A stretch of 64,000 nucleotides of DNA. Source: Escherichia phage ECML-359. Position numbers and translations under genes: made by a program. Shown here piece by piece: positions 1 through 64,000 of this stretch; the first letter of the stretch is position 1, and every line of letters starts with the position of its first letter. The notes under the pieces were generated by a model. That model did no database searches. It was not told where the DNA came from and saw only the letters and a program-made list of their open reading frames with translations. The stretch lies in the sequence record OL631482.1, one strand, 5' to 3'.

Positions 1-603
<603 letters not shown>

Positions 604-632
604 AAGTAAAGCAAACTATTAGAGGACTCAAA

Positions 633-2612
633 ATGGCTTTATTATCCCCGGGCATTGAGCTCAAAGAAACAACGGTACAAAGCACTGTTGTTCGTAACGC
701 GACGGGTCGTGCGGCGCTGGTTGGTAAATTCCAGTGGGGCCCAGCTTTCCAGGTAACTCAAATTACAAACGAAGTTGAACTTGTTGATTTGTTTGGTGGT
801 CCGAATAATGAAACAGCAGATTACTTTATGAGTGGGATGAACTTCCTGCAATATGGTAACGACCTCCGTACTGTACGTGTTGTTAACCGTGACGAAGCTA
901 AAAACGCATCCCCTATTGCTGGCAATATTGAAACTACCATCGTAACTGCTGGTACAAACTATGCTGTCGGTGATGTTATTCAGGTTAAACACAACCAGAC
1001 TGTTGTTGAACCGGCTGGCCGTGTGACCAAGGTCGACGTTGATGGTAAAATTCAGGCAATCTTTATTCCTACCGATAAGATTATTGCATTTGCCAAAACT
1101 ATTAACCAGTATCCTAATTTAGGTAGTGCATGGACTGCAGAAGTTACGACCACTTCTTCCGGTGTATCTGGTACCATTACTGTTGGGAAAATTGTTACCG
1201 ATTCTGGCATTCTGTTGACTGAAGCAGAAAACAGTGAAGAAGCAATTACTTCCCTGGAATTCCAGGCATCACTGGCAAAATATGCAATGCCGGGTGTTGT
1301 TGCTCTTTACCCAGGCGAAATCGGTTCGACTCTGGAAGTTGAAATCGTATCTAAAGCTGAATTTGAAAAAGGCGCAGCTGCAAATCTGAATATTTTCCCG
1401 GGCGGCGGAACGCGTGCTTCTGTGGCTCGTGCCGTGTTTAACTATGGCCCTCAGTCTGAAAACCAATATGCAATTATCGTTCGCCGCGATGGTGCAATCG
1501 TCGAAAACGTTGTTTTGTCTACCAAGCAGGGCGAAAAAGATGTTTACGGTAATAACATTTATCTGGATGACTACTTTGCAAAAGGTACTTCCAACTACAT
1601 CTATGCAACATCTCGCAACTGGCCTGTAGGCTTCAGTGGTATCATCAATCTGTCTGGTGGTATTTCTGCAAACGATAAGATTACCGCTGGTGATTTGATG
1701 CAAGGTTGGGACCTGTTTGCTGACCGTGAAGCACTGCATATTAACCTGCTTATCGCTGGTGCAGTAGCTGGTGAAGGTGATGCGACTGCTTCCACTGTTC
1801 AGAAACACGTGGTTTCTATTGCTGACGAACGTCAGGATTGTCTGGCATTTATTTCCCCGCCGAAAGGTCTGTTGGTTAACGTTCCTCTGACCCGTGCAGT
1901 GGATAACCTGATTGACTGGCGTACAGGTGCTGGCGCATTTGATACTGATAACATGAATATCAGCACGACTTATGCAGCGATTGATGGCAACTATAAATAT
2001 CAGTATGATAAATATAATGACGTTAACCGTTGGGTTCCTCTGGCAGCTGATATGGCTGGTCTGTGTGCTCGTACTGATGACGTTTCTCAGCCTTGGATGT
2101 CTCCGGCCGGTTATAACCGCGGTCAGATTCTGAACGTTCTGAAATTGGCTGTTGAACCACGTCAGACCCAACGTGACCGCATGTATCAAGAAGCTATCAA
2201 CCCGGTTGTTGGTTTCGCAGGTGGTGATGGTTTTGTTCTGTATGGTGATAAGACTGCAACTAAAGTTCCATCTCCGATGGACCATATTAACGTTCGTCGT
2301 CTTACGAATATGCTGAAGAAAAATATCGGTGATGCATCTAAATATAAACTGTTTGAGCTTAACGATAACTTCACTCGTGCATCATTCCGTATGGAAACTT
2401 CTCAATACTTGGATGGTATTCGTGCACTTGGTGGCATTTATGAAGGTCGTGTAGTTTGTGATACTACTAACAACACCCCGTCGGTCATAGACCGAAATGA
2501 GTTTGTTGCTAGCATTTATTTTAAACCTGCACGCAGCATCAACTACATCACTCTTAACTTCGTAGCCACTAGCACTGGTGCTGATTTTGATGAGCTGATT
2601 GGGCCACAATAA
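633..2612 (+). CDS. 18: Tail sheath protein gp18
   Basis: 659 aa, same length as T4 gp18; N-terminus MALLSPGIELKETT...; preceded by late-promoter TATAAATA. Confidence 0.95.
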   Translation: MALLSPGIELKETTVQSTVVRNATGRAALVGKFQWGPAFQVTQITNEVELVDLFGGPNNETADYFMSGMNFLQYGNDLRTVRVVNRDEAKNASPIAGNIETTIVTAGTNYAVGDVIQVKHNQTVVEPAGRVTKVDVDGKIQAIFIPTDKIIAFAKTINQYPNLGSAWTAEVTTTSSGVSGTITVGKIVTDSGILLTEAENSEEAITSLEFQASLAKYAMPGVVALYPGEIGSTLEVEIVSKAEFEKGAAANLNIFPGGGTRASVARAVFNYGPQSENQYAIIVRRDGAIVENVVLSTKQGEKDVYGNNIYLDDYFAKGTSNYIYATSRNWPVGFSGIINLSGGISANDKITAGDLMQGWDLFADREALHINLLIAGAVAGEGDATASTVQKHVVSIADERQDCLAFISPPKGLLVNVPLTRAVDNLIDWRTGAGAFDTDNMNISTTYAAIDGNYKYQYDKYNDVNRWVPLAADMAGLCARTDDVSQPWMSPAGYNRGQILNVLKLAVEPRQTQRDRMYQEAINPVVGFAGGDGFVLYGDKTATKVPSPMDHINVRRLTNMLKKNIGDASKYKLFELNDNFTRASFRMETSQYLDGIRALGGIYEGRVVCDTTNNTPSVIDRNEFVASIYFKPARSINYITLNFVATSTGADFDELIGPQ

Positions 2613-2756
2613 TTATCATCGCTTAGAATGAATTAATCAGTTAGAAACCGTAGAACCATTATACAGTGGTATAAATAAAAGCATAATCGGTTCTACGGGC
2701 TCCTGTGGTTGATTCTGGGAAGCCATTATCTTGAGATGATGAATCATATTACCTAG

Positions 2757-2764
2757 TATAAATA
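2757..2764 (+). promoter_or_regulatory. Late promoter for gene 19
   Basis: TATAAATA about 50 nt upstream of the gp19 ATG; a second TATAAATA lies at about 2670-2677. Confidence 0.7.
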
Positions 2765-2816
2765 CATGCATCAGGGACGCGTTCGCGCGACCTGTGTCTA
2801 TAAAGAGGATTCCTTA

Positions 2817-3308
2817 ATGGAGTTGACCGATATCACACGCGCTTTCGAATCCGGCGACTTTGCTCGCCCTAACCTGTTCGAAGTCGAAATCCCATTCCTG
2901 GGTAAAAACTTTGCTTTCCATTGTAAAGCAGCCCCGATGCCTGCTGGCATTGTAGAAAAAGTTCCTGTCGGTTACATGAACCGTAAAATCAACGTTGCGG
3001 GCGACCGTACATTTGATGACTGGACTATTACGATTTATAACGACGATGCTCATAAAGTTCGTCAAGCAATTGTTGATTGGCAAAACCTGTGTCACGGTAT
3101 GACTAACGAAATCACCGGTGCAGCTCCTGCTGATTATAAGAAAACTGCTACTGTCCGCCAGTTCCATCGTGATGGCAAGACCGTTACGAAAGAAGTTGTT
3201 ATTACCGGCATGTGGCCAACCAACGTTGGGGAAGTCCAGATGGATTGGGACAGTAACAACGAAATTGAAACGTTCGAAGCAACGTTTGCAATTGACTGGT
3301 GGGAATAA
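2817..3308 (+). CDS. 19: Tail tube protein gp19
   Basis: 163 aa when started at internal ATG (MELTDITRAFESGDFARPNLF...); the ORF-track start at 2766 is upstream of the TATAAATA promoter and unlikely to be used. Confidence 0.9.
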   Translation: MELTDITRAFESGDFARPNLFEVEIPFLGKNFAFHCKAAPMPAGIVEKVPVGYMNRKINVAGDRTFDDWTITIYNDDAHKVRQAIVDWQNLCHGMTNEITGAAPADYKKTATVRQFHRDGKTVTKEVVITGMWPTNVGEVQMDWDSNNEIETFEATFAIDWWE

Positions 3309-3309
3309 G

Positions 3310-3317
3310 TATAAATA
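3310..3317 (+). promoter_or_regulatory. Late promoter for gene 20
   Basis: TATAAATA directly after the gene 19 stop. Confidence 0.75.
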
Positions 3318-3325
3318 AAGTTATT

Positions 3326-3343
3326 ATGAGGCTTCGGCCTCAT
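3326..3343 (+). promoter_or_regulatory. 5'-proximal stem-loop with UUCG tetraloop in the gene 20 leader
   Basis: ATGAGGC-TTCG-GCCTCAT, 7-bp stem, starts about 9 nt after the late-promoter -10; not followed by a U-tract. Confidence 0.5.
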
Positions 3344-3365
3344 TTCCCAAACTTCGGAGACTCTA

Positions 3366-4940
3366 ATGGCAGGTTTTAACACAATACTAAATTTTCTTAA
3401 GCCTTGGGCTAAAGAAGATGAACAAGAATATAAGCAACAAGAAAAAAATAATTTAGAGTCAATGACCGGGCCGAAGTTTGACGATGGGGCTCGCGAAATT
3501 GAGTCACAAGAACAAAACGTCCCGTATAATGCATTGATGCAACAGATGTTCGGGAGTAATGAACCTGAAGTAAAAAATACCAGGGAATTAATTGACACAT
3601 ACCGCAACTTACTAAATAATTATGAAGTTGATAACGCGGTGCAAGAAATTGTGTCTGATGCTATCGTTTTTGAAGACGGTAAAGATGTTGTAGCTCTTAA
3701 CCTTGATGCTACCGAATTTAGTCAGAAAATTAAAGACCGAATCCTCGAAGAATTCACGGAAGTTAATAACCTCCTCAATTTCGAGCGTAAAGGTTCTGAC
3801 CACTTTAAACGTTGGTATGTGGATTCTCGAATTTTCTTCCACAAAATTATCAACCCAGCAAAACTTAAAGATGGAGTTCAAGAACTTCGTCGCCTTGACC
3901 CAAGACAAATCCAGTTCATCCGTGAAATCGTTACACGCATGGAAAATGGCACAAAAATTGTCGACGGTTACAGAGAATATTTTGTATACGATACTGGCCA
4001 TGAAAGTTATTGTGCCGATGGTCGTATATATGAAGCAGGTACTAAAATAAAAATTCCTCGTGCGGCGATTGTATATGCGCATTCTGGATTACTCGATTGC
4101 TGTGGCAAGAATATCATCGGATACTTACAACGAGCAATTAAACCTGCAAACCAATTAAAACTATTAGAAGATGCTTTAGTCATTTATCGTATAACTCGTG
4201 CCCCAGACCGCCGAGTCTTTTATATCGATACTGGGAATATGCCGTCTCGTAAAGCAGCAGCACACATGCAACATATTATGAATACGATGAAAAACCGTGT
4301 CGTATATGATGCAACCACGGGTAAAATCAAAAACCAACAGCACAACATGTCTATGACCGAAGACTATTGGTTGCAACGTCGTGATGGTAAAGCAGTCACC
4401 GAAGTTGATACTCTCCCAGGCGCGCAAGGCATGTCGGATATGGACGATGTTCGCTGGTTTAAGAACAACCTATATCAGGCTCTCCGAATTCCATTATCTC
4501 GTATCCCTAATGACCAAAACAGCGGCGTTATGTTTGATGCGGGCGCGACAATTACTCGCGATGAATTGAATTTCTCTAAATGGATTAGGCAGCTACAGAA
4601 TAAATTTGAAGAAGTTTTCCTCGACCCGCTTAAAACCAACCTTATCCTGAAAAAAATTATTTCAGAAGAGGAATGGGAAAAGGAACTAAATAATATTAAA
4701 GTTACGTTCAACCGTGATAGCTATTTCACCGAAATGAAAGACGCAGAAATCATGGAACGCAGAATCAATATGCTAACGATGGCTGAACCGTTTATCGGTA
4801 AATATATTTCGCATCAAACGGCTATGAAGGACTTCCTCCAGATGTCTGATGAAGAAATTAATCAAGAAGCTAAGCAAATTGAATTGGAGTCCAAAGAGGC
4901 TCGTTTCCAAAACCCTGAAGAAGAAGAAGAGGATTTCTAA
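3366..4940 (+). CDS. 20: Portal vertex protein gp20
   Basis: 524 aa, same length as T4 gp20; position after gene 19. Confidence 0.95.
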
Positions 4941-5191
4941 TGGATGATTTATTTGAAGCCATTAAATCAAACGACCTCGTAGCCGTTCGCAAATATTTTG
5001 CTGAAAACATTGGCCCAGTATGCGGTAGTTTGATTGAAGAACGTAAGATTGAAATTGCACGTTCCATCATGATTGAAGGCGAAGAGCCTAAAGAAGATGA
5101 TGAAGACGGTAAAGCAGAAAAGAAAGACAAAAAAGAATCTGATGACGCTGACGAAGGCGACGATGATGAAGATGATGAGGACGATGAATAA
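4940..5191 (+). CDS. 67: Prohead core protein gp67
   Basis: 83 aa with strongly acidic C-terminal tail; ATGA overlap with gene 20 stop; T4 position between 20 and 68. Confidence 0.7.
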
Positions 5192-5619
5192 TGTTTATTA
5201 TCCCTGATGATTACGAATTAACTCTTGAAAACATTGAAAGTGTTTCCGAAGAAGCTCAGGGACAATTTGATTCATTATCTGAAGCTTTAGAAAAAGACGA
5301 TATAAATATTATTGTAGAAAACATGTTTGCAGCTGGTGAATATGAAAAAGCAACGGTTATCGGCGCGCTGAATGAAGGTGTTCAGCTTAACGAATTTATC
5401 GTTAAACATGTATCGTCTCGCGGTGAGTTAACCCGCACAAAAGACCTAGCTACTCGTAAGCGTAATGCTTTCCAAACAACTGGTCTTTCTAAAGCTAAAC
5501 GTCGTCAAATTGCCCGTCTGGCTACTAAAACAAAAAGAGCAAACCCATCTACGCAAATCAGAGCAGAGCGCAAGCGCAAAAAAGCTCGAGCTAAGCGTAA
5601 AGCATTCGGACTTGATTAA
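5191..5619 (+). CDS. 68: Prohead core protein gp68
   Basis: 142 aa, basic C-terminus; overlapping stop/start with neighbours; T4 position. Confidence 0.7.
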
Positions 5620-6257
5620 TGGAACAGAAACCAGAGTTACTAATCGAACACTGGGGTCAACCGGGCGAAATTAAAGATGGTGTACCGATGTTGGAATCTC
5701 ATGATGGTTCCAGCACCGGTTTAAAGCCAGGACTTTATATTGAAGGTATTTTCCTACAAGCTGAAGTTGTTAACCGTAATAAACGACTTTATCCTAAACA
5801 TATTTTGGAAAAAGCCGTTGCTGATTATATGACAGAACAGGTTGCTACTAAACAAGCTTTAGGAGAATTAAATCATCCGCCCCGTGCTAACGTCGACCCT
5901 ATGCAAGCCGCTATTATTATTGAAGATATGTGGTGGAAAGGTAATGATGTATATGGCCGCGCGCGTATTATCGAAGGCGACCATGGCCCAGGTGATAAAC
6001 TTGCTGCAAATATAAGAGCAGGTTGGATTCCAGGTGTATCTAGTCGTGGACTTGGTTCCTTGACTAAATCAGCAAAAGGTTATAGCATCGTTAATGAAGG
6101 TTTTAAATTGACGGTTGGAGTAGATGCAGTATGGGGGCCAAGTGCTCCGGACGCTTGGGTCAAACCAAAGCAGATTACAGAATCACAAACGGCAGTTGCC
6201 GATACCAGTGCCGATGACGCCTTTATGGCTCTCGCAGAGGCTTTAAAGACGTTATAA
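5619..6257 (+). CDS. 21: Prohead core protease gp21
   Basis: 212 aa, same length as T4 gp21; synteny. Confidence 0.9.
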   Translation: MEQKPELLIEHWGQPGEIKDGVPMLESHDGSSTGLKPGLYIEGIFLQAEVVNRNKRLYPKHILEKAVADYMTEQVATKQALGELNHPPRANVDPMQAAIIIEDMWWKGNDVYGRARIIEGDHGPGDKLAANIRAGWIPGVSSRGLGSLTKSAKGYSIVNEGFKLTVGVDAVWGPSAPDAWVKPKQITESQTAVADTSADDAFMALAEALKTL

Positions 6258-6260
6258 ATA
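6253..6260 (+). promoter_or_regulatory. Late promoter for gene 22
   Basis: TATAAATA about 30 nt upstream of the gp22 ATG. Confidence 0.7.
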
Positions 6261-6289
6261 AATGTATATCTTAACAACAGGACTACAAA

Positions 6290-7108
6290 ATGCTTAAAGA
6301 ACAACTCATTTCTGAAGCTCAGAATATCGATGCTTCCGTTGCTCTCGATAGTATTTTCGAATCAGTTAATTTGTCCCCGGAAGCGAAAGCTACCTTCGGC
6401 ACTGTATTCGAAGCTACCGTCAAGCAACACGCCATCAAACTGGCAGAATCTCACATTCACGCCATCGCTGAAAAAGCTGAAGAAGAAGTCGAAAAGAATA
6501 AAGAAGAAGCCGACGAAAAAGCAGAGAAAAAACTGAAAGAATCTGCCGCTAAATTCCTGGACCACGTTGCTAAAGAATGGCTCGCTGAAAATAAACTGGC
6601 TGTCGACCGTGGCATTAAAGCTGACCTGTTCGAATCCATGTTCACCGGCATGAAAGAACTGTTCGTTGAGCACAACGTTGTTGTTCCAGAAGAATCTGTC
6701 GATGTTGTTGCAGAAATGCAGGAAGAACTGGCTGAACAGAAAGAAGAAACCGCTAATCTGTTCGAAGAAGTTGCTAAGCGTGATGCTTATATCAATTATG
6801 TCCAACGTGAAGTTGCGTTGACTGAAGCGACTAAAGACCTGACTGAATCTCAAAAAGAAAAAGTTGGTTCTCTGGTAGAAGGCATGGAATACTCTGATGC
6901 ATTCGGTACCAAAATTGGCGCTATCGTTGAAATGGTTAAAGGTCAGGTAGAACCCACCAACAAACCAATCACCGAAGCCGCTATAAATAAAAATGTAGAC
7001 GATGCTGCGGCACTGAATTACATTTCAGAAGCAGTTGAAGAAAAAGGCGCCAAGCCTACCCTGTCCTTCGCGGACTTGTCTGCTCTCGCAGCATCACGAA
7101 TTTCTTAA
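6290..7108 (+). CDS. 22: Prohead scaffold protein gp22
   Basis: 272 aa, acidic, coiled-coil-like Glu/Lys/Ala-rich composition; preceded by TATAAATA at about 6253-6260. Confidence 0.85.
   Translation: MLKEQLISEAQNIDASVALDSIFESVNLSPEAKATFGTVFEATVKQHAIKLAESHIHAIAEKAEEEVEKNKEEADEKAEKKLKESAAKFLDHVAKEWLAENKLAVDRGIKADLFESMFTGMKELFVEHNVVVPEESVDVVAEMQEELAEQKEETANLFEEVAKRDAYINYVQREVALTEATKDLTESQKEKVGSLVEGMEYSDAFGTKIGAIVEMVKGQVEPTNKPITEAAINKNVDDAAALNYISEAVEEKGAKPTLSFADLSALAASRIS
6983..6990 (+). promoter_or_regulatory. Candidate late promoter for gene 23, inside the gene 22 3' end
   Basis: TATAAATA about 140 nt upstream of the gp23 ATG; no TATAAATA in the short 22-23 intergenic spacer. Confidence 0.5.
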
Positions 7109-7129
7109 TTTAATAAGGTTATACAACAC

Positions 7130-8689
7130 ATGAAAAAGAATGCATTAGTTCAAAAATGGTCCGCTCTGCTGGAAAACGAAGCTCTTCCGGAAATCGTTGG
7201 TGCTTCTAAACAAGCTATCATCGCTAAAATCTTTGAAAACCAGGAACAAGATATTCTGACCGCTCCTGAATACCGTGACGAAAAAATCTCCGAAGCATTT
7301 GGTTCTTTCCTGACCGAAGCTGAAATCGGTGGTGACCATGGTTATGATGCTACCAATATCGCTGCTGGCCAGACCTCTGGTGCAGTAACTCAGATTGGGC
7401 CGGCAGTTATGGGTATGGTTCGTCGTGCTATCCCGCATCTGATTGCGTTTGATATTTGTGGCGTACAGCCTCTGAACAACCCGACTGGCCAGGTATTTGC
7501 CCTGCGTGCAGTTTACGGTAAAGACCCTGTAGCTGCTGGTGCTAAAGAAGCTTTCCACCCGATGTATGCTCCAAATGCTATGTTCTCTGGTCAGGGCGCT
7601 GCTGAAGCTTTCGAAGCTCTGGCTGCAAGCAAAGTTCTTACCGTTGGTAAAATTTATTCTCACTTCTTCGAAGCAACCGGTGCCGCGCACTTCCAGGCTG
7701 TTGAAGCTGTAACCGTTGATGCTGCTGCTACTGATGCCGCTAAACTTGACGCCGAAGTTACCAAACTGCTCGAAGCTGGTAAGCTGGCCGAAATCGCTGA
7801 AGGTATGGCTACCTCTATCGCCGAATTGCAGGAAGGCTTCAACGGTTCTACTGATAACCCGTGGAACGAAATGGGCTTCCGTATCGATAAACAAGTTATC
7901 GAAGCTAAATCTCGTCAGCTGAAAGCAAGTTACTCCATCGAACTGGCACAGGACCTGCGCGCTGTTCACGGTATGGATGCTGATGCCGAATTGAGTGGTA
8001 TTCTGGCTACCGAAATTATGTTGGAAATCAACCGCGAAGTTATCGATTGGATTAACTACTCCGCACAGGTTGGTAAATCTGGTATGACCAACACCGTTGG
8101 CGCTAAAGCTGGTGTGTTTGACTTCCAGGACCCGATTGATATCCGTGGCGCTCGTTGGGCTGGTGAAAGCTTCAAAGCTTTACTGTTCCAGATTGATAAA
8201 GAAGCCGCTGAAATCGCTCGTCAGACTGGCCGTGGTGCAGGTAACTTCATCATCGCTTCCCGTAACGTAGTTAACGTACTGGCTGCAGTTGATACCTCCG
8301 TATCTTATGCTGCTCAGGGTCTGGGTAAAGGTTTCAACGTTGACACCACTAAAGCTGTGTTCGCTGGTGTTCTGGGTGGCAAATACCGTGTATACATCGA
8401 CCAGTATGCTCGTGCAGACTATTTCACCATCGGTTACAAAGGCGCTAACGAAATGGATGCTGGTATCTACTACGCACCATATGTTGCACTGACCCCGCTG
8501 CGTGGCTCTGACCCGAAAAACTTCCAGCCGGTTATGGGCTTCAAAACCCGTTACGGTATCGGTATTAACCCGTTCGCTGACCCGGTAGCTCAGGCTCCGA
8601 CTAAGCGCATTCAGAACGGCATGCCAGACATCGTTAACAGCCTCGGCTTGAACGGTTACTTCCGCCGCGTATATGTTAAAGGAATTTAA
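7130..8689 (+). CDS. 23: Major capsid protein gp23
   Basis: 519 aa; long stretches identical to T4 gp23 as I recall it (e.g. GDHGY.ATNIAAGQTSGAVTQIGPAVMGMVRRAIP, PKNFQPVMGFKTRYGIGINPFA, YFRRVYVKGI C-terminus). Confidence 0.97.
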   Translation: MKKNALVQKWSALLENEALPEIVGASKQAIIAKIFENQEQDILTAPEYRDEKISEAFGSFLTEAEIGGDHGYDATNIAAGQTSGAVTQIGPAVMGMVRRAIPHLIAFDICGVQPLNNPTGQVFALRAVYGKDPVAAGAKEAFHPMYAPNAMFSGQGAAEAFEALAASKVLTVGKIYSHFFEATGAAHFQAVEAVTVDAAATDAAKLDAEVTKLLEAGKLAEIAEGMATSIAELQEGFNGSTDNPWNEMGFRIDKQVIEAKSRQLKASYSIELAQDLRAVHGMDADAELSGILATEIMLEINREVIDWINYSAQVGKSGMTNTVGAKAGVFDFQDPIDIRGARWAGESFKALLFQIDKEAAEIARQTGRGAGNFIIASRNVVNVLAAVDTSVSYAAQGLGKGFNVDTTKAVFAGVLGGKYRVYIDQYARADYFTIGYKGANEMDAGIYYAPYVALTPLRGSDPKNFQPVMGFKTRYGIGINPFADPVAQAPTKRIQNGMPDIVNSLGLNGYFRRVYVKGI

Positions 8690-8712
8690 TCCTAGATTAA
8701 GTTAAATAAAAA

Positions 8713-8740
8713 GGGACCCTTGAGGTCCCTTTCTTGTTTT
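8713..8740. terminator. Bidirectional intrinsic terminator between gene 23 and the opposite-strand ORF
   Basis: GGGACC-cttga-GGTCCC hairpin flanked by an A-run upstream and a T-run downstream. Confidence 0.8.
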
Positions 8741-9021
8741 CATACCATACCATTTAAATGAACTTCTACCCGGCGCTTGATGAGGTCTCTGAAGTTAACA
8801 TTGTTTTCTTGAAGTTTCAACCAGTTACCATTTTTATCTTTAGTGTGAGTAGAATAATTACCATTCCACCAGAAATCAGTGTCATATGCTAAGTTTTCAT
8901 ATTTTTTAACTAGTTTGTTCAGAGCATTACCATTAACACCATTTGGGTATTTGTTGACCAATGCAATAACTTCAATTTCCAATTTTTTAAAGGTGTTCAG
9001 AAGGAAAGTTGCTTTGTTCAT
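8740..9021 (-). CDS. Hypothetical protein, 93 aa, opposite-strand insert between genes 23 and 24
   Basis: Minus-strand ORF flanked by a bidirectional hairpin terminator (8713-8740) and an early-type promoter with conserved leader (about 9040-9092); no motif recognised. Confidence 0.5.
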   Translation of the reverse strand: MNKATFLLNTFKKLEIEVIALVNKYPNGVNGNALNKLVKKYENLAYDTDFWWNGNYSTHTKDKNGNWLKLQENNVNFRDLIKRRVEVHLNGMV

Positions 9022-9049
9022 TTTTAAACTCCAGGTTTTGTTTGTTAAC

Positions 9050-9092
9050 TCAGTATGGAATCATTATGTCTTATCTTAATCTGGTTGTAAAC
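9050..9092 (-). promoter_or_regulatory. Early-type sigma70 promoter (GTTTAC, 18 nt, CATAAT) with conserved leader
   Basis: Minus strand reads GTTTACaaccagattaagataagaCATAATGATTCCATACTGAGTTA upstream of ORF 8740-9021; coordinates approximate. Confidence 0.6.
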
Positions 9093-9098
9093 AACTTT

Positions 9099-9106
9099 TA
9101 TAAATA
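9099..9106 (+). promoter_or_regulatory. Late promoter for gene 24
   Basis: TATAAATA about 27 nt upstream of the gp24 ATG. Confidence 0.75.
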
Positions 9107-9132
9107 AAGTATATCACAAAAGGAAAGCGCAA

Positions 9133-10413
9133 ATGGCAAAGATTAACAAATTACTGCGCGAGTCAACTATTACTACCAGCAACTCCTTGGGCCGCCCGAA
9201 TCTTGTTGCTTTGACCCGCGCTACGACTAAATTGATTTACCGCGATATCATCGCTGAACAACGTACTAACCAACCTGTTGCTGCACTGTATGGTGTTAAA
9301 TATCTTACTCCTGATAACGAATTCAGTTTCCAGACGGGCGCTACTTATGGAGGTGAAGTCGGTTCTAAAGACCGTACAACTATTCCAGAATTAGCTACAG
9401 CCACTCAGCCTGTTGCTAAAGGCGAATATGTAAAATACCAAAATATCGTTTACAAAGCTCTGGTTGATAATCCATTTGCATCGACCACAGAAACAGTGTT
9501 ATCTGATGTTCTGCAAGAAGGTCTTATTGCATCGACTATTCGTTTAGTTCCTGATGCTGCACACACCGAAAAATTCGAAGCTGGTGATGTTGAAATTAGC
9601 AATGCTGTATTCCAGGTTAATAAATGGAATGCTCCGGTTAAAACACGTAAATTGAAAACTGCATTAACTGTTGAACTTGCTCAGGATATGGAAGCAAATG
9701 GTTTTAACGCTCCTGCATTCTTGGAAGACCTGCTTGCCACTATTATGGCAGATGAAATTAACAAAGATGTTCTTCAGTCTCTTATTACCGTTTCCAAGCG
9801 TTATAAAGTAACTGGTGTTTCTGACAATGGCACCATCGATTTAACATACGATGCAGCCCCAGAAGGTGCACGTAAACTGTACGAACTGGTTTGCGAAATG
9901 AACTCCGAAATTCAGAAAACTACATCTTATTCCGGTACCTTTGTTGTTGCCTCTAGCCGTGTTGCTGCTATGTTGGCCGGTTCTGGTTGGTTGAAACACA
10001 GGCCAGAAGACGAACAGTGGCTCCCCGAAACAGCGTACGGTTATTTGATTAATGGCCTCCCTGTATTCTGTGATGTTAACAGTCCATTGGATTATGTAAC
10101 TGTTGGTGTTAAAGAAAATTACGGCGGAAACGAAGTCGTAGGCTCAATTTTCTATGCTCCTTATACCGAAGGCCTGGACTTGGATGATGAAGAGCACGTT
10201 GGTGCGTTTAAGGTCATTGTGGACCCAGACAGCTTGCAGCCATCTATCTCTCTGATGGTTCGTTACGCACTTTCAGCTAACCCGTACACCGTTGCTAAAG
10301 ACGATAAAGAAGCTCGTATTATCGATGCAACCAATATGGATTTAATGGCCGGTCAGAGCAATATGTCTTATCTGCTCGGTGTTAAACTTCCGCCAATCAT
10401 TTATGAGGCGTAA
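9133..10413 (+). CDS. 24: Capsid vertex protein gp24
   Basis: 426 aa; N-terminus MAKINKLLRESTITTSNSLGRPNLVALTRATTKLIY closely matches T4 gp24 as recalled; TATAAATA at about 9099-9106. Confidence 0.9.
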   Translation: MAKINKLLRESTITTSNSLGRPNLVALTRATTKLIYRDIIAEQRTNQPVAALYGVKYLTPDNEFSFQTGATYGGEVGSKDRTTIPELATATQPVAKGEYVKYQNIVYKALVDNPFASTTETVLSDVLQEGLIASTIRLVPDAAHTEKFEAGDVEISNAVFQVNKWNAPVKTRKLKTALTVELAQDMEANGFNAPAFLEDLLATIMADEINKDVLQSLITVSKRYKVTGVSDNGTIDLTYDAAPEGARKLYELVCEMNSEIQKTTSYSGTFVVASSRVAAMLAGSGWLKHRPEDEQWLPETAYGYLINGLPVFCDVNSPLDYVTVGVKENYGGNEVVGSIFYAPYTEGLDLDDEEHVGAFKVIVDPDSLQPSISLMVRYALSANPYTVAKDDKEARIIDATNMDLMAGQSNMSYLLGVKLPPIIYEA

Positions 10414-11697
10414 ATGCAAAAGATTAATGCACTAATTCACGAATCAACATTAACGGCGGCCAACCAGGTCGCCCGTCCTAATTTGCTTTCTTATACCCAG
10501 GCTACGAATAAACGAATTTTTAAAGCACTCGTGGCCGAACAGAAAACTACCCAGCCTGTTGCAGCCCTGTATGGTGTTCGTGTTCTGAACCCAGATGATA
10601 AAATGACTTATCTCGGTGGAGCAACATTTGCAGGTCAGATTGGTATGTTCGAGCGTAAGAATATTCCAGAATTTACAAACAAAGACGAAGCTTATGCAGT
10701 CGGCGATATGTTCCAGTTTGAAAGTGTTGTGTTCAAAGTTTTGGAAGCATCCCCATTCGCCGGTACACTCGAAACTGATTTAGGTGAAGTTATTTCTGAA
10801 GCCATTGCTGCTGGGCATATAAGAATGATGTCAGATGCTGCTTTCACTGATAAATTTGAAAAGGGGCATCCTGAAATTGCTGAAGCTGGTTTTCGTATCG
10901 ATAAATGGCAGACTGAAGTTAAATCCAGAAAGTTGAAAACTTCTTTAACTGTCGAGCTTGCCCAGGACCTGGAAGCAAACGGTTTTGATGCAACAGACTT
11001 CATCGATAATATTCTCGGCATTCAAATGGCAGAGGAAATTAATAAGGATGTACTGCAATCTCTTATTACTGTTAGTTCCCGTTTCAAGGTGCAAGGTGTT
11101 TCTGAAAAAGGTGTATTGAATCTTACTGACCCGAAATATGATAACGCACAGGACCGCGCACGAACCCTGTATTATTATATGTGTGAAATGAATTCTGCAG
11201 TTCAACGTCAGACTTCGTTTGCTGGTACATATGCAGTTGCTTCTTCCCGTTGTGCAGCTATTTTAGCCGCTTCTGGCTGGGTTGAGAAAAAGGAAGACCA
11301 GGATGAATTGGCCTATGGTGTTCTGAAGAACGGTTTGCCTCTTTACGCTGATATGAATAGTCCATGCGATTATGTTATTGTTGGTGTAAATGCAGATATG
11401 GGTGAAGGTCAGACGGTCGCATCTTTATATTATGCGCCTTATACGGAAGGACTTAGCGAAGTTGATGATGAGGGGGATACCTCGGTTGGGGAATTCAAGG
11501 TTATTGTTGACCCTGAAAGCTTACAGCCTACGGTTGCACTGTTAGCTCGTTATGCTTTGACTGCAAACCCTTACACCGTTGCTAAAGATGATAAAGAAGC
11601 TCGCCTTATTGATGGAGCTGATATGGATAAGATGGCTAACCAAAGCCAATTGAGTTCTTATCTTGGCGTTAAACTTCCACCGCTGGAAAAAGAATAA
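10414..11697 (+). CDS. Second, divergent gp24-like capsid vertex paralog
   Basis: 427 aa, starts one nucleotide after the stop of the first gene 24; clearly alignable to it (MQKINALIHESTLTAANQVARPNLLSYTQATNKRIF..., shared LQSLITVS, TANPYTVAKDDKEARLID) but diverged. Confidence 0.85.
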   Translation: MQKINALIHESTLTAANQVARPNLLSYTQATNKRIFKALVAEQKTTQPVAALYGVRVLNPDDKMTYLGGATFAGQIGMFERKNIPEFTNKDEAYAVGDMFQFESVVFKVLEASPFAGTLETDLGEVISEAIAAGHIRMMSDAAFTDKFEKGHPEIAEAGFRIDKWQTEVKSRKLKTSLTVELAQDLEANGFDATDFIDNILGIQMAEEINKDVLQSLITVSSRFKVQGVSEKGVLNLTDPKYDNAQDRARTLYYYMCEMNSAVQRQTSFAGTYAVASSRCAAILAASGWVEKKEDQDELAYGVLKNGLPLYADMNSPCDYVIVGVNADMGEGQTVASLYYAPYTEGLSEVDDEGDTSVGEFKVIVDPESLQPTVALLARYALTANPYTVAKDDKEARLIDGADMDKMANQSQLSSYLGVKLPPLEKE

Positions 11698-11720
11698 GGG
11701 CCTTGCGGCCCTTTTTTATT
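11698..11720 (+). terminator. Intrinsic terminator after the gp24 paralog
   Basis: GGGCC-ttgc-GGCCC followed by TTTTTTATT. Confidence 0.8.
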
Positions 11721-12723
11721 CACTAATTAATGCAATCCATACATGTCTTAATGTTTCTTTTACATTTGCGATAAGTTGCTTTTTAACTTCAACAGGATTT
11801 TCTGTCTGGGTTAATTCAAGTCCTTCACGACCCGCTTCTTCCAGGATATCCTGAACAGTCAAACCCATTACCTTCCCAAAATCCTTCGGCGATACTTCCC
11901 CAATCTTACTGATAACATTGTTAATACGGTTGACAGTCACATAATCAGTAAACTTCCATAAAACATCCAGGTCTTCCTGGGACAACACAACAGCAGCCTT
12001 AATAGGCTTATCAGACTTTTTCTTTTCGCTGAATTTAGAGTTCTTACATTTAATCGCTACACGCTCGCCGTTAGGTAACCATGCAGGAACATCAGGTTTT
12101 AATACAAATCCTTCAGCAGTGAATACTTTACCTTCCACCTTTGCATCAAAATCAGTGGTATTTGCTGTAGTCAATCCTGCGTTATCCACTGTAAAATTGT
12201 AATCAGGGACCACAGAATCCAGGTCATTAGGGAGCTTAATCAAGTCTTCAAAGCTTCCGGTAGCCAGGCGCGGAGCAACTTTAAACTTATGAATAATACA
12301 AAAGGCTTCCATCAGTGTGTCAGTCAGGACGGATTCAGTTCCATCTTCTTTAGTAACGCGAATATCAAACACATAAAAATCTTTATCACCGTAATCCACA
12401 TTCTTCTGGATACCTGCCCCGGCAAACTCACCATAAATCTGATATGCCTGGTAATTAATATCCTGCAAAAGTTTCTGCACAGATTTAATAGAATCTGCGT
12501 AGTTCTTTAATACAATTTCATAACCATAGAAATCTTCTGCAGGTAGGATAGGTCCAGTGCGTTTCGCGCATGTCACATTGTCTTGTTCAATGATTAATGA
12601 AAAGTTGGTACCATGAATTTTCTCACGAGCTACCCATTCACCGCTGGTGAAGCCTTGCAGGCGAATCTTTTCAATGAACTTGTTATTATAGTGATTTTCA
12701 AGGCTGTTGTATTTCTTAAACAT
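11716..12723 (-). CDS. rnlB: RNA ligase 2 (RnlB)
   Basis: 335 aa; [19 protein letters not shown]...[10 protein letters not shown] (nucleotidyltransferase lysine motif KxHGxN) matches T4 Rnl2 as recalled. Confidence 0.9.
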
Positions 12724-12820
12724 AATCTCTCACTTTTGATGTTATAAATATCATTATAAATTAGACCCGCTATACTTTCTTTCTTTGAAAGGAATTAATA
12801 GTCACAAAGGGTCTAGAACC

Positions 12821-12846
12821 ATTATACCGCATTTTTATTTGAAGCA
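12821..12846 (-). promoter_or_regulatory. Middle-type (MotA-box) promoter upstream of rnlB
   Basis: Minus strand reads TGCTTCAaataaaaatgcgGTATAATGGTTCTAGACCC: MotA-box-like TGCTTCA about 12 nt upstream of TATAAT; coordinates approximate. Confidence 0.6.
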
Positions 12847-12853
12847 AAAAGGG

Positions 12854-13117
12854 TCAGAATTTTACATACAGCATTGGCTTGGATTCTTGCCAATCATAAT
12901 TCCAGGTAAAAGATGTAAATTTTTCTGCTCGCAGAAATTCAGATATCTTTGCGCGGTTTCCTTCTTCATACTCTTTTTCAGAAACTGCCATATTAACAGC
13001 ATCTTTGCCGTTCTCGGCGGCGGCAATAGCCACTTTGCGAAATATAGAAATAAAGTCATTTGCAACTTTATCTTGTGACTCTTTGGCTATTTGGCGTAGT
13101 TCTTCTGCGAATGTCAT
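12854..13117 (-). CDS. Hypothetical protein (T4 24.2 position)
   Basis: 87 aa minus-strand ORF between hoc and rnlB; overlaps next ORF by 4 nt. Confidence 0.5.
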   Translation of the reverse strand: MTFAEELRQIAKESQDKVANDFISIFRKVAIAAAENGKDAVNMAVSEKEYEEGNRAKISEFLRAEKFTSFTWNYDWQESKPMLYVKF

Positions 13118-13317
13118 TTCTTCACCTTTTTGTTATTCAAACGTTTACGATAAACAATCTTTTCTTTCGCTTTAAATTTAGCTTTGGCTTGTTCTACATC
13201 AACCCAGGCCTTTGCCATCTCTTTAGCAGTCCCGCCTAATACCTTGGCGATTTCAATAAATGTCATACCAGATTCATGCAGAAAATGTACTTTAACCTTA
13301 TCCATAATGATTCTCAT
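13114..13317 (-). CDS. Hypothetical small basic protein, possible helix-turn-helix (T4 24.3 position)
   Basis: 67 aa; segment MTFIEIAKVLGGTAKEMAKAWVD resembles an HTH; lysine-rich C-terminus. Confidence 0.5.
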   Translation of the reverse strand: MRIIMDKVKVHFLHESGMTFIEIAKVLGGTAKEMAKAWVDVEQAKAKFKAKEKIVYRKRLNNKKVKK

Positions 13318-13451
13318 GTTGAGTTAGTGAAGCTATCTTAACATGGAATTTTTAACTTGTAAACATGATTTTTATGCCAGATGAACAATTGCATGGTATG
13401 GTCACAAAGACTCACTAGAGAAGGGTCCAGGTAACATTTGCCCAGTACCAT

Positions 13452-13480
13452 AAAAATAAAGGGACCAAAGGTCCCTTTTT
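13452..13480. terminator. Bidirectional intrinsic terminator downstream of hoc
   Basis: GGGACC-aaa-GGTCCC flanked by A-run and T-run. Confidence 0.75.
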
Positions 13481-13482
13481 AA

Positions 13483-14616
13483 TTAATAAACGTAATCGTA
13501 TATAATACCAGTTTCTAAAGCGGTGCGATGAATAACTCGACCATTACGAGATTCTTGTACATCAACCTCTGGATAGTCGGTAATCATTTTTTGAAGTGTG
13601 TATCGGTGCAAATAATACGGGCTATCCGGGTCATCAGTTTTCCAGTCTTGGCCGGCAAGAGTCATTTTCTGAATTTCATCCATAACCCACCAACCACACC
13701 AGATATAAGCTGAATTACGTACTGGCAATGGGTGAATATATGGTAATTCGCCATCTGGAACTGGTGCGACTTTAGCCGTGACTGTTACATTACCAGTTTT
13801 GGTAACGGTTACAGGGTTATAATCTGTAGCAGATACAACAACAGAAACTTCAATTAACTGGGAACCTTCGGCGCTTGTATCGATTGCTAAAGTATCCGTG
13901 GTACCAGCGACTGGTGAACCATCTTTCTTCCAAGAATAGGCAAAAGTAGCACCAGCAGGCGCACCGGCTACAGTAGCTTTAAAAGAAGCCGGAGTTCCTT
14001 CAGGAACATTAATAGAGGTCGGTGCTAAAGTAACAGAAACACCCGACATAGTTTTCTTAACAAAAGTTACCGCAGCTCCTTTAGATGCGGTGCCATTATT
14101 ATAATCGGGTGCAGAAACAGTAACTTCACAGTTCAATGTATAATTTGCTTCTGCTGATTCGGTGACGGTAATAGTTTTACCAGTTTGACCTGCGATTACG
14201 CTAGTGTTACGTTTCCAAACGTAAGCGATTGTTGCACCAGAAGGAGCGCCTGTCACGTTAGCAGTAACAACTTGAGATTGCCCCACTTCTTTAGTAACAG
14301 AGGCAGGGTCTAAAGTCAATGTAATAGCAGGCATTGTTTTATTCTGGATAGTTAAAGTTGTCTCAGCCTCAGCAGTTTCCGGTTCACCGTCTGCCGGAGT
14401 GGTAGTTGCAACAACTTTAATAGTCTTACTGCCTGCTGGGCCAACAGCGACATAAGTCATTGCTGCAGTCACAGAAGATTGAGGAACGCCATCAACGGTC
14501 CATACAAATGATTCAACACCTTCAGCTGCAGCGCCAGACCCGGTTGCAGTGAAATTGGTTGTTGCTCCAATAACGGCCGTAGCCGCCAAAGGAGCAATAG
14601 CTACGGTATAAGCCAT
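13483..14616 (-). CDS. hoc: Highly immunogenic outer capsid protein Hoc
   Basis: 377 aa; C-terminal part near-identical to T4 Hoc as recalled (NPVTVTKTGNVTVTAKVAP...YIWCGWWVMDEIQKMT...YYLHRYTLQKM); repeated Ig-like segments. Confidence 0.9.
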   Translation of the reverse strand: MAYTVAIAPLAATAVIGATTNFTATGSGAAAEGVESFVWTVDGVPQSSVTAAMTYVAVGPAGSKTIKVVATTTPADGEPETAEAETTLTIQNKTMPAITLTLDPASVTKEVGQSQVVTANVTGAPSGATIAYVWKRNTSVIAGQTGKTITVTESAEANYTLNCEVTVSAPDYNNGTASKGAAVTFVKKTMSGVSVTLAPTSINVPEGTPASFKATVAGAPAGATFAYSWKKDGSPVAGTTDTLAIDTSAEGSQLIEVSVVVSATDYNPVTVTKTGNVTVTAKVAPVPDGELPYIHPLPVRNSAYIWCGWWVMDEIQKMTLAGQDWKTDDPDSPYYLHRYTLQKMITDYPEVDVQESRNGRVIHRTALETGIIYDYVY

Positions 14617-14625
14617 AATAAACCC

Positions 14626-15291
14626 TTATTTTAAAGTGACAAAAGATGAGTTACGAGTTTCTCGTACTAGAACAGACCCATTACGATTGATGTAATAAAT
14701 CAAACTGAATAGGGTTTGATGCGCGGTGGGATGTGGGAAAGCAGTTGGACGTTCTTTCCAATCCGGAGTCTCAGAAATCCACTGATAAATCCACCATGGA
14801 ACAGTACAGAATCCAGGGTTCTTGCCAATAAGCATAAGATTTGGACTAAAGTTTTTTGGTAGAGCAAATACAGGTTTTTCAGATTCGATAACCTTAGCAA
14901 CAGCTGCTTCGAACTTTTCTTCGATAAAAGGAACATCTTCTTCGACCAAAACAACTGGTTCTTCGATTTCAACAACTTCAACCTTTGCTTCGGTTAGAGC
15001 ATCAAATAAGAGTTTAGCTTCTTCTTTAGCTGACTCATCGCCATCAAATTTAGCACCTGACAATTCATCGTCAGCATCAATAAGGTCGGTGATGCTCAGG
15101 CCTTCATTATCATCAGGCATAGGCATGTCAGCAAATGCTTTAAGTCCTGCTTCCAGGTCAGCCAACATATTATCAAAGGTTTTTGTTTTCTTAACATCAA
15201 CGCCAAGTGATGCTGCGTATTCGGCTAATTTTTCTTTGGCTTCTTTTTTCTCGAGGACACGAATTTCCTCAATGTAGTTCTTGTCAATCAT
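14626..15291 (-). CDS. inh: Putative Inh (inhibitor of prohead protease) homolog
   Basis: 221 aa acidic protein at the T4 inh position between hoc and uvsW; assignment by position and size only. Confidence 0.6.
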   Translation of the reverse strand: MIDKNYIEEIRVLEKKEAKEKLAEYAASLGVDVKKTKTFDNMLADLEAGLKAFADMPMPDDNEGLSITDLIDADDELSGAKFDGDESAKEEAKLLFDALTEAKVEVVEIEEPVVLVEEDVPFIEEKFEAAVAKVIESEKPVFALPKNFSPNLMLIGKNPGFCTVPWWIYQWISETPDWKERPTAFPHPTAHQTLFSLIYYINRNGSVLVRETRNSSFVTLK

Positions 15292-15309
15292 GATGAACCT
15301 CGGTTAGTG

Positions 15310-15317
15310 TATAAATA
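15310..15317 (+). promoter_or_regulatory. Late promoter for uvsW
   Basis: TATAAATA about 29 nt upstream of the MDIK start. Confidence 0.75.
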
Positions 15318-15345
15318 TAGATATATTTATTACCTTGGAATCATC

Positions 15346-16845
15346 ATGGATATTAAAATCAACTTTCTAAATTTTAGTCACGTGCATGTTGAATGTGAAG
15401 ATGGAATCTTCTACGAACTCCGTGATTACTTCAGCTTCGAAGCTGAAAACTATCGCTTCAATCCAAAATTCAAGCAGGGAGTTTGGGACGGACGAATCCG
15501 CCTCCTGGATTACAATCGTAAATTACCATACGGTTTGGTTAATCAAATTAAAAAGTTCGCTGACCAGTTTGGCTATTCATTCTGGATTGACCCACAAATC
15601 ACCGAGAAAGAAGAAATCTCTCGCGAAGAATTCGACAAATGGGTCGAGTCAAAAGAAATCTATTCAGGCAATACTAAGATAACGCCCCATTGGTATCAAT
15701 CTGACGCCGTATATGATGGTCTGGTCAACAGAAGAAAGATTCTGAACTTACCTACGTCTGCGGGTAAAAGCCTCATCCAGGCGCTTCTGGCGCGATATTA
15801 TCTCGAGAACTATGAAGGCAAGGTGCTTATCCTTGTTCCTACAACCGCGCTTGTTGACCAGATGATTAATGACTTTGTTGATTATCGGCTTTTCCCTCGT
15901 GAAGCTTGTCTGGGTATTCGTTCCGGGACTAAACGCGATTCTGATGCGATGATTTATGTATCGACTTATCAGACGGCTGTAAAACAACCTAAAGAATGGT
16001 TTGAACAGTTCGGCCAGTTTATGAATGACGAATGTCACATGGCTACAGGTAAATCAATTTCGACGGTTATCGAAGGCCTTACGAATTGTATGTTTAAATT
16101 TGGTCTGTCAGGCTCACTCCGTGACGGCAAAGCCAACCTTATGCAATATATGGGTCTGTTTGGTGATATCTTTAAACCAGTATCAACATCTAAATTGATG
16201 GAAGACGGTCAGGTCACCGACCTTAAAATAAATAGTATTTTCCTTCGTTATCCTGATGAATTTACCGTTAAAATGAAAGGTAAAACTTATCAGGATGAAA
16301 TTAAGGTAATTACAAAAGCTACACGCCGAAATAAATGGGTAACAAATCTTGCTCTCAAGCTTGCTAAAAAAGATGAAAACGTCTTTTTGATGTTTAAGAA
16401 TATCGAGCATGGCAAATCGATGTTTGAAATGCTTAAGGAAGCTGGTCATGAGAAAGCGTATTATGTTTCCGGGGAAGTTGATACCGAAACCCGTAATGCT
16501 CTGAAGGTCATGGCAGAGAATGGAAAAGGAATTATCGTTGTAGCTTCATATGGTGTATTCTCGACGGGGATTTCCGTTAAAAACCTCCATCACATTATTT
16601 TCGCCCACCCGGTCAAGTCAAAGGTAATTGTACTTCAGACAATTGGTCGTGTACTTCGAAAACATGAATCTAAATCGACCGCAAACGTGTGGGACATTGT
16701 GGATGATATGGGGGTCAAACCCAAATCAGCAAACGCTAAAAAGAAATATGTTCATATTAACTTTGCGCTTAAACATGCATTAGAACGTATTCAGCGGTAT
16801 GCAGACGAACAATTCAATTATGTAATTAAACAGGTGGAAATATAA
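15346..16845 (+). CDS. uvsW: UvsW DNA/RNA helicase
   Basis: Starts MDIKINFLNFSHVHVECEDGIFYELRDYFSFEAENYRFNP; Walker A (PTSAGKS) and DECH box; TATAAATA at about 15310-15317; the ORF-track start at 15307 is upstream of the likely true start. Confidence 0.95.
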   Translation: MDIKINFLNFSHVHVECEDGIFYELRDYFSFEAENYRFNPKFKQGVWDGRIRLLDYNRKLPYGLVNQIKKFADQFGYSFWIDPQITEKEEISREEFDKWVESKEIYSGNTKITPHWYQSDAVYDGLVNRRKILNLPTSAGKSLIQALLARYYLENYEGKVLILVPTTALVDQMINDFVDYRLFPREACLGIRSGTKRDSDAMIYVSTYQTAVKQPKEWFEQFGQFMNDECHMATGKSISTVIEGLTNCMFKFGLSGSLRDGKANLMQYMGLFGDIFKPVSTSKLMEDGQVTDLKINSIFLRYPDEFTVKMKGKTYQDEIKVITKATRRNKWVTNLALKLAKKDENVFLMFKNIEHGKSMFEMLKEAGHEKAYYVSGEVDTETRNALKVMAENGKGIIVVASYGVFSTGISVKNLHHIIFAHPVKSKVIVLQTIGRVLRKHESKSTANVWDIVDDMGVKPKSANAKKKYVHINFALKHALERIQRYADEQFNYVIKQVEI

Positions 16846-17078
16846 TGAAATCCTTTGAAGAAATTATGTACGAAGCATCAATTGAAGGCTTTATGGCTAA
16901 GATTGGTTCCTGTCAGACCATGGACGGTCTGAAGGAGTTGGAAGGCTATTATAAAAAACGCAGCAAAGAAGCTGAACTAAAAGATTCCGATGATATCAGT
17001 GTTCGTGATGCTCTTGCCGGTAAACGCGCCGAGCTTGAGGATATGGACGAAGACGAAGACGAAGACGAAGATTTCTAA
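16845..17078 (+). CDS. uvsW.1: UvsW.1-like small acidic protein
   Basis: 77 aa with DEDEDEDEDF tail; ATGA overlap with uvsW stop. Confidence 0.7.
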   Translation: MKSFEEIMYEASIEGFMAKIGSCQTMDGLKELEGYYKKRSKEAELKDSDDISVRDALAGKRAELEDMDEDEDEDEDF

Positions 17079-17126
17079 ATAAAAAGGCCCCAACCAAAAG
17101 GAAGGGGCAAAACCAAAAAATGGTTA

Positions 17127-17303
17127 ACAACACTAGCTAAATTAAAAGTTGGGTCTCGTTCAGTTGCTCTTCTGTATTTTCCGTAACTGGCAAACTCTGA
17201 ACATAATTATAACAGGCGCCCGGATGCACCGGACCTTGGTCTGTATCCACAACCAATGCAGAATCGATTGGAGTTTTACAGACAACACAAATCTTATCTG
17301 ACA
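17127..17303 (-). CDS. Hypothetical Cys-containing mini-protein (about 58 aa)
   Basis: Hand-translated: MSDKICVVCKTPIDSALVVDTDQGPVHPGACYNYVQSLPVTENTEEQLNETQLLI; below the ORF-track length cutoff; coordinates approximate. Confidence 0.3.
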
Positions 17304-17443
17304 TGATTGTCTCCTCAGTTAAACTTACATATCTATTTAGTGCTCTTCATAATAGCAGCACGAGCTTTCATCTCATTAACAATTTCAGTTATTCGGTTTG
17401 CAGAGATAACCATCTCGTCGAGAATCTTACTAATATTTTTCAT

Positions 17444-17677
17444 TTAATTTTCCTTAAAGTATCTCATACCAGTATCTATCCCCATATTGTGAGAATAGAA
17501 CGCATCATCGATGTATCCTGCAAATTTACCTTTAACATAGATAACATCTTCACCGCAAGGGTGGTCAGCGCAGATACGAATATCTGCACGATTCAATTTC
17601 CATTCCTTCATCATATACTTAATTTCTTCTTCGAACTCTTCGTCTTGGTTAAACGCATCGTCGATAGAATATCGCAT
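17444..17677 (-). CDS. Hypothetical protein (T4 uvsY.-2 position)
   Basis: 77 aa, immediately downstream of uvsY on the minus strand. Confidence 0.5.
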   Translation of the reverse strand: MRYSIDDAFNQDEEFEEEIKYMMKEWKLNRADIRICADHPCGEDVIYVKGKFAGYIDDAFYSHNMGIDTGMRYFKEN

Positions 17678-18111
17678 TATTTGCCTGCCTCGAATTGTCT
17701 TATTTCTAACATATGTTTAAGTGCGAAACTTCGCGACTTAACACCATCTAATGCAGCGCTACAGAAGTCCTGGAGTAGTGCCCAATACTGAATTGAAGTA
17801 TCAATCTTCAGTATGTTTGAATCTGCTGCCATGACTGTTTTCAATTCCGACTTCTCGTATACATCCATGCATACTTCTTCCCCTGGGTCACCTCTTCCCG
17901 TATAATGGTCTAGTCGTTTTTTCAGTGCAGTTTTCTTCTGAATCTCAAGACGCATTATTTCTTTCTTGCAGTTGGTATACAATCTCAACCATTTGCTATG
18001 CAACAAAACGTTGTTTTGTGTTTCATATTGAAGTTGCGTACCATCAATTTTTAAATCTGCATCTAACTCATCCTGAAAGACTTCTAACTTATATTCAATC
18101 TCTGTTTTCAT
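17677..18111 (-). CDS. uvsY: UvsY recombination mediator
   Basis: 144 aa from the internal ATG (MKTEIEYKLEVFQDEL...); C-terminal half matches T4 UvsY as recalled (KSELKTVMAADSNILKIDTSIQYW...KHMLEIRQFEAGK); the upstream ATG of the track ORF lies within the predicted transcription-start region of a middle promoter. Confidence 0.9.
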   Translation of the reverse strand: MKTEIEYKLEVFQDELDADLKIDGTQLQYETQNNVLLHSKWLRLYTNCKKEIMRLEIQKKTALKKRLDHYTGRGDPGEEVCMDVYEKSELKTVMAADSNILKIDTSIQYWALLQDFCSAALDGVKSRSFALKHMLEIRQFEAGK

Positions 18112-18139
18112 AATGTATCCAATGTAAGGGTCTAGAACC

Positions 18140-18166
18140 ATTATACAGCCATAAAATTAAAGCATT
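18140..18166 (-). promoter_or_regulatory. Middle-type (MotA-box) promoter upstream of uvsY
   Basis: Minus strand reads aaTGCTTTAattttatggctgTATAATGGTTCTAGACCC; same cassette as at rnlB. Confidence 0.6.
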
Positions 18167-18554
18167 AACCGTTTTGACTTAACTGAATCCTAATTTGTTC
18201 GAGGGTATCAGGGTCATCAACAATGCTGAACTGAACCGTTACGATAATGGAGTTATCATCATACATAGGGACAACTGCAACCTGTAGATTACTTATTCTT
18301 GGTTCGAAGTTCCGCACCGCGGAGACGATGTTGCGTTTAATGGTATCTGTAATTAACGGTGTGATATTCTCAAAAAGCTGATTACTTATATCACATCCAA
18401 ATTCGGGCATAAAAGGCCGTGACCCTTTTCTTGTGGTGATTATTCCCAGAAGACTGTTCTTAACAGACCTTGCACCAGTTACTTTAGCAACGTCTTTATC
18501 CCAACTTGTAGATAAGTTGGGAGATACATCGCTATACATTTTGTTTATATTCAT
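18165..18554 (-). CDS. 25: Baseplate wedge protein gp25
   Basis: 129 aa; MNINKMYSD...TRKGSRPFMPEFGCD matches T4 gp25 as recalled. Confidence 0.9.
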   Translation of the reverse strand: MNINKMYSDVSPNLSTSWDKDVAKVTGARSVKNSLLGIITTRKGSRPFMPEFGCDISNQLFENITPLITDTIKRNIVSAVRNFEPRISNLQVAVVPMYDDNSIIVTVQFSIVDDPDTLEQIRIQLSQNG

Positions 18555-19178
18555 TTACATAAACTTAAAGAATTCTTTAAGCCCCTTAATTACATGGACA
18601 GAATGCGCTCCGCACTCGCAAGAGATAGGAATAGCCATTTGGACCTGTGGCTTGAGAAGTTCTTCGGTTAGTGCATTTATATCATCGAGGGTAATTGCGT
18701 TGTATAGGTCCTCGATTTCGGCTTCATTTAAGTCATCAACAACGATGCGCTCGCCACCTTCCGTGATAATATATTCGATACAACAAGCAATCATTTTACC
18801 TTTATCGCCGTCTTCAAACAACCCAGGATAACGGAATTTAATTTTAAATGCCCCGAAATCACGAATAACTTCAGACTCATCCACGATGCTTGCACGACTT
18901 ATAGTCACAGGAATATCTTGTTCCTTTCCACATTCGCATACCCATGTATGTTCGACATTAACAACCCCAAGACTATTTGCCCAGAGAATAATAAGAAGCA
19001 GCTCAGCTTCCTGTTTGTTTAACCCTTTAGCATCAGTGCATTTATTAAGCAGTTCAATTATTGCAGGTTCCATACGCTTTTCTAATTTTGCCTGAAGCAA
19101 ATCTTTGTATTCGCGCAATGTAAAAGCCCTACAATTTATAGTTTTATTTTTAATTTGGACAATAAATTCATAAGTCAT
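18555..19178 (-). CDS. 26: Baseplate hub protein gp26
   Basis: 207 aa from the internal ATG (MTYEF...), which is preceded by GGAG at good spacing; T4 position between 25 and 51. Confidence 0.8.
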   Translation of the reverse strand: MTYEFIVQIKNKTINCRAFTLREYKDLLQAKLEKRMEPAIIELLNKCTDAKGLNKQEAELLLIILWANSLGVVNVEHTWVCECGKEQDIPVTISRASIVDESEVIRDFGAFKIKFRYPGLFEDGDKGKMIACCIEYIITEGGERIVVDDLNEAEIEDLYNAITLDDINALTEELLKPQVQMAIPISCECGAHSVHVIKGLKEFFKFM

Positions 19179-19199
19179 AATTTGCTCCTTTACTGTATT

Positions 19200-19207
19200 T
19201 ATAAATA
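19200..19207 (+). promoter_or_regulatory. Late promoter for gene 51 (baseplate hub operon)
   Basis: TATAAATA about 25 nt upstream of the gp51 ATG. Confidence 0.75.
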
Positions 19208-19231
19208 TCAATAAAGATAAAAGGGGATTCT

Positions 19232-19984
19232 ATGGCCAATATCGTAAGATGTGAAATGCCAGACGGAGTTCATCGTTTCAAACCGTTTACAGTCGCTGAT
19301 TACCGTGATTTACTGCTTGTGCGAAACGACATGAACAACAAACCCGTCGAAGAACAAAAACAATTATTAGACGAACTGTTGGAAGATTATTTTGGAGAGT
19401 ATCCAAAAGCATGGAGGCCTTACATATTCCTGAAGGTATTCACTTCCTCTATCGGTAAGACAAAAGTCCCGGTAGCGTTTGAATGTCAAAAATGTAAAAA
19501 GACAAAGCAGACTTTGTTTAATATGAGTCAAGGTCCATTGACAAATCCAACAATGGAAACCGCGGGGATAAAAATACAATTTAAGTTCCCTGAAGTAGAA
19601 TATAAAGATAAGTCGGAGCTTGTTCTAAACACCATCCAGACTGTCGAAGACTCAGAACAAAAATACAATTGGGAAGACCTTCCTGAAGAAACGAAGATGC
19701 AGGTTATTGATGCAATTGATATAGAGAGTCTCGAAGAGCTCCTTAAGAAAATGCATTCAGTTTATATTCCATTTACATATGGTTGCTGCGAAAAACACAA
19801 AACCGAATATACAGACTTGATTGATGTCTTTAAGCTTATCCTTAACCCGGATGAAGTCTTTGTATTTTATCAAATTAACCACTTACTGGTAAAGAATCAA
19901 TATACACTGGATAGCATCATGCACATGATTCCTATCGAACGAGGTATTGCTTTATCGTTAGTTGAGAAGGACTTGAAGAAATGA
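19232..19984 (+). CDS. 51: Baseplate hub assembly protein gp51
   Basis: 250 aa; TATAAATA at about 19200-19207; synteny. Confidence 0.8.
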
Positions 19985-21150
19985 CAGCTAAATCTATGCA
20001 GCGTGAAGGCTTTCCTAATATCAGTATACGCCTTTACGAAGATTATGATGCCTGGCTCGAACACCGTTTTGTAGAACTGGCTGCGACATTTACAACCATG
20101 ACCATGCGTGATTCCCTTTACGGAAGAAACGAAGGTCTGTTGCAATTCTACGACACAAAGAACTTACATACAAAAATGAACGGTGAACAAATTATACAAG
20201 TCTCCGTTAAGAATGCCAACTCAGACCGAACCCAATCCAGAATATATGGAAGCAAACACTTTGCAGTTTCTGTGGATTCAAAAGGCGATAATATAATTAC
20301 AATTCAGCTGGCTCCTATTCACGAAATTGAAGACCTGAAATTTAGTCGTATGTTTTACCCGAGTGTACAGGAAACATTAGTCGAAATGACCGGGGTAATT
20401 TATCAGGATAGACCGTTGCTTTCTCCACCAATAAACGGCATAAACGTTTATGCTCCTAACGTTCCATGGTGTGATTCGATGAACCGATATATGGAATTCA
20501 TAAGGGAAGTTGGTCTGGCAGTAGAAACTGATAAATTTGTTTTTGTATGGGAAGATATTGATGGAATAAGTATCCAGGATTATGAATGGTTAACATCACA
20601 AGAGCCAATTAATTTCGTGGTGGGTGAACCTCGATTGGTTGGCCAGTTTGTACAAAACCTCGAGACTCCATTGGCCTTCGATTTTGAATGGTTAACAAAG
20701 GCGAACCAACACACAAGAAAACCATACGAAAACGCAACCGTGTATGCACATTCATTCCTTGACAAGAACGCAACCAGAATAACTTTTGGGGAAGGACAAA
20801 ACAGCATTCTGGTATCTCGTTCAGGCGGCTATTCGGATTATACATACCGAAACGGTTTCGAAGAAGCGCAACGATTAATAACCATGTCTCAATATGATGG
20901 TTACGCGCATTGCAAAACATACGGGAACTTTGAATTAACCCCGGGTGATAAGATAAATTTCTATGACCCGAAGAACCAATTCAAATATGATTTTTACGTA
21001 GACGAAGTTATTCATGAAGTGAGTAACAATACATCAATTACAAACCTCTATATGTTTACCAATGGTAAGCCTATTGAAGTTGAAGAGCCACCAAAGGTTA
21101 AAAATGAACTTAAAACTGATTCTGCCGACGAAGAAAATACAGCTGGGTGA
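19981..21150 (+). CDS. 27: Baseplate hub protein gp27
   Basis: 389 aa; synteny and size; ATGA overlap with gene 51. Confidence 0.85.
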
Positions 21151-21622
21151 TAAAGAGATTCACATTCCTAAGCTGGGTCTTAAACATCACAATCTGATTA
21201 AAAACGAACCTAACCCATACGCTGCCTTAAAAAAGATTATGCAATCGATATTCCCTAATCTTACAGCAGCTGAATCCGACTTTGTATCTTTACATCTTCT
21301 GGAATTTAATGGTAAGCTAAAAGACAAACGCGAGATTGATGGGTTTACATATAAGCTGGATGATGTTTATATCTGTCAGCGCCTTGAATTCTCTTATCAA
21401 GGAAAAACATTTAAATTCCGCTCTAATAAACCGTATGAAGAATTCGGACCAGTAGACAATCTCCTGGAGACCCTTTATCTCGGGGAAGACGTTCCAGACT
21501 TTCTGGATATGCCTGCTTTTGTTGCTAAGTGGGCAGACGATATCACAAGCACATTAGCAATCCCGGGACCGAATGGTCCTGTTAAGGGGTTACTGAAAAT
21601 AATGGAACTCCTAAATGAATAA
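21104..21622 (+). CDS. 28: Baseplate hub distal protein gp28
   Basis: About 172 aa from the internal ATG ([11 protein letters not shown]...), which has an AAGG ribosome-binding site; overlaps the gene 27 3' end in another frame. Confidence 0.75.
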
Positions 21623-23360
21623 GAACTCCGAACAAACAAGCTTCAGACGCGGTGGACCGAATAAAAAGCTTATTGAAGAATTAGCACCACAAAGGAGGGC
21701 GGAAGCCCTCTCTGCCGAACAGAATGACGAACTATCGAATCTGAATACAACTCTTACAAATACACAAGCTGCAACCGAACTTGTGTCGGAAGCTATTGAG
21801 GATAAGGGTAATCAGATTATCGAGAATATCCAAACCAATAATGGAGTCCTCCAGGATATCAGTGCTGGGGTCGAACTGACGGCCGAAGCCACCGAGAAGA
21901 CTCAACAAGGGATTAAAAACCTCACGGATATTCTCTCGGATAAACTCGACAAACTCAGTGCAATGATAAGTGGTAAACTAGGTGTCACGTCTCCTGTAGC
22001 TGGTTCTGAAAGCCTTAAACCTGTGGAGGATGCATTACCAGAGCCTGAAGAGAATAAGCCCACGGCGAGCGTTCCAGAGCTCATACCGCCAGAAGAACAA
22101 AAGCCAGACGCAGACTTCATTCCAGAACCAGAACAACCAAAAAACGATGCAGAAGGCAAAGAGACTAATACCTGGTCACTTAGCGATAAGCTTGACACCC
22201 TTTCAAAGATAACCGAAAAAGGATTTAAGGCATCGATTTCTGTTGCTGACCGAATCTCTGGGATGTTGTTCAAATACACAATTACGGCCGCTGCCGAAGC
22301 AGCCAAGCTTATTGGTGGATTATTGCTGTTGGTATTTGGTATCGATGCGATACGAGTTTATTTTCAATATTTCATGAAACAATTCGAAAAAGGATGGGCC
22401 GAATTTAATGACAAGTTCAAAGAATGGGGGCCATTACTCGAAGGACTAATGACTTGGGCTAAGAATGCTGAAGCGATGTTTAGTGAAAGGAACTGGTTGG
22501 GATTAGCTGAAGCTATTATCCGTGGGATGGTTAACTTAACGAAGAACATGGCTCAACTTCTTATGCTTGGGATTTCGAAACTGATTTCAGCTATCTTAAG
22601 CAAAATCCCTGGGATGGGTGATTTAGCAGATAATGTGGAAGCCTCGGCTTTGATGTCTTATCAGCAAAATACAGGGGCAACTCTGGATGATGAAGACCAA
22701 ACCAAGATAGCAAAATATCATGACAAACGTTCGGCTGAAGCAATGAAAGCTGCAGAGAAGATGAATAAGAAGTATAAGGATAAGCCTGAACTAATTAATC
22801 AAGCCGAAAAATATGGTAACCTTACCAAGGAACAAGCTGACCAGCTTCGCGCGGGTGGTATTGACACAAGCTTCAGAGACCTTCCAGAAGAAGAACGTCT
22901 GGACTATTTCAAGAAGCGTGACAAAGCACAGGCTGATATTATTCGTTTGACCCAAACTGCTGACAACCTAATGAAGCCAGATGCGACCGATAAAAAGAAT
23001 GCGCTGGAAATGAGAGCTAACATTGAAAAACAATTAGCTGACCCTGCTATGGCAAAAGGTGGAGCTCCGAAAGACTTGAATATGCGTGCTCTCCTGGAAA
23101 AACTTGATAAGTCTCTTGAGAAGTTCAAAGATGAACCAAAGGTTAAACCGCCAGACATTAAGACTTCTCCGGATGCGCAACAAGCCGCGAAGGTTGATGA
23201 AGGCATGAAGGCCAAAGAAAATAAATACAAGGATGTACCAGCTCAGGCCCAAATTAACACGGTCAATAATATTCAGAAGACTTCCAGGACGCACTACAAT
23301 ATGCCTCCCCAAAGTTCAACCCCTGCCCCTGGCATGAGACAGGCTACGAGAATTAACTAA
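21615..23360 (+). CDS. 29: Baseplate hub / tail length determinator gp29
   Basis: 581 aa; long, partly helical, low-complexity protein at the T4 gene 29 position. Confidence 0.85.
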   Translation: MNKNSEQTSFRRGGPNKKLIEELAPQRRAEALSAEQNDELSNLNTTLTNTQAATELVSEAIEDKGNQIIENIQTNNGVLQDISAGVELTAEATEKTQQGIKNLTDILSDKLDKLSAMISGKLGVTSPVAGSESLKPVEDALPEPEENKPTASVPELIPPEEQKPDADFIPEPEQPKNDAEGKETNTWSLSDKLDTLSKITEKGFKASISVADRISGMLFKYTITAAAEAAKLIGGLLLLVFGIDAIRVYFQYFMKQFEKGWAEFNDKFKEWGPLLEGLMTWAKNAEAMFSERNWLGLAEAIIRGMVNLTKNMAQLLMLGISKLISAILSKIPGMGDLADNVEASALMSYQQNTGATLDDEDQTKIAKYHDKRSAEAMKAAEKMNKKYKDKPELINQAEKYGNLTKEQADQLRAGGIDTSFRDLPEEERLDYFKKRDKAQADIIRLTQTADNLMKPDATDKKNALEMRANIEKQLADPAMAKGGAPKDLNMRALLEKLDKSLEKFKDEPKVKPPDIKTSPDAQQAAKVDEGMKAKENKYKDVPAQAQINTVNNIQKTSRTHYNMPPQSSTPAPGMRQATRIN

Positions 23361-23368
23361 GGAATAAT

Positions 23369-24463
23369 ATGAAAGTAAAAGAACTCGATATTGATATTGC
23401 GGGTTTGTTTAACGGAGGTTCTAAGACCTCCGCGGGGCAGTCAAAAGCTGCCCCGACTCAAGCTACTATTGTGGCGCAATATCCAGCAGAACGAGCTTCC
23501 GGTAATGATTCTTCAGATGATATGCGAGTTAATGACCTTTATAAAAATGGTCTGTTATTCACGGCATACAATTTCAGTTCAAGAACATCTCCGGAATTAC
23601 GCTCAGATAGGTCAAGCCAATTGACTTCATTAAAGAACGTTTCAAATGGTGCTTCATTTAACCCGGTTAAAAGTTTAACATCTTTTGCTAAATCGAAATT
23701 AACCGGGGCTGGCTCAACAGGTAAAAGTTTTGATTCAAATGCTGTTGCAAATATCCTGTTGCCTCGTTCGAAGTCTGATGTAGAATCCGTGTCGCATCGA
23801 TTCAATGATGTTGGTGAATCTCTTATTACGAAAGGGGGTGGCTCAGCCACCGGTATTCTTAGTAACATCGCATCGACTGCAGTTTTCGGCGCACTCGAAT
23901 CAGTTACAAACGGTGTAATGGCCGACCACGGTGAACAGATTTACACAACCGCACGAAGCATGTATGCTGGCCCGGACAACAGGACAAAAGTTTATACCTG
24001 GGAAATGACTCCACGTTCGGCCCAGGACTTAATCCAGATAGTGAAGATATACGAGATTTTTAACTATTACTCCTATGGGGAAACAGGTAAAAGTTCGTTT
24101 GCTTCCGAGTTGAAAGATAAAATCGACACATGGTATAAATCCACCTTCAAAAAAGAAGCAATCGATAACTTTGATGGTAAGTTACTCGGTGAAGAGATAA
24201 CAAGCTTCCTAACGAACGTTCTGGTGGTCTCTAACCCTACTATCTGGTATATCCGCAACTTCGGTGATACAAGCTCGTATGATGGTCGTGGGGAGCTATT
24301 TGGGCCATGCCAGATTCAGAGCATAAGATTTGATAAATCTCCGGATGGTCATTTCGGTGGATTAGCTATTGCTCCTAACCTGCCATCGACTTTTGTACTT
24401 GAAATCACTTTCCGTGAAATCATTACGCTTAACCGTGGCTCGTTATATGCGGAGGGTTTCTAA
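23369..24463 (+). CDS. 48: Baseplate tail-tube junction protein gp48
   Basis: 364 aa, same length as T4 gp48; synteny. Confidence 0.85.
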   Translation: MKVKELDIDIAGLFNGGSKTSAGQSKAAPTQATIVAQYPAERASGNDSSDDMRVNDLYKNGLLFTAYNFSSRTSPELRSDRSSQLTSLKNVSNGASFNPVKSLTSFAKSKLTGAGSTGKSFDSNAVANILLPRSKSDVESVSHRFNDVGESLITKGGGSATGILSNIASTAVFGALESVTNGVMADHGEQIYTTARSMYAGPDNRTKVYTWEMTPRSAQDLIQIVKIYEIFNYYSYGETGKSSFASELKDKIDTWYKSTFKKEAIDNFDGKLLGEEITSFLTNVLVVSNPTIWYIRNFGDTSSYDGRGELFGPCQIQSIRFDKSPDGHFGGLAIAPNLPSTFVLEITFREIITLNRGSLYAEGF

Positions 24464-25422
24464 TGTTTACTTTACAAGAATTCCAAACGCAGGCGATTAA
24501 TATCGACTTACAAAGGAATAACCTTTTTAGTGTGGTCTTCGCGACCACACCTTCCTCCAAATCTCAGAATCTTCTGGACCAGTTTGGTGGCGCATTATTC
24601 AGCAACCTTCCTGTTAACTCAGATTGGTTTGGTTTAACGCAAGGCGACTTAACTCAAGGGATAACAACTCTTGTTACTGCTGGGACACAAAAGCTTATTC
24701 GCAAATCAGGGATAAGCAAATATCTTATCGGGGCAATGAGTAACCGTGTTGTGCAATCATTATTGGGGGAATTCGAGGTTGGTACTTACCTGCTTGATTT
24801 CTTTAATATGGCCTATCCAACGGCTGGTCTATTGGTCCACTCTGTTAAGCTTCCGGATAACACGTTGAACTACGAAATGGACCTCAACCATAACGCACCA
24901 AATATCAAGATAACAGGAAGAGAATATTCTCCATTGGTATTGAGCTTTAGAATGGATTCAGAGGCAGGGAACTACAGAGCATTTAACGATTGGGTTAACT
25001 CTGTGCAAGACCCAGTTACCCAGCTAAGGGCCTTGCCTGAAGACGTTGAAGCTGATATTCAGGTTAACCTTCACTCACGTAATGGATTGCCGCATACGGT
25101 TGTTATGCTAACTGGTTGTGTTCCTGTAAGTGTATCAGCGCCTGAATTGAGTTATGAAGGGGATAATCAGATAGCTACATTTGATGTGACTTTTGCTTAT
25201 CGCGTTATGTCAACTGGTGCGGTGGGAAGAGCTGCTGCATTGGAATGGTTAGAAGATAAGGTTATTAAGGGTGTATCTGGTATTAGTTCAGATAATAACT
25301 TGAACGCCGAAGTTGCCAAATTGAGTCGCTTGTCTGGTGCTCAATCTGGATTAACAAGTCTATACAATACGTTCACTGGTTCTGGGAGAACAATCTCCGG
25401 TGGAAGTCAACGTATATTATAA
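24463..25422 (+). CDS. 54: Baseplate tail-tube initiator gp54
   Basis: 319 aa; ATGA overlap with gene 48; followed by a strong hairpin terminator. Confidence 0.85.
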   Translation: MFTLQEFQTQAINIDLQRNNLFSVVFATTPSSKSQNLLDQFGGALFSNLPVNSDWFGLTQGDLTQGITTLVTAGTQKLIRKSGISKYLIGAMSNRVVQSLLGEFEVGTYLLDFFNMAYPTAGLLVHSVKLPDNTLNYEMDLNHNAPNIKITGREYSPLVLSFRMDSEAGNYRAFNDWVNSVQDPVTQLRALPEDVEADIQVNLHSRNGLPHTVVMLTGCVPVSVSAPELSYEGDNQIATFDVTFAYRVMSTGAVGRAAALEWLEDKVIKGVSGISSDNNLNAEVAKLSRLSGAQSGLTSLYNTFTGSGRTISGGSQRIL

Positions 25423-25429
25423 AAAGAAA

Positions 25430-25454
25430 GGGACCCGAAGGTCCCTTTTTATTT
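25430..25454 (+). terminator. Intrinsic terminator after gene 54
   Basis: GGGACC-cgaa-GGTCCC followed by TTTTTATTT. Confidence 0.85.
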
Positions 25455-25739
25455 GCGGAATGAAATGAAACCTGCTGCAGTCATTACAGCTTCTTTCTTA
25501 GCAAAGACTGTAATTGCAATTGGTGCTTCAGATTCAAGTTGTCCAGTTACTACACCATTAAAAATATTTTCTGTTTGTTCAGAATTTACAAAGTTTTCAA
25601 CAGGGCGAAGGTCAAACTTCTTATCTTCACCAAATACACGGCGCAATTCATTACCCACCGCGCTGTCAAACTCTTCTGAAGCCGGGATAACATTCTCAAC
25701 TACCAGTTCCTGACCGTTAAAGCGAAAAGATGATTTCAT
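25449..25739 (-). CDS. Hypothetical protein (T4 alt-upstream region)
   Basis: About 96 aa from the internal ATG (MKSSFRFNGQ...), which has a GAGGAAA ribosome-binding site; an early-type promoter lies upstream. Confidence 0.5.
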   Translation of the reverse strand: MKSSFRFNGQELVVENVIPASEEFDSAVGNELRRVFGEDKKFDLRPVENFVNSEQTENIFNGVVTGQLESEAPIAITVFAKKEAVMTAAGFISFRK

Positions 25740-25802
25740 TTTGTTTTCCTCATGTGTAATTGATATGAACATTGTATCGCACTTCCTTGTGCTTGTAAAC
25801 CC

Positions 25803-27863
25803 CTATGAAAGGAATTTAGGAGGAATAGCTTCCAAATTAATACAACTAGCAAGAATACCAAGCCCTTGATTGACTTTCTTCGTTACCCCAGAGGATGCAA
25901 ACGATGCAAAGTCAACAGATTCTACTGGCTCTTCTGTTTCCTCGCCCTGATAAACGACAAGCTCACCAGTTTCTATCAACACATCACCATCATAGATAAC
26001 TGCATTTTCATCCAGTTGGTCCGTGGTCTGGATATCAGCTTCCAGCATTTTGACGTTCGCGTTTCCTTGATACGAAGCATCAGTAATTTTGGTAATCTTA
26101 ACTACAGTCCCACGAGGAAGAATAACTTCCTGCTCGGATGGGTTGCTTGACAATTCCCCAGGAACAATTACGTTAATTAAGTCCGCCCCAGAAATTTTCC
26201 AACCAACATGCATCATTACGTGGTCGCGGCGTGCTTCCGGCATATCTGGTAAAACAATTTCGTCATCAGCCTGGAAAGATGTCCCATCACGATAGTCCTG
26301 ATGAACTGCAGCCATAGCAACGTTCGCCACCCAGCCACCAAAGATAATCGGTTTAAACGACGTTGATACATAGTTCCTGAAATAAAATAATTTAGATTTC
26401 TTAATTTTATCAAATGTAGGAACGTTTAAATATTGACCACGCCAAAGAGTTGTATTAGGCGGCAACTTATGTCCAATTTCAAAGGCCGAATCCAATTCCT
26501 TAATTGTTTCGACAACTCTGTCTAGATTTAGGAATTCAGCTTCTTCTTCATAATATTTGCCCATCAAATAATTATTAATATCGGCATAGTTTGCTCCACA
26601 ATAATCTGCAATTGCTTCTCGCTGACCATAATGGAAACGGTTGTCAGTATACCCTGCTGTGAAATTAAGAGTATTTTCTGATGCTTCTTCAGCAAAGTCT
26701 TTAACTGCAACACGAATGGCGCTTGTGTATTCTTTTTCCCAGAGCGAGGCTGCATAAGTGGCTGCATCCACATTAGGAGGAGCATCATTCATTTTTCTTT
26801 CGATAAATGCGGCTTTGCGAAGGTTAAGAATCTCTGCGCATGATTCGGCAAAAATCTGCATCTGCTTCATACTACCAACTGGAGCACGTTTAAGTTCGCG
26901 ATGCATACGGTTAAAAATTGGGTCAGAGTCTTCAACACGAATTTCTTCTTTCCAAACACCATTTGCTCGCATAGCCGTATCTGCTGCGCGCATACGAGCC
27001 ATAGTATTCGTTTCGGAAGGTCGAACAAAAATTTCCAGTTCTTCATAATCATCGATAAGTTCTGCCGTAGCCGGTCGACTAAACTTAGCAGCTTCTGCAT
27101 CAATTTCGTCCCAACCTTCTGGCACGGAATCCATTGGGGCGTACTGGGCTTGTGCAATAGCTCGGCGACTGATTTTAGTTTTCTGGGCAACAGCAGCATC
27201 GGTCTTTTTGTTTGCTGCGTCAATCAGAATCTCGGCTGCAATTTCTTGTTTGGATACTTGTGCACCATTATCTTTATTGGTGAATACATCACCAACTTTA
27301 GTTTCGACTTTTTTATATTTCTCAGGGACTGGTGGCATACCATCGACTGAAAGCAGGTCAACACCCCTTTTGTACATAATTACATAAGCGTTCTTTTTAC
27401 CAAGGCCAGAAGCATTCGGAAGAACATGATAACGTCCGCTGGTTTTCATTTGAATCAGTCGATTCATAATACGAATAATAGCTTGGTCTTGTCCTTTCAT
27501 CTTTTTGGATGGGAAACGGAACAAGACTACATCAGGTTTGCCTAGTTTAATGCTTTCCCAGACTGTAGTAAAAATCAAGTTAATTGCATCAAGAGGTTTT
27601 TCACCTAAACCACCCTTCAGAGGAACAGCATGGCCATGTGAAGTCCCGGATAACAGAAATACCTCGGCAATTGCATCACCGCGTTTATATTGTTTAACTG
27701 TTTCTTTGCCCGTGAATTGCATCAAACGGGCCATAAGAGAATTGGTCCCAGGAACACCGAATTGCCAAACCTGTGGGACCTTGTATTTTGGATTCATATT
27801 AATGACAGGATAACCGAAGGTTTCGATATATTTGTCAAAGAGTTCATTTAATTGTTCAGACAT
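25803..27863 (-). CDS. alt: Alt ADP-ribosyltransferase (packaged)
   Basis: 686 aa; KVETKVGDVFTNKDNGAQVSK...KISRRAIAQAQ matches T4 Alt as recalled; minus-strand TATAAATA immediately upstream. Confidence 0.9.
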   Translation of the reverse strand: MSEQLNELFDKYIETFGYPVINMNPKYKVPQVWQFGVPGTNSLMARLMQFTGKETVKQYKRGDAIAEVFLLSGTSHGHAVPLKGGLGEKPLDAINLIFTTVWESIKLGKPDVVLFRFPSKKMKGQDQAIIRIMNRLIQMKTSGRYHVLPNASGLGKKNAYVIMYKRGVDLLSVDGMPPVPEKYKKVETKVGDVFTNKDNGAQVSKQEIAAEILIDAANKKTDAAVAQKTKISRRAIAQAQYAPMDSVPEGWDEIDAEAAKFSRPATAELIDDYEELEIFVRPSETNTMARMRAADTAMRANGVWKEEIRVEDSDPIFNRMHRELKRAPVGSMKQMQIFAESCAEILNLRKAAFIERKMNDAPPNVDAATYAASLWEKEYTSAIRVAVKDFAEEASENTLNFTAGYTDNRFHYGQREAIADYCGANYADINNYLMGKYYEEEAEFLNLDRVVETIKELDSAFEIGHKLPPNTTLWRGQYLNVPTFDKIKKSKLFYFRNYVSTSFKPIIFGGWVANVAMAAVHQDYRDGTSFQADDEIVLPDMPEARRDHVMMHVGWKISGADLINVIVPGELSSNPSEQEVILPRGTVVKITKITDASYQGNANVKMLEADIQTTDQLDENAVIYDGDVLIETGELVVYQGEETEEPVESVDFASFASSGVTKKVNQGLGILASCINLEAIPPKFLS

Positions 27864-27888
27864 AATAGGTTCCTTATAAAATATGATG

Positions 27889-27896
27889 TATTTATA
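27889..27896 (-). promoter_or_regulatory. Late promoter (TATAAATA on minus strand) for alt
   Basis: Minus strand reads TAGTATAAATACATCATATTTTATAAGGAACCTATTATG; consistent with late expression of the virion-packaged Alt. Confidence 0.7.
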
Positions 27897-27898
27897 CT

Positions 27899-27916
27899 AA
27901 AAAAGGGCCGAAGCCC
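27899..27916 (-). terminator. Intrinsic terminator after the DNA ligase gene
   Basis: GGGC-cgaa-GCCC hairpin with flanking A/T runs, between the ligase stop and the alt late promoter. Confidence 0.65.
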
Positions 27917-27921
27917 TTTTG

Positions 27922-29454
27922 TTATTTTAATCCAGTCTTTGACCAGTCGCCAAATACATCTTCGAATGTGTCTGCATGGTCTTTATCAAAACGGAACCCT
28001 TTGATAATCGACAGGAACAATGCAACCGTATTATCTTTACGAGTCTCGGAAGTCAACCAACCATTGCATTCACAGTCGGCAATCATTCCAACCAATTCAC
28101 CTTTACGTGCTTTAACCATCAAGGCTTCACGGTCCATTTCATGACGCTCCTCAATCGGAATAGTAACCCATTTTTTGGTTTTCTTATCTTTGACTTGAGT
28201 TGTGTCTTTAAAACCAGAACCACAGTTATTTGTAATCTTACCACAAGAAGAACGAAGCACCACACCGCCAATCTTATTCGGGTCTTTATCGTGCTCGTAA
28301 TATCCAATGATTTCCATTGCAATGTCAATTACTTCTTTGAACTTATACAGGTTCTTTGAGCGCTTGTTTTCCCAAATCGATGCCATGTTCTTAAGGATAA
28401 TACCTTCAAGGCCTTCATCCACGTATTTCTTATAGATAACTTTCGCTTCATCAAGATTGTTAACAACATGGTTTTCAATCAGAATCATGCGGTCAAAACC
28501 ATGCAGCACCACGTTATCTGCAATCATCTTTTCCAGAACAGCAAAACGCACATCGTATTTCAACGGATTGAGAATCTTAACATCAGAATAGACTTCAATC
28601 AGCGGAACATAATCCCAAACCTGGAATTTCATACAAGAAGCTTCTGCTGCAGAAATAGTTCCTTTCAATGATTTGTTTGCCATACCATTTGAAAAGGTTC
28701 TTGATTCAGCAGTTTCTTTTGCAGGAGCAATCTCATCTGAATCGTCAAAAAGGAAGCCCAAACCGTCATTCTGGGGAGCTATTTTCTGTTCATGGTATAC
28801 TAACTCGCCATCAATTAAAACGCCCTCAGGATGTCTCTCGCGCGCTTCACGAGTAGCTTCAATCAATTCCTTTTTAAGGAGGTCAAGCTTGAGGTACTCA
28901 TTTCCGGCTCGGGATAACAATCGAACATCATCCAACTCATCGCCGCGAACTTCTGCAAAACACCGAGCGCCATCGGCTTTCAATTGTGCAAAGGCCGGGA
29001 ACTTAATGTTCTTAGCAATACCAGCTTCATCATAAGAAGAAGCGAGCATCTGCGGTTGTTCAGGAATTAAACCTTTCCAAACCTTATTCGCAATTGATAC
29101 AGATGCACCACATTCCAGGTCACGCATCATCACACGCCGCAAGACTTCAACATCGGCCTTTTTACCATCTGCAATATAACCAGATAATTCCTCGATTGCC
29201 GCATTACCTGTTAATTTGCGAGAGGCTAATGTGAATTCGATAAAGTCAAGCATATCATCGATATTCAACATACCAAAGCTTTGAGTCGTTGCCCCAGGTT
29301 TTGGCCATTTCTTTATATAGAACTGGATGCCTTTGGAATATGTCAAACGATACACGCGTTTAAGGGTTTCATTATCAGAATACGATTCTAAGATAGCTTG
29401 TTTCTCTTTAGTAGAATCGGTTGCAGCAATTTCATTTAAAATATCTAAAATCAT
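27922..29454 (-). CDS. 30: ATP-dependent DNA ligase gp30
   Basis: 510 aa; MILDILNEIAATDSTKEKQAILE...; adenylation motif KADGARC; extensive identity to T4 ligase as recalled. Confidence 0.95.
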   Translation of the reverse strand: MILDILNEIAATDSTKEKQAILESYSDNETLKRVYRLTYSKGIQFYIKKWPKPGATTQSFGMLNIDDMLDFIEFTLASRKLTGNAAIEELSGYIADGKKADVEVLRRVMMRDLECGASVSIANKVWKGLIPEQPQMLASSYDEAGIAKNIKFPAFAQLKADGARCFAEVRGDELDDVRLLSRAGNEYLKLDLLKKELIEATREARERHPEGVLIDGELVYHEQKIAPQNDGLGFLFDDSDEIAPAKETAESRTFSNGMANKSLKGTISAAEASCMKFQVWDYVPLIEVYSDVKILNPLKYDVRFAVLEKMIADNVVLHGFDRMILIENHVVNNLDEAKVIYKKYVDEGLEGIILKNMASIWENKRSKNLYKFKEVIDIAMEIIGYYEHDKDPNKIGGVVLRSSCGKITNNCGSGFKDTTQVKDKKTKKWVTIPIEERHEMDREALMVKARKGELVGMIADCECNGWLTSETRKDNTVALFLSIIKGFRFDKDHADTFEDVFGDWSKTGLK

Positions 29455-29464
29455 TAATCACCTC

Positions 29465-29746
29465 TTAGTCGTTGACTCTATTATATGCCACGTCTTCCAA
29501 AAGCAAATCCAGCCGCTTATGATAAGTGAACACAAATTTAGTTGCCCCGTCTGGTTTCATTTTGGTCATGAAGTGAATATAGATAAATCCTTGCTCAACG
29601 CATTCACGCCAAACGGGGTTATCTTTAGCCGGATTAATATCAAACGAGTAATTATGATTCACATGACGAATAAACTGATTAACATGACCGTAATCCATCG
29701 TGGTAGTTGGACCATGGTCAGAAATAGTATGAACGACAAACATCAA
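29465..29746 (-). CDS. Hypothetical protein (T4 30.1 position)
   Basis: 93 aa; 4-nt overlap with the upstream ORF. Confidence 0.5.
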   Translation of the reverse strand: MMFVVHTISDHGPTTTMDYGHVNQFIRHVNHNYSFDINPAKDNPVWRECVEQGFIYIHFMTKMKPDGATKFVFTYHKRLDLLLEDVAYNRVND

Positions 29747-30567
29747 TTACCCCCTTGGCCACCGGTCGGTTGATTGTACCAGTATTCAATACCAGTACCT
29801 ACACGCTGGCCATATTGATATGGATATGCTGGATTATATCCAGGAGTCCACGGTTGACCAGGCTGCCAGCCTTGCTGCATTTGTTGTTGAAGGCGTCGAG
29901 TTTCACGAAACAGCTCTTCCAGTTTACGGAGTTCATCTGGAGTGAATTCTGGTTTGACTGGTTCATCTTTGTGTTTCAGTTTAAGCTGTCCAGCAACATC
30001 GTCCCAATTAAAAACTTTGGAAGCTGTTTTAGGAATAGCATCACGTTCGCCGCGGGCCATCCAATAAACCGGAACCTCAAGAATTTCACTCGCATGGTCG
30101 CAATGGTGTGCAAGGTCATCAATATAACAAATGACATTATATTTGTCTTTTGCCTTCTGAAACAAATCCTCTTTAGAGGCTGTATGGCCACACATCATCA
30201 CTTCTTTAAACGCTCCAGGGAACAAAGCATTCAGGTTAAATTGACGATTCAAGCGTGCGTCAATGGAATCACCCAGGGCTGTAACAGCCACAAAATCATA
30301 TTGCTCTTTGAGGTTATTGATAACCCTTAATGCATCCGCATAAGGAGACAAATAGCGAATAAAGTCTGAACAGTTATATTTTTCAATTAACTGCGCGCCT
30401 AACTCTTCATCACAATTGAAAAGTTTACCAGGGGTCACAAATTTTTCGTCCTGAATCATCTTAAGGATATGTTCCAGGGGTAAATTATATTTTTGAGCGA
30501 AATAAGGTAAGCCAGACTGCCATGACAAACATACGCCATCAATATCTGTTAAAATAACGGGTTTCAT
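29743..30567 (-). CDS. HAD-superfamily-like protein with Q/G/P/Y-rich tail (T4 30.2 position)
   Basis: 274 aa; N-terminal ILTDIDGV resembles HAD motif I (DxDG); C-terminal about 45 aa is low complexity. Confidence 0.6.
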   Translation of the reverse strand: MKPVILTDIDGVCLSWQSGLPYFAQKYNLPLEHILKMIQDEKFVTPGKLFNCDEELGAQLIEKYNCSDFIRYLSPYADALRVINNLKEQYDFVAVTALGDSIDARLNRQFNLNALFPGAFKEVMMCGHTASKEDLFQKAKDKYNVICYIDDLAHHCDHASEILEVPVYWMARGERDAIPKTASKVFNWDDVAGQLKLKHKDEPVKPEFTPDELRKLEELFRETRRLQQQMQQGWQPGQPWTPGYNPAYPYQYGQRVGTGIEYWYNQPTGGQGGN

Positions 30568-31031
30568 AATGCATCTCTCAATTGGTTAAGTATGTCAATA
30601 AATTCTTGTTCAGTCAATATTGTATCATGAACAGTAAGGTGGCTCGCCATCGAATGCTTTAAAACTTTGCCTTTTGTGGATTGTAACGCATTGCGGAATC
30701 CTTGGTTCTGGAGCGCTGCTTCAAAATATGCATTTGTATACAGCTCTTTCCATGCTGCAGAGTATCTTGAAAAGGGAATTCCAAGCCAGAAAAGCGTCCC
30801 ACGGTCCGCAGCTCTTGCATAAGCTCTTCCACTTTGCTGGGCGGCCAATCCGGACATCCCAAATATACGTTTTTGTTGTTCATGATTTCTCACCTTGCAC
30901 CCTTGTAGGAAGCCTTCAAGACCTCCAAACTGGATACCCTCCATAACAAAAGGCCATTTAGCAAAGTTACTTAATGCACATGATGGCCATGGGAAATTGC
31001 TTCTGATTTCTAACTCAGACATTTTTGACAC
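30564..31031 (-). CDS. Possible NADAR/YbiA-like domain protein (T4 30.3 position)
   Basis: 155 aa; SNFAKWPF...G.EGFLQGCK resembles the SNF..WP...E..FQ..K core of YbiA/NADAR proteins; family call from memory, unverified. Confidence 0.55.
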   Translation of the reverse strand: MSKMSELEIRSNFPWPSCALSNFAKWPFVMEGIQFGGLEGFLQGCKVRNHEQQKRIFGMSGLAAQQSGRAYARAADRGTLFWLGIPFSRYSAAWKELYTNAYFEAALQNQGFRNALQSTKGKVLKHSMASHLTVHDTILTEQEFIDILNQLRDAL

Positions 31032-31227
31032 TGATAATCTCTACATCAGCCCAATGACCATAACCAGGTAAACGGTCTTTAATAGATAATCCGCCGTCAG
31101 ATTTCAGCATTTTAATTGTTTTAGTATATGGTTCAATATTTCGGGCCCATGGACTTACGTCAGTCACGCGATAAGTAACTTCAACCATTTCTGTTCCCAA
31201 AATTTTCTGAATCAGTTTCTTAAACAT
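31015..31227 (-). CDS. Hypothetical protein
   Basis: 70 aa ORF in the 30.x accessory cluster. Confidence 0.4.
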   Translation of the reverse strand: MFKKLIQKILGTEMVEVTYRVTDVSPWARNIEPYTKTIKMLKSDGGLSIKDRLPGYGHWADVEIISVKNV

Positions 31228-31228
31228 A

Positions 31229-31423
31229 TTATCCTCGCTTTAAACATTTGATTACAGACAACTCACCACCCATGCGAACGTCTTCAGTTCCATCAACCCA
31301 CAAGACTGCATATGCTTCTTTAATTTGGGTATTGCCTAATTTAAACGCAGGCAGGACCTTTGAAATCATTCCAGGAATACCCACACCTTTTAACTGAACA
31401 GTTTGTGATAAGAATAATTTCAT
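31229..31423 (-). CDS. Hypothetical protein
   Basis: 64 aa ORF in the 30.x cluster; adjacent start/stop arrangement. Confidence 0.4.
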   Translation of the reverse strand: MKLFLSQTVQLKGVGIPGMISKVLPAFKLGNTQIKEAYAVLWVDGTEDVRMGGELSVIKCLKRG

Positions 31424-31764
31424 TAGAACCTCATCTGGAAACCGTGTGATTTAACATTACCGCCATTAATATCAGATGAATTAATTTCACGTGCTGCAAT
31501 TGGGGCAATATCAATGTCGCGTCTAAGCTTGGTGATTGCCAGAGTATCGCGTCCATTAACAGTCCGGAATTCTAGTGGGCAAACTACATCAACATAGTTC
31601 TTAATGGAATCACGTGTTGGTTCACACCCAGCAGGAACATTAGGGCCTTTTTTAGAGAAAACAACTTCACAGAAATTTTTACGTGTATCAAAGTAAGTAG
31701 TCATAAACATAGTATTTTCCTCAAGGGGCTTTCGCCCCCATTTAAGATTAGATATCAAATTCAT
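31423..31764 (-). CDS. Hypothetical protein
   Basis: Up to 113 aa; true start may be an internal ATG (MFMTTYFD...). Confidence 0.5.
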   Translation of the reverse strand: MNLISNLKWGRKPLEENTMFMTTYFDTRKNFCEVVFSKKGPNVPAGCEPTRDSIKNYVDVVCPLEFRTVNGRDTLAITKLRRDIDIAPIAAREINSSDINGGNVKSHGFQMRF

Positions 31765-32113
31765 TAAGAACTACATCAAAGATTGCTTCCAGGTGTTCAG
31801 GTTTTGCTTTGTTGCTCAGGATGTGACGAATCCAAGTTTTAACCAGAAGCTTGCGATTAACACCATTCCAGCAAGGATGAGTCCCTAAATCACGTTCACG
31901 GAAATCATCATCTAATGCGATTTTGAATACCGAACCTTCCATCGTGATTGAAAGAGTGATACCATTTTCAAATCGCATATAAACGTAGTTAGGAGTCATA
32001 TATTGTTCAATTTCACACACTGAACCGTTTTGATGTTTCCACAAGCAAATAACTTCAGAAGAACCTGGGATGCAGTTAGAAACATATTTGCGTTCAAAGT
32101 TGATGTAGTTCAT
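31748..32113 (-). CDS. Hypothetical protein
   Basis: 121 aa ORF in the 30.x cluster. Confidence 0.5.
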   Translation of the reverse strand: MNYINFERKYVSNCIPGSSEVICLWKHQNGSVCEIEQYMTPNYVYMRFENGITLSITMEGSVFKIALDDDFRERDLGTHPCWNGVNRKLLVKTWIRHILSNKAKPEHLEAIFDVVLNEFDI

Positions 32114-32184
32114 TTTATTCTCCAGTTGTTTTCATTTGTTGGTACAGGTCTATAATATCATAACCTGTACCAAAGTAAACTGTT

Positions 32185-32553
32185 TTATGCGACTTTAATC
32201 CAATTATCTAAATTTAATTCACCTTTAGCTTTCATTTTTTCAATCAGAAGGTCTGCAGTGGTGCGACCATTTTGATACCATGTAACATCTTCAGAATAAC
32301 CAGTTTCTTCATCTTCATAGGTCTTACAACGAATCTTACCCAAAATCAAAGTTTTCAGTTCGTAGGTATCACCAGTAAAAAAGTTTGTTACCATAATTTT
32401 CCAGGAGAAGTCATCAGAAGGACCTTCAGGAGTCATACAACCAACAAATTCAAACTGTTCTTTATACAAGTGCCATTGCATTTCTTTAGTTTCAATGGCT
32501 TTGTAACCGTCGTGGTCTTTACCTTTGATGTATGAGTTAAGATTGATTTTCAT
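32185..32553 (-). CDS. Hypothetical protein
   Basis: 122 aa; preceded by an early-type promoter with the conserved 23-nt leader. Confidence 0.55.
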   Translation of the reverse strand: MKINLNSYIKGKDHDGYKAIETKEMQWHLYKEQFEFVGCMTPEGPSDDFSWKIMVTNFFTGDTYELKTLILGKIRCKTYEDEETGYSEDVTWYQNGRTTADLLIEKMKAKGELNLDNWIKVA

Positions 32554-32589
32554 TTTATTCTCCAGTGTTTTATTGTGTAACTCAGTATG

Positions 32590-32624
32590 GAATCATTATG
32601 CACTGGGCAAATCCTGTTGTAAAC
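32590..32624 (-). promoter_or_regulatory. Early-type promoter with conserved 23-nt leader, upstream of ORF 32185-32553
   Basis: Minus strand reads GTTTACaacaggatttgcccagtgCATAATGATTCCATACTGAGTTAC. Confidence 0.6.
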
Positions 32625-32633
32625 CCCTTTATG

Positions 32634-32663
32634 GAAAATAAAAAAGGGACTCCGAAGAGTCCC
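32634..32663 (-). terminator. Intrinsic terminator after the small basic ORF
   Basis: Minus strand reads GGGACTC-ttcg-GAGTCCC followed by TTTTTTATTTT. Confidence 0.8.
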
Positions 32664-32668
32664 TGAAC

Positions 32669-32830
32669 TTATGCTTTCGGCTTACCAAAGCAAGCTGCAT
32701 CGGCGCGCAATACCGCACGAGCACGAGCCTGAAGTTTATCAGTCACCTGATTGATTCGCTTGTTGGACGCACGCTTGTAACCAGCGCGTTTGGAGGAGCC
32801 ATCAACAACTTTAACTTCTTTCTTAGCCAT
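32669..32830 (-). CDS. Hypothetical small basic protein (53 aa)
   Basis: Hand-translated MAKKEVKVVDGSSKRAGYKRASNKRINQVTDKLQARARAVLRADAACFGKPKA; weak ribosome-binding site; followed by a strong hairpin and U-tract terminator; coordinates approximate. Confidence 0.35.
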   Translation of the reverse strand: MAKKEVKVVDGSSKRAGYKRASNKRINQVTDKLQARARAVLRADAACFGKPKA

Positions 32831-33227
32831 ATTAAATTCTCTTTAAAATAGAAGCAGGACTTATTGGCATTGCCTGCGCAAGCCCTCGAAGGGAACATTA
32901 GGTTTCGGATATTTAACGACAGGATAACCATAAACCTCGTCATCATACCTTATAGCTCTTATCTGTTGCACACCGTTAGCTTAAAGGTTCCGGGTTCGAT
33001 TTCTCGAGGATAAGATATATACTGATGGATATATAGGCCTTGAGGCGTACTCCCGATTGGCCATCACCTCGGGGTAGCATGCACTTGCCGCTATAAGAAT
33101 AACATTCAAGAGGTACACCGTAAAACTGCCGGGGTCTTAAAACTATAATGATTCGCAAATCATTAATCAGACGGTTCGACGGCTCCTCGATTTTCTAGCC
33201 GCACTAAGGTAGCGAATCACCTACAGC

Positions 33228-33482
33228 TTACTTCAGGGTTACGACAAAATGGCGAACAGCTTTACGGGCAGCAGATGCCAGCGGCTTAGCAAATTTCAGT
33301 TCATCTTTTGCTTCGAGCACTGCGCGAAGGTCGGTTTGAACCGGGTTAAGATGTTTGAAATACTGCAGAATTTCCAGTGCTTCGGCTTCAACATCAATAG
33401 ATGCGCCGTAGTTTTCGTGACCGTTATTCCATGCAGTGCGTTGCAGTTCGAGAGCGTGTTGTAATTGTTTGTTTAAAGACAT
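33228..33482 (-). CDS. rIII: rIII lysis-inhibition accessory protein
   Basis: About 84 aa from the internal ATG (MSLNKQLQHALELQRTAWNNGHENYGASIDVEAEALEILQYFKHLNP...), matching T4 rIII as recalled. Confidence 0.85.
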   Translation of the reverse strand: MSLNKQLQHALELQRTAWNNGHENYGASIDVEAEALEILQYFKHLNPVQTDLRAVLEAKDELKFAKPLASAARKAVRHFVVTLK

Positions 33483-33636
33483 TTTAGAAGCCTCAATATG
33501 AGGTGAATATTTGGTGGACACGTTCTTCTGAATTTCACTTCCTTTCGGCAAGTCTCTCAGTTGTAGTCCACCGTTTAGGATTAGCTAACCCCATACACCA
33601 GCAAAGCTCTGTATGACATCAACCAATCCATATTAT

Positions 33637-33644
33637 TATTTATA
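33637..33644 (-). promoter_or_regulatory. Candidate late promoter (TATAAATA on minus strand) upstream of rIII
   Basis: TATAAATA on the minus strand just downstream of the gene 31 stop, about 150 nt upstream of the rIII ATG. Confidence 0.5.
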
Positions 33645-33653
33645 ACGCTAATT

Positions 33654-34001
33654 TTACTTATAAAGACAAGGAACAGCTTTATAATGACAGGTCACAAATT
33701 TCTGCTTAACTTCTTTAGCCTGCTTAAGTCCCAGTGCAACCAGAGGATGTGGAACGTTTGCAATCTTGCCAACCGGAAGAGGAGTCAAATCACCTACTTC
33801 GCAGAATCCTTCAGGAACATCCGGACCAACCGAAAATACTTCACACATCTCCGGGATTTCACCCTGATGGAGTTTTCCGATAACGATACCTGATGCCGTA
33901 GTTTCTTCATCACCAGCTTGCTTTGGCTCAGAAACCAAAATAATATATTCACCTACTGCTTTAATTGGTAATTCCATATTTAATCCATGTTGTTTGGTCA
34001 T
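33654..34001 (-). CDS. 31: Co-chaperonin gp31 (GroES analogue)
   Basis: 115 aa; [18 protein letters not shown]...[16 protein letters not shown]...[15 protein letters not shown] matches T4 gp31. Confidence 0.95.
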
Positions 34002-34032
34002 GTATTAATAATAACATGCATTGTTTGAAGCA

Positions 34033-34332
34033 TTAAAGGACTAGCAAAGTCTCGGTCTGCAGTCCATTCACGGAAATCAATTTATTGAAACAGAATGAAC
34101 GCCATTCATTAAGCTTGGTATCAAATACCCGGATATAGCTAACTGGTTCTTTATTGACTTCTGGTCCAGGGGCCTGGATTTCTTTATACGGAAGCAGGTC
34201 CAGGTCGCGAGTACAAGTCATACGACGGATGCTACCATCTGCTTTTTCAAACAGAACTTCATGAAAGCCGACAGACAAGATAGTCTTGACTTTTTCGCGA
34301 AGGCGAATTGTTTCTTGTTCAGTTAAAATCAT
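34033..34332 (-). CDS. Hypothetical protein (T4 31.1 position)
   Basis: 99 aa ORF. Confidence 0.5.
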   Translation of the reverse strand: MILTEQETIRLREKVKTILSVGFHEVLFEKADGSIRRMTCTRDLDLLPYKEIQAPGPEVNKEPVSYIRVFDTKLNEWRSFCFNKLISVNGLQTETLLVL

Positions 34333-34334
34333 AA

Positions 34335-34568
34335 TTATTCCAAAACAGTTTTAATAGTGGTTGCATTACGCTCTTTTAGAGCACTCAGCAGGGATTTACA
34401 TTTTTCAAAAACCGGGTCCGTTTTATACCGGATGCTTTCGTCAATCCATTCGGATTTATAGTAAGACTTCCAGCGAGAGAAGAAATACTTTTTGTATTCC
34501 ACCGAAAAAGAGATTATACCCGTCCCCCGAGGACTAAGGCTGGTTATTTTAACCATACGAAATTTCAT
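34335..34568 (-). CDS. Hypothetical protein (T4 31.2 position)
   Basis: 77 aa ORF; adjacent to the cd stop. Confidence 0.5.
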   Translation of the reverse strand: MKFRMVKITSLSPRGTGIISFSVEYKKYFFSRWKSYYKSEWIDESIRYKTDPVFEKCKSLLSALKERNATTIKTVLE

Positions 34569-35149
34569 TATTCACCACAAAATTCGTTAATGTTTTCCCA
34601 GTTCAATTTGTCTAGACTACGCTTAGGCACATTGAACACCTCAATTCCCGCGTTCTTCAGGATATCATCCCAACCAGGAATATTCTTATCATACGTTTCA
34701 CAGTAAACCAATTTCTTGATTCCTGATTGAGAAATTGCCTTTGCACAGTCAGGACAAGGGGAAAGCGTCACATACATAGTAGCGCCTTCAATTGACGAAC
34801 CCATCCTTGCTGCAAACAGAATTGCATTAAGCTCAGCATGGATTTCGTTGTTCTTTGACCAGGCAGAATGGGCTTCGCGATGGGCTTTCGCCAATACAAA
34901 ACGGTCAACATTACTGAATCTCACACATTCTGGCTTGTGACCGGGGACGAGAACGGGTTTAGGTTTATTCAGTAACCAACCTTGCTCTTCCGCATGCTCG
35001 CAACAGTTGACCCCACCTGCAGGGGAACCATTATACCCTGTAGAAATAATGCGCCCATTCTTTTCAATAACAGCTCCCACTTTCCAGGAGCAACATTTGG
35101 ATTCTTGAGATACAAGGTATGCGATTTGCAGAACAGTAGTTGGTTTCAT
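34568..35149 (-). CDS. cd: dCMP deaminase
   Basis: 193 aa; cytidine/deoxycytidylate deaminase zinc motifs (CAE...PCxxC: VNCCEHAE, LSPCPDCA). Confidence 0.9.
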   Translation of the reverse strand: MKPTTVLQIAYLVSQESKCCSWKVGAVIEKNGRIISTGYNGSPAGGVNCCEHAEEQGWLLNKPKPVLVPGHKPECVRFSNVDRFVLAKAHREAHSAWSKNNEIHAELNAILFAARMGSSIEGATMYVTLSPCPDCAKAISQSGIKKLVYCETYDKNIPGWDDILKNAGIEVFNVPKRSLDKLNWENINEFCGE

Positions 35150-35485
35150 TTACATCACCACGAGATAATTGGTTTTAATAGTTTCAACACGATATAATTC
35201 ATGTCGCAATTTAGTAATGCTCTTAACATGTGTTGTAATTATACTATCACCGTCGCTGAAGCGTTTTTTCTTATCGTCAAAAATCACCCCAAACATTCGC
35301 TCACCAATTTCTACAGGAGCTTCTGTGATAACAACCGCATCATAATTACTTGGGTGAATACTTTTAAACAGAGCATCATTCGCAAGCGTTACTTTGATAA
35401 ATGCAGTTGTTTCTGGGTCCAACTTACGATGGTCACCTAAATCATTTTTAAGTGATTCTTTGAAAATATCCATTAAATTCATCAT
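35150..35485 (-). CDS. Hypothetical protein (cd.x cluster)
   Basis: 111 aa ORF. Confidence 0.5.
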   Translation of the reverse strand: MMNLMDIFKESLKNDLGDHRKLDPETTAFIKVTLANDALFKSIHPSNYDAVVITEAPVEIGERMFGVIFDDKKKRFSDGDSIITTHVKSITKLRHELYRVETIKTNYLVVM

Positions 35486-35727
35486 TGAATATACACTCGC
35501 TGCGCTTCAACCAGACCATCAGAACCCAATTTTAGTTGGGTCAACTGGTCACCACCTTTTAGAGTAATTTTAGGATTAATGACAATCATAAAACTGCGTG
35601 CAGATTCCTGAATAACTTGCAAAGTCGCGGCAGGGAATCGCTGTGATACGCGGTTAATCATCTCTTGAGCAAATGCCTTCACTTTTTCGTGAAACTCTTC
35701 AACAGTAATTGGGGTTTCGCTAAGCAT
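35482..35727 (-). CDS. Hypothetical protein (cd.x cluster)
   Basis: 81 aa ORF; 4-nt overlaps on both sides. Confidence 0.5.
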   Translation of the reverse strand: MLSETPITVEEFHEKVKAFAQEMINRVSQRFPAATLQVIQESARSFMIVINPKITLKGGDQLTQLKLGSDGLVEAQRVYIQ

Positions 35728-36269
35728 CAGATTGTCTCCTGTTTAACTTGTTTAACGATAGAAACTTTTGCGATATCGCCTTTGATAATATAGCAATCTT
35801 CTGCAGTACCACGGTTTAACAGACGCTCGGCTTCGCCTTCCGCATATTCTTTTGACACATGACGAGAGTTAATCTCAATCTTGCCATTTTTAACCACAAG
35901 CAATTTCCAAACTGATGCAAGTTTTACTGGCACAGGTTCAACTTCTGGCTTAACACCAACTTCCGCCTGGATGAAATAATCAAATTCATCTGACAATGGA
36001 CCAGCGGAAACAAACATTGCTCCACGATGCCTATTCTGTGCGCCAGATATTTTTGCCAAATCCACAAAATCATTTTCATCAATCAAACGAATCTCACAAA
36101 CTTTTTTACCGCCGCTAACAGTATCAGGTAAAATCTTAACTTCAAACGGAGTCATACCGATGTATCCAGCAATTTGGTAATTAGCTGCCCAACCACCGGA
36201 GACAAATTGTTTTTTGGCATTTTCAGATACAAATTTGTAAAACTTACCTTCTTCAAAGAAATTACTCAT
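35727..36269 (-). CDS. Hypothetical protein, 180 aa (cd.x cluster)
   Basis: GAGGAAAACAAA ribosome-binding site and early-type promoter upstream. Confidence 0.55.
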   Translation of the reverse strand: MSNFFEEGKFYKFVSENAKKQFVSGGWAANYQIAGYIGMTPFEVKILPDTVSGGKKVCEIRLIDENDFVDLAKISGAQNRHRGAMFVSAGPLSDEFDYFIQAEVGVKPEVEPVPVKLASVWKLLVVKNGKIEINSRHVSKEYAEGEAERLLNRGTAEDCYIIKGDIAKVSIVKQVKQETI

Positions 36270-36329
36270 TTTGTTTTCCTCATGTGTCGATGAAATTCAT
36301 TATACACCATCCGTGGTGAAAGTAAACAC

Positions 36330-36608
36330 TTAAATTGCTTCTGCAATTGCAGTTTGATTCTGGAAGTCAACCTTGCACGAAACGGTCAAAGTGGCTCCAT
36401 CAATTTTAAACGGAACAATTGCGAATGCTGCACCAGACGTGAGTTTGACAGTGATTGCATCAACTGCATCCGGGAACATGATTTCCAGAATAGCAGACAA
36501 ACGACCGTGCACCTTTAGTTCAGTCGACACGTCGACGCTTTCGTATAGATAATCAGATACAATCTGACTAAAAACTACTTTAACAATTTCAGAATACGTA
36601 GGAAACAT
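36330..36608 (-). CDS. Hypothetical protein (cd.x cluster)
   Basis: 92 aa; middle-promoter-like cassette upstream. Confidence 0.5.
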   Translation of the reverse strand: MFPTYSEIVKVVFSQIVSDYLYESVDVSTELKVHGRLSAILEIMFPDAVDAITVKLTSGAAFAIVPFKIDGATLTVSCKVDFQNQTAIAEAI

Positions 36609-36654
36609 TTCTTTTCTCGCTTAGTTATTGGGGTTATCCAAAGGACCTAGACCC

Positions 36655-36681
36655 ATTATAACATAAAATTTTTAAAGCGTT
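36655..36681 (-). promoter_or_regulatory. Middle-type promoter cassette upstream of ORF 36330-36608
   Basis: Minus strand reads CGCTTTAaaaattttatgtTATAATGGGTCTAGGTCC; variant of the rnlB/uvsY cassette. Confidence 0.5.
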
Positions 36682-36895
36682 AATGGACGGTATGCACCTT
36701 GACATTAACGATGAATCGGTCAATGACTTCAGTCAGCGGAACGAATTCAACATAATATTCGCCCTTGTATCGTTCGTTGATATCATTACGCAGTGCAGCC
36801 AGGTTGTTGATAAGAGCAGGAGACATATTCTGCCCTACCAGTTTCTGAAGCTCTTTATAAGCTTCTTCTTCAACTTCATGGTGTTTGTTATACAT
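36680..36895 (-). CDS. Hypothetical protein (cd.x cluster)
   Basis: About 71 aa from the internal ATG (MYNKHHEVEEE...); overlaps the stop of the upstream ORF. Confidence 0.45.
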   Translation of the reverse strand: MYNKHHEVEEEAYKELQKLVGQNMSPALINNLAALRNDINERYKGEYYVEFVPLTEVIDRFIVNVKVHTVH

Positions 36896-37084
36896 AATGT
36901 TCTTCCAAGAAGGCCAAGAGTTCTGGAGCGGATTTAAAGATACCGCCATCAACCTTGTCTTCATCTTTATAGTCCATTACATCCAGGCCAATACGTCCAT
37001 CGGTTAAAGGCCACACGCCGAAGAAAAAGCATTTACGTTTTTCAATTTCTTCGATTGTACGAAAAATCTTTTCGATATTATTCA

Positions 37085-37085
<1 letters not shown>
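36888..37085 (-). CDS. Hypothetical protein (cd.x cluster)
   Basis: 65 aa ORF directly downstream of pseT. Confidence 0.45.
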
Positions 37086-38303
<1,218 letters not shown>

Positions 38304-38307
<4 letters not shown>

Positions 38308-38822
38308 ACACCAAGCTCCTTATAAAGTTCTTCGCGGCAGGTTTTAAGGATTTTACCAGTTTCATAAGCTGCACTTTCAGAAACATCACCAAGTGCAGCG
38401 GCAGATTGCATTTGACCATGGCGTTTAGCTGCATATTCAAAACTTTTTACTAGCTCACGAATACGTTCTTTTTCATTGTACTCTTCAATGAATTCAGGGT
38501 ATTCCCAAACTGGGCGCATCATACGATACCACTGTTGGATGGTAATATAATTACTTCCATCCAGATTAATAATTTGCGAAGGCTTAATAGCGCCCGGGGC
38601 ATAAAAAGTTACCTGTCTTACTACATCAATACCGTCCACAATAGCCCAAGCAAAATCGAAAGTTGCCTTCTTTTCAATTGGTGTACTTGCACAGGACCCT
38701 AATTTTAAGAGCTTTTGTAATGCAGGGGATTTAACACCTGAAATGTATTCAGGATTAGCTACAAAAGAATTGTCACGTAAAGTCATAGTCATTTCCTCAA
38801 ATTTTATAATCCGTAGGAGCAT
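38304..38822 (-). CDS. Hypothetical protein (pseT.x position)
   Basis: Up to 172 aa; real start probably at an internal ATG about 10-12 codons in, after a GAGGAA ribosome-binding site. Confidence 0.5.
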
Positions 38823-38953
38823 TATACTCTGCTCCCATGAGTTTGTACACTACTTTCCAAAAAGACCTTGAACACATAAAGTGGCCGCAATTCCAAAACA
38901 AAAACAGAATGCACCAAATCTAACAATATCCCAACCAAGGCTACAGGTCTCTA

Positions 38954-39244
38954 TCATTTGCAACGTTCCTCTTTTAGTTCAGAACGATAATAACATAACA
39001 TACCTTTTTGGTCACGTACATATCTTTTTACATCATTCATCCAAATCCTGAATTCTTGCGATGCTTCAAAAGGCATACCAACCCAGGCTTGGCCCTCAAT
39101 TACCTTCACTTCCCATTGCTGTTTGTAATCAGCCAATGCAACAGGCCAATTAGGATGAACTTGGATTGTGGGCTCCACAACGGGCTTCTGGGCACATGAA
39201 ACGAGTCCAATAGCCAAACATACTGCCATGATAGATTTCATCAT
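38954..39244 (-). CDS. Outer-membrane spanin (o-spanin lipoprotein)
   Basis: 96 aa; signal peptide with lipobox LVSC; immediately downstream of the i-spanin; corresponds to the T4 pseT.2 position. Confidence 0.75.
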   Translation of the reverse strand: MMKSIMAVCLAIGLVSCAQKPVVEPTIQVHPNWPVALADYKQQWEVKVIEGQAWVGMPFEASQEFRIWMNDVKRYVRDQKGMLCYYRSELKEERCK

Positions 39245-39594
39245 TTGGTGAGCTCCTGGAAGTCCTGGGCGAACTTATCAAAAGACTGATTAATCTGTTT
39301 TTCAACTAATTTAGGCTTCGCTGCCACAACCTTAGTACGTTTTGCATCTGCACGAAGTTTATCATTTTCCTTCTGTAAGTGTTCAACATATTCCTGGCGC
39401 TGTTGGTCAAGGAGATTAATTTGATTAACCTGGTCTTTTATTGATTGCAGATTTTTCGCATTATCTTCTGCGACTTTGGTGACTTCCGCCACCGCTGTCT
39501 TGAGATTATCCACTTTTGCTTTTAGATAGAAACCACTACCAGCAGTTACTACCAGGGCGAGCATAAGCCCTGCAGTGAGATTACTTATTTGCAT
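39241..39594 (-). CDS. Inner-membrane spanin (i-spanin)
   Basis: 117 aa; N-terminal transmembrane helix then coiled-coil-like periplasmic domain; corresponds to the T4 pseT.3 position. Confidence 0.75.
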   Translation of the reverse strand: MQISNLTAGLMLALVVTAGSGFYLKAKVDNLKTAVAEVTKVAEDNAKNLQSIKDQVNQINLLDQQRQEYVEHLQKENDKLRADAKRTKVVAAKPKLVEKQINQSFDKFAQDFQELTK

Positions 39595-40085
39595 AACTTG
39601 ATGATTACCTCAACAATATCATCCTGGGATAAACCATTCAGGAGGATGTGATTTGTACTGTCAGATGCTGAAATGCGGAACTGATTACCAACTTCATCCG
39701 CCATATCATCCTGGGTTAACACTGGGTGTTTAATTCCCAGGCGGTGTTGAAGTGTCAGGGGTTCAACCACAACATAACAAACACATCCATTGATATGCAC
39801 ATTAGGTTGGGTCTGATTGATGAACACTTCTGCATCATATTTAACCAAATGGTTCTTTAAGAAGTCAACCATTTCAGGAACAGATTCATGCAGTGCTTCT
39901 TTCCGCTCTTCTGATTTTTTATCGCGGTATTCTTTTTGTTTCGCTTTCAACTTTTTATTGGAGGCGAGTTTTTTCCGCAAGTCAGTCATGAGACCAATTT
40001 TCTTGGTCCCTTTATAGACATAAATTCCGTCATGACGGTCACCATATTCATTGACAATCATTTCATTTGAAATCAGTTGCATATC
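39585..40085 (-). CDS. alc: Alc-like protein (assigned by position and size)
   Basis: About 166 aa from the internal ATG (MDMQLISNE...), which has a GAGG ribosome-binding site; sits between the i-spanin and rnlA like T4 alc; identity not verifiable from memory. Confidence 0.55.
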   Translation of the reverse strand, partial: DMQLISNEMIVNEYGDRHDGIYVYKGTKKIGLMTDLRKKLASNKKLKAKQKEYRDKKSEERKEALHESVPEMVDFLKNHLVKYDAEVFINQTQPNVHINGCVCYVVVEPLTLQHRLGIKHPVLTQDDMADEVGNQFRISASDSTNHILLNGLSQDDIVEVIIKLCK

Positions 40086-40101
40086 CATAATATTTTCCTC
40101 A

Positions 40102-40335
40102 TTAGTAGCGGTTATAACCCCGGGGACCAAAAGAGTTGGCACCCAGGCGCTCATCTTTCTTTTTGGCTCTTGCTCTAAACCCAGAATCACCTGTTTGAGC
40201 TTTCAGTTCTTTTAACAATTTGGCCTTCAGGTCAGTAATGAAACCAATCCGGCGGTCTCCCTTGTAGACATAGATTCCATCATTTCTGTCACCATATGCC
40301 TGTGTAACTCTTTCATTTGTAATTAAGTTTAACAT
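40102..40335 (-). CDS. Small ORF paralogous to the N-terminal module of the downstream alc-like gene
   Basis: 77 aa; LITNERVTQAYGDRNDGIYVYKGDRRIGFITDLKAKL vs LISNEMIVNEYGDRHDGIYVYKGTKKIGLMTDLRKKL; early-type promoter upstream. Confidence 0.5.
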   Translation of the reverse strand: MLNLITNERVTQAYGDRNDGIYVYKGDRRIGFITDLKAKLLKELKAQTGDSGFRARAKKKDERLGANSFGPRGYNRY

Positions 40336-40406
40336 GTTTTAGTCCTCATCAGTAGTTGATGGAACCATTATGTATAGAAAGGAGGGGCTTGTACACCCCT
40401 TTTTTA

Positions 40407-41543
40407 TTATTCAGGAAGGATTACTTCCGCTTGGTAGTCCGACGGAATGTAAAGTTTATGATTTTTAAGGAAAACTTTATTGATTTGAGCAATCGTTTGT
40501 TCAGTTTCCTGTGGGCGTTGATAGGTGTTCATTAATACGGAGAACAATCCCGGGTACGGTTTGCACAACTCTTGACCTTTAATCGCGAACTCGCGACGGT
40601 CTTTCCCTGCTAACTGTTTCTGGGCATCAAGCAACAATCCAAGAGTGTTGGACAGATAATCCAGATGCGTTACAGTAAAGGCATTAACTTTTTCGCGAGC
40701 ATATGTATCGCCAGTAAACATGGCAATAACATCATCAGCGCCGCCAGCAACAACAACTTCAAACAGACGCTCATTATTATTAATGGAGTCTTTAGTATGA
40801 TGTAGAGCACAATACCATTCTGTTTTCATCTTGAACTTCTGACCGTTAGCCAGCTCATAGACGAAGCCTTCAATCTCTTTCATACCACGAACATTCTCAA
40901 TGCTCGCCGGGTCATATGCTTCAACCAGGAAAGGACGGAGCGCAGCATCTTTGAACAGTTCCTGATAAGGAATATATTCACCAGTTTCATTATGGCGAAC
41001 GTTCAGTAAAATCAGGTCACGTTCCTGGTAAGGCAAAACAATGCGGTTGGTTGGTGCAACATATTCCATATTGCATGTATAACCAGCTTCAGTGATTTCA
41101 GTTACGCGAGCCCTGAATGCACTGCGATGCTCTTGTTTAAACACCTGCAAGGATTCAGCGGCCTGTGAGCTTTTGATTGACCCTTTGGATTTAAAGGCGA
41201 TATTAGTCTGGTCCATATAAGTAGAAACCAAACTACCATCAGCTTTTGCAGTAACCAGGACAACCTCATCAAGGTTAAGGTCCATGGTCATTGGATTCTC
41301 ACCCAGATTAAAGAATTTTTCCATAGGCCGGGCGGCAATGCGAACTGGACCATTGTCATCCATTTCAAACATAATGCCACGGCACTCCAGCGCATCATCA
41401 AGAAGCCAATCACTATAGGAAGCATAGTTATAGCTAAAGATGCGGAACTTAGTTTCAAATGGAGAAACAAAATCCGTATAGAAAAACTTACCTTTATCGG
41501 ATTCGGCGCAAAGCTTCATTAAGTTATCATATAATTCAATCAT
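40407..41543 (-). CDS. rnlA: RNA ligase 1 (RnlA)
   Basis: 378 aa; FFYTDFVSPFETKFRIFSYNYASYSDWLLDDALECRGIMFEMD matches T4 Rnl1 as recalled. Confidence 0.9.
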   Translation of the reverse strand: MIELYDNLMKLCAESDKGKFFYTDFVSPFETKFRIFSYNYASYSDWLLDDALECRGIMFEMDDNGPVRIAARPMEKFFNLGENPMTMDLNLDEVVLVTAKADGSLVSTYMDQTNIAFKSKGSIKSSQAAESLQVFKQEHRSAFRARVTEITEAGYTCNMEYVAPTNRIVLPYQERDLILLNVRHNETGEYIPYQELFKDAALRPFLVEAYDPASIENVRGMKEIEGFVYELANGQKFKMKTEWYCALHHTKDSINNNERLFEVVVAGGADDVIAMFTGDTYAREKVNAFTVTHLDYLSNTLGLLLDAQKQLAGKDRREFAIKGQELCKPYPGLFSVLMNTYQRPQETEQTIAQINKVFLKNHKLYIPSDYQAEVILPE

Positions 41544-41956
41544 TTCTTCACCTTATGTTGGTAATTCCACGGGGGATTAAAAAGCTTGATGAACATCGGC
41601 TCTTCCAGAGACATCGTTTCGACTGACATTGTGCCAAGTTCATTGGTCATTGACAGATTGAAACATTGTCGTGCATAGAATATCACCTTTTTACCTTCTT
41701 GTAAAGCTTCATGTATCATCCGGGATTTGTTTGAATCACTCGTCTGTTCGATTCGGTTAATTGCAGTCCGGTAATAGTTGATACGCTTCTTAAGGTTGTT
41801 CGTCTTACCAATATACACTAGTTCATCATCAACTGAAATAGCATAGATAACATTTTTCTTGTTTGCGAGAGTAAGGATAGGGATTTTACCATCGACTAAC
41901 TCTAACTCCGCGTATTTTATAAAACTGTATTCATCAGCGATTTGTTTCATGGGCAA
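41540..41956 (-). CDS. denA: Endonuclease II (DenA)
   Basis: 138 aa; GIY-YIG-like region (VIYAISVDDELVYIGKTNNLKKRINYYR); matches T4 DenA. Confidence 0.9.
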   Translation of the reverse strand: MPMKQIADEYSFIKYAELELVDGKIPILTLANKKNVIYAISVDDELVYIGKTNNLKKRINYYRTAINRIEQTSDSNKSRMIHEALQEGKKVIFYARQCFNLSMTNELGTMSVETMSLEEPMFIKLFNPPWNYQHKVKK

Positions 41957-41976
41957 AAAGGGCCGAAGCCCTTTCC

Positions 41977-43155
41977 TTATAGATATTTACGGAAACCAGC
42001 AAGAACATTCTCATCGACGTCATTGTCAATCTGGGCTACCAGGTAAGCAGACAACTCAACTTCTTGTGGCGCAGATTGCACATTATCAGAGTTAAGATAT
42101 TCACGAATCCATGGAATCGGGTGCTTAGTAGATTCTAACACGATTTCACAAGGGAGACCGCATTGCTTCATACGAGAAACTGTCAAATAATCGATGAACC
42201 GGTTAAGAATCTCGACGCTCAACCCGGGGAGTCCACCATCTTTAAACAGATGCACGGCCCATTCTTTTTCCTGGCGGTTAACTTCCATGAAAATGGCTGC
42301 GGCTTCTGCTTCACATTCGTGTGCGATTTTAACCCATTCGTCACCGTCTACACCAGTTTGCAGCTGACGAAGAATATATTGTGTCCCCTTAAGGTGAAGC
42401 TGTTCATCACGGGCGATGAACTTCATTATTTTCGCATTACCTTCCATGATTTCCATGTTCTTATGGAAGTTGAAAGTACATGCAAAAGATACATAAAAAC
42501 GAATAGCTTCCAGTGCGTTAATAACATGCAGGCAGAGATAAAGAGACTTCATCAATGCTCGTTTGGCGATAGCTTCTTGTTTGATAGCTCGTTCCAAACG
42601 TTCGTCCGCTTCGGGAGTTTCTTTGGCCAGTTCAACAAAAGCAATCTGGTTTTGCCATTGACGAGTTTTATTCAGAACATCATCATAGTAATGACCAATG
42701 GATTCTGCGCGCTTCATGATTGCATCATCTAACAGGATTTCGTCGAATACCTTCGCCGGGTCCGTATAGAGATTTCGCATTATGTGCGTATAAGAACGAG
42801 AGTGAATTGTCTCGCTGAATGTCCAGGTCTGAATCCATGTATCAAGACTCGGGTCAGAAACTAATGCGGCTAATGCTGCAGCTGGAGCACGACCCTGAAT
42901 ACTATCCAGAAGTGATTGGTATTTCAGGTTATTTGTAAAAATATTTTGCTGATGGACAGGAAGCTTATTAAATTGAGCTCCGTCCATCATCAGGTTTACT
43001 TCCTCTGGGCGCCAGAAGAATGATAATTGCTTTTCTGTTAATTCTTCGAAAACTTTATGACGCTGGATATCATAACGTGCGATGCCCAATCCAGAACCGA
43101 AGAACATCGGCTCGGCTAAAACATCCACTGGAGTGGTATTAAAAACTGTACTCAT
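41977..43155 (-). CDS. nrdB: Ribonucleotide reductase small subunit NrdB (uninterrupted)
   Basis: 392 aa continuous ORF of the di-iron R2 family; no intron interruption. Confidence 0.95.
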   Translation of the reverse strand: MSTVFNTTPVDVLAEPMFFGSGLGIARYDIQRHKVFEELTEKQLSFFWRPEEVNLMMDGAQFNKLPVHQQNIFTNNLKYQSLLDSIQGRAPAAALAALVSDPSLDTWIQTWTFSETIHSRSYTHIMRNLYTDPAKVFDEILLDDAIMKRAESIGHYYDDVLNKTRQWQNQIAFVELAKETPEADERLERAIKQEAIAKRALMKSLYLCLHVINALEAIRFYVSFACTFNFHKNMEIMEGNAKIMKFIARDEQLHLKGTQYILRQLQTGVDGDEWVKIAHECEAEAAAIFMEVNRQEKEWAVHLFKDGGLPGLSVEILNRFIDYLTVSRMKQCGLPCEIVLESTKHPIPWIREYLNSDNVQSAPQEVELSAYLVAQIDNDVDENVLAGFRKYL

Positions 43156-43193
43156 TTTATTTCCTCAATAGCTCATCCATGAGCATAATTATA

Positions 43194-45449
43194 TCAAAGT
43201 TTACAGGCGGAGCAGTCTTCTGCTTTAGGAGCTTCGATTTCGTAATCGTCTGTTCCGGAACCATCTCTAGTGTTATGATAATAAAGGTTTTTTCCACCAA
43301 AATACCAGAAGTACATCAGGTCGTCAAGCATAACTGACATCGGAACTTTTCCTTTCGGATAATTCTGCGGGTCATAATACGTATTTGCTGATGCTGACTG
43401 ACAAATCCATTTCAACATAATCGCGACTTGGGTCAGATAAGGTTTGTTACCTTGCTTAGCTAGCACCCATGCGTAATCGTACAATCCTTTATTGTGCTCA
43501 ATATTGGGCACGACTTGATTAAAGGAACCCTCTTTTGACTCTTTAATAGAGACTGGCCCACGCGGAGGTTCGATACCGTTTGTACTGTTAGAAACTTGGG
43601 AAGATGACTCACAAGGCATAAGTGCTGATAATGTGCTATTACGGATGCCATGTTCAACCAGGTCTTCCCGCAACTGCGCCCAGTCACAAACGTAGTTTGG
43701 AGCTGCGATTTGGTCAATCTTTTTATTGTACCAGTCGATAGGTAATTCGCCTCGAGCCCAACGAGTGTCTGAATAATATTCGCAAGGTCCTTTTTCTTTG
43801 GCGAGCTTGATTGATGCTCGGATAAGGCCATATTGTAATCTCTCGAACAGTTCATGCGTTAAATCGTTTGCATCAGCGTAGGAAGCGAAATTGCTTGCCA
43901 ACCATGCAGCATAGTTAGTAACCCCAACACCCAGGTTGCGGCGTTTTTTGGCTTTCAGAGCTTCTTTAACCGGATAACCCTGGTAGTCCAACAGGTTATC
44001 AAGAGCACGAACCTGAACTTCAGCCAGCTCGTTAATCTTATCTTGGTCCTGCCAGTCAAAACTATCCAGAACAAATGCAGAGAGGGTGCACAATCCGATT
44101 TCAGCGTCTTCGCTGTTCACATCAGTAGTCGGGATTGCAATTTCACAACAAAGGTTCGATTGACGAATCGGAGCCTTATCGCGGATGAACGGAGTATAGT
44201 CATTCACGTTATCAACGAACTGTGGATAAACCCTGGCTGTACCGGAACGTTCGGTCATGAATAATTCGAACAGGTCTTTTGCTTTGATGCGCTTCTTACG
44301 AACTGTCGGGTCTTTTTCCAAGGCTTCGTATAACTCACGGAATTTATCCGGGTTATCAAAATATGAATAATACAATTCACCACCGGCTTCGTGCGGACTA
44401 AACAGAGTGATGTAATCATTCTTAGCCAGTCGTTCCATCATCAGGTTATTCAACTGGACACCATAGTCCATATGTCTGATGCGGTTTTCTTCAACACCCT
44501 TGTTATTCTTTAGAACGAGTAAATTTTCAACTTCCAAATGCCAAATAGGATAATAAGCAGTAGCAGCGCCGCCACGGATTCCACCTTGTGAACATGATTT
44601 AACAGCCGTTTGGAAATGTTTCCAGAACGGAATAACACCAGTATGCTTGACTTCGCCCATACCGATTTTAGAACCTTCAGCACGAATCATGCCAACGTTG
44701 ATACCGATACCTGCACGCTTACTGATATATTCGATGATTGAATTAGCAGTCTTATTGATTGACTTCAGGGAGTCCGCCGCTTCGATAACCACACAGGAAC
44801 TGAACTGCCTGGTAGGTGTTCTGGCGCCCGCCATGATAGGTGTGGGCAACGAAACCTGACGTGTGGATACTGCATCATAAAAACGGCAAACGTGCTTCAG
44901 ACGGTCCGTTGGTTCATCCTGGTGCAGTGCCATGCCGATAGCCATGATAGCGAATTGCGGAGTCTCGTAAATTTTACCGGTGGTTTTATCTTTAACCAGG
45001 TATTTCTCTTTCAACTGCATCGCGCCTGCATAAGTCAGGTCAAAATCACGTTCGTGCTTGATACGAGATTCCAGATAAGTAATCTCTTCGGCAGAATAAC
45101 TTGATAACAGTTCCGGGTCATATTTGCCTTCATTGACACAATAAGAAATCTGGTCAATAAAAGAACGCGGTTCGAACTGGCCATAAACATCTTTACGCAG
45201 AGCAAACATCGTAGCCTTCGCTGCAACGTATTGGTAATCTGGTTCTTCAACCGAGATAAGCCCAGCAGACACTTTGATGATAACCGTCTGAATATCGCGG
45301 GTAGTCATACCATCGCGCAGATGTGGTTTGATTGTTTCGTATAATTCATACGGGTCGATATTAGTTCCTTCGCATGACCAGGAAAGAACTTTAATAATTT
45401 TCTGGCCATCAAAATCTTGAGAGACGCCACTACTTTTTTGTACTTGCAT
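43194..45449 (-). CDS. nrdA: Ribonucleotide reductase large subunit NrdA
   Basis: 751 aa; class I RNR alpha features including the C-terminal redox cysteine pair (CSACKL). Confidence 0.95.
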   Translation of the reverse strand: MQVQKSSGVSQDFDGQKIIKVLSWSCEGTNIDPYELYETIKPHLRDGMTTRDIQTVIIKVSAGLISVEEPDYQYVAAKATMFALRKDVYGQFEPRSFIDQISYCVNEGKYDPELLSSYSAEEITYLESRIKHERDFDLTYAGAMQLKEKYLVKDKTTGKIYETPQFAIMAIGMALHQDEPTDRLKHVCRFYDAVSTRQVSLPTPIMAGARTPTRQFSSCVVIEAADSLKSINKTANSIIEYISKRAGIGINVGMIRAEGSKIGMGEVKHTGVIPFWKHFQTAVKSCSQGGIRGGAATAYYPIWHLEVENLLVLKNNKGVEENRIRHMDYGVQLNNLMMERLAKNDYITLFSPHEAGGELYYSYFDNPDKFRELYEALEKDPTVRKKRIKAKDLFELFMTERSGTARVYPQFVDNVNDYTPFIRDKAPIRQSNLCCEIAIPTTDVNSEDAEIGLCTLSAFVLDSFDWQDQDKINELAEVQVRALDNLLDYQGYPVKEALKAKKRRNLGVGVTNYAAWLASNFASYADANDLTHELFERLQYGLIRASIKLAKEKGPCEYYSDTRWARGELPIDWYNKKIDQIAAPNYVCDWAQLREDLVEHGIRNSTLSALMPCESSSQVSNSTNGIEPPRGPVSIKESKEGSFNQVVPNIEHNKGLYDYAWVLAKQGNKPYLTQVAIMLKWICQSASANTYYDPQNYPKGKVPMSVMLDDLMYFWYFGGKNLYYHNTRDGSGTDDYEIEAPKAEDCSACKL

Positions 45450-45482
45450 GTTTTCCTCTATAGTTCAAAAGGGTTGGGAACC

Positions 45483-45728
45483 TTAAATTGTCTCTGGCAG
45501 TTCCGAAGACATTTCATCATTATATTCTTCTTCTGACTGGACGGTGATGTCAAAATATGACTGGACGTCACCGGCTGCATCATGACAGTAGACACGTTCA
45601 TGACGTTTGGCCAGAAATTTGATTCCGTCAATAGTGATATAAGAATTTGGTGCCGGTAAATCCTGTTCGGTAAATTGTATCATTTCAAAAATGACTTCGC
45701 CAGTCTGGCGTTTAAATCGTAAATTCAT
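45483..45728 (-). CDS. Hypothetical protein (nrdA-td intergenic cluster)
   Basis: 81 aa ORF. Confidence 0.5.
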   Translation of the reverse strand: MNLRFKRQTGEVIFEMIQFTEQDLPAPNSYITIDGIKFLAKRHERVYCHDAAGDVQSYFDITVQSEEEYNDEMSSELPETI

Positions 45729-45787
45729 AATTTCCTCTCATTAAATTTTAAATAATTATATCACAGTGCCCTGAAGCGGAATCGTAT

Positions 45788-46087
45788 TTATGTTCCCAAA
45801 TCCTCGAGCGAAAAGGTGTCTTTGAAAAGTTTATTAACGACCAGGGCGATAACATCACCATGACATGACTTTGGTTTGCATGTACAGGCTAATCGCATTC
45901 CGCGGAGGGTTTCAAGGTGTTCTCTTTTAATTTCACCCGATTTAATCTTTGATATGAAATATTCTTTAAAGTTCTTTATGTTTTCTTCTCGGGTACCATC
46001 TTTATATGGGTTTCCCCACATGGTACCCCGTTGAATATTCACATCAAAGTCAGATTGATATTTGTTAACAACCCGACATGCTTTCAT
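45788..46087 (-). CDS. Hypothetical protein, possibly DUF4326-like
   Basis: 99 aa; WGNPY...ACTCKPKSCHGDV resembles the DUF4326 signature as I recall it; unverified. Confidence 0.5.
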   Translation of the reverse strand: MKACRVVNKYQSDFDVNIQRGTMWGNPYKDGTREENIKNFKEYFISKIKSGEIKREHLETLRGMRLACTCKPKSCHGDVIALVVNKLFKDTFSLEDLGT

Positions 46088-46148
46088 AGTAGGAAGTTAA
46101 GTCCGACCATTACGACCAGAAATAAAATACCGGCAATTTGAATTTTCA

Positions 46149-46345
46149 TTAGACCTCGACAATAAACCAGATAGACCGATTGAAATCATCATATTCATAC
46201 GATTTAACCACACGCATAACATAAAGTTCTTTGTTCTGGACAAAAATCGTTGTTTTCTCTTTAGGCAGTTCATCGAGACTTATGTTCATTTTTTCAAACA
46301 GCACCTCATTGGTACCGTATCTATTGTTTACTATACGAATATTCA

Positions 46346-46346
<1 letters not shown>
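46149..46346 (-). CDS. Hypothetical protein
   Basis: 65 aa ORF abutting the td start. Confidence 0.45.
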
Positions 46347-48161
<1,815 letters not shown>

Positions 48162-48214
48162 TTTTTAAAGCATTGCATAATAGAATTCATCATTCATAAA
48201 CTCAAATACAAAAA

Positions 48215-48574
48215 TTATATTATCTCCCATCGAAAAGGGTCAGGAGCATATCCGATAGAGTTAATCATTTTAACTAAAGTTACCATTCCTTTGTTAACTG
48301 CTTGTGCGATTTCATCAAAAACTTCATCGCTATCATCATAAAGGTCATTAAAAAGTTCTAACACGTTCTTCTGAACTTTTAATTTATGACCAACAATCTC
48401 GCCTACAGTAAATTCGTTTCCGCCGATTCCAGTGTAAAACGTAATTACACCAGTTAACAGACTTTCGCGAGAATCTAGGTCATGTGATAAATTAATATAA
48501 GCCATCCCGGGTGCAGTTTTAAGTTGGCAACGAATTCTTACTTGGGTAATTCCGGTTACATGAATGTCGGACAT
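48215..48574 (-). CDS. Hypothetical protein (frd.x cluster)
   Basis: 119 aa ORF. Confidence 0.5.
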   Translation of the reverse strand: MSDIHVTGITQVRIRCQLKTAPGMAYINLSHDLDSRESLLTGVITFYTGIGGNEFTVGEIVGHKLKVQKNVLELFNDLYDDSDEVFDEIAQAVNKGMVTLVKMINSIGYAPDPFRWEII

Positions 48575-48584
48575 ATTATTTTCC

Positions 48585-48827
48585 TCAAACAGACTTTTTC
48601 ACAATTTTCCAGTCAGCTTTAAATTGGTCAACATCAGAGTGGTGAATCCAGAAACCAGATGAGCTACCATCTTCATAAAGAGGGCAACCATCACACTCAT
48701 CTTTCCAACCCATTGCACACAAAGTTTCTTCAGCTTTTTCCAGAGCTTCTGGATTGTTACCCTGGATTGTGAAGTACCATTTACCTTTAACTTCTGAATC
48801 TTTGATGCTCTCACGTTGTAATTTCAT
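48585..48827 (-). CDS. Hypothetical protein (frd.x cluster)
   Basis: 80 aa; early-type promoter upstream. Confidence 0.5.
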   Translation of the reverse strand: MKLQRESIKDSEVKGKWYFTIQGNNPEALEKAEETLCAMGWKDECDGCPLYEDGSSSGFWIHHSDVDQFKADWKIVKKSV

Positions 48828-48885
48828 TTTATTCTCCTCAAGTTGGTAAGGCTATAGTATCATTACCATAGCCTGTTGTAAACAT

Positions 48886-49131
48886 TTATTTTTGGATTAA
48901 GCCCATATAAAATTCAGCATCTTCAACATGCATACCATCACAATACTCGTCAGTCATAAAACGAGTAAGGTCTTCAAGAGGACCTTGGATTTCAATTTGG
49001 ATACTGAAGAATTGGGTATCTTTAATATAAGTCATACTCAAAGAAGGATAACGATTACGGATAACTTCGTAAGTGTATTCAAAATCAACAATATCAATAT
49101 TAACTTTAGCCATTTTATTTTCCTCACTCAT
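48886..49131 (-). CDS. Hypothetical protein (frd.x cluster)
   Basis: 81 aa ORF. Confidence 0.5.
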
Positions 49132-49180
49132 TAGTTGATAGGTCTATAATAACATAATCATAGACATTATACACTACTTT

Positions 49181-49447
49181 TTAAATTTTGTCGAGCCATT
49201 TACCAAGTTTGGTCATTTCTTTGGTAGCTTTTTCCAGACTTCTGAACTTGACTAACAAAGGATAAGTATCTACACCCATAACTAAAGTGGTTACAAGACT
49301 ATGCTCGCCTACAAGCCATAGAGAATACGTTTGAACATCAAGTCCGTAATTTCGGTCTTTATGGACACGTACACCCATCACTTCAAACTGTTCGCTGGCT
49401 TTTTCTACTGCATCCAGGAAATCATCTTTAGTCATATTAAATTCCAA
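49181..49447 (-). CDS. Hypothetical protein (frd.x cluster)
   Basis: 88 aa ORF. Confidence 0.5.
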   Translation of the reverse strand: MEFNMTKDDFLDAVEKASEQFEVMGVRVHKDRNYGLDVQTYSLWLVGEHSLVTTLVMGVDTYPLLVKFRSLEKATKEMTKLGKWLDKI

Positions 49448-49802
49448 AGGTAGCTTTAATCAAGGCAATGACTTCAGCAGCATTTTTGTGATTAACCTGC
49501 ACATGAATGGTTTGCGTGTCAACAACAGGAGCATCTTCATCAACTTCCAGGAAGTGGCGGAATTCCCATTCAGCGAGTTCAAAGTACTCATCAGCATCAT
49601 CCATACTATCCAAGATGGTACCATCTTTCATTTCAACTTTTTCAACAAAATAATCGCCATCAATAAAGCACATATCCAGGACTTTGAAGGAACTGCCATG
49701 CTGTTCCATCAGCTTGACCATGCGCGAATTATCATCAGGACTACCAGCGATGAAATGTTTTTTAGCAGCAGGGTCTAATACGTAAGTTTTACCAGTTTCC
49801 AT
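49437..49802 (-). CDS. Hypothetical protein (frd.x cluster)
   Basis: 121 aa; preceded by an early-type promoter with the conserved 23-nt leader. Confidence 0.5.
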   Translation of the reverse strand: METGKTYVLDPAAKKHFIAGSPDDNSRMVKLMEQHGSSFKVLDMCFIDGDYFVEKVEMKDGTILDSMDDADEYFELAEWEFRHFLEVDEDAPVVDTQTIHVQVNHKNAAEVIALIKATFGI

Positions 49803-49839
49803 TTTGATTTCCTCGGTTGTTTATCGTGTAACTCAGTAT

Positions 49840-49885
49840 GGAATCATTATGCCTTAGCTCAAAGGACTTGTACACTACTTTTTGA
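49840..49885 (-). promoter_or_regulatory. Early-type promoter with conserved 23-nt leader, upstream of ORF 49437-49802
   Basis: Minus strand reads GTGTACaagtcctttgagctaaggCATAATGATTCCATACTGAGTTAC. Confidence 0.55.
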
Positions 49886-49912
49886 AAATAAAAAAGGGAC
49901 CCGAAGGTCCCC
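49885..49912 (-). terminator. Intrinsic terminator after gene 32
   Basis: Minus strand reads GGGACC-ttcg-GGTCCC followed by TTTTTTATTTT. Confidence 0.85.
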
Positions 49913-49917
49913 TTATA

Positions 49918-50829
49918 TTAAAGGCCAGCCAGAAGGTCGTCAAGACCATCATCAGAAGGCTCTGGAGTGCTTGGAGCAGTCGCAGTGCGTTCAGACTTAG
50001 CAGGTTTACTGGAAGTGAAATCTTCCATATCTTTATCAAAATCGTCCAGGTCAGCGCCCAGTTTATCAGCTTGTGCAGCAGCTTTAGAAGCAGCACCGCC
50101 GAGAGCAGCCGTACCCATTACTTTAGAGAATTTCTTCTGATTCTCTTCAAGGGATTTAAACACCAGCAATTCATTCAGGTCAGACATTTCGTCCCAAAGT
50201 TTTTTCTGGAATGCTTCATCATTGATACCAGCGATTTCGGACTGGTTCATGAATTTGGAATCATCGTAGTTTTTATAACCGGAAACCAGTTTAGATTTCA
50301 GTACAAAGTTTGCACCTTCAAAAGGACAAGTTACGTCAATAGCTGTTTCGCCCATGTCAACATCGACTTCAACCATCTGGTTAATTTTGTCCATGATTTT
50401 CTTGCCGAAGCGATATTTGAATACTTGGCCTTCGTTAGACGGAACAGCAGGGTCTTTAATGACCAGGATGTTAGCCCAGTAAGAAGTATTACGCTTCAGT
50501 TTACGATATTCGGATTCGTTTGTATTGTACAGGTCATTCTTATTCATGTACGCACACACAGGGCAGTTTTCATAGTCACCGTGAGTGGAAGTACAGTTTT
50601 CAATATACCATTGACCCGCATTTTTAAAGCCGTGGTTAACGAGCTTAATGAACGGAGATGGATTTTCTTCATTCTTAGAAGGCAGGAAACGAATAACCGC
50701 AGAGCCGACGCCATCAGTATCTTTCAGTTTCCATTCTTTTTTATCGTCAGAAGAGAAACCAGAACCACCTTTCAGAGCGTTAAGGGAAGCAGCCAGGTCA
50801 GCAGGGTTTTTACGTTTAAACATAGACAT
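49918..50829 (-). CDS. 32: Single-stranded DNA-binding protein gp32
   Basis: 303 aa; [17 protein letters not shown]...[15 protein letters not shown]...[10 protein letters not shown] matches T4 gp32; acidic C-terminus. Confidence 0.95.
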
Positions 50830-50889
50830 ATGATTTTCCTTAGATTATTTGATTTTTAGCAGTTGTTTTGATTACGTATTAATTATACT

Positions 50890-51558
50890 TCAAAGTGTTT
50901 GAAGCGTTATTTGACAGTTTTTAACGGTCTCAATGAACAATTTACGAGCTTCAAGAGAATCGATATTTAAGATTTTCTTATAGGCATTTAGTTTGGTTGA
51001 ATACTTTTCCCAAACCAAGTCGTTAGTCTGTTCATCATGTTTATTTATAATATCTAAAAATGAATCAAGCAAACAAAACGTTTCAAATGAGATAACATTC
51101 GATTGGAGAAGTTTGAAAATATAACTTGTGTTCACTTTAGTGTTATACTCGAAAATCTCTTGAAGCGATTTGACTTCGACTTTCTTACTGAAGTAATAGA
51201 TATTCTTTATATCATCTTCGTATACTTGTTTAATTCTTTTAAGTCTGCCAATGTATTCTCGATAAAATATCAGAGCATCAGCATCACTTATATCACCTAT
51301 CCATGCATCCTGGTTCGCAACCAGGTTTGACATGAATATTAACGTTAATTCTTTGAGAGTGTACTTATCACTAAGCTTTTCGAAAAAATACTTATCGCGA
51401 CGTTTTTGATAAGCACTATCGGAGATTCGCATGGTCCAGTTATATTTGATAATATCATAACGACCCGAAAAATGCTGTTTGATGGATAAGTACAGTTGAT
51501 ATACTGATTTACCATTTATGTATCGGTTGTTATTTGGAGGCATGCGAATCGTAATCAT
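50890..51558 (-). CDS. 59: Helicase loader gp59
   Basis: 222 aa; YNWTMRISDSAYQKRRDKYFFEKLSDKY...DAWIGDISDADALIFYREYIGRLK matches T4 gp59. Confidence 0.9.
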   Translation of the reverse strand: MITIRMPPNNNRYINGKSVYQLYLSIKQHFSGRYDIIKYNWTMRISDSAYQKRRDKYFFEKLSDKYTLKELTLIFMSNLVANQDAWIGDISDADALIFYREYIGRLKRIKQVYEDDIKNIYYFSKKVEVKSLQEIFEYNTKVNTSYIFKLLQSNVISFETFCLLDSFLDIINKHDEQTNDLVWEKYSTKLNAYKKILNIDSLEARKLFIETVKNCQITLQTL

Positions 51559-51875
51559 AACAAAAAGTCCAGCGTATTAGTTTTCTGTGTACGAGACATA
51601 CTCGGACGAAGCAGGTTATCATCATAGGCTTCGTTCATAATCTTATCAATGATTCCCGCAGGAATGTATCGCGCAAAATTACCTTCAGGAATTCCACGTT
51701 CTTCCAACCAGGCAGTCGCAGCTTCCAGATAAGACATTTCAGTTGACTCAACCATGGCTTCAATATCAAGCCCGTTTTGCTGCTTACTAATCGCCCCGGA
51801 AGGCGATTCAGTTTTCTGTGTATCAAAATTAACTAAAGAGGACATCATAGAGCTCCACAGCTTCGGTTTTTTCAT
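51555..51875 (-). CDS. 33: Late transcription accessory protein gp33 (start uncertain)
   Basis: C-terminal KTNTLDFLL and MSYLEAATAWLEE match T4 gp33; the ORF-track start is a non-ATG codon further upstream (51941); I chose an in-frame ATG giving about 106 aa. Confidence 0.7.
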   Translation of the reverse strand: MKKPKLWSSMMSSLVNFDTQKTESPSGAISKQQNGLDIEAMVESTEMSYLEAATAWLEERGIPEGNFARYIPAGIIDKIMNEAYDDNLLRPSMSRTQKTNTLDFLL

Positions 51876-52098
51876 CTTCAAAACGTTCACGAGTGCCTTT
51901 ATGATACAGGCCGAGCTGTGTATTGAACATCTTACCGTCAACGCCTAATTCAGTTTTTGCCTTATCTTTAAGGTCTTTAATTTCGTCTGCATATGCTTCC
52001 ATTTTTAATTTGGTATCGGAAGCAGCTTTAATCAGCTTGGCTAGCTCAGCACCATGAGTATCAGGACAAAATTCAACTTTCACTTTTTTCTCTTTCAT
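51829..52098 (-). CDS. dsbA: DsbA (late-gene dsDNA-binding protein)
   Basis: 89 aa, same length as T4 DsbA; between rnh and gene 33 as in T4. Confidence 0.7.
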   Translation of the reverse strand: MKEKKVKVEFCPDTHGAELAKLIKAASDTKLKMEAYADEIKDLKDKAKTELGVDGKMFNTQLGLYHKGTRERFEDEKTEAVELYDVLFS

Positions 52099-52106
52099 AA
52101 TATACC

Positions 52107-53051
52107 TTAATAAAATTCAGCAATGTTTGCAGTTAGTTTAGACAGACCAGACTTAACAAAGTAAGGATAAACTTTACTTTTGGCTGGGATAACGTAGTTA
52201 TTATATCGTTCTAAGATTGAAGCAGATATTTCCGTTGGGATAAAGTCCATATCAATCAACAATTGGTTTTCACAGAATCTATTATATTGCTCTTCTGTTA
52301 AAAGCGTTTTCAGCACGTCATGGTCGTAATAGTTGAGTGCAATTTGTTCAAGCTCAGCTGCGCGGGTCGGCGGAGTACGTTCACCTTCTTCACGAGTGTA
52401 ATAAAAATCACCGCGAACCTTGATGCTTGACACGTTATCTTTTTTGTCACCTTTAACAACCTTTGTCACGCAATCCATAAGAGCATCGCCTGATTTAGTT
52501 TTGACATATTTTTTCTGCATCGGTGACCATTGTTTCACCCCAGGGAATTTATGTAACTGGGTAAAGTCGCCATCCGAAGAAACAATCATAACCGGATGCC
52601 CGAGACCAGTGAGCAATTTCGTTAATACTGCAATATGGTCGTCAGCCTCAATTTTATCCATATTCATCACGATGTAAGGCATATGTTTTTCCATTTCATC
52701 AATGATAATGTGCATGGCAGCATGTAGGCCTTCCCAATCAAATTGTGACTCTTCACGAGCTTTTGCACGGTTTTTCTTATAATAATAAGATTTCGTGCGT
52801 CGCCAATAACCATTCTTCGAATTATCAACACAAATAATCGGAATCGTATAACCGAGCTTCTTGAACTGCACAATATTTTTTCGGATGGAGTTCAGAACCA
52901 AGTGTCTGGTCATTGCAGTTGTTACTTTCGGAAAGCCTGCGTCTTTGCCGAATTCCTGGAAGGCAGCAGCCATGATAAGCTGACTAAAATCGAGTAACTG
53001 AAAACCTTCTTTTTGACGGTCTTCTTCAGGGAGTAAAAAATCTAAATTCAT
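52107..53051 (-). CDS. rnh: RNase H (5'-3' exonuclease / flap endonuclease)
   Basis: 314 aa; GYWRR..SYYYKKNRAKAREES.FDWEG...ADDHIAVL...VSSDGDFTQLHKFPGVKQWSPM matches T4 Rnh. Confidence 0.9.
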   Translation of the reverse strand: MNLDFLLPEEDRQKEGFQLLDFSQLIMAAAFQEFGKDAGFPKVTTAMTRHLVLNSIRKNIVQFKKLGYTIPIICVDNSKNGYWRRTKSYYYKKNRAKAREESQFDWEGLHAAMHIIIDEMEKHMPYIVMNMDKIEADDHIAVLTKLLTGLGHPVMIVSSDGDFTQLHKFPGVKQWSPMQKKYVKTKSGDALMDCVTKVVKGDKKDNVSSIKVRGDFYYTREEGERTPPTRAAELEQIALNYYDHDVLKTLLTEEQYNRFCENQLLIDMDFIPTEISASILERYNNYVIPAKSKVYPYFVKSGLSKLTANIAEFY

Positions 53052-53108
53052 ATGAACCTCTGTTCAATTAATTGACTCGATTATATTAGCATAAAAATTT
53101 TAAAGCAA

Positions 53109-53116
53109 TATAAATA
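53109..53116 (+). promoter_or_regulatory. Late promoter for gene 34
   Basis: TATAAATA about 31 nt upstream of the gp34 ATG. Confidence 0.75.
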
Positions 53117-53146
53117 CACATATACCAATCAATAAGGATAAAGCAC

Positions 53147-56100
53147 ATGGCCGATATTTTAAAACCAGCATTCAGAGCAACATCCGGTCTCGATGCTGCT
53201 GGTGAGAAAGTCATTAATGTCGCAAAAGCTGATTACTCAGTTTTATCAGACGGCGTTAACGTAGGTTTCTTTATAGAAGAAAACACAGTTCAACAATATG
53301 ATGCAACACGCGGATACAAAAAGAACTTTGCAGTTATTAATGATAACCGTATTTGGGTTGCTCAACGTGATATTCCGGCACCAGCTGGAGCATTTACCCC
53401 TCAGTATTGGTTAGCAACTCGTACTGACCCGAAATGGGAAACTGTTGCATCTCCAACTCGTCAGCTTAGCTCCGGGGAATTTATCGCAGTCGACTCAGCT
53501 GCAAGCTTTACCACATTTACATTGCCTCCGAACCCGACTGATGGTGATACCATCGTTATTAAAGATATCGGCGGTAATACCGGTTATAATGAAATTAAAA
53601 TCCAGTCAAGCAACGTGCCTGGCCAAGGTAACCAAAAGATTGTTCGCTTTGGTAATCAGTATTCAGAAGTTTTAATTACCAAACCATTCTCTTATAACAT
53701 GCTTATCTTTTCAAACCGCTTATGGCAATTTTGGGAAGCAGGTAACGAAGAACGTGGTATCAGAGTAGAACCGTCGACCGGACGTTTCCATGCACAAGCT
53801 GGCGACTTTATTATGCGTCGTTATACAACTGGTGCACCGATTACTTTCATTCTTCCTAAGTATGCAAACCAGGGTGATATTGTCAAATCTGTTGATATCG
53901 ATGGCATGGGGCCAACGTTCCACCTGATGGTTGAAACCTTTGACACCAGTTCCAGTCTTGGTAAAGCTGGCCAGCATCAAATGGAATTCCGTACCACAGG
54001 TGATGGTTTCTTCGTTTATAATGCTGCCGAAAAACTCTGGTATGTTTGGGACGGTGATTTTAAAACTCGTCTTCGCGTTATTCGCGACAGCGTTAAACTT
54101 TTACCAAACGAAAGTGTCATTGTATTTGGCGAAGATAACTCAACTCCAGCAACGATTAATATCGATTTGCCAACTAATGTTTTGCAAGGCGACATTGTTA
54201 AAATTGCATTGAACTATCTCCGTAAATCACAGACTGTTAATATAAGAGCTGCTGTTGGCGATAAGATTGCAACTGACATTAAATTACTGCAATTCCCTAA
54301 ACGTTCCGAGTATCCACCAGATACAACTTGGGTGCTGGTTGATTCATTGACCTTTAATGGCAACATCAGTTATACTCCGGTTATTGAATTATCATATGCA
54401 GAAGATACAGTGTCTGGAACAAGTTATTGGGTTGTCGCTCAGAACGTCCCGACTGTCGAACGAGTTGACTCATTAAATGATTCCACGCGTGCACGTCTTG
54501 GTGTTATTGCTCTGGCAAACCAGACTCAGGCAAACGTTGACCATGAAAATAACCCAGAAAAAGAACTCGCAATTACCCCTCAGACTTTAGCCAACCGTGT
54601 TGCTAAAGAGAACCAACGAGGCATTGCCAGAATCGCAACGACTGCCCAAGTAAATCAGAACAGTGATTTTGCATTTGTTGATGATGTAATTATTTCTCCG
54701 AAAAAACTCAATGAACGTACGGCAACAGAAACGAGACGTGGACTCGCAGAACTCGCCACACAGCAAGAAACCGATGCGGGTGTAGATGATACCACAATTA
54801 TAACTCCAAAGAAACTGCAAGCTCGCCAGGGCTCAGAATCGCTATCCGGTATTGTAACTTACGTTTCAACGACTGGTGCAACTCCTGCTGCTTCGCGTGA
54901 ATTAAATGGTACAAACGTTTATAATAAAAATACGGTTAATCTGGTTGTTTCTCCGAAAGCTCTTGACCAGTACAAAGCTACTTACACTCAACAAGGTGCG
55001 GTTATTCTTGCGGTTGAAAGTGAAGTAATCGCTGGTACTTCTCAATCTGGCTGGGCAAACGCAGTCGTTACTCCAGAAATGTTGCATCGCAAAACTGCTC
55101 TTGATTCCCGTATCGGTTTAATCGAGATTGCTACTCAGGTTGAAACAGATGCAGGAACCGATTATACCAGAGCTGTGACTCCTAAAACGTTAAATGACCG
55201 TAAAGCATCAGAAACGTTAACCGGCATAGCCGAGATTGCTACGCAATCAGAATTTGATACTGGAACTGATGATACTCGTATCTCAACTCCATTAAAAATT
55301 AAAAATAGATTTAATAATACTGCTCGTACTTCTGTTAATGCATTAAGTGGTTTAGTAGAAACAGGGACGCTCTGGGACCATTATAGCCTGAATATTCTTG
55401 AAGCAAATGAAACTCAACGTGGTACAGCAAGATTAGCGACTCAGGGTGAAGTCAATACAGGCACTGACGATAAAACAATCGTTACTCCGCTTAAATTGAT
55501 GTCGAAAAAAGCCACTGAAAACGCCGAAGGTATTGTTCGCATCGCGACAAACACAGAAGCAACAGCAGGCACATCAAAAGTCTTGGCCATTAGTCCGTCT
55601 GCGCTGAAATATATTGCCCAAACGGAAACAACTTGGGAAGCATCTGAAACACTGCGTGGATTTGTTCGTTTATCTTCCGGTGCAGCTACTTCGGCCGCAA
55701 CTACAACGACGGGCGCGGGATTTACATATGAAAATGGTGTGTATACCCCGGACCCAAGTAAACTGGTTAGCTATGCGAAATCTGGATATGCAGTTTCGCC
55801 TTACGAATTAAACCGCATATTGCAAAACTTCTTACCGATAAATGCGATGGCTGTTAATGCTGAAAAACTGGATAACCTCGATTCGACCCAGTTTATTCGT
55901 CGTGATATTGCTCAGACCGTTGAAGGCGTATTAACCCTTACTAAGCAGACAAATATCTCTGCTCCGGTTGTATCGACGAGCACTGCGGTGTTTACTGATG
56001 TAACGGCTGGTACTTCGACGTTCGGAACTGTGAATGTTGTTAATGGAACTAACAAGTGGAAAATCACTGCTCCTTCCACCGGAACGACAATGACTATTGG

Positions 56101-57103
56101 TGATACGACTAACGTATTGACATTAAACACCGCCTCGGGTAATGCTGCAGTATTGAACAACCTTAGCGCCGGAAATGATGTTCAAGCCAAAAATAATTAC
56201 GTTCTAAATGGTCGTACTATCGCAACCACGACGGGTGAAGTTTCTGGTGCAACTTTGTCTCTGGGTGATAACTCACAGAATTTAGTGCTCAAAACTCTTG
56301 ATGCTGGTAATATCATAGCAAATGGTGGCGGTGCATTTAAAGTTCTGACCGAGAAAAACGCAGTAGAAATTGTTGATAGAAACTTTGTTAACCAGGCTGG
56401 TGATACAATGTCTGGTGTACTCCGTGTGAATGCTCCAGTCCGTGTATTCGGTACGAAACCAAGTCTTATCGCACAAGCTCCGACTGCGGATACTGTTGGT
56501 TTCTGGTCTGTCGATATCAATGATGAACCGACTTATAGCCAGTTCCCTGGTTATTGGACAATGAAGTTAAAACGTCAAGTAAACATTGATACGGTTCAAA
56601 CTAAACCTGCTGGGGTAACTGATGAAGTTTGGAATGCTTCTGGTTGGTTAACTGAAAACGGAACTTTTGCCTCGCCCGCTATTCGTTATCGTACTGATGA
56701 TGGTACACTCGGTGATGAAGTATTAGGTAGCTCCGGACAGAAACTGCGCGGAACCTGGTTTGACTATTCAGTTCGTGATAAACAAATTAAATATCCTGGT
56801 ACATTGACTCAGTTTGGTAATACGCTGGATTCGTGCTATCAAGATTGGGTTTGTTATCCAACTGGATTGAACGGTGGTACTATTCGTTATACTCGTACAT
56901 GGCAGAAAAATAAATCAGCATGGACGACTTTCGCAATGGTTTATACCGCGGATAACCCTCCGTCTGCAGAGGATGTTGGCGCATTACCGGCTGACAACAC
57001 AACGATGGGGAACTTAACCATTCTTGATTGGTTGCGTATCGGTAACGTGCGTATCATCCCAGACCCGACCACTAAATCCGTTAAGTTTGAATGGATTGAA
57101 TAA
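53147..57103 (+). CDS. 34: Long tail fibre proximal subunit gp34
   Basis: 1318 aa; TATAAATA at about 53109-53116; internally repetitive fibre sequence; synteny. Confidence 0.95.
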   Translation: MADILKPAFRATSGLDAAGEKVINVAKADYSVLSDGVNVGFFIEENTVQQYDATRGYKKNFAVINDNRIWVAQRDIPAPAGAFTPQYWLATRTDPKWETVASPTRQLSSGEFIAVDSAASFTTFTLPPNPTDGDTIVIKDIGGNTGYNEIKIQSSNVPGQGNQKIVRFGNQYSEVLITKPFSYNMLIFSNRLWQFWEAGNEERGIRVEPSTGRFHAQAGDFIMRRYTTGAPITFILPKYANQGDIVKSVDIDGMGPTFHLMVETFDTSSSLGKAGQHQMEFRTTGDGFFVYNAAEKLWYVWDGDFKTRLRVIRDSVKLLPNESVIVFGEDNSTPATINIDLPTNVLQGDIVKIALNYLRKSQTVNIRAAVGDKIATDIKLLQFPKRSEYPPDTTWVLVDSLTFNGNISYTPVIELSYAEDTVSGTSYWVVAQNVPTVERVDSLNDSTRARLGVIALANQTQANVDHENNPEKELAITPQTLANRVAKENQRGIARIATTAQVNQNSDFAFVDDVIISPKKLNERTATETRRGLAELATQQETDAGVDDTTIITPKKLQARQGSESLSGIVTYVSTTGATPAASRELNGTNVYNKNTVNLVVSPKALDQYKATYTQQGAVILAVESEVIAGTSQSGWANAVVTPEMLHRKTALDSRIGLIEIATQVETDAGTDYTRAVTPKTLNDRKASETLTGIAEIATQSEFDTGTDDTRISTPLKIKNRFNNTARTSVNALSGLVETGTLWDHYSLNILEANETQRGTARLATQGEVNTGTDDKTIVTPLKLMSKKATENAEGIVRIATNTEATAGTSKVLAISPSALKYIAQTETTWEASETLRGFVRLSSGAATSAATTTTGAGFTYENGVYTPDPSKLVSYAKSGYAVSPYELNRILQNFLPINAMAVNAEKLDNLDSTQFIRRDIAQTVEGVLTLTKQTNISAPVVSTSTAVFTDVTAGTSTFGTVNVVNGTNKWKITAPSTGTTMTIGDTTNVLTLNTASGNAAVLNNLSAGNDVQAKNNYVLNGRTIATTTGEVSGATLSLGDNSQNLVLKTLDAGNIIANGGGAFKVLTEKNAVEIVDRNFVNQAGDTMSGVLRVNAPVRVFGTKPSLIAQAPTADTVGFWSVDINDEPTYSQFPGYWTMKLKRQVNIDTVQTKPAGVTDEVWNASGWLTENGTFASPAIRYRTDDGTLGDEVLGSSGQKLRGTWFDYSVRDKQIKYPGTLTQFGNTLDSCYQDWVCYPTGLNGGTIRYTRTWQKNKSAWTTFAMVYTADNPPSAEDVGALPADNTTMGNLTILDWLRIGNVRIIPDPTTKSVKFEWIE

Positions 57104-57111
57104 GAGGTAAT

Positions 57112-58242
57112 ATGGAAAAATTTATGGCAGAGTTTGGACAAGGATACGTCCAAACGCCAGTTATATCAGAAAATAATGCCGTTAAATTTAAAATGAGTAT
57201 AGCAGGGAGCTGTACTCTTTCCACGGTGAAATCGTATATCAAATTTCAGGATGAACGAATTGGACCAACTACTTTTGGTAATGGTCTGACTCTATTGGAA
57301 ATTGATACAACTACGAATAAAATTGTTAACACGAAAAACTATTCATTAACTAGCACACATGATGCAATCAGTCAGGCATTAATCACCTTTGTGGAATCTG
57401 TTCCAGCCGGAAGATTGATTGCTTTTATTTCTTCAGGGAAACTAAACGCATCACAGCCATTAATTGATTGGTTCCGTAAATGTGGTTCAAGAGCATTCCC
57501 AGATAAATGGCTGATTGATAAAGTTGATACATCGTACTCGGCTTTTTACATAACCGGCCGGAATGTAATTGTTTCGGAGCATGTTAAGTATAATGACGGG
57601 AAGTTAGTTGAGGATGTTTCGACTCCGCTTGAAGTCATTTATGATACCTTTAGTGATATAGGAGCAACAGGCTATCCTGTACGCATAACGGAAGACGAGA
57701 GCACGTATTCATCAACAGGTGATGGAACATCAACCACAATTAAAAGGTTCCCCACAGAGGACCTGGTGACTCCTATGGACACCTATAACCTTTTACCTTT
57801 GGATGTGCTTTACTTGAAGTTTCAGATGTCATTTGACGCTGCACTGAAAGCTGCGGGGACCGTAAGGACTTCGGTTCGATTCTTTAAAAGCCCCAGCACT
57901 TCGCCGATATCAAATACAAACATCGATATCGCAGCAAACGTTCCTGCCGGGGCTTGGGCGAGTTTCGAAAGATATGTCGAGATTCCGCCAGGAGCTGATG
58001 GCTTTACAGTAGTAACATCAAGAACTGTAGCTACCGGAACTGGGTCAATACGCAATATTGTTATTGGTGAGATAACCAGAGGTGACTCTGCGTTCAAACC
58101 GGCTGAATTTGGTGTCAACGGCATAAGGATGTCATATGCAAACGATGCAACAAATACAGGCAATACAATTGTAACATTCCCGGATGCGCAAGCTCCAAGA
58201 GCCGGCAAGATATACGCAGCCGAACTACGAGAAAAACAATAG
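57112..58242 (+). CDS. 35: Long tail fibre hinge protein gp35
   Basis: 376 aa; synteny; followed by a hairpin and T-run terminator. Confidence 0.85.
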   Translation: MEKFMAEFGQGYVQTPVISENNAVKFKMSIAGSCTLSTVKSYIKFQDERIGPTTFGNGLTLLEIDTTTNKIVNTKNYSLTSTHDAISQALITFVESVPAGRLIAFISSGKLNASQPLIDWFRKCGSRAFPDKWLIDKVDTSYSAFYITGRNVIVSEHVKYNDGKLVEDVSTPLEVIYDTFSDIGATGYPVRITEDESTYSSTGDGTSTTIKRFPTEDLVTPMDTYNLLPLDVLYLKFQMSFDAALKAAGTVRTSVRFFKSPSTSPISNTNIDIAANVPAGAWASFERYVEIPPGADGFTVVTSRTVATGTGSIRNIVIGEITRGDSAFKPAEFGVNGIRMSYANDATNTGNTIVTFPDAQAPRAGKIYAAELREKQ

Positions 58243-58264
58243 GACTCTTCGGAGTCCTTTTTTC
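58242..58264 (+). terminator. Intrinsic terminator after gene 35
   Basis: GGACTC-ttcg-GAGTCC followed by TTTTTTCGTT. Confidence 0.85.
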
Positions 58265-58266
58265 GT

Positions 58267-58274
58267 TATAAATA
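58267..58274 (+). promoter_or_regulatory. Late promoter for gene 36
   Basis: TATAAATA immediately after the gene 35 terminator. Confidence 0.75.
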
Positions 58275-58309
58275 CAAAATATCATATGCCGGTTGAAGAG
58301 GACTTATAA

Positions 58310-58957
58310 ATGGCAGATTTAAAACTAGGCTCAACAGCCGGAGGTTCGGTCCTCTGGCACCAGGGTAATTTCCCATTAACACCAGTCAGTAATGACTTAT
58401 ATTTCAAAACTTATAAAATTTATTCCGAATATAACAAGCCACAAGCAGTCGATAACGATTTTGTTTCTAAAGCTCTGGGTGGTAATTATAAAGCAAATGT
58501 GTATTTCGAACAGGGTCTGACATTTAACGATTCAAATGGTTACGGGATTAAGTTAGGAGCAAGAACAGGCGGAACACCATTTACAGCATCTTTCCGTATT
58601 AAAGGACCATTCGGATTTGAGACTGAAACGGGAACACCATTTGTTATTTTTGACCCTGATACTACGACAGGAGCAAAACGTCTTACTGTTATGGGTGATA
58701 CGTTAGCTCGACAAATTTATGATGAAACAGGTCGTGTATTTTCTCCAGGGAATACTCCGTCAAAAGCTCAAGTTGGTCTTGGTAATGTAACTAACCAGCA
58801 ACAGGTAGAACTAAATAATAGTACATTGCAAACAATGACAGGTAACTTGTCAGCACCTAATTTCTTCTCTAGGAACCCAGCATCAGACCCGGCCCATGTG
58901 CCTCGTTTTGACCAAATCGTTCTTAAAGACTCCGTACAAGATTTTGGATATTATTAA
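58310..58957 (+). CDS. 36: Long tail fibre distal connector gp36
   Basis: 215 aa; TATAAATA at about 58267-58274; synteny. Confidence 0.85.
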   Translation: MADLKLGSTAGGSVLWHQGNFPLTPVSNDLYFKTYKIYSEYNKPQAVDNDFVSKALGGNYKANVYFEQGLTFNDSNGYGIKLGARTGGTPFTASFRIKGPFGFETETGTPFVIFDPDTTTGAKRLTVMGDTLARQIYDETGRVFSPGNTPSKAQVGLGNVTNQQQVELNNSTLQTMTGNLSAPNFFSRNPASDPAHVPRFDQIVLKDSVQDFGYY

Positions 58958-58965
58958 GAGGCATT

Positions 58966-61900
58966 ATGGCTACTTTAAAACAAATACAATTTAAAAGAAG
59001 TAAGGTTGCCGGCGTTCGTCCGGCGCCAACAGTTCTTGCTGAAGGTGAACTGGCTATCAACCTGAAAGACCGCTTACTTTTTACTAAAGATGACACCGGC
59101 GCCATTATCGACCTTGGTTTTGCCAAAGGCGGTAATATTGATGGTAATGTTATTCATAACGGTAATTACAATCAAACTGGTGATTATACCCTGAATGGTA
59201 CTTTTACCCAAACTGGTGATTTTAATTTAACCGGCATTGCTCGTGTAACTCGCGATATTATTGCCGCGGGTCAGATAATGACTGAAGGTGGTGAACTTAT
59301 TTCTAAGAGTGCATCGACTTCGCATCTTCGTTTTTTTGATGGTGCATCACGCGAACGCGGTATTATCTTTTCTCCTAACAATGCGGGTTTGACAACTCAG
59401 GTAGTTAATATACGAGTGCAAGATTATGCCGCTGGTAGCGAAAGCACTTACGCGTTTTCAGGCAATGGTCAATTTACTTCACCTGAAGTATCAGCATGGA
59501 AATCTATTTCATCCCCACAAATTCTGACTGATAAAGTTATTACAAATGGTAAGAAAGCTGGTGATTATGATATCTATTCATTAGCAAATAATAATTCTAA
59601 CACAGATAAAAATAATTTACGTGTTGTGCGTACTGATGCAGCCGCCGCAATGCTCCATGAAATTTGTGAAAATAACGGTATCAGTTGGTATTCTGGTTCA
59701 ACCCCTACTGATTATATGTTATCTTTTGCTTATTCAGGTGGTTTTCAAGCTGGACATTCGATTGCAGTGGGTATGGAATCAGGGCCTATGACATATTCAG
59801 CCTTAGGTAAGGGTTCTATTGCTCTTGGTGATAATGACACCGGGTTAAAATGGTACCAAGATGGTTATTTCTATGCAGTAAACAATGGTACGAGAACTTT
59901 CCTTTACAGCCCTGAATCAACTGTAAGCCTTAGAAAAATGGTCATGGGTTATTCTGTAAACGGTAACGATTTAACTACGCCGCCGACAGAAAACTATGCG
60001 CTTGGTACCGTTGTTACTTATCATGATAATAATGCCTTCGGTGATGGACAAACTCTTTTAGGATATTATCAAGGTGGAGCATATCACCACTATTTTCGTG
60101 GTAAAGGCACTACAAACATTAACACCACGGGTGGTTTGTTGGTTACTCCGGGTAATATCGATGTGATTGGCGGTTTAATTAATATCGACGGCCGCAGTAA
60201 TGCTTCAACCTTACTGTTTAGTAGCTATACGTCTGGTCAAAGCTCTGTCGATAATATGAATATACGCGTTTGGGGCGATACTTTTACCACTGTAGACGGT
60301 ACTCGCAAAAACGTAATGGAAATATCTGATGCTACTAGCTGGATGCAATATATTCAACGAACAACTGCTGGTAAAGTCGAATCGGTTCTAAATGGCTCCC
60401 AGATTGTTAATGAAAACCTGACCGTAGTAAAAAATGCTACATTTGATGGTACAATCAGCGCACATGGTGAAATTGCAGGTAATGCTGTTAATGCCCTTAG
60501 AATTTGGAACGACGATTACGGTGCTATTTTCCGTCGCTCAGAAGGAAGTCTTCATATTATTCCTACAGCGTTTGGTGAAGGACAGGGCGGTGATATCGGT
60601 CCACTTCGCCCATTTAGTATGGCTTTAGATACTGGTAAAGTTACTATTCCAGATTTACAATCAAGTTACAATACGTTCGCAGCAAACGGCTATATTAAAT
60701 TTGTTGGTCATGGGGCTGGTGCAGGCGGTTACGATATTCAATATGCACAAGCAGCTCCTATTTTCCAAGAAATTGATGATGCCGCAGTAAGTAAATATTA
60801 TCCTATTGTTAAGCAGAAATTCTTACAAGGAAAAGCTGTTTGGTCTTTAGGTACTGAAATTAATTCCGGGACTTTTGTTTTACACCATCTTAAAGAAGAC
60901 GGGACCGAAGGACATACCTCAAGATTTAATGCCGATGGTACAGTTAACTTCCCCGATAACGTGCAGGTTGGTGGTGGTGAAGCTACTATTGCCCGAAATG
61001 GTAATATCTGGTCCGATATTTGGAAAACGTTTACTTCAGCAGGCGATGTAACTAATATTCGCGATGCCATTGCTACTCGTGTTGCTAAAGAAGGCGATAC
61101 AATGACAGGCAAGCTGACAATAGAAGCCCCTGGTGATGCTTTAGTATTAAGAACAACTACAGGTAATAGTTCACATATCCGTTCTGATGTAAATGGTACC
61201 GGCAACTGGTATGTCGGTAAAGGTGGCAGCGATAATGGAATAGGCCTTTACAGCTATGCTACTAACTGTGGCCTGTATATCACCAATAACGGTGAATTCA
61301 ACGTAGACCTTTCTGGTGCTGGTCTGGCAATGCAAATGAATTATTATCGCATGTATGTTAACGGTCGAGCATGGGTTAATACTCAAGGTCATGGTTACGG
61401 AAACCAATGGCAAACAGAAGCTCCTTATTTCGTTGACTTTGGTGAATCCGTTCCTAAAGATAGTTATATGCCAATTATCAAAGGAAAAAGCACTCTAGCT
61501 ACTGAAGGATATTCTACTAAAGCAGACTTCGGTATTATTCGATTAGGTGGAGCGGCTACCTGGGGTTCTGCTGTTATTCGTGTGGGTTCTGCTGAAAGCG
61601 GCGATGCAAGCCATCCTAATGCGATATACGTTTTTGGCGCCGACGGCACCTTAACCGCCCCTAATGCTTTGAATGCTGCGTCTCGAATGGGCATTGGTAC
61701 ATCATGTTCATTACCAAATGCTTCTATTGCTATTGGCGATAACGATACAGGTCTTGCTACTAGAGGTGATGGTAGTCTAGGCGCGTATGCTAATGCGCAG
61801 AGTGTATTTTTCTGGGAAGCTGGCGGTATTACGACCGAGCAAAATAAGTTTCTAAACGTTAACGCCGGTATGTATGTTCGTGACAACATCGATGTTAACG

Positions 61901-62232
61901 ACGTTTATATCCGTTCTGATATTCGCTGTAAGTCAGAAATTAAGCTTATAGAAAATGCCCAAGAGAAATCTAAACTCTTAGGCGGTTATACTTATCTGCT
62001 TAAAAACTCTGTCACAGATGAAGTTAAACCGTCTGCTGGTTTAATTGCTCAGGAAGTTCAAGAAGTATTGCCTGAACTTGTGACTGAAGATAAAGAGACC
62101 GGCTTACTTCGTTTAAACTATAACGGTATTATCGGTTTAAATACTGCTACTATCAACGAGCATACTGACGAAATCAAGGAATTGAAATCTGAAATTGCTG
62201 AGTTGAAAGCATTAATTAAATCATTATTATAA
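58966..62232 (+). CDS. 37: Long tail fibre distal subunit gp37 with C-terminal intramolecular-chaperone-like domain
   Basis: 1088 aa; N-terminus [13 protein letters not shown] matches gp37; last ~100 aa ([30 protein letters not shown]...[19 protein letters not shown]) resemble the self-cleaving chaperone domain of fibre/endosialidase proteins. Confidence 0.9.
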
Positions 62233-62236
62233 GAAA

Positions 62237-62250
62237 GGGCCTTCGGGCCC
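62237..62250 (+). promoter_or_regulatory. GC hairpin with UUCG tetraloop between genes 37 and 38, abutting the gene 38 Shine-Dalgarno
   Basis: GGGCC-ttcg-GGCCC then tGGAGGttttt-ATG; no long U-tract, so more likely an RNA structural element than a strong terminator. Confidence 0.5.
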
Positions 62251-62261
62251 TGGAGGTTTTT

Positions 62262-63041
62262 ATGGCAGTAGTAGGAATTCCTGGTTGGATTGGAACATCA
62301 GCAGTGGCTGAAACAGGCCAGCGATGGATGTCTGCAGCGGCTGGACAGTTAAGATTGGGACTACCGGTATCAATGTCGCAATTTGCTGGTCGGTCCCGTG
62401 AGATTATTCACACACTTGGTGCGGACCACAACTTTAACGGGCAATGGTTTAGAGACCGTTGCTTTGAAGCCGGCGGTGCTCCTATAGTGTTTAATATCAC
62501 AGGCAACTTAGTATCATATACTAAAGATGTTCCGTTGTTCTTTATGTACGGTGATACCCCTAACGAATATGTTACTTTGAATATTCATGGTGGTGTTCAT
62601 ATGTGGGGCCGAGGTGGCAACGGTACAGTAAATGGAAGCCCGGGCACTAATGGTGGTGACGTAATCCAAAATGATATTGGTGGACGACTTCGCATTTGGA
62701 ATTATGGTGTGATAGCCTCCGGTGGTGGTGGCGGCGGTGCCGCATCATTACAGAATAGTTGGCCTGCAAATGCTACAGCAGGTGGCGGTGGCGGCAGACC
62801 ATTTGGTCTCGGCGGCGGTGGTGTTAATTGGCCAGGCGGCAATGCTAGTTATGATGGTCCAGGTGGCGGTGGTAATGCAAGCCAATTTGGCGGTGGCAAT
62901 GGCGGTGATGCTGGAGGCGCTGGTGGCGCTGGATGGGGTAATAACTTATCCAGGTCGGGTGGTGGTGCTCCTGGTAGAGCAGTATTCGGTTCCTCCCCAT
63001 CATGGGGCGCGACAGGCACTATCTACGGCTCATGGTTATAG
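62262..63041 (+). CDS. 38: gp38 receptor-recognising adhesin (T2 type, glycine-rich motifs)
   Basis: 259 aa; conserved N-terminal attachment domain ([11 protein letters not shown]...[15 protein letters not shown]...[41 protein letters not shown]) then poly-Gly motifs separated by variable segments. Confidence 0.85.
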
Positions 63042-63052
63042 TACATAAGCGC

Positions 63053-63060
63053 TATAAATA
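63053..63060 (+). promoter_or_regulatory. Late promoter for holin gene t
   Basis: TATAAATA about 18 nt upstream of the t ATG. Confidence 0.75.
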
Positions 63061-63078
63061 TCTTTAAAGGAGAAAAGT

Positions 63079-63732
63079 ATGGAACCAAAAGTAGGAATAT
63101 CAATACCCGACCTACTTTTTGGACTTCTTGATAGAATTTTTAAAGATAATGCGACCGGGAAAGTTGTTTTTTCCCGGGTACTAGTTATTGTTCTATTATT
63201 TTTAATGGCGGTAATCTGGTATAAAGGTGATGCACTTTTAGATGCGTACAGGGATGCTTCATATGCCTCATACACTGAAATGATAAGGCAAGACCAGGAT
63301 AACAGATTTAAAATTGCAGCTATCGAGCAAATCCAGATAGTCCACTCGTCAAGTGGGGCAGACTTTACAGCAATATATTCTTTTAGGCCAACTAACCTTA
63401 ACTACTTTGTGGATATGGTGGGTTACGAGGGGATATTGCCTGATACAGTCGACGAAAAAAATTTAGGTGGGTTTCCAATAGATAAGACTTCAGCGGAATA
63501 TTTGGCGGGGGTTAATGGTAATTATTTTGAATCCAGTGTGGAATCTGTATTCTTACCAACAAAGAAAAAAAGCAGCTTCACATATATGTTCAGCTGCCCA
63601 TTCTTTAATTTGGAAAACGTTTATGCAGGCACAGTCTCACTGTACTGGTATAAGCAAAAACCCGACCTTGGTTTTGATAGGCTTTCTTCTATGTGTGGAC
63701 AAGCAGGTCGTACGCTCGGGCGTACACGTTAG
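63079..63732 (+). CDS. t: Holin T
   Basis: 217 aa; LLFGLLDRIFKDNATGKV...single transmembrane segment...large periplasmic domain; matches T4 holin; TATAAATA at about 63053-63060. Confidence 0.9.
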   Translation: MEPKVGISIPDLLFGLLDRIFKDNATGKVVFSRVLVIVLLFLMAVIWYKGDALLDAYRDASYASYTEMIRQDQDNRFKIAAIEQIQIVHSSSGADFTAIYSFRPTNLNYFVDMVGYEGILPDTVDEKNLGGFPIDKTSAEYLAGVNGNYFESSVESVFLPTKKKSSFTYMFSCPFFNLENVYAGTVSLYWYKQKPDLGFDRLSSMCGQAGRTLGRTR

Positions 63733-64000
63733 AATCCGGAGGTATACATCATAAGATAACGGTGTATATCTTCGAATCCTTCGTTAAATTGTTCAATGAT
63801 TTGTTCAATTTCATCTTCAGATAAACTTTTAAACAATTTGTTAAACGATACATTGTTTAACTCATTCCCATTCTCATTTCTCAATCCCAACTCATTCAAA
63901 AACGCGATAAACACATCGCGCTTCATCGTAATATCTTCCCGGTCGGTTTTAATCAAAATTGAAGTTATAGTAACAATTTCAGAAACGATTTCAAATTTAG
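63729..64000 (-). CDS. asiA: Anti-sigma70 protein AsiA, 3' part (start at or beyond window edge)
   Basis: FIAFLNELG...FNEGFEDIHRYLMMYT matches T4 AsiA residues about 18-90; the ORF-track ATG at 63956 is probably internal. Confidence 0.75.
   Translation of the reverse strand, partial: KFEIVSEIVTITSILIKTDREDITMKRDVFIAFLNELGLRNENGNELNNVSFNKLFKSLSEDEIEQIIEQFNEGFEDIHRYLMMYTSGF

What the first reader, a model, noticed from the sequence alone, without database searches (positions are those of the whole stretch)
39585..40335. Stand-alone small ORF duplicates the N-terminal module of the alc-like gene
The 77-aa ORF (40102-40335) and the N-terminus of the downstream roughly 166-aa alc-position protein share a motif of about 37 residues at roughly 60% identity (YGDR[NH]DGIYVYKG..IG..TDL+.KL), also visible at nucleotide level. 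The small ORF has its own early-type promoter, embedded in the rnlA terminator hairpin. In T4 the product of this locus modulates host RNA polymerase elongation; a separately expressed copy of just its N-terminal module could act as a competitor, decoy or regulator.
Basis: seen in the sequence. Interest (0 to 1): 0.6.

Follow-up and report, generated by a model that had tools for sequence, protein, structure and literature searches.

The report
Truncated Alc paralogue (alcb) beside alc
A T4-like phage carries, just upstream of its host-transcription shut-off gene alc, a conserved 77-residue gene that copies only the front end of Alc; the gene is real and under selection, but public records have annotated it as "alcb" since 2010 and nobody knows what it does.

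Summary
The 77-aa ORF (40335-40102, minus strand) and the 167-aa protein after it (40088-39585) align at 50% identity over 64 residues (E = 2e-17). The 167-aa protein is a full-length Alc (Pfam PF17527, E = 6.5e-49). The short ORF matches only the first ~60 positions of that profile.

The window is a Gaprivervirus (VR7/SP18 group). The short ORF is already annotated: "alcb ... similar to N-terminal region of JS98 Alc" in SP18, VR7ORF243c in VR7, and PHROG 17715.

What I add:
- alcb is intact in all 23 genomes compared, with dN/dS 0.12 and 18 of 26 variable sites at third codon positions.
- Divergent metagenomic relatives also carry it. They share a basic, probably disordered tail ending in R-x-G-x-N-[ST]-F-G-P...N-[KR]-[FY].
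- It arose by tandem duplication of the alc leader plus about 75 codons.
- It sits behind the ancestral alc early promoter, with no promoter found before alca, so the two genes are probably co-transcribed rather than separately expressed.
- The N-module occurs nowhere outside the Alc family.

Its function is inferred only. My best guess is that it modulates or partners Alc's action on host RNA polymerase. Interest is modest.

The parts
40407..41543 (-). rnlA (RNA ligase 1), the gene upstream of the pair
   Evidence: 378-aa ORF. Annotated rnlA in SP18, VR7 and others at the homologous place.
40383..40400 (-). Hairpin after the rnlA stop (AGGGG-TGTACAAG-CCCCT, then CCTTTCT). A weak terminator-like element.
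   Evidence: Terminator scan. RNA fold -10.2 kcal/mol but z = -0.65 against shuffles. Conserved in all 23 Gaprivervirus copies.
40367..40395 (-). Early-type sigma-70 promoter-like element TGTACA-17-CATAAT. It is the homologue of the T4 alc promoter and probably drives alcb and alca together.
   Evidence: Scan. Same position and spacing after rnlA in T4 (TTTACA-17-TATAGT), L024 (TTTACA-17-TAGTAT), L027 and L029. Invariant in 23 genomes. No transcript data.
40343..40355 (-). Leader copy 1, CTACTGATGAGGA, which contains the alcb Shine-Dalgarno GAGGA (40347-40343), 7 nt before the ATG
   Evidence: Read. Aligned with copy 2. T4 has catGAGGAct before alc.
40102..40335 (-). alcb: 77-aa truncated Alc paralogue (8.8 kDa, pI 10.1)
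   Evidence: ORF. PF17527 E = 1.4e-10 and PHROG 17715 E = 1.6e-53 over its full length. Annotated alcb in SP18. Intact at 234 nt in 23/23 genomes, dN/dS 0.12, variable sites 5/3/18 by codon position, binomial p = 2e-4.
40192..40335 (-). alcb codons 1-48: the Alc N-module (helix 7-14, beta-hairpin 22-32, helix 33-48)
   Evidence: AF2 pLDDT above 90 for residues 11-40. It superposes on the N-terminus of a 167-aa Alc at 1.2 A over 48 columns. It keeps all N-module positions invariant in the 16-sequence alignment: I5, G15, D19, I21, G31, D35.
40105..40191 (-). alcb codons 49-77: basic Gly/Pro/aromatic tail with conserved R-x-G-x-N-S-F-G-P...N-R-Y at the C-terminus
   Evidence: pLDDT about 50, predicted disordered. 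The motif is kept in lineages only 42-50% identical overall. Within the genus codons 41-77 have dN/dS 0.046, and in the last 86 nt of the gene (index 145-230) 11 of 13 variable sites are third positions. pI 10.3-11.6.
40096..40108 (-). Leader copy 2, CTACTAATGAGGA. It holds the alcb stop codon TAA (40104-40102) and the alca Shine-Dalgarno GAGGA (40100-40096).
   Evidence: The string tGAGGAAAATATTATG is identical before alc in L027 and L029, which have no alcb.
39585..40088 (-). alca: full-length Alc homologue, 167 aa
   Evidence: PF17527 E = 6.5e-49, PHROG 1253 E = 1.6e-73. AF2 pLDDT 92.4: N-module 8-33, long helix 34-80, alpha/beta domain 87-166. Annotated alc or alca in relatives.
39241..39594 (-). 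pseT.3 (Rz-like i-spanin). It overlaps the alca stop and fixes the synteny rnlA-alc-pseT.3.

Best explanation
alcb is a real protein-coding early gene.

Origin. It arose in the common ancestor of Gaprivervirus and a few metagenomic sister lineages by tandem duplication of a ~247-nt unit: the alc leader with its ribosome-binding site plus about the first 75 codons of alc.

What the copy kept and changed:
- It keeps the Alc N-terminal module (short helix, beta-hairpin, start of the long helix) with every residue that is invariant in the family.
- It has lost the rest of the long helix and the whole C-terminal alpha/beta domain.
- Its last ~30 codons have become a basic, glycine/proline/aromatic-rich, probably disordered tail with a conserved N-[ST]-F-G-P motif and a C-terminal aromatic residue.

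Expression. It lies between the ancestral alc early promoter and alca, so both proteins are most likely made from one early mRNA.

Inferred mechanism (not shown). AlcB uses the shared N-module to bind whatever that module binds in Alc. That is either the host RNA polymerase elongation complex (Alc action depends on the beta-subunit dispensable region I) or Alc itself. In doing so it modulates or assists Alc-type shut-off of transcription on unmodified-cytosine DNA. It is not a terminator on its own, because it lacks more than half of Alc. The basic tail would add a second contact, with nucleic acid or with a host protein.

Shown: the gene, its selection, its origin, its architecture, its distribution. 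Inferred: co-transcription, binding partner, direction of the effect.
For: Homology and architecture.

Selection:
- 23/23 intact copies with no indels, dN/dS 0.12, 18 of 26 variable sites at third codon positions (p = 2e-4). The tail is even more constrained, at 0.046.
- 38 distinct 77-aa sequences make up one 90% cluster, whose listed members alone were seen on well over 100 contigs.
- ORF length (77-78 aa), N-module invariants and tail motif persist in lineages where synonymous sites are saturated (pS 0.65-0.8).

Origin by duplication:
- The leader CTACT[G/A]ATGAGGA is repeated before both genes, with a 247-nt period (244-247 nt in L024 and L026).
- The alcb stop codon lies inside the duplicated leader.

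Placement behind the ancestral promoter.

Distribution:
- Present in all 33 Gaprivervirus records spanning the region and in L024, L025 and L026 (AlcA 75-77% identical).
- Absent where AlcA is 63% identical or less (L027, L029), in T4 and in Enterobacter phage MY742.

The N-module is specific to the Alc family:
- A profile search of 1.84 billion representatives finds only Alc, AlcB, one frameshifted Alc and one spurious hit.

Alc biology: it terminates transcription on dC-DNA, its mechanism is unknown, and rpoB dispensable region I is required (review PMC2988021).
Against: - No experiment or expression data exist for alcb in any phage.
- Which part of Alc contacts RNA polymerase, DNA or another Alc molecule is unknown, so 'same partner as the N-module' has no named partner.
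- A pure decoy made from the same mRNA as its target would be an odd design.
- AlcB changes about twice as fast as AlcA at the protein level between lineages (pN 0.28-0.42 against 0.14-0.18). That fits a protein acquiring a new role as well as it fits a modulator.
- The promoter and terminator calls are consensus matches only.
- One metagenomic variant (P0002) has lost the tail through a frameshift.
Confidence: 0.5

Rival explanations
1. AlcB is a neo-functionalised host-takeover protein that works independently of AlcA. The N-module is only a scaffold or docking piece. The conserved basic N-[ST]-F-G-P tail is the effector, binding a different host target (nucleic acid or protein).
For: - The tail is the most constrained part within the genus (dN/dS 0.046).
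- Its motif is kept across lineages only 42-50% identical.
- The tail has no counterpart in Alc beyond a doubtful in-frame trace.
- AlcB evolves faster than AlcA.
Against: - All family-invariant N-module residues are also kept, so that module still does what it does in Alc.
- The tail matches no known family or motif (Pfam at E up to 1 returns only ALC).
- One variant lacks the tail.
Confidence: 0.25
2. alcb acts mainly in cis. It would be an upstream ORF whose translation sets the level or timing of alca translation, because its stop codon abuts the alca ribosome-binding site. The peptide itself would be unimportant.
For: The stop TAA (40104-40102) lies directly next to the alca GAGGA (40100-40096), 13 nt before the ATG. 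This arrangement is kept in all genomes, with TGA in the VR7 type.
Against: Selection acts on the amino-acid sequence, not merely on an open frame: dN/dS 0.12, and the motifs are conserved at saturated synonymous divergence. Tight spacing of this kind is the norm in T4-like genomes; for example alca/pseT.3 and denA/rnlA overlap.
Confidence: 0.07
3. alcb is a decaying remnant of a duplication, or just the 5' part of a longer AlcA isoform (189-201 aa, as several GenBank records annotate), and has no function of its own.
For: The alca frame stays open upstream to 40190, and several pipelines call the long form.
Against: - There is no frameshift or stop in 23 genomes, and the third-position bias is in the alcb frame.
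- In the overlap, 11 of 13 variable sites fall on the second codon position of the extended alca frame, and one genome has a stop there.
- Lineages without alcb start alc right after the same GAGGAAAATATTATG.
Confidence: 0.03

Closest known systems
Bacteriophage T4 Alc (Pfam PF17527, PHROG 1253): early protein that terminates host RNA polymerase on cytosine-containing DNA
   Same: - AlcA in the window is a full-length member at the same locus (rnlA-alc-pseT.3) behind the homologous early promoter.
- AlcB shares the N-terminal ~45-60 residues with all the invariant positions, and the predicted fold of that module.
   Different: - AlcB lacks most of the long helix and the entire C-terminal alpha/beta domain, more than half of the protein.
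- AlcB carries a basic disordered tail with its own conserved motif.
- T4 and most Tevenvirinae have a single alc and no alcb.
'alcb' of Shigella phage SP18 (SP18_gp241, YP_003934864), VR7ORF243c, PHROG 17715
   Same: This is the same gene: 95-97% DNA identity and a full-length match to the 77-position PHROG profile (E = 1.6e-53). The SP18 record already notes 'similar to N-terminal region of bacteriophage JS98 Alc'.
   Different: Nothing differs in the sequence. The records give a name only ('inhibitor of host transcription', by transfer from Alc). They offer no analysis of selection, tail motif, origin or expression. I found no paper that discusses the gene.
microProteins / dominant-negative truncated paralogues (e.g. 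Id proteins, plant LITTLE ZIPPER). Analogy from general knowledge, not tested here.
   Same: A short protein derived from a larger regulator by duplication and truncation. It keeps one module and lacks the rest.
   Different: Such proteins are defined by binding and titrating their parent or its partner, and no binding data or multimer model exists for AlcB. AlcB also has an added conserved tail and is co-expressed with its parent from one promoter.
T4 MotA C-terminal 'double-wing' DNA-binding domain (PDB 5jlt)

Membership tests
Alc family (Pfam PF17527) | Significant match to the family profile over its whole length (~165-170 aa protein) | tested here: met
   AlcA (40088-39585): E = 6.5e-49, 166 bits against a cut-off of 25, profile 1-176 of 177.
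Alc family (Pfam PF17527) | The same, applied to the 77-aa ORF: full-length architecture including the long helix and C-terminal alpha/beta domain | tested here: not met
   AlcB scores 41.5 bits, above the cut-off, but covers only profile positions 3-62 of 177. The AF2 model has no C-domain. It is a partial paralogue, not a complete Alc.
Alc family (Pfam PF17527) | Conserved genomic position between rnlA and pseT.3, behind an early promoter | tested here: met
Alc family (function) | Terminates E. coli RNA polymerase on dC-DNA but not on modified DNA, and depends on rpoB dispensable region I | not testable with these tools
   Known for T4 Alc only (PMC2988021). Neither AlcA nor AlcB of any Gaprivervirus has been assayed.
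AlcB-type short paralogue (PHROG 17715 / SP18 alcb) | 77-78 aa protein with the Alc N-module plus a tail ending R-x-[GQ]-x-N-[ST]-F-G-P-x-G-x-N-[KR]-[FY], encoded immediately upstream of alc | tested here: met
   PHROG 17715 E = 1.6e-53 over positions 1-77 of 77. Alignments A4 and A5. Synteny in L024-L026 and 23 genomes.
microProtein / dominant-negative truncated paralogue | Derived from a larger protein by duplication and truncation | tested here: met
microProtein / dominant-negative truncated paralogue | Retains the interaction module, lacks the effector module, and binds the parent protein or its partner | not testable with these tools
   The roles of the Alc domains are unknown, and only single-chain structure prediction was available.
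Intrinsic terminator with an overlapping sigma-70 early promoter | Stable GC-rich hairpin followed by a U-run; -35 and -10 hexamers with 17-nt spacing | tested here: inconclusive
   The hairpin has 6 pairs (-10.2 kcal/mol), is no better than shuffles, and its T-run is interrupted. The hexamers match 9 of 12 positions. Support comes from positional conservation in five lineages.

The most novel reading that the evidence does not exclude
AlcB is a phage-made 'microprotein' that docks through the shared N-module onto AlcA, or onto Alc's site on the RNA polymerase beta subunit, and retunes Alc's discrimination between host and phage DNA.

It is found in Gaprivervirus and three unclassified metagenomic sister lineages. 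Gaprivervirus keeps alc, denB and gene 56 but has lost gene 42 (dCMP hydroxymethylase) and both glucosyltransferases, and VR7 DNA carries modified but unglycosylated cytosines (PMC6326788). Elsewhere alc and gene 42 were reported to share the same distribution (PMC2993671).

AlcB would then be the adaptation that lets an Alc system work with a different cytosine modification. It would also be a natural domain dissection of Alc, whose mechanism has been unsolved since 1993.
Probability: 0.2. Interest if true: 0.6.

Novelty: already known. Interest (0 to 1): 0.33.

Why it matters
How Alc makes RNA polymerase terminate on cytosine DNA but not on modified DNA is still unknown, and no structure is solved.

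A naturally occurring, selected protein that consists of only the Alc N-module plus a short tail is a ready-made tool. Whatever AlcB binds is a strong candidate for the N-module's partner in Alc.

Comparing alca alone with alca plus alcb would show whether the module works as a dock, a dimeriser or a competitor.

The link to a genus that has an unusual cytosine-modification gene set is suggestive, but it rests on a single evolutionary event.

For genome annotation there are three practical points. The label 'inhibitor of host transcription' on the 77-aa protein is transferred by similarity, not known. alca should start at the ATG after GAGGAAAATATT, not inside alcb. The 'PRC domain' label in one record is unsupported.

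Tried and rejected
- **Pseudogene or relic.** Rejected by codon-position bias and 23/23 intact copies.
- **N-terminally extended AlcA (189-201 aa) starting inside alcb.** Rejected: 11 of 13 variable sites fall on its second codon position, and one genome has a stop there.
- **Ongoing gene conversion between alcb and the alca 5' end.** No sign of it. DNA identity is 62-66% in every genome, whichever alca allele class is present.
- **Acquisition of alcb from another genus.** The AlcB N-module is about equally distant from its own AlcA (53%) and from other Alc proteins (50%), with 85% bootstrap for being closer to its own clade. This is uninformative, and the sequence is too short to decide. A first attempt at a tree with bootstrap timed out.
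- **'PRC domain' annotation of AlcB in PQ341120.** No Pfam support even at E up to 1.
- **A separate promoter for alca.** None found in the scan or by eye.
- **dN/dS between divergent lineages.** Synonymous sites are saturated, so only pN is usable.
- **Literature on alcb.** Nothing was found in searches on Alc, Gaprivervirus or VR7. Drivdahl & Kutter 1990 is not held in the library.
- **MAFFT placing the AlcB 'RLG' under the Alc C-domain 'HRLGI'.** The shared CGCCTGGG 8-mer is within chance expectation by my own rough estimate (no test was run), so I did not treat it as evidence of an internal deletion.

Full report
**What the window is.** On the minus strand the region reads as follows:
- nrdB (43155-41977)
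- denA (41956-41540)
- rnlA (41543-40407)
- a 77-aa ORF (40335-40102)
- a 167-aa ORF (40088-39585)
- pseT.3 (39594-39241), then pseT.2, two unknown ORFs, and pseT

Megablast of 39400-40600 finds 35 phage records at 93-99% identity. Those whose taxonomy line I read belong to genus Gaprivervirus (VR7, VR20, VR25, VR26, SP18, the TH series and others).

**Checking the observation.**
- BLASTP of the two ORFs gives 32/64 identities, E = 2e-17.
- The 167-aa protein matches Pfam ALC (PF17527) end to end at E = 6.5e-49 and PHROG 1253 at 1.6e-73.
- The 77-aa protein matches the same Pfam model over profile positions 3-62 only (E = 1.4e-10). It also matches a dedicated 77-position PHROG, 17715, over its whole length at E = 1.6e-53.
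- DNA similarity is visible through about codon 40 (64% identity) and in a 13-nt leader in front of both genes.

The similarity is highly significant, and the downstream gene is Alc.

**It is already annotated.**
- SP18 (2010) names the two genes alcb and alca. Its note on alcb reads 'similar to N-terminal region of bacteriophage JS98 Alc inhibitor of host transcription'.
- VR7 has VR7ORF243c, 'similar to bacteriophage T4 Alc'.
- Many later records call both genes 'inhibitor of host transcription'.
- I found no paper that discusses the short gene.

**Is alcb a real gene?** I extracted alcb and alca from the window and 22 other Gaprivervirus genomes.
- alcb is 234 nt in all 23, with no indel or stop.
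- Pairwise Nei-Gojobori dN/dS is 0.12. That is comparable to alca (0.10) and to the last 200 codons of rnlA (0.08).
- Variable sites fall 5/3/18 on codon positions 1/2/3 (p = 2e-4 against equal thirds).
- The unique tail (codons 41-77) is the most constrained part, at dN/dS 0.046.
- The competing reading, an alca frame open upstream to 40190 that some pipelines annotate as a 189-201-aa Alc, fails. In the overlap, 11 of 13 variable sites hit its second codon position, and one genome has a stop there.
- The 90% cluster holds 38 distinct sequences. All 15 listed members but one are 77 aa (the exception is an 88-aa call from an upstream start), and the listed members alone were seen on well over 100 contigs.

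**How far back it goes.**
- Word-indexed searches with the 77-aa protein found only the Gaprivervirus cluster.
- Looking up contigs of more distant AlcA relatives was more informative. Proteins 75-77% identical to AlcA (L024, L025, L026) are each preceded by a 77-78-aa PF17527 ORF.
- Relatives at 60-63% identity (L027, L029), T4 and Enterobacter phage MY742 have rnlA followed directly by alc.
- A profile of the five AlcB types finds just five 90% clusters in 5.8 billion proteins.
- These AlcB proteins are only 42-50% identical to the window's. They still keep the N-module invariants and a tail motif: G-F...R-x-[GQ]-[AR]-N-[ST]-F-G-P-x-G-x-N-[KR]-[FY] at the C-terminus.
- Synonymous sites between these lineages are saturated. 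AlcB changes about twice as fast as AlcA in protein sequence (pN 0.28-0.42 against 0.14-0.18).

**Origin.**
- The leader CTACTGATGAGGA (40355-40343) before alcb recurs as CTACTAATGAGGA (40108-40096) before alca. The repeat period is 247 nt, and the alcb stop codon lies inside the second leader copy.
- This points to a tandem duplication of the leader plus about 75 codons, followed by divergence.
- The tail may be a much-altered in-frame descendant of Alc residues ~63-75, but the trace is too weak to claim.
- The string tGAGGAAAATATTATG before alca is identical in lineages that never had alcb.

**Expression signals.**
- After the rnlA stop there is a 6-bp hairpin whose loop holds the -35 hexamer of TGTACA-17-CATAAT.
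- On its own this is a weak consensus match. However, the same element sits at the same place in T4 (TTTACA-17-TATAGT), L024, L027 and L029.
- It is therefore the ancestral alc early promoter. With no promoter-like or terminator-like site between alcb and alca, it most likely drives both genes.
- Both genes have GAGGA 7 nt before the ATG.
- So 'own promoter' and 'separately expressed' should be read as 'first cistron of the alc early operon'.

**Structure.**
- AlphaFold2 on a 22-sequence alignment gives AlcA a mean pLDDT of 92.4. The model has helix 8-15, a hairpin at 23-33, a 47-residue helix at 34-80, and an alpha/beta domain at 87-166.
- AlcB models as the same helix-hairpin-helix (pLDDT above 90 for residues 11-40) followed by a low-confidence tail.
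- The tail is basic (pI 10.3-11.6), rich in Gly, Pro and aromatic residues.
- A profile search of 1.84 billion representative proteins finds the module only in Alc and AlcB.
- No solved structure is related to Alc by sequence.

**Mechanism.** T4 Alc terminates transcription at many sites on cytosine DNA. Its mechanism is unknown, it has not been seen to bind DNA or RNA, and mutations in rpoB dispensable region I block it (PMC2988021).
- AlcB keeps one conserved module of this protein, adds a conserved basic tail, and is made with AlcA. My best inference is that it binds the N-module's partner (RNA polymerase or AlcA) and modulates or assists Alc action.
- It is unlikely to terminate transcription alone, since it lacks more than half of Alc.
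- I cannot tell whether it acts as competitor or helper. Co-expression from one promoter argues mildly against a simple decoy.
- The main rival is an independent new function carried by the tail.
- A purely cis-acting upstream ORF, a relic, and a long AlcA isoform are all disfavoured by the selection data.

**Context.**
- Two comparative papers note that Gaprivervirus keeps alc, denB, denA and gene 56 but lacks the hmC-forming gene 42 (PMC8056088, PMC12115623).
- The VR7 record confirms that gene 42, alpha-gt and beta-gt are absent at their syntenic sites.
- VR7 DNA is reported to carry modified but unglycosylated cytosines (PMC6326788).
- Earlier work found alc and gene 42 to share the same distribution (PMC2993671).
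- So the one named genus known to break the alc/gene 42 co-distribution is also the one with alcb. This is one evolutionary event and cannot be tested statistically, but it frames the most interesting reading.

**Verdict.** Its existence is already recorded in public annotation, and its function remains unknown. Interest is modest. Its value is as a natural dissection of Alc.

Noticed in passing
[not shown]
   Followed up: partly
window 39900-40088 (alca 5' third), compared across L001-L023: Among 23 Gapriverviruses the first ~56 codons of alca come in two allele classes: MDMQLISNEMIVNEY...GLM and MNMQLISN[DE]MIVDVY...GFL. Nucleotide diversity peaks at 0.14 there, against 0.007-0.03 in the 3' half, which suggests a recombination boundary inside alca. 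The window's allele has Leu where the other Alc and AlcB sequences aligned have Phe or Tyr (residue 33). There is no sign of alcb-to-alca gene conversion.
   Followed up: partly
L031 (VR7 NC_014792.1 14000-36000): VR7 has the order 43-imm-42.1-ORF049c-uvsX and 47-a-gt.2. Gene 42 and both glucosyltransferase genes are therefore missing at their T4 positions, while gene 56 (dCTPase) is present. VR7 DNA nevertheless has modified, unglycosylated cytosines according to PMC6326788. The modification pathway of this genus appears to be unknown.
   Followed up: partly
L017 (PQ765507), L010 (PQ341120), L007/L013/L016/L022: Annotation slips in public records. Phage 212 has its product names shifted by one gene, so AlcB is labelled 'RNA ligase'. 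EAWsc9 calls AlcB a 'PRC domain-containing protein', with no Pfam support. Several records start alca inside alcb, giving 189-201 aa.
   Followed up: yes
P0030 (Escherichia phage vB_EcoM-G28) and P0002 (ENA metagenome contig): In G28 the sequence identical to T4 Alc breaks off after about residue 48 of the 63-aa record, presumably by a frameshift (natural mutant or sequencing error). One metagenomic AlcB variant has lost its tail through a frameshift and reads into the alca start region.
   Followed up: partly
window 37987-38822: Between pseT.2 and pseT the window has a 172-aa ORF (PHROG 4482, unknown function) and a 106-aa ORF (PHROG 2364, unknown function). T4 has pseT.1 there, and SP18 has a single 118-aa ORF. 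This looks like a variable spot in the locus.
   Followed up: no

Follow-up and report, generated by a model that had tools for sequence, protein, structure and literature searches.

The 64,000-nucleotide stretch of Escherichia phage ECML-359 analyzed here (the window) carries, on its plus strand, gene 37 for the precursor of the distal long-tail-fiber subunit (58966..62232; 1088 aa) and gene 38 for a monomeric fiber-tip adhesin (62262..63041; 259 aa), followed 3' by the holin gene t (63079-63732). The DNA is 99.8% identical at the nucleotide level to the deposited genome of Escherichia virus TH41, and by sequence the phage is a Dhakavirus/Gaprivervirus nearly identical to TH41. The order of gene 37 (with an S74 end), gene 38 and holin gene t is common to T2, T6, RB69, JS98, VR5, AlbertHofmann and CF-SP2. 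A block-wise identity profile resolved gp37 into a mosaic in which some blocks resemble VR5 and others JS98/AlbertHofmann. The open reading frames and coordinates of both proteins agreed with those described in a sequence-only reading of the window, which had placed a receptor-binding module at 61900-63041. The end of this range was correct, but its start was not that of a gene, as position 61900 corresponds to D979 of gp37 and the range takes in only the last 111 aa of a protein whose gene begins at 58966.

Right after the stop codon of gene 37, a GC-rich, terminator-like hairpin (AGGGCC-UUCG-GGCCCU; 62236..62251, plus strand) was found, and the Shine-Dalgarno sequence of gene 38 (GGAGG; 62252-62256, plus strand) abuts its 3' side. 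The hairpin recurs in 13 T-even phages, T4 among them, with stem substitutions that compensate one another. Its thermodynamic significance was unsupported for the 61-nt region (fold z-score of -1.05), and the case for it comes from this conservation with compensating substitutions.

The C-terminus of gp37 matched the Pfam profile Peptidase_S74 (PF13884) over its full length (profile 1-58/58; aa 984-1040; E 3.9e-12; 46.7 bits, with a cut-off of 22 bits). The proposal that the last ~100 aa form an intramolecular chaperone (IMC) that is removed by autoproteolysis was therefore borne out at the level of the domain, which extends from Ser984 to the end of the protein (aa 984-1088; 105 aa; 61915..62229, plus strand) and was delimited by Pfam, alignments, AF2 modeling and Foldseek. 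Profile searches of the PDB matched S16 gp37 (6f45_A; E 6e-52, and 9e-35 with the single sequence), the MyRF ICA (7dc3; 1e-9), a tail fiber (8jov; 1e-6) and phi29 gp12 (3gud; 0.03). The AF2 monomer model of a 117-aa C-terminal fragment (pLDDT of 82) contained a long terminal helix at fragment residues 81-116, i.e., a coiled coil at about aa 1052-1087 of gp37. Foldseek related this model to 7dc3 (probability of 1.00; TM of 0.61-0.62) and to four of five chains of 3gw6 (probability of 0.90-0.97).

A predicted catalytic dyad of Ser984 (61915-61917, plus strand) and Lys989 (61930-61932, plus strand) lies in the motif DVYIR^SDIRCK, in which the serine is the first residue of the S74 domain and the lysine follows five residues on. 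The 12-residue peptide that had been quoted for the serine in an SD.R.K context corresponds to aa 983-994 (61912-61947). In agreement with this reading, both residues align with the serine and lysine of S16 gp37, 8jov and phi29 gp12; in MyRF 7dc3, which carries S587A, their partners are A and K. The spacing is that of endoNF S911/K916, MyRF S587/K592 and T5 pb1 S1264/K1269 (PMC8326128, PMC4690869). Among 18 sequences, the serine was conserved in 17, and the aspartate and the lysine in all. A protein search by indexed words, with the 117-aa IMC as query, returned 15 short proteins, a sample that suffices for the dyad and is too shallow for a survey of the family. V, Y and R of the tip motif were unchanged in eight of eight gp37 C-termini. 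Arg972 and Arg983 are candidates for the upstream "sensor" arginine (R897 in endoNF, R1250 in T5), a region in which the alignment to solved structures is unreliable.

It is known for MyRF and endoNF (PMC8326128) and for T5 pb1 (PMC4690869) that the Ser-Lys dyad cuts N-terminally to the serine. In S16, the reported cleavage at DLNVS^SDRRIKK removes the last 113 aa of gp37 and exposes the docking surface of gp38 (PMC7917993), and for T2 and T6 the C-terminus of gp37 is described as cleaved and then capped by gp38 (PMC3157838, citing Drexler 1986). For the fPS phages, whose tip motif DVYIR^SD is also that of the window, the S16 site served as the basis for predicting cleavage at this motif (PMC7917993). 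By analogy, the conserved dyad and the S16/T2 precedent suggest that the gp37 domain releases itself, with a predicted cut at Arg983^Ser984 that would free 105 aa. The segment DVYIR (aa 979-983; 61900..61914, plus strand), delimited by motif conservation, would then be the mature C-terminus of gp37, the last beta-strand of the trimeric tip and the place at which gp38 docks.

The second protein, gp38, matched the Pfam profiles GP38 (PF05268; E 9e-82; 274.6 bits) and Gp38_N (PF21721; E 1.4e-17; 63.8 bits; cut-off of 25 bits for both), and the E-values of the S74, GP38 and Gp38_N matches rule out chance. PDB sequence matches were obtained with gp38 of PP01 (9v85; E 2.5e-73) and of S16 (6f45_D; E 6.9e-49). 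These were also the sole PDB fold matches of the AF2 monomer model (pLDDT of 89; pTM of 0.82), with a TMt of 0.92, an rmsd of 1.5 Å and 63% identity for 9v85 and a TM of 0.79/0.83 for 6f45_D. The model has the three-domain fold of a helical attachment domain, a beta-helix and a polyglycine-II sandwich. The attachment domain (aa 1-42; 62262..62387, plus strand), supported by the Gp38_N match, the model and the alignment, comprises three short helices (H10-18, H22-29, H38-41) with W9, W22 and Ser37. Thus, the N-terminal domain and the glycine motifs of T2/S16-type adhesins, as claimed from the sequence, were both found.

The glycine-rich receptor-binding region with the polyglycine-II sandwich (aa 116-238; 62607..62975, plus strand) was delimited by an entropy profile. 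Its poly-Gly runs occupy aa 116-121, 128-132, 153-159, 173-187, 199-204, 210-224 and 232-238. With borders taken from the structure of PP01 gp38 (PMC12892980), the plus-strand loops are A (aa 122-127; 62625-62642), B (aa 160-172; 62739-62777), C (aa 188-198; 62823-62855), D (aa 205-209; 62874-62888) and E (aa 225-231; 62934-62954). Among 120 homologues, the mean entropy ranged from 0.25 to 1.36 bits for the Gly motifs, against 1.80-2.61 bits for the variable segments, and many of the indel columns fell inside the latter or on their borders. This concentration of variability supports the assignment of host range to the segments between the poly-Gly motifs.

The three N-terminal tryptophans of S16 gp38 are prongs that insert into pockets of the gp37 tip (PMC6851490, summarizing Dunne et al. 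2018), and the third prong has been reported as conserved (PMC6851490). In the alignment with S16, T2, T6, RB69 and others, the window gp38 keeps W9 and W22, while the position of the third prong is Ser37 (codon TCA; 62370-62372). Across the window and 120 homologues, this position was W in 101 sequences, Y in 12, S in 5 (window included), N in 2 and a gap in 1. Since Y, S, N and a gap occur there, the third tryptophan characterizes most gp38 adhesins without defining them. Judged from the sequence, the exchange for serine may alter the docking of gp38 in detail. A sequencing error or frameshift patch was rejected as its origin: the same codon is present in TH41, the change from TGG to TCA takes two substitutions in an in-frame, distinct N-terminal allele, and serine occupies the position in four other database clusters as well. 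Covariation of the gp37 tip with the loss of the tryptophan was likewise discarded, as VR5 gp37 is 98% identical to that of the window over the last 210 aa and VR5 gp38 keeps the tryptophan.

Comparison with T2 and S16, as proposed by the sequence-only reading, placed the locus among their tips. The Pfam architectures of gp37 and gp38 are identical in T2, and the motif VYIRSDIR.K is present in both phages. T2 gp37 has 1341 aa, its IMC shares 16-34% identity with that of the window (50-aa blocks), and its gp38, which is 52% identical to that of the window, targets FadL (PMC8594841). With S16 (PDB 6F45; Dunne et al. 2018 as presented in PMC6851490 and PMC7917993), the window shares the gene order 37, 38, t, a gp37 S74 chaperone with SDxRxK and a gp38 with three domains. 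The two differ in the length of the IMC (105 aa in the window, 113 aa in S16), in the tip strand (DVYIR versus DLNVS) and at the third prong (Ser37 versus W36); the gp38 proteins are about 50% identical with unlike loops, and S16 uses Salmonella OmpC. S74 domains of other known systems (endoNF 3GW6, T5 pb1, phi29 gp12, MyRF ICA 7DC3) resemble that of the window in the Ser-x4-Lys dyad at the domain start, the small alpha/beta core and the long C-terminal coiled-coil helix, at a sequence identity of 11-21%. Removal of S74 would bare the docking site of a separate adhesin in the window, whereas it bares the receptor-binding surface itself in the other S74 systems.

Dependence on OmpF has been described for AlbertHofmann/Bas47 (PMC8594841), FL31/33/34 (PMC12032242), the Yersinia phages fPS-2/-90 (PMC7917993), RB69 and RB51 (PMC3157838; for RB51 also 10.64898/2026.04.02.716166). 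The gp38 alleles of RB69/RB51, Bas47, FL31/33/34 and fPS-2/fPS-90 are 85-92% identical overall to that of the window and share its length and Gly-motif register; unlike the window, they have another N-terminal allele and come from Mosigvirus/Tequatrovirus rather than Dhakavirus/Gaprivervirus. From aa 116 to 240, the window gp38 is 89-91% identical to those of AlbertHofmann, FL33, fPS-2, fPS-90 and RB69, and RB51 gp38 carries the same loop residues as these five. Because of this identity in the loop region and the matching loop residues of RB51, OmpF is probably the receptor of the window gp38.

These lines of evidence make it highly probable that the locus encodes the receptor-binding module at the distal fiber end of a T-even phage of the T2/S16 type, with a self-cleaving gp37 and a gp38 adhesin for which OmpF is the most likely target. 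In such a module, gp37 would be made as a 1088-aa precursor whose 105-residue S74 chaperone trimerizes via its C-terminal coiled coil and serves as the folding template of the trimeric beta-helix before it. After the fiber has folded, each chain would be cut between Arg983 and Ser984 by the Ser984/Lys989 dyad, and departure of the chaperone would expose a flat trimeric gp37 tip ending in DVYIR. A single copy of gp38 would dock on this tip by its N-terminal three-helix domain, and thereby be part of the virion, and would offer its five variable loops, carried on the polyglycine-II sandwich of Gly-rich motifs, to an outer-membrane porin. None of the observations speaks against this architecture.

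Related GenBank records label gp38 "distal long tail fiber assembly catalyst", which would fit a T4-style assembly chaperone not carried by the virion, with receptor binding left to gp37. These labels are annotation strings transferred from T4, while the RB69 and T4 records themselves state that the gp38 of the T2 subfamily is unrelated to that of T4 and is an adhesin. The 183-aa gp38 of T4 is an unrelated chaperone, and BLASTP of the window gp38 against it gave no similarity (best E of 0.99 over 14 residues), in contrast to the strong sequence and fold matches to two gp38 adhesins with crystal structures, one of which includes the gp37 tip. T4 gp37 is homologous to that of the window over aa 1-641 only, with 35% identity; it carries Collar/Phage_fiber repeats and its own Collar/needle receptor-binding tip, a domain that the window gp37 lacks, and is without S74. 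T4 shares the gene order and the GC hairpin after the gene 37 stop. The claimed departure from the T4 arrangement is thus well founded, and a chaperone role of gp38 is extremely improbable. Very unlikely, too, is that the S74-like domain persists on the mature fiber as a non-cleaving remnant, in which case gp38 would bind at another site, if at all. One of 18 homologues, that of P0128, has proline for the catalytic serine, so the family may include inactive members. The window gp37, however, keeps Ser984, Asp985, Lys989, the full-length domain and the terminal coiled coil; its counterpart in CF-SP2, an S16-like phage, shows 82-92% identity when the domains are compared in 50-aa blocks, and S16 is reported to autocleave (PMC7917993). 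The N-terminal docking domain of gp38 is intact as well.

The receptor assignment is the weakest link of the explanation. With the same architecture, the adhesin might, in place of K-12-type OmpF, recognize another porin such as OmpW or OmpC, or a particular form of the OmpF loops in wild E. coli, which is conceivable but considerably less probable. Between aa 116 and 259, gp38 of the window and of its subclade (TH41, NC-G, pEC-M719-6WT.2 and VR5) shows 12 substitutions relative to the tested OmpF binders (N127S, V161A, AP168-169PA, A199G, A203G, Y205N, T206A, R/W220A, D223A, H228N and I259L, from the binders to the window). Loops A, B, D and E account for seven of the 12 differences. Two of these, Y205N and T206A, directly precede Gln208 in loop D, and the loop-D and loop-E stretches read GGGGNASQF and GWGNNLS in the window versus GGAGYTSQF and GWGNHLS in the OmpF binders. 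Single loop substitutions can switch the porin: Q206L alone turns RB51 from OmpF to OmpW (10.64898/2026.04.02.716166), and host-range mutants of Ox2 are cited in PMC12032242 as having changed porin specificity in this way. No usable receptor experiment was found in the literature for TH41, NC-G, pEC-M719-6WT.2, UGJNEcP3/4, VR5 or Gaprivervirus/Dhakavirus; the Dhakavirus receptor entries found there name only a "hypothesized" FadL, for unrelated isolates. In favor of OmpF, the OmpF binders to which the receptor-binding region is so similar belong to two other genera and are nearly identical to each other there, Gln208 (RB51 Gln206) is kept, loop C is unchanged, and loops A, B and E are the same except for one or three changes each. 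That TH41-type gp38 is functionally distinct, by a two-prong or otherwise altered docking of Ser37 on the unchanged DVYIR tip and/or by loop-D/E changes that direct it to another porin or OmpF variant, appears unlikely; retargeting through the loop-D/E changes would parallel the single-residue switch of RB51 at the neighboring Gln.

The biology of the gp37/gp38 tip is already known, as the sequence-only reading had rightly remarked of the T2/S16-type tip, and the mechanism was reportedly established for T2 (1986-87), S16 (2013-2018) and PP01 (2026). The importance of the locus, the sole receptor-binding module within the window, lies mainly in annotation and practical use, and it opens no new biological question. 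The widespread mislabeling of T2-type gp38 as an "assembly catalyst" is corrected, the mature C-terminus of gp37 (...DVYIR) is predicted, and OmpF is proposed as the likely primary receptor. This may serve the choice of phages for cocktails and the engineering of host range by swapping gp38 loops.

A complete T-even long-tail-fibre operon occupies the final 11 kb of the window, with g34 (53147-57103), g35 (57112-58242), g36 (58310-58957), g37 (58966-62232; 1088 aa), g38 (62262-63041; 259 aa) and the holin gene t (63079-63732; Pfam Phage_holin_T, E 1.8e-66). The ORFs that open the window agree in length with T4 gp18-gp23, the genes from tail sheath to capsid; therefore, the short-tail-fibre gene 12 is not expected here. 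The g37/g38 pair is the sole receptor-binding module present in the window. Its DNA is 99.8% identical over the full length to Escherichia virus TH41 (MT446412, Gaprivervirus; an unannotated GenBank record) and 80-90% identical, in patches, to Dhakavirus and Mosigvirus phages, among them VR5, JS98, NC-G and PhAPEC2. In the hinge protein gp35, aa 57-128 gave a weak but above-threshold Pfam match to ILEI/FAM3 (E 1e-6; 29.5 bits, cut-off 27), an unexpected pairing.

The sequence-only reading had proposed a self-cleaving, chaperone-like gp37 C-terminus, and the peptide it quoted was located at aa 983-994. The complete Pfam profile Peptidase_S74 ('chaperone of endosialidase') matched aa 984-1040 (E 3.9e-12; 46.7 bits, cut-off 22). 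The last 210 aa matched the S16 gp37 construct in PDB 6F45 (E 9e-35) and the MyRF ICA domain, and a profile of eight phage gp37 C-termini, used as the PDB query, matched 6F45_A (6e-52), MyRF 7dc3 (1e-9), the tail fibre in 8jov (1e-6) and phi29 gp12 3gud (0.03). In all these alignments S984 and K989 fell on the S(A)/K pair. The catalytic-position Ser was found in 17 of 18 homologues, and the Asp next to it and the Lys in all 18. One S74-domain homologue, P0128, carries Pro instead (IRPDRRVK), which could mean a variant that does not cleave or an error in sequencing. In the AlphaFold2 model of aa 972-1088 (pLDDT 82), a small alpha/beta core is followed by a terminal helix of 36 residues; the PDB folds that matched it best were those of the MyRF ICA domain (prob 1.00, TM 0.62) and of 3gw6, the endoNF intramolecular chaperone (prob 0.90-0.97, four of five chains). 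Thus, the proposed domain was borne out.

It is known that Ser-x4-Lys forms a catalytic dyad with the cut N-terminal to Ser, as in endoNF (S911/K916) and MyRF (P586^S587/K592) (PMC8326128) and in T5 pb1 (T1263^S1264/K1269) (PMC4690869). In S16, gp37 sheds its last 113 residues by autocleavage at DLNVS^SDRRIKK, leaving the docking surface for gp38 exposed, and DVYIR^SDGRLK is the cut predicted for fPS phages (PMC7917993); the window protein reads DVYIR^SDIRCK. Because of the S74 match, the aligned and conserved dyad, these published sites and the model fold, gp37 is predicted to be cut between Arg983 and Ser984 (nt 61914/61915), which would release 105 aa.

The gp38 protein was assigned to the T2/S16 type, as had been suggested, by Pfam (GP38, E 9e-82; Gp38_N, E 1.4e-17) and by matches to both solved adhesins, PP01 gp38 (9v85, E 2.5e-73) and S16 gp38 (6f45_D, E 6.9e-49). 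These two were also the only PDB matches of its AlphaFold2 model (85-sequence alignment; pLDDT 89, pTM 0.82): 9v85 aligned over 218 columns (TMt 0.92, rmsd 1.5 A), and 6f45_D gave TM 0.79/0.83. The stated difference from T4 was verified directly: no similarity to the T4 gp38 chaperone was detectable (E 0.99), homology to T4 gp37 was limited to aa 1-641, and in place of S74 T4 gp37 has Collar and Phage_fiber repeats, whereas T2 gp37 and gp38 have exactly the Pfam architecture of the window proteins. A 303-aa protein from an E. coli assembly, P0079, combines PF13884 (S74) and gp38 domains in one ORF, apparently a fusion, or gene-calling read-through, of the gp37 chaperone end and gp38.

By block-wise identity, gp37 resembles VR5 at roughly aa 201-450 and 701-1088 and JS98/AlbertHofmann at roughly aa 51-200 and 501-700, in alternation. 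Compared in 50-aa blocks, its chaperone domain shares 82-100% identity with the corresponding domains of Dhakavirus phages, of AlbertHofmann (Mosigvirus) and of CF-SP2, an S16-like Gelderlandvirus; with T2 and T6 the identity falls to 16-34%. Modular exchange of this kind has been described at this locus before (PMC3157838). Also present in gp37 are a Gp34_trimer-like domain (PF21446, aa 444-550, E 2e-7) and a repeat, SIA(L/I)GDNDTGL...DG, mid-protein (aa ~283-300) and just before the tip (aa ~921-937).

Variable segments between the poly-Gly motifs of gp38, also anticipated from the sequence, were recovered as mean column entropy in a MAFFT alignment with 120 database homologues. The split was clean, with 0.25-1.36 bits in the Gly-rich motifs versus 1.80-2.61 bits between them (aa 122-127, 160-172, 188-198, 205-209 and 225-231), and many insertion columns lay within or bordered these segments. 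The five are the counterparts of receptor loops A-E, as defined by the PP01 gp38 crystal structure (PMC12892980); loop B was the least confident block of the receptor-binding region in the gp38 model.

OmpF dependence is shared by all of the closest gp38s whose receptor has been studied experimentally: AlbertHofmann/Bas47, with complementation (PMC8594841), FL31/33/34 (PMC12032242), the Yersinia phages fPS-2 and fPS-90 (PMC7917993), and RB69 and RB51 (PMC3157838; 10.64898/2026.04.02.716166). Aligned jointly, the AlbertHofmann, FL33, fPS-2, fPS-90 and RB69 proteins were near-identical in aa 116-240 across Mosigvirus and Tequatrovirus, and RB51, aligned separately, had the residues of RB69 there. 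The window gp38 was 89-91% identical to each of the five in this region. With TH41, NC-G, pEC-M719-6WT.2 and in part VR5, it forms a sub-allele with 12 differences from the OmpF group (N127S, V161A, AP168-169PA, A199G, A203G, Y205N, T206A, R/W220A, D223A, H228N, I259L), seven of them in loops A, B, D and E; a literature search found no receptor experiment for this sub-allele. In RB51, the single change Q206L switches the receptor from OmpF to OmpW (10.64898/2026.04.02.716166). The equivalent by alignment, Gln208, is kept in the window gp38, but the two residues preceding it are changed. Judged from these sequence relationships, OmpF is probably the receptor.

Between the genes, a GC-rich hairpin closed by a UUCG loop (62236-62251; AGGGCC-UUCG-GGCCCU) lies 3 nt past the stop codon of g37 and directly adjoins the Shine-Dalgarno sequence of g38. 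A hairpin at this position recurs in 13 T-even phages, T4 among them, irrespective of gp38 type, with compensating changes in the stems; the fold z-score of the window hairpin in a 61-nt context was not significant. The element may stabilise the mRNA or act in attenuation. At 63053-63060, 18 nt upstream of the t start codon, TATAAATA, the T4 late-promoter consensus, was found. It recurs in five of seven compared relatives (JS98, VR5, AlbertHofmann, RB69 and CF-SP2), T2 and T6 have AATAAATA instead, and the fPS-2 annotation places a 'predicted late promoter' there. A motif of this kind is absent ahead of g38, in keeping with a shared g37-g38 transcript.

In S16 gp38, three Trp at the tips of the three N-terminal helices, called conserved, plug symmetric pockets of the gp37 tip (PMC6851490). 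The window protein has W9 and W22, but Ser37 (TCA, 62370-62372) at the third position, where S16, T2, T6, RB69, JS98, VR5, AlbertHofmann, FL33 and the fPS phages have Trp. A point error was ruled out, as Ser37 sits in a distinct N-terminal allele; TH41 has the same Ser. Among the window protein and 120 homologues, this position was W in 101, Y in 12, S in 5 (window included), N in 2 and a gap in 1; the third prong is therefore usual, not obligatory. Alignments of gp37 and gp38 with relatives revealed no compensating change in the gp37 tip. Ser37 alone can claim some novelty, and it is minor. Overall, the initial observation is confirmed and its interpretation supported: the module is a textbook T2/S16-type fibre tip of an already sequenced lineage, and its biology is already known.
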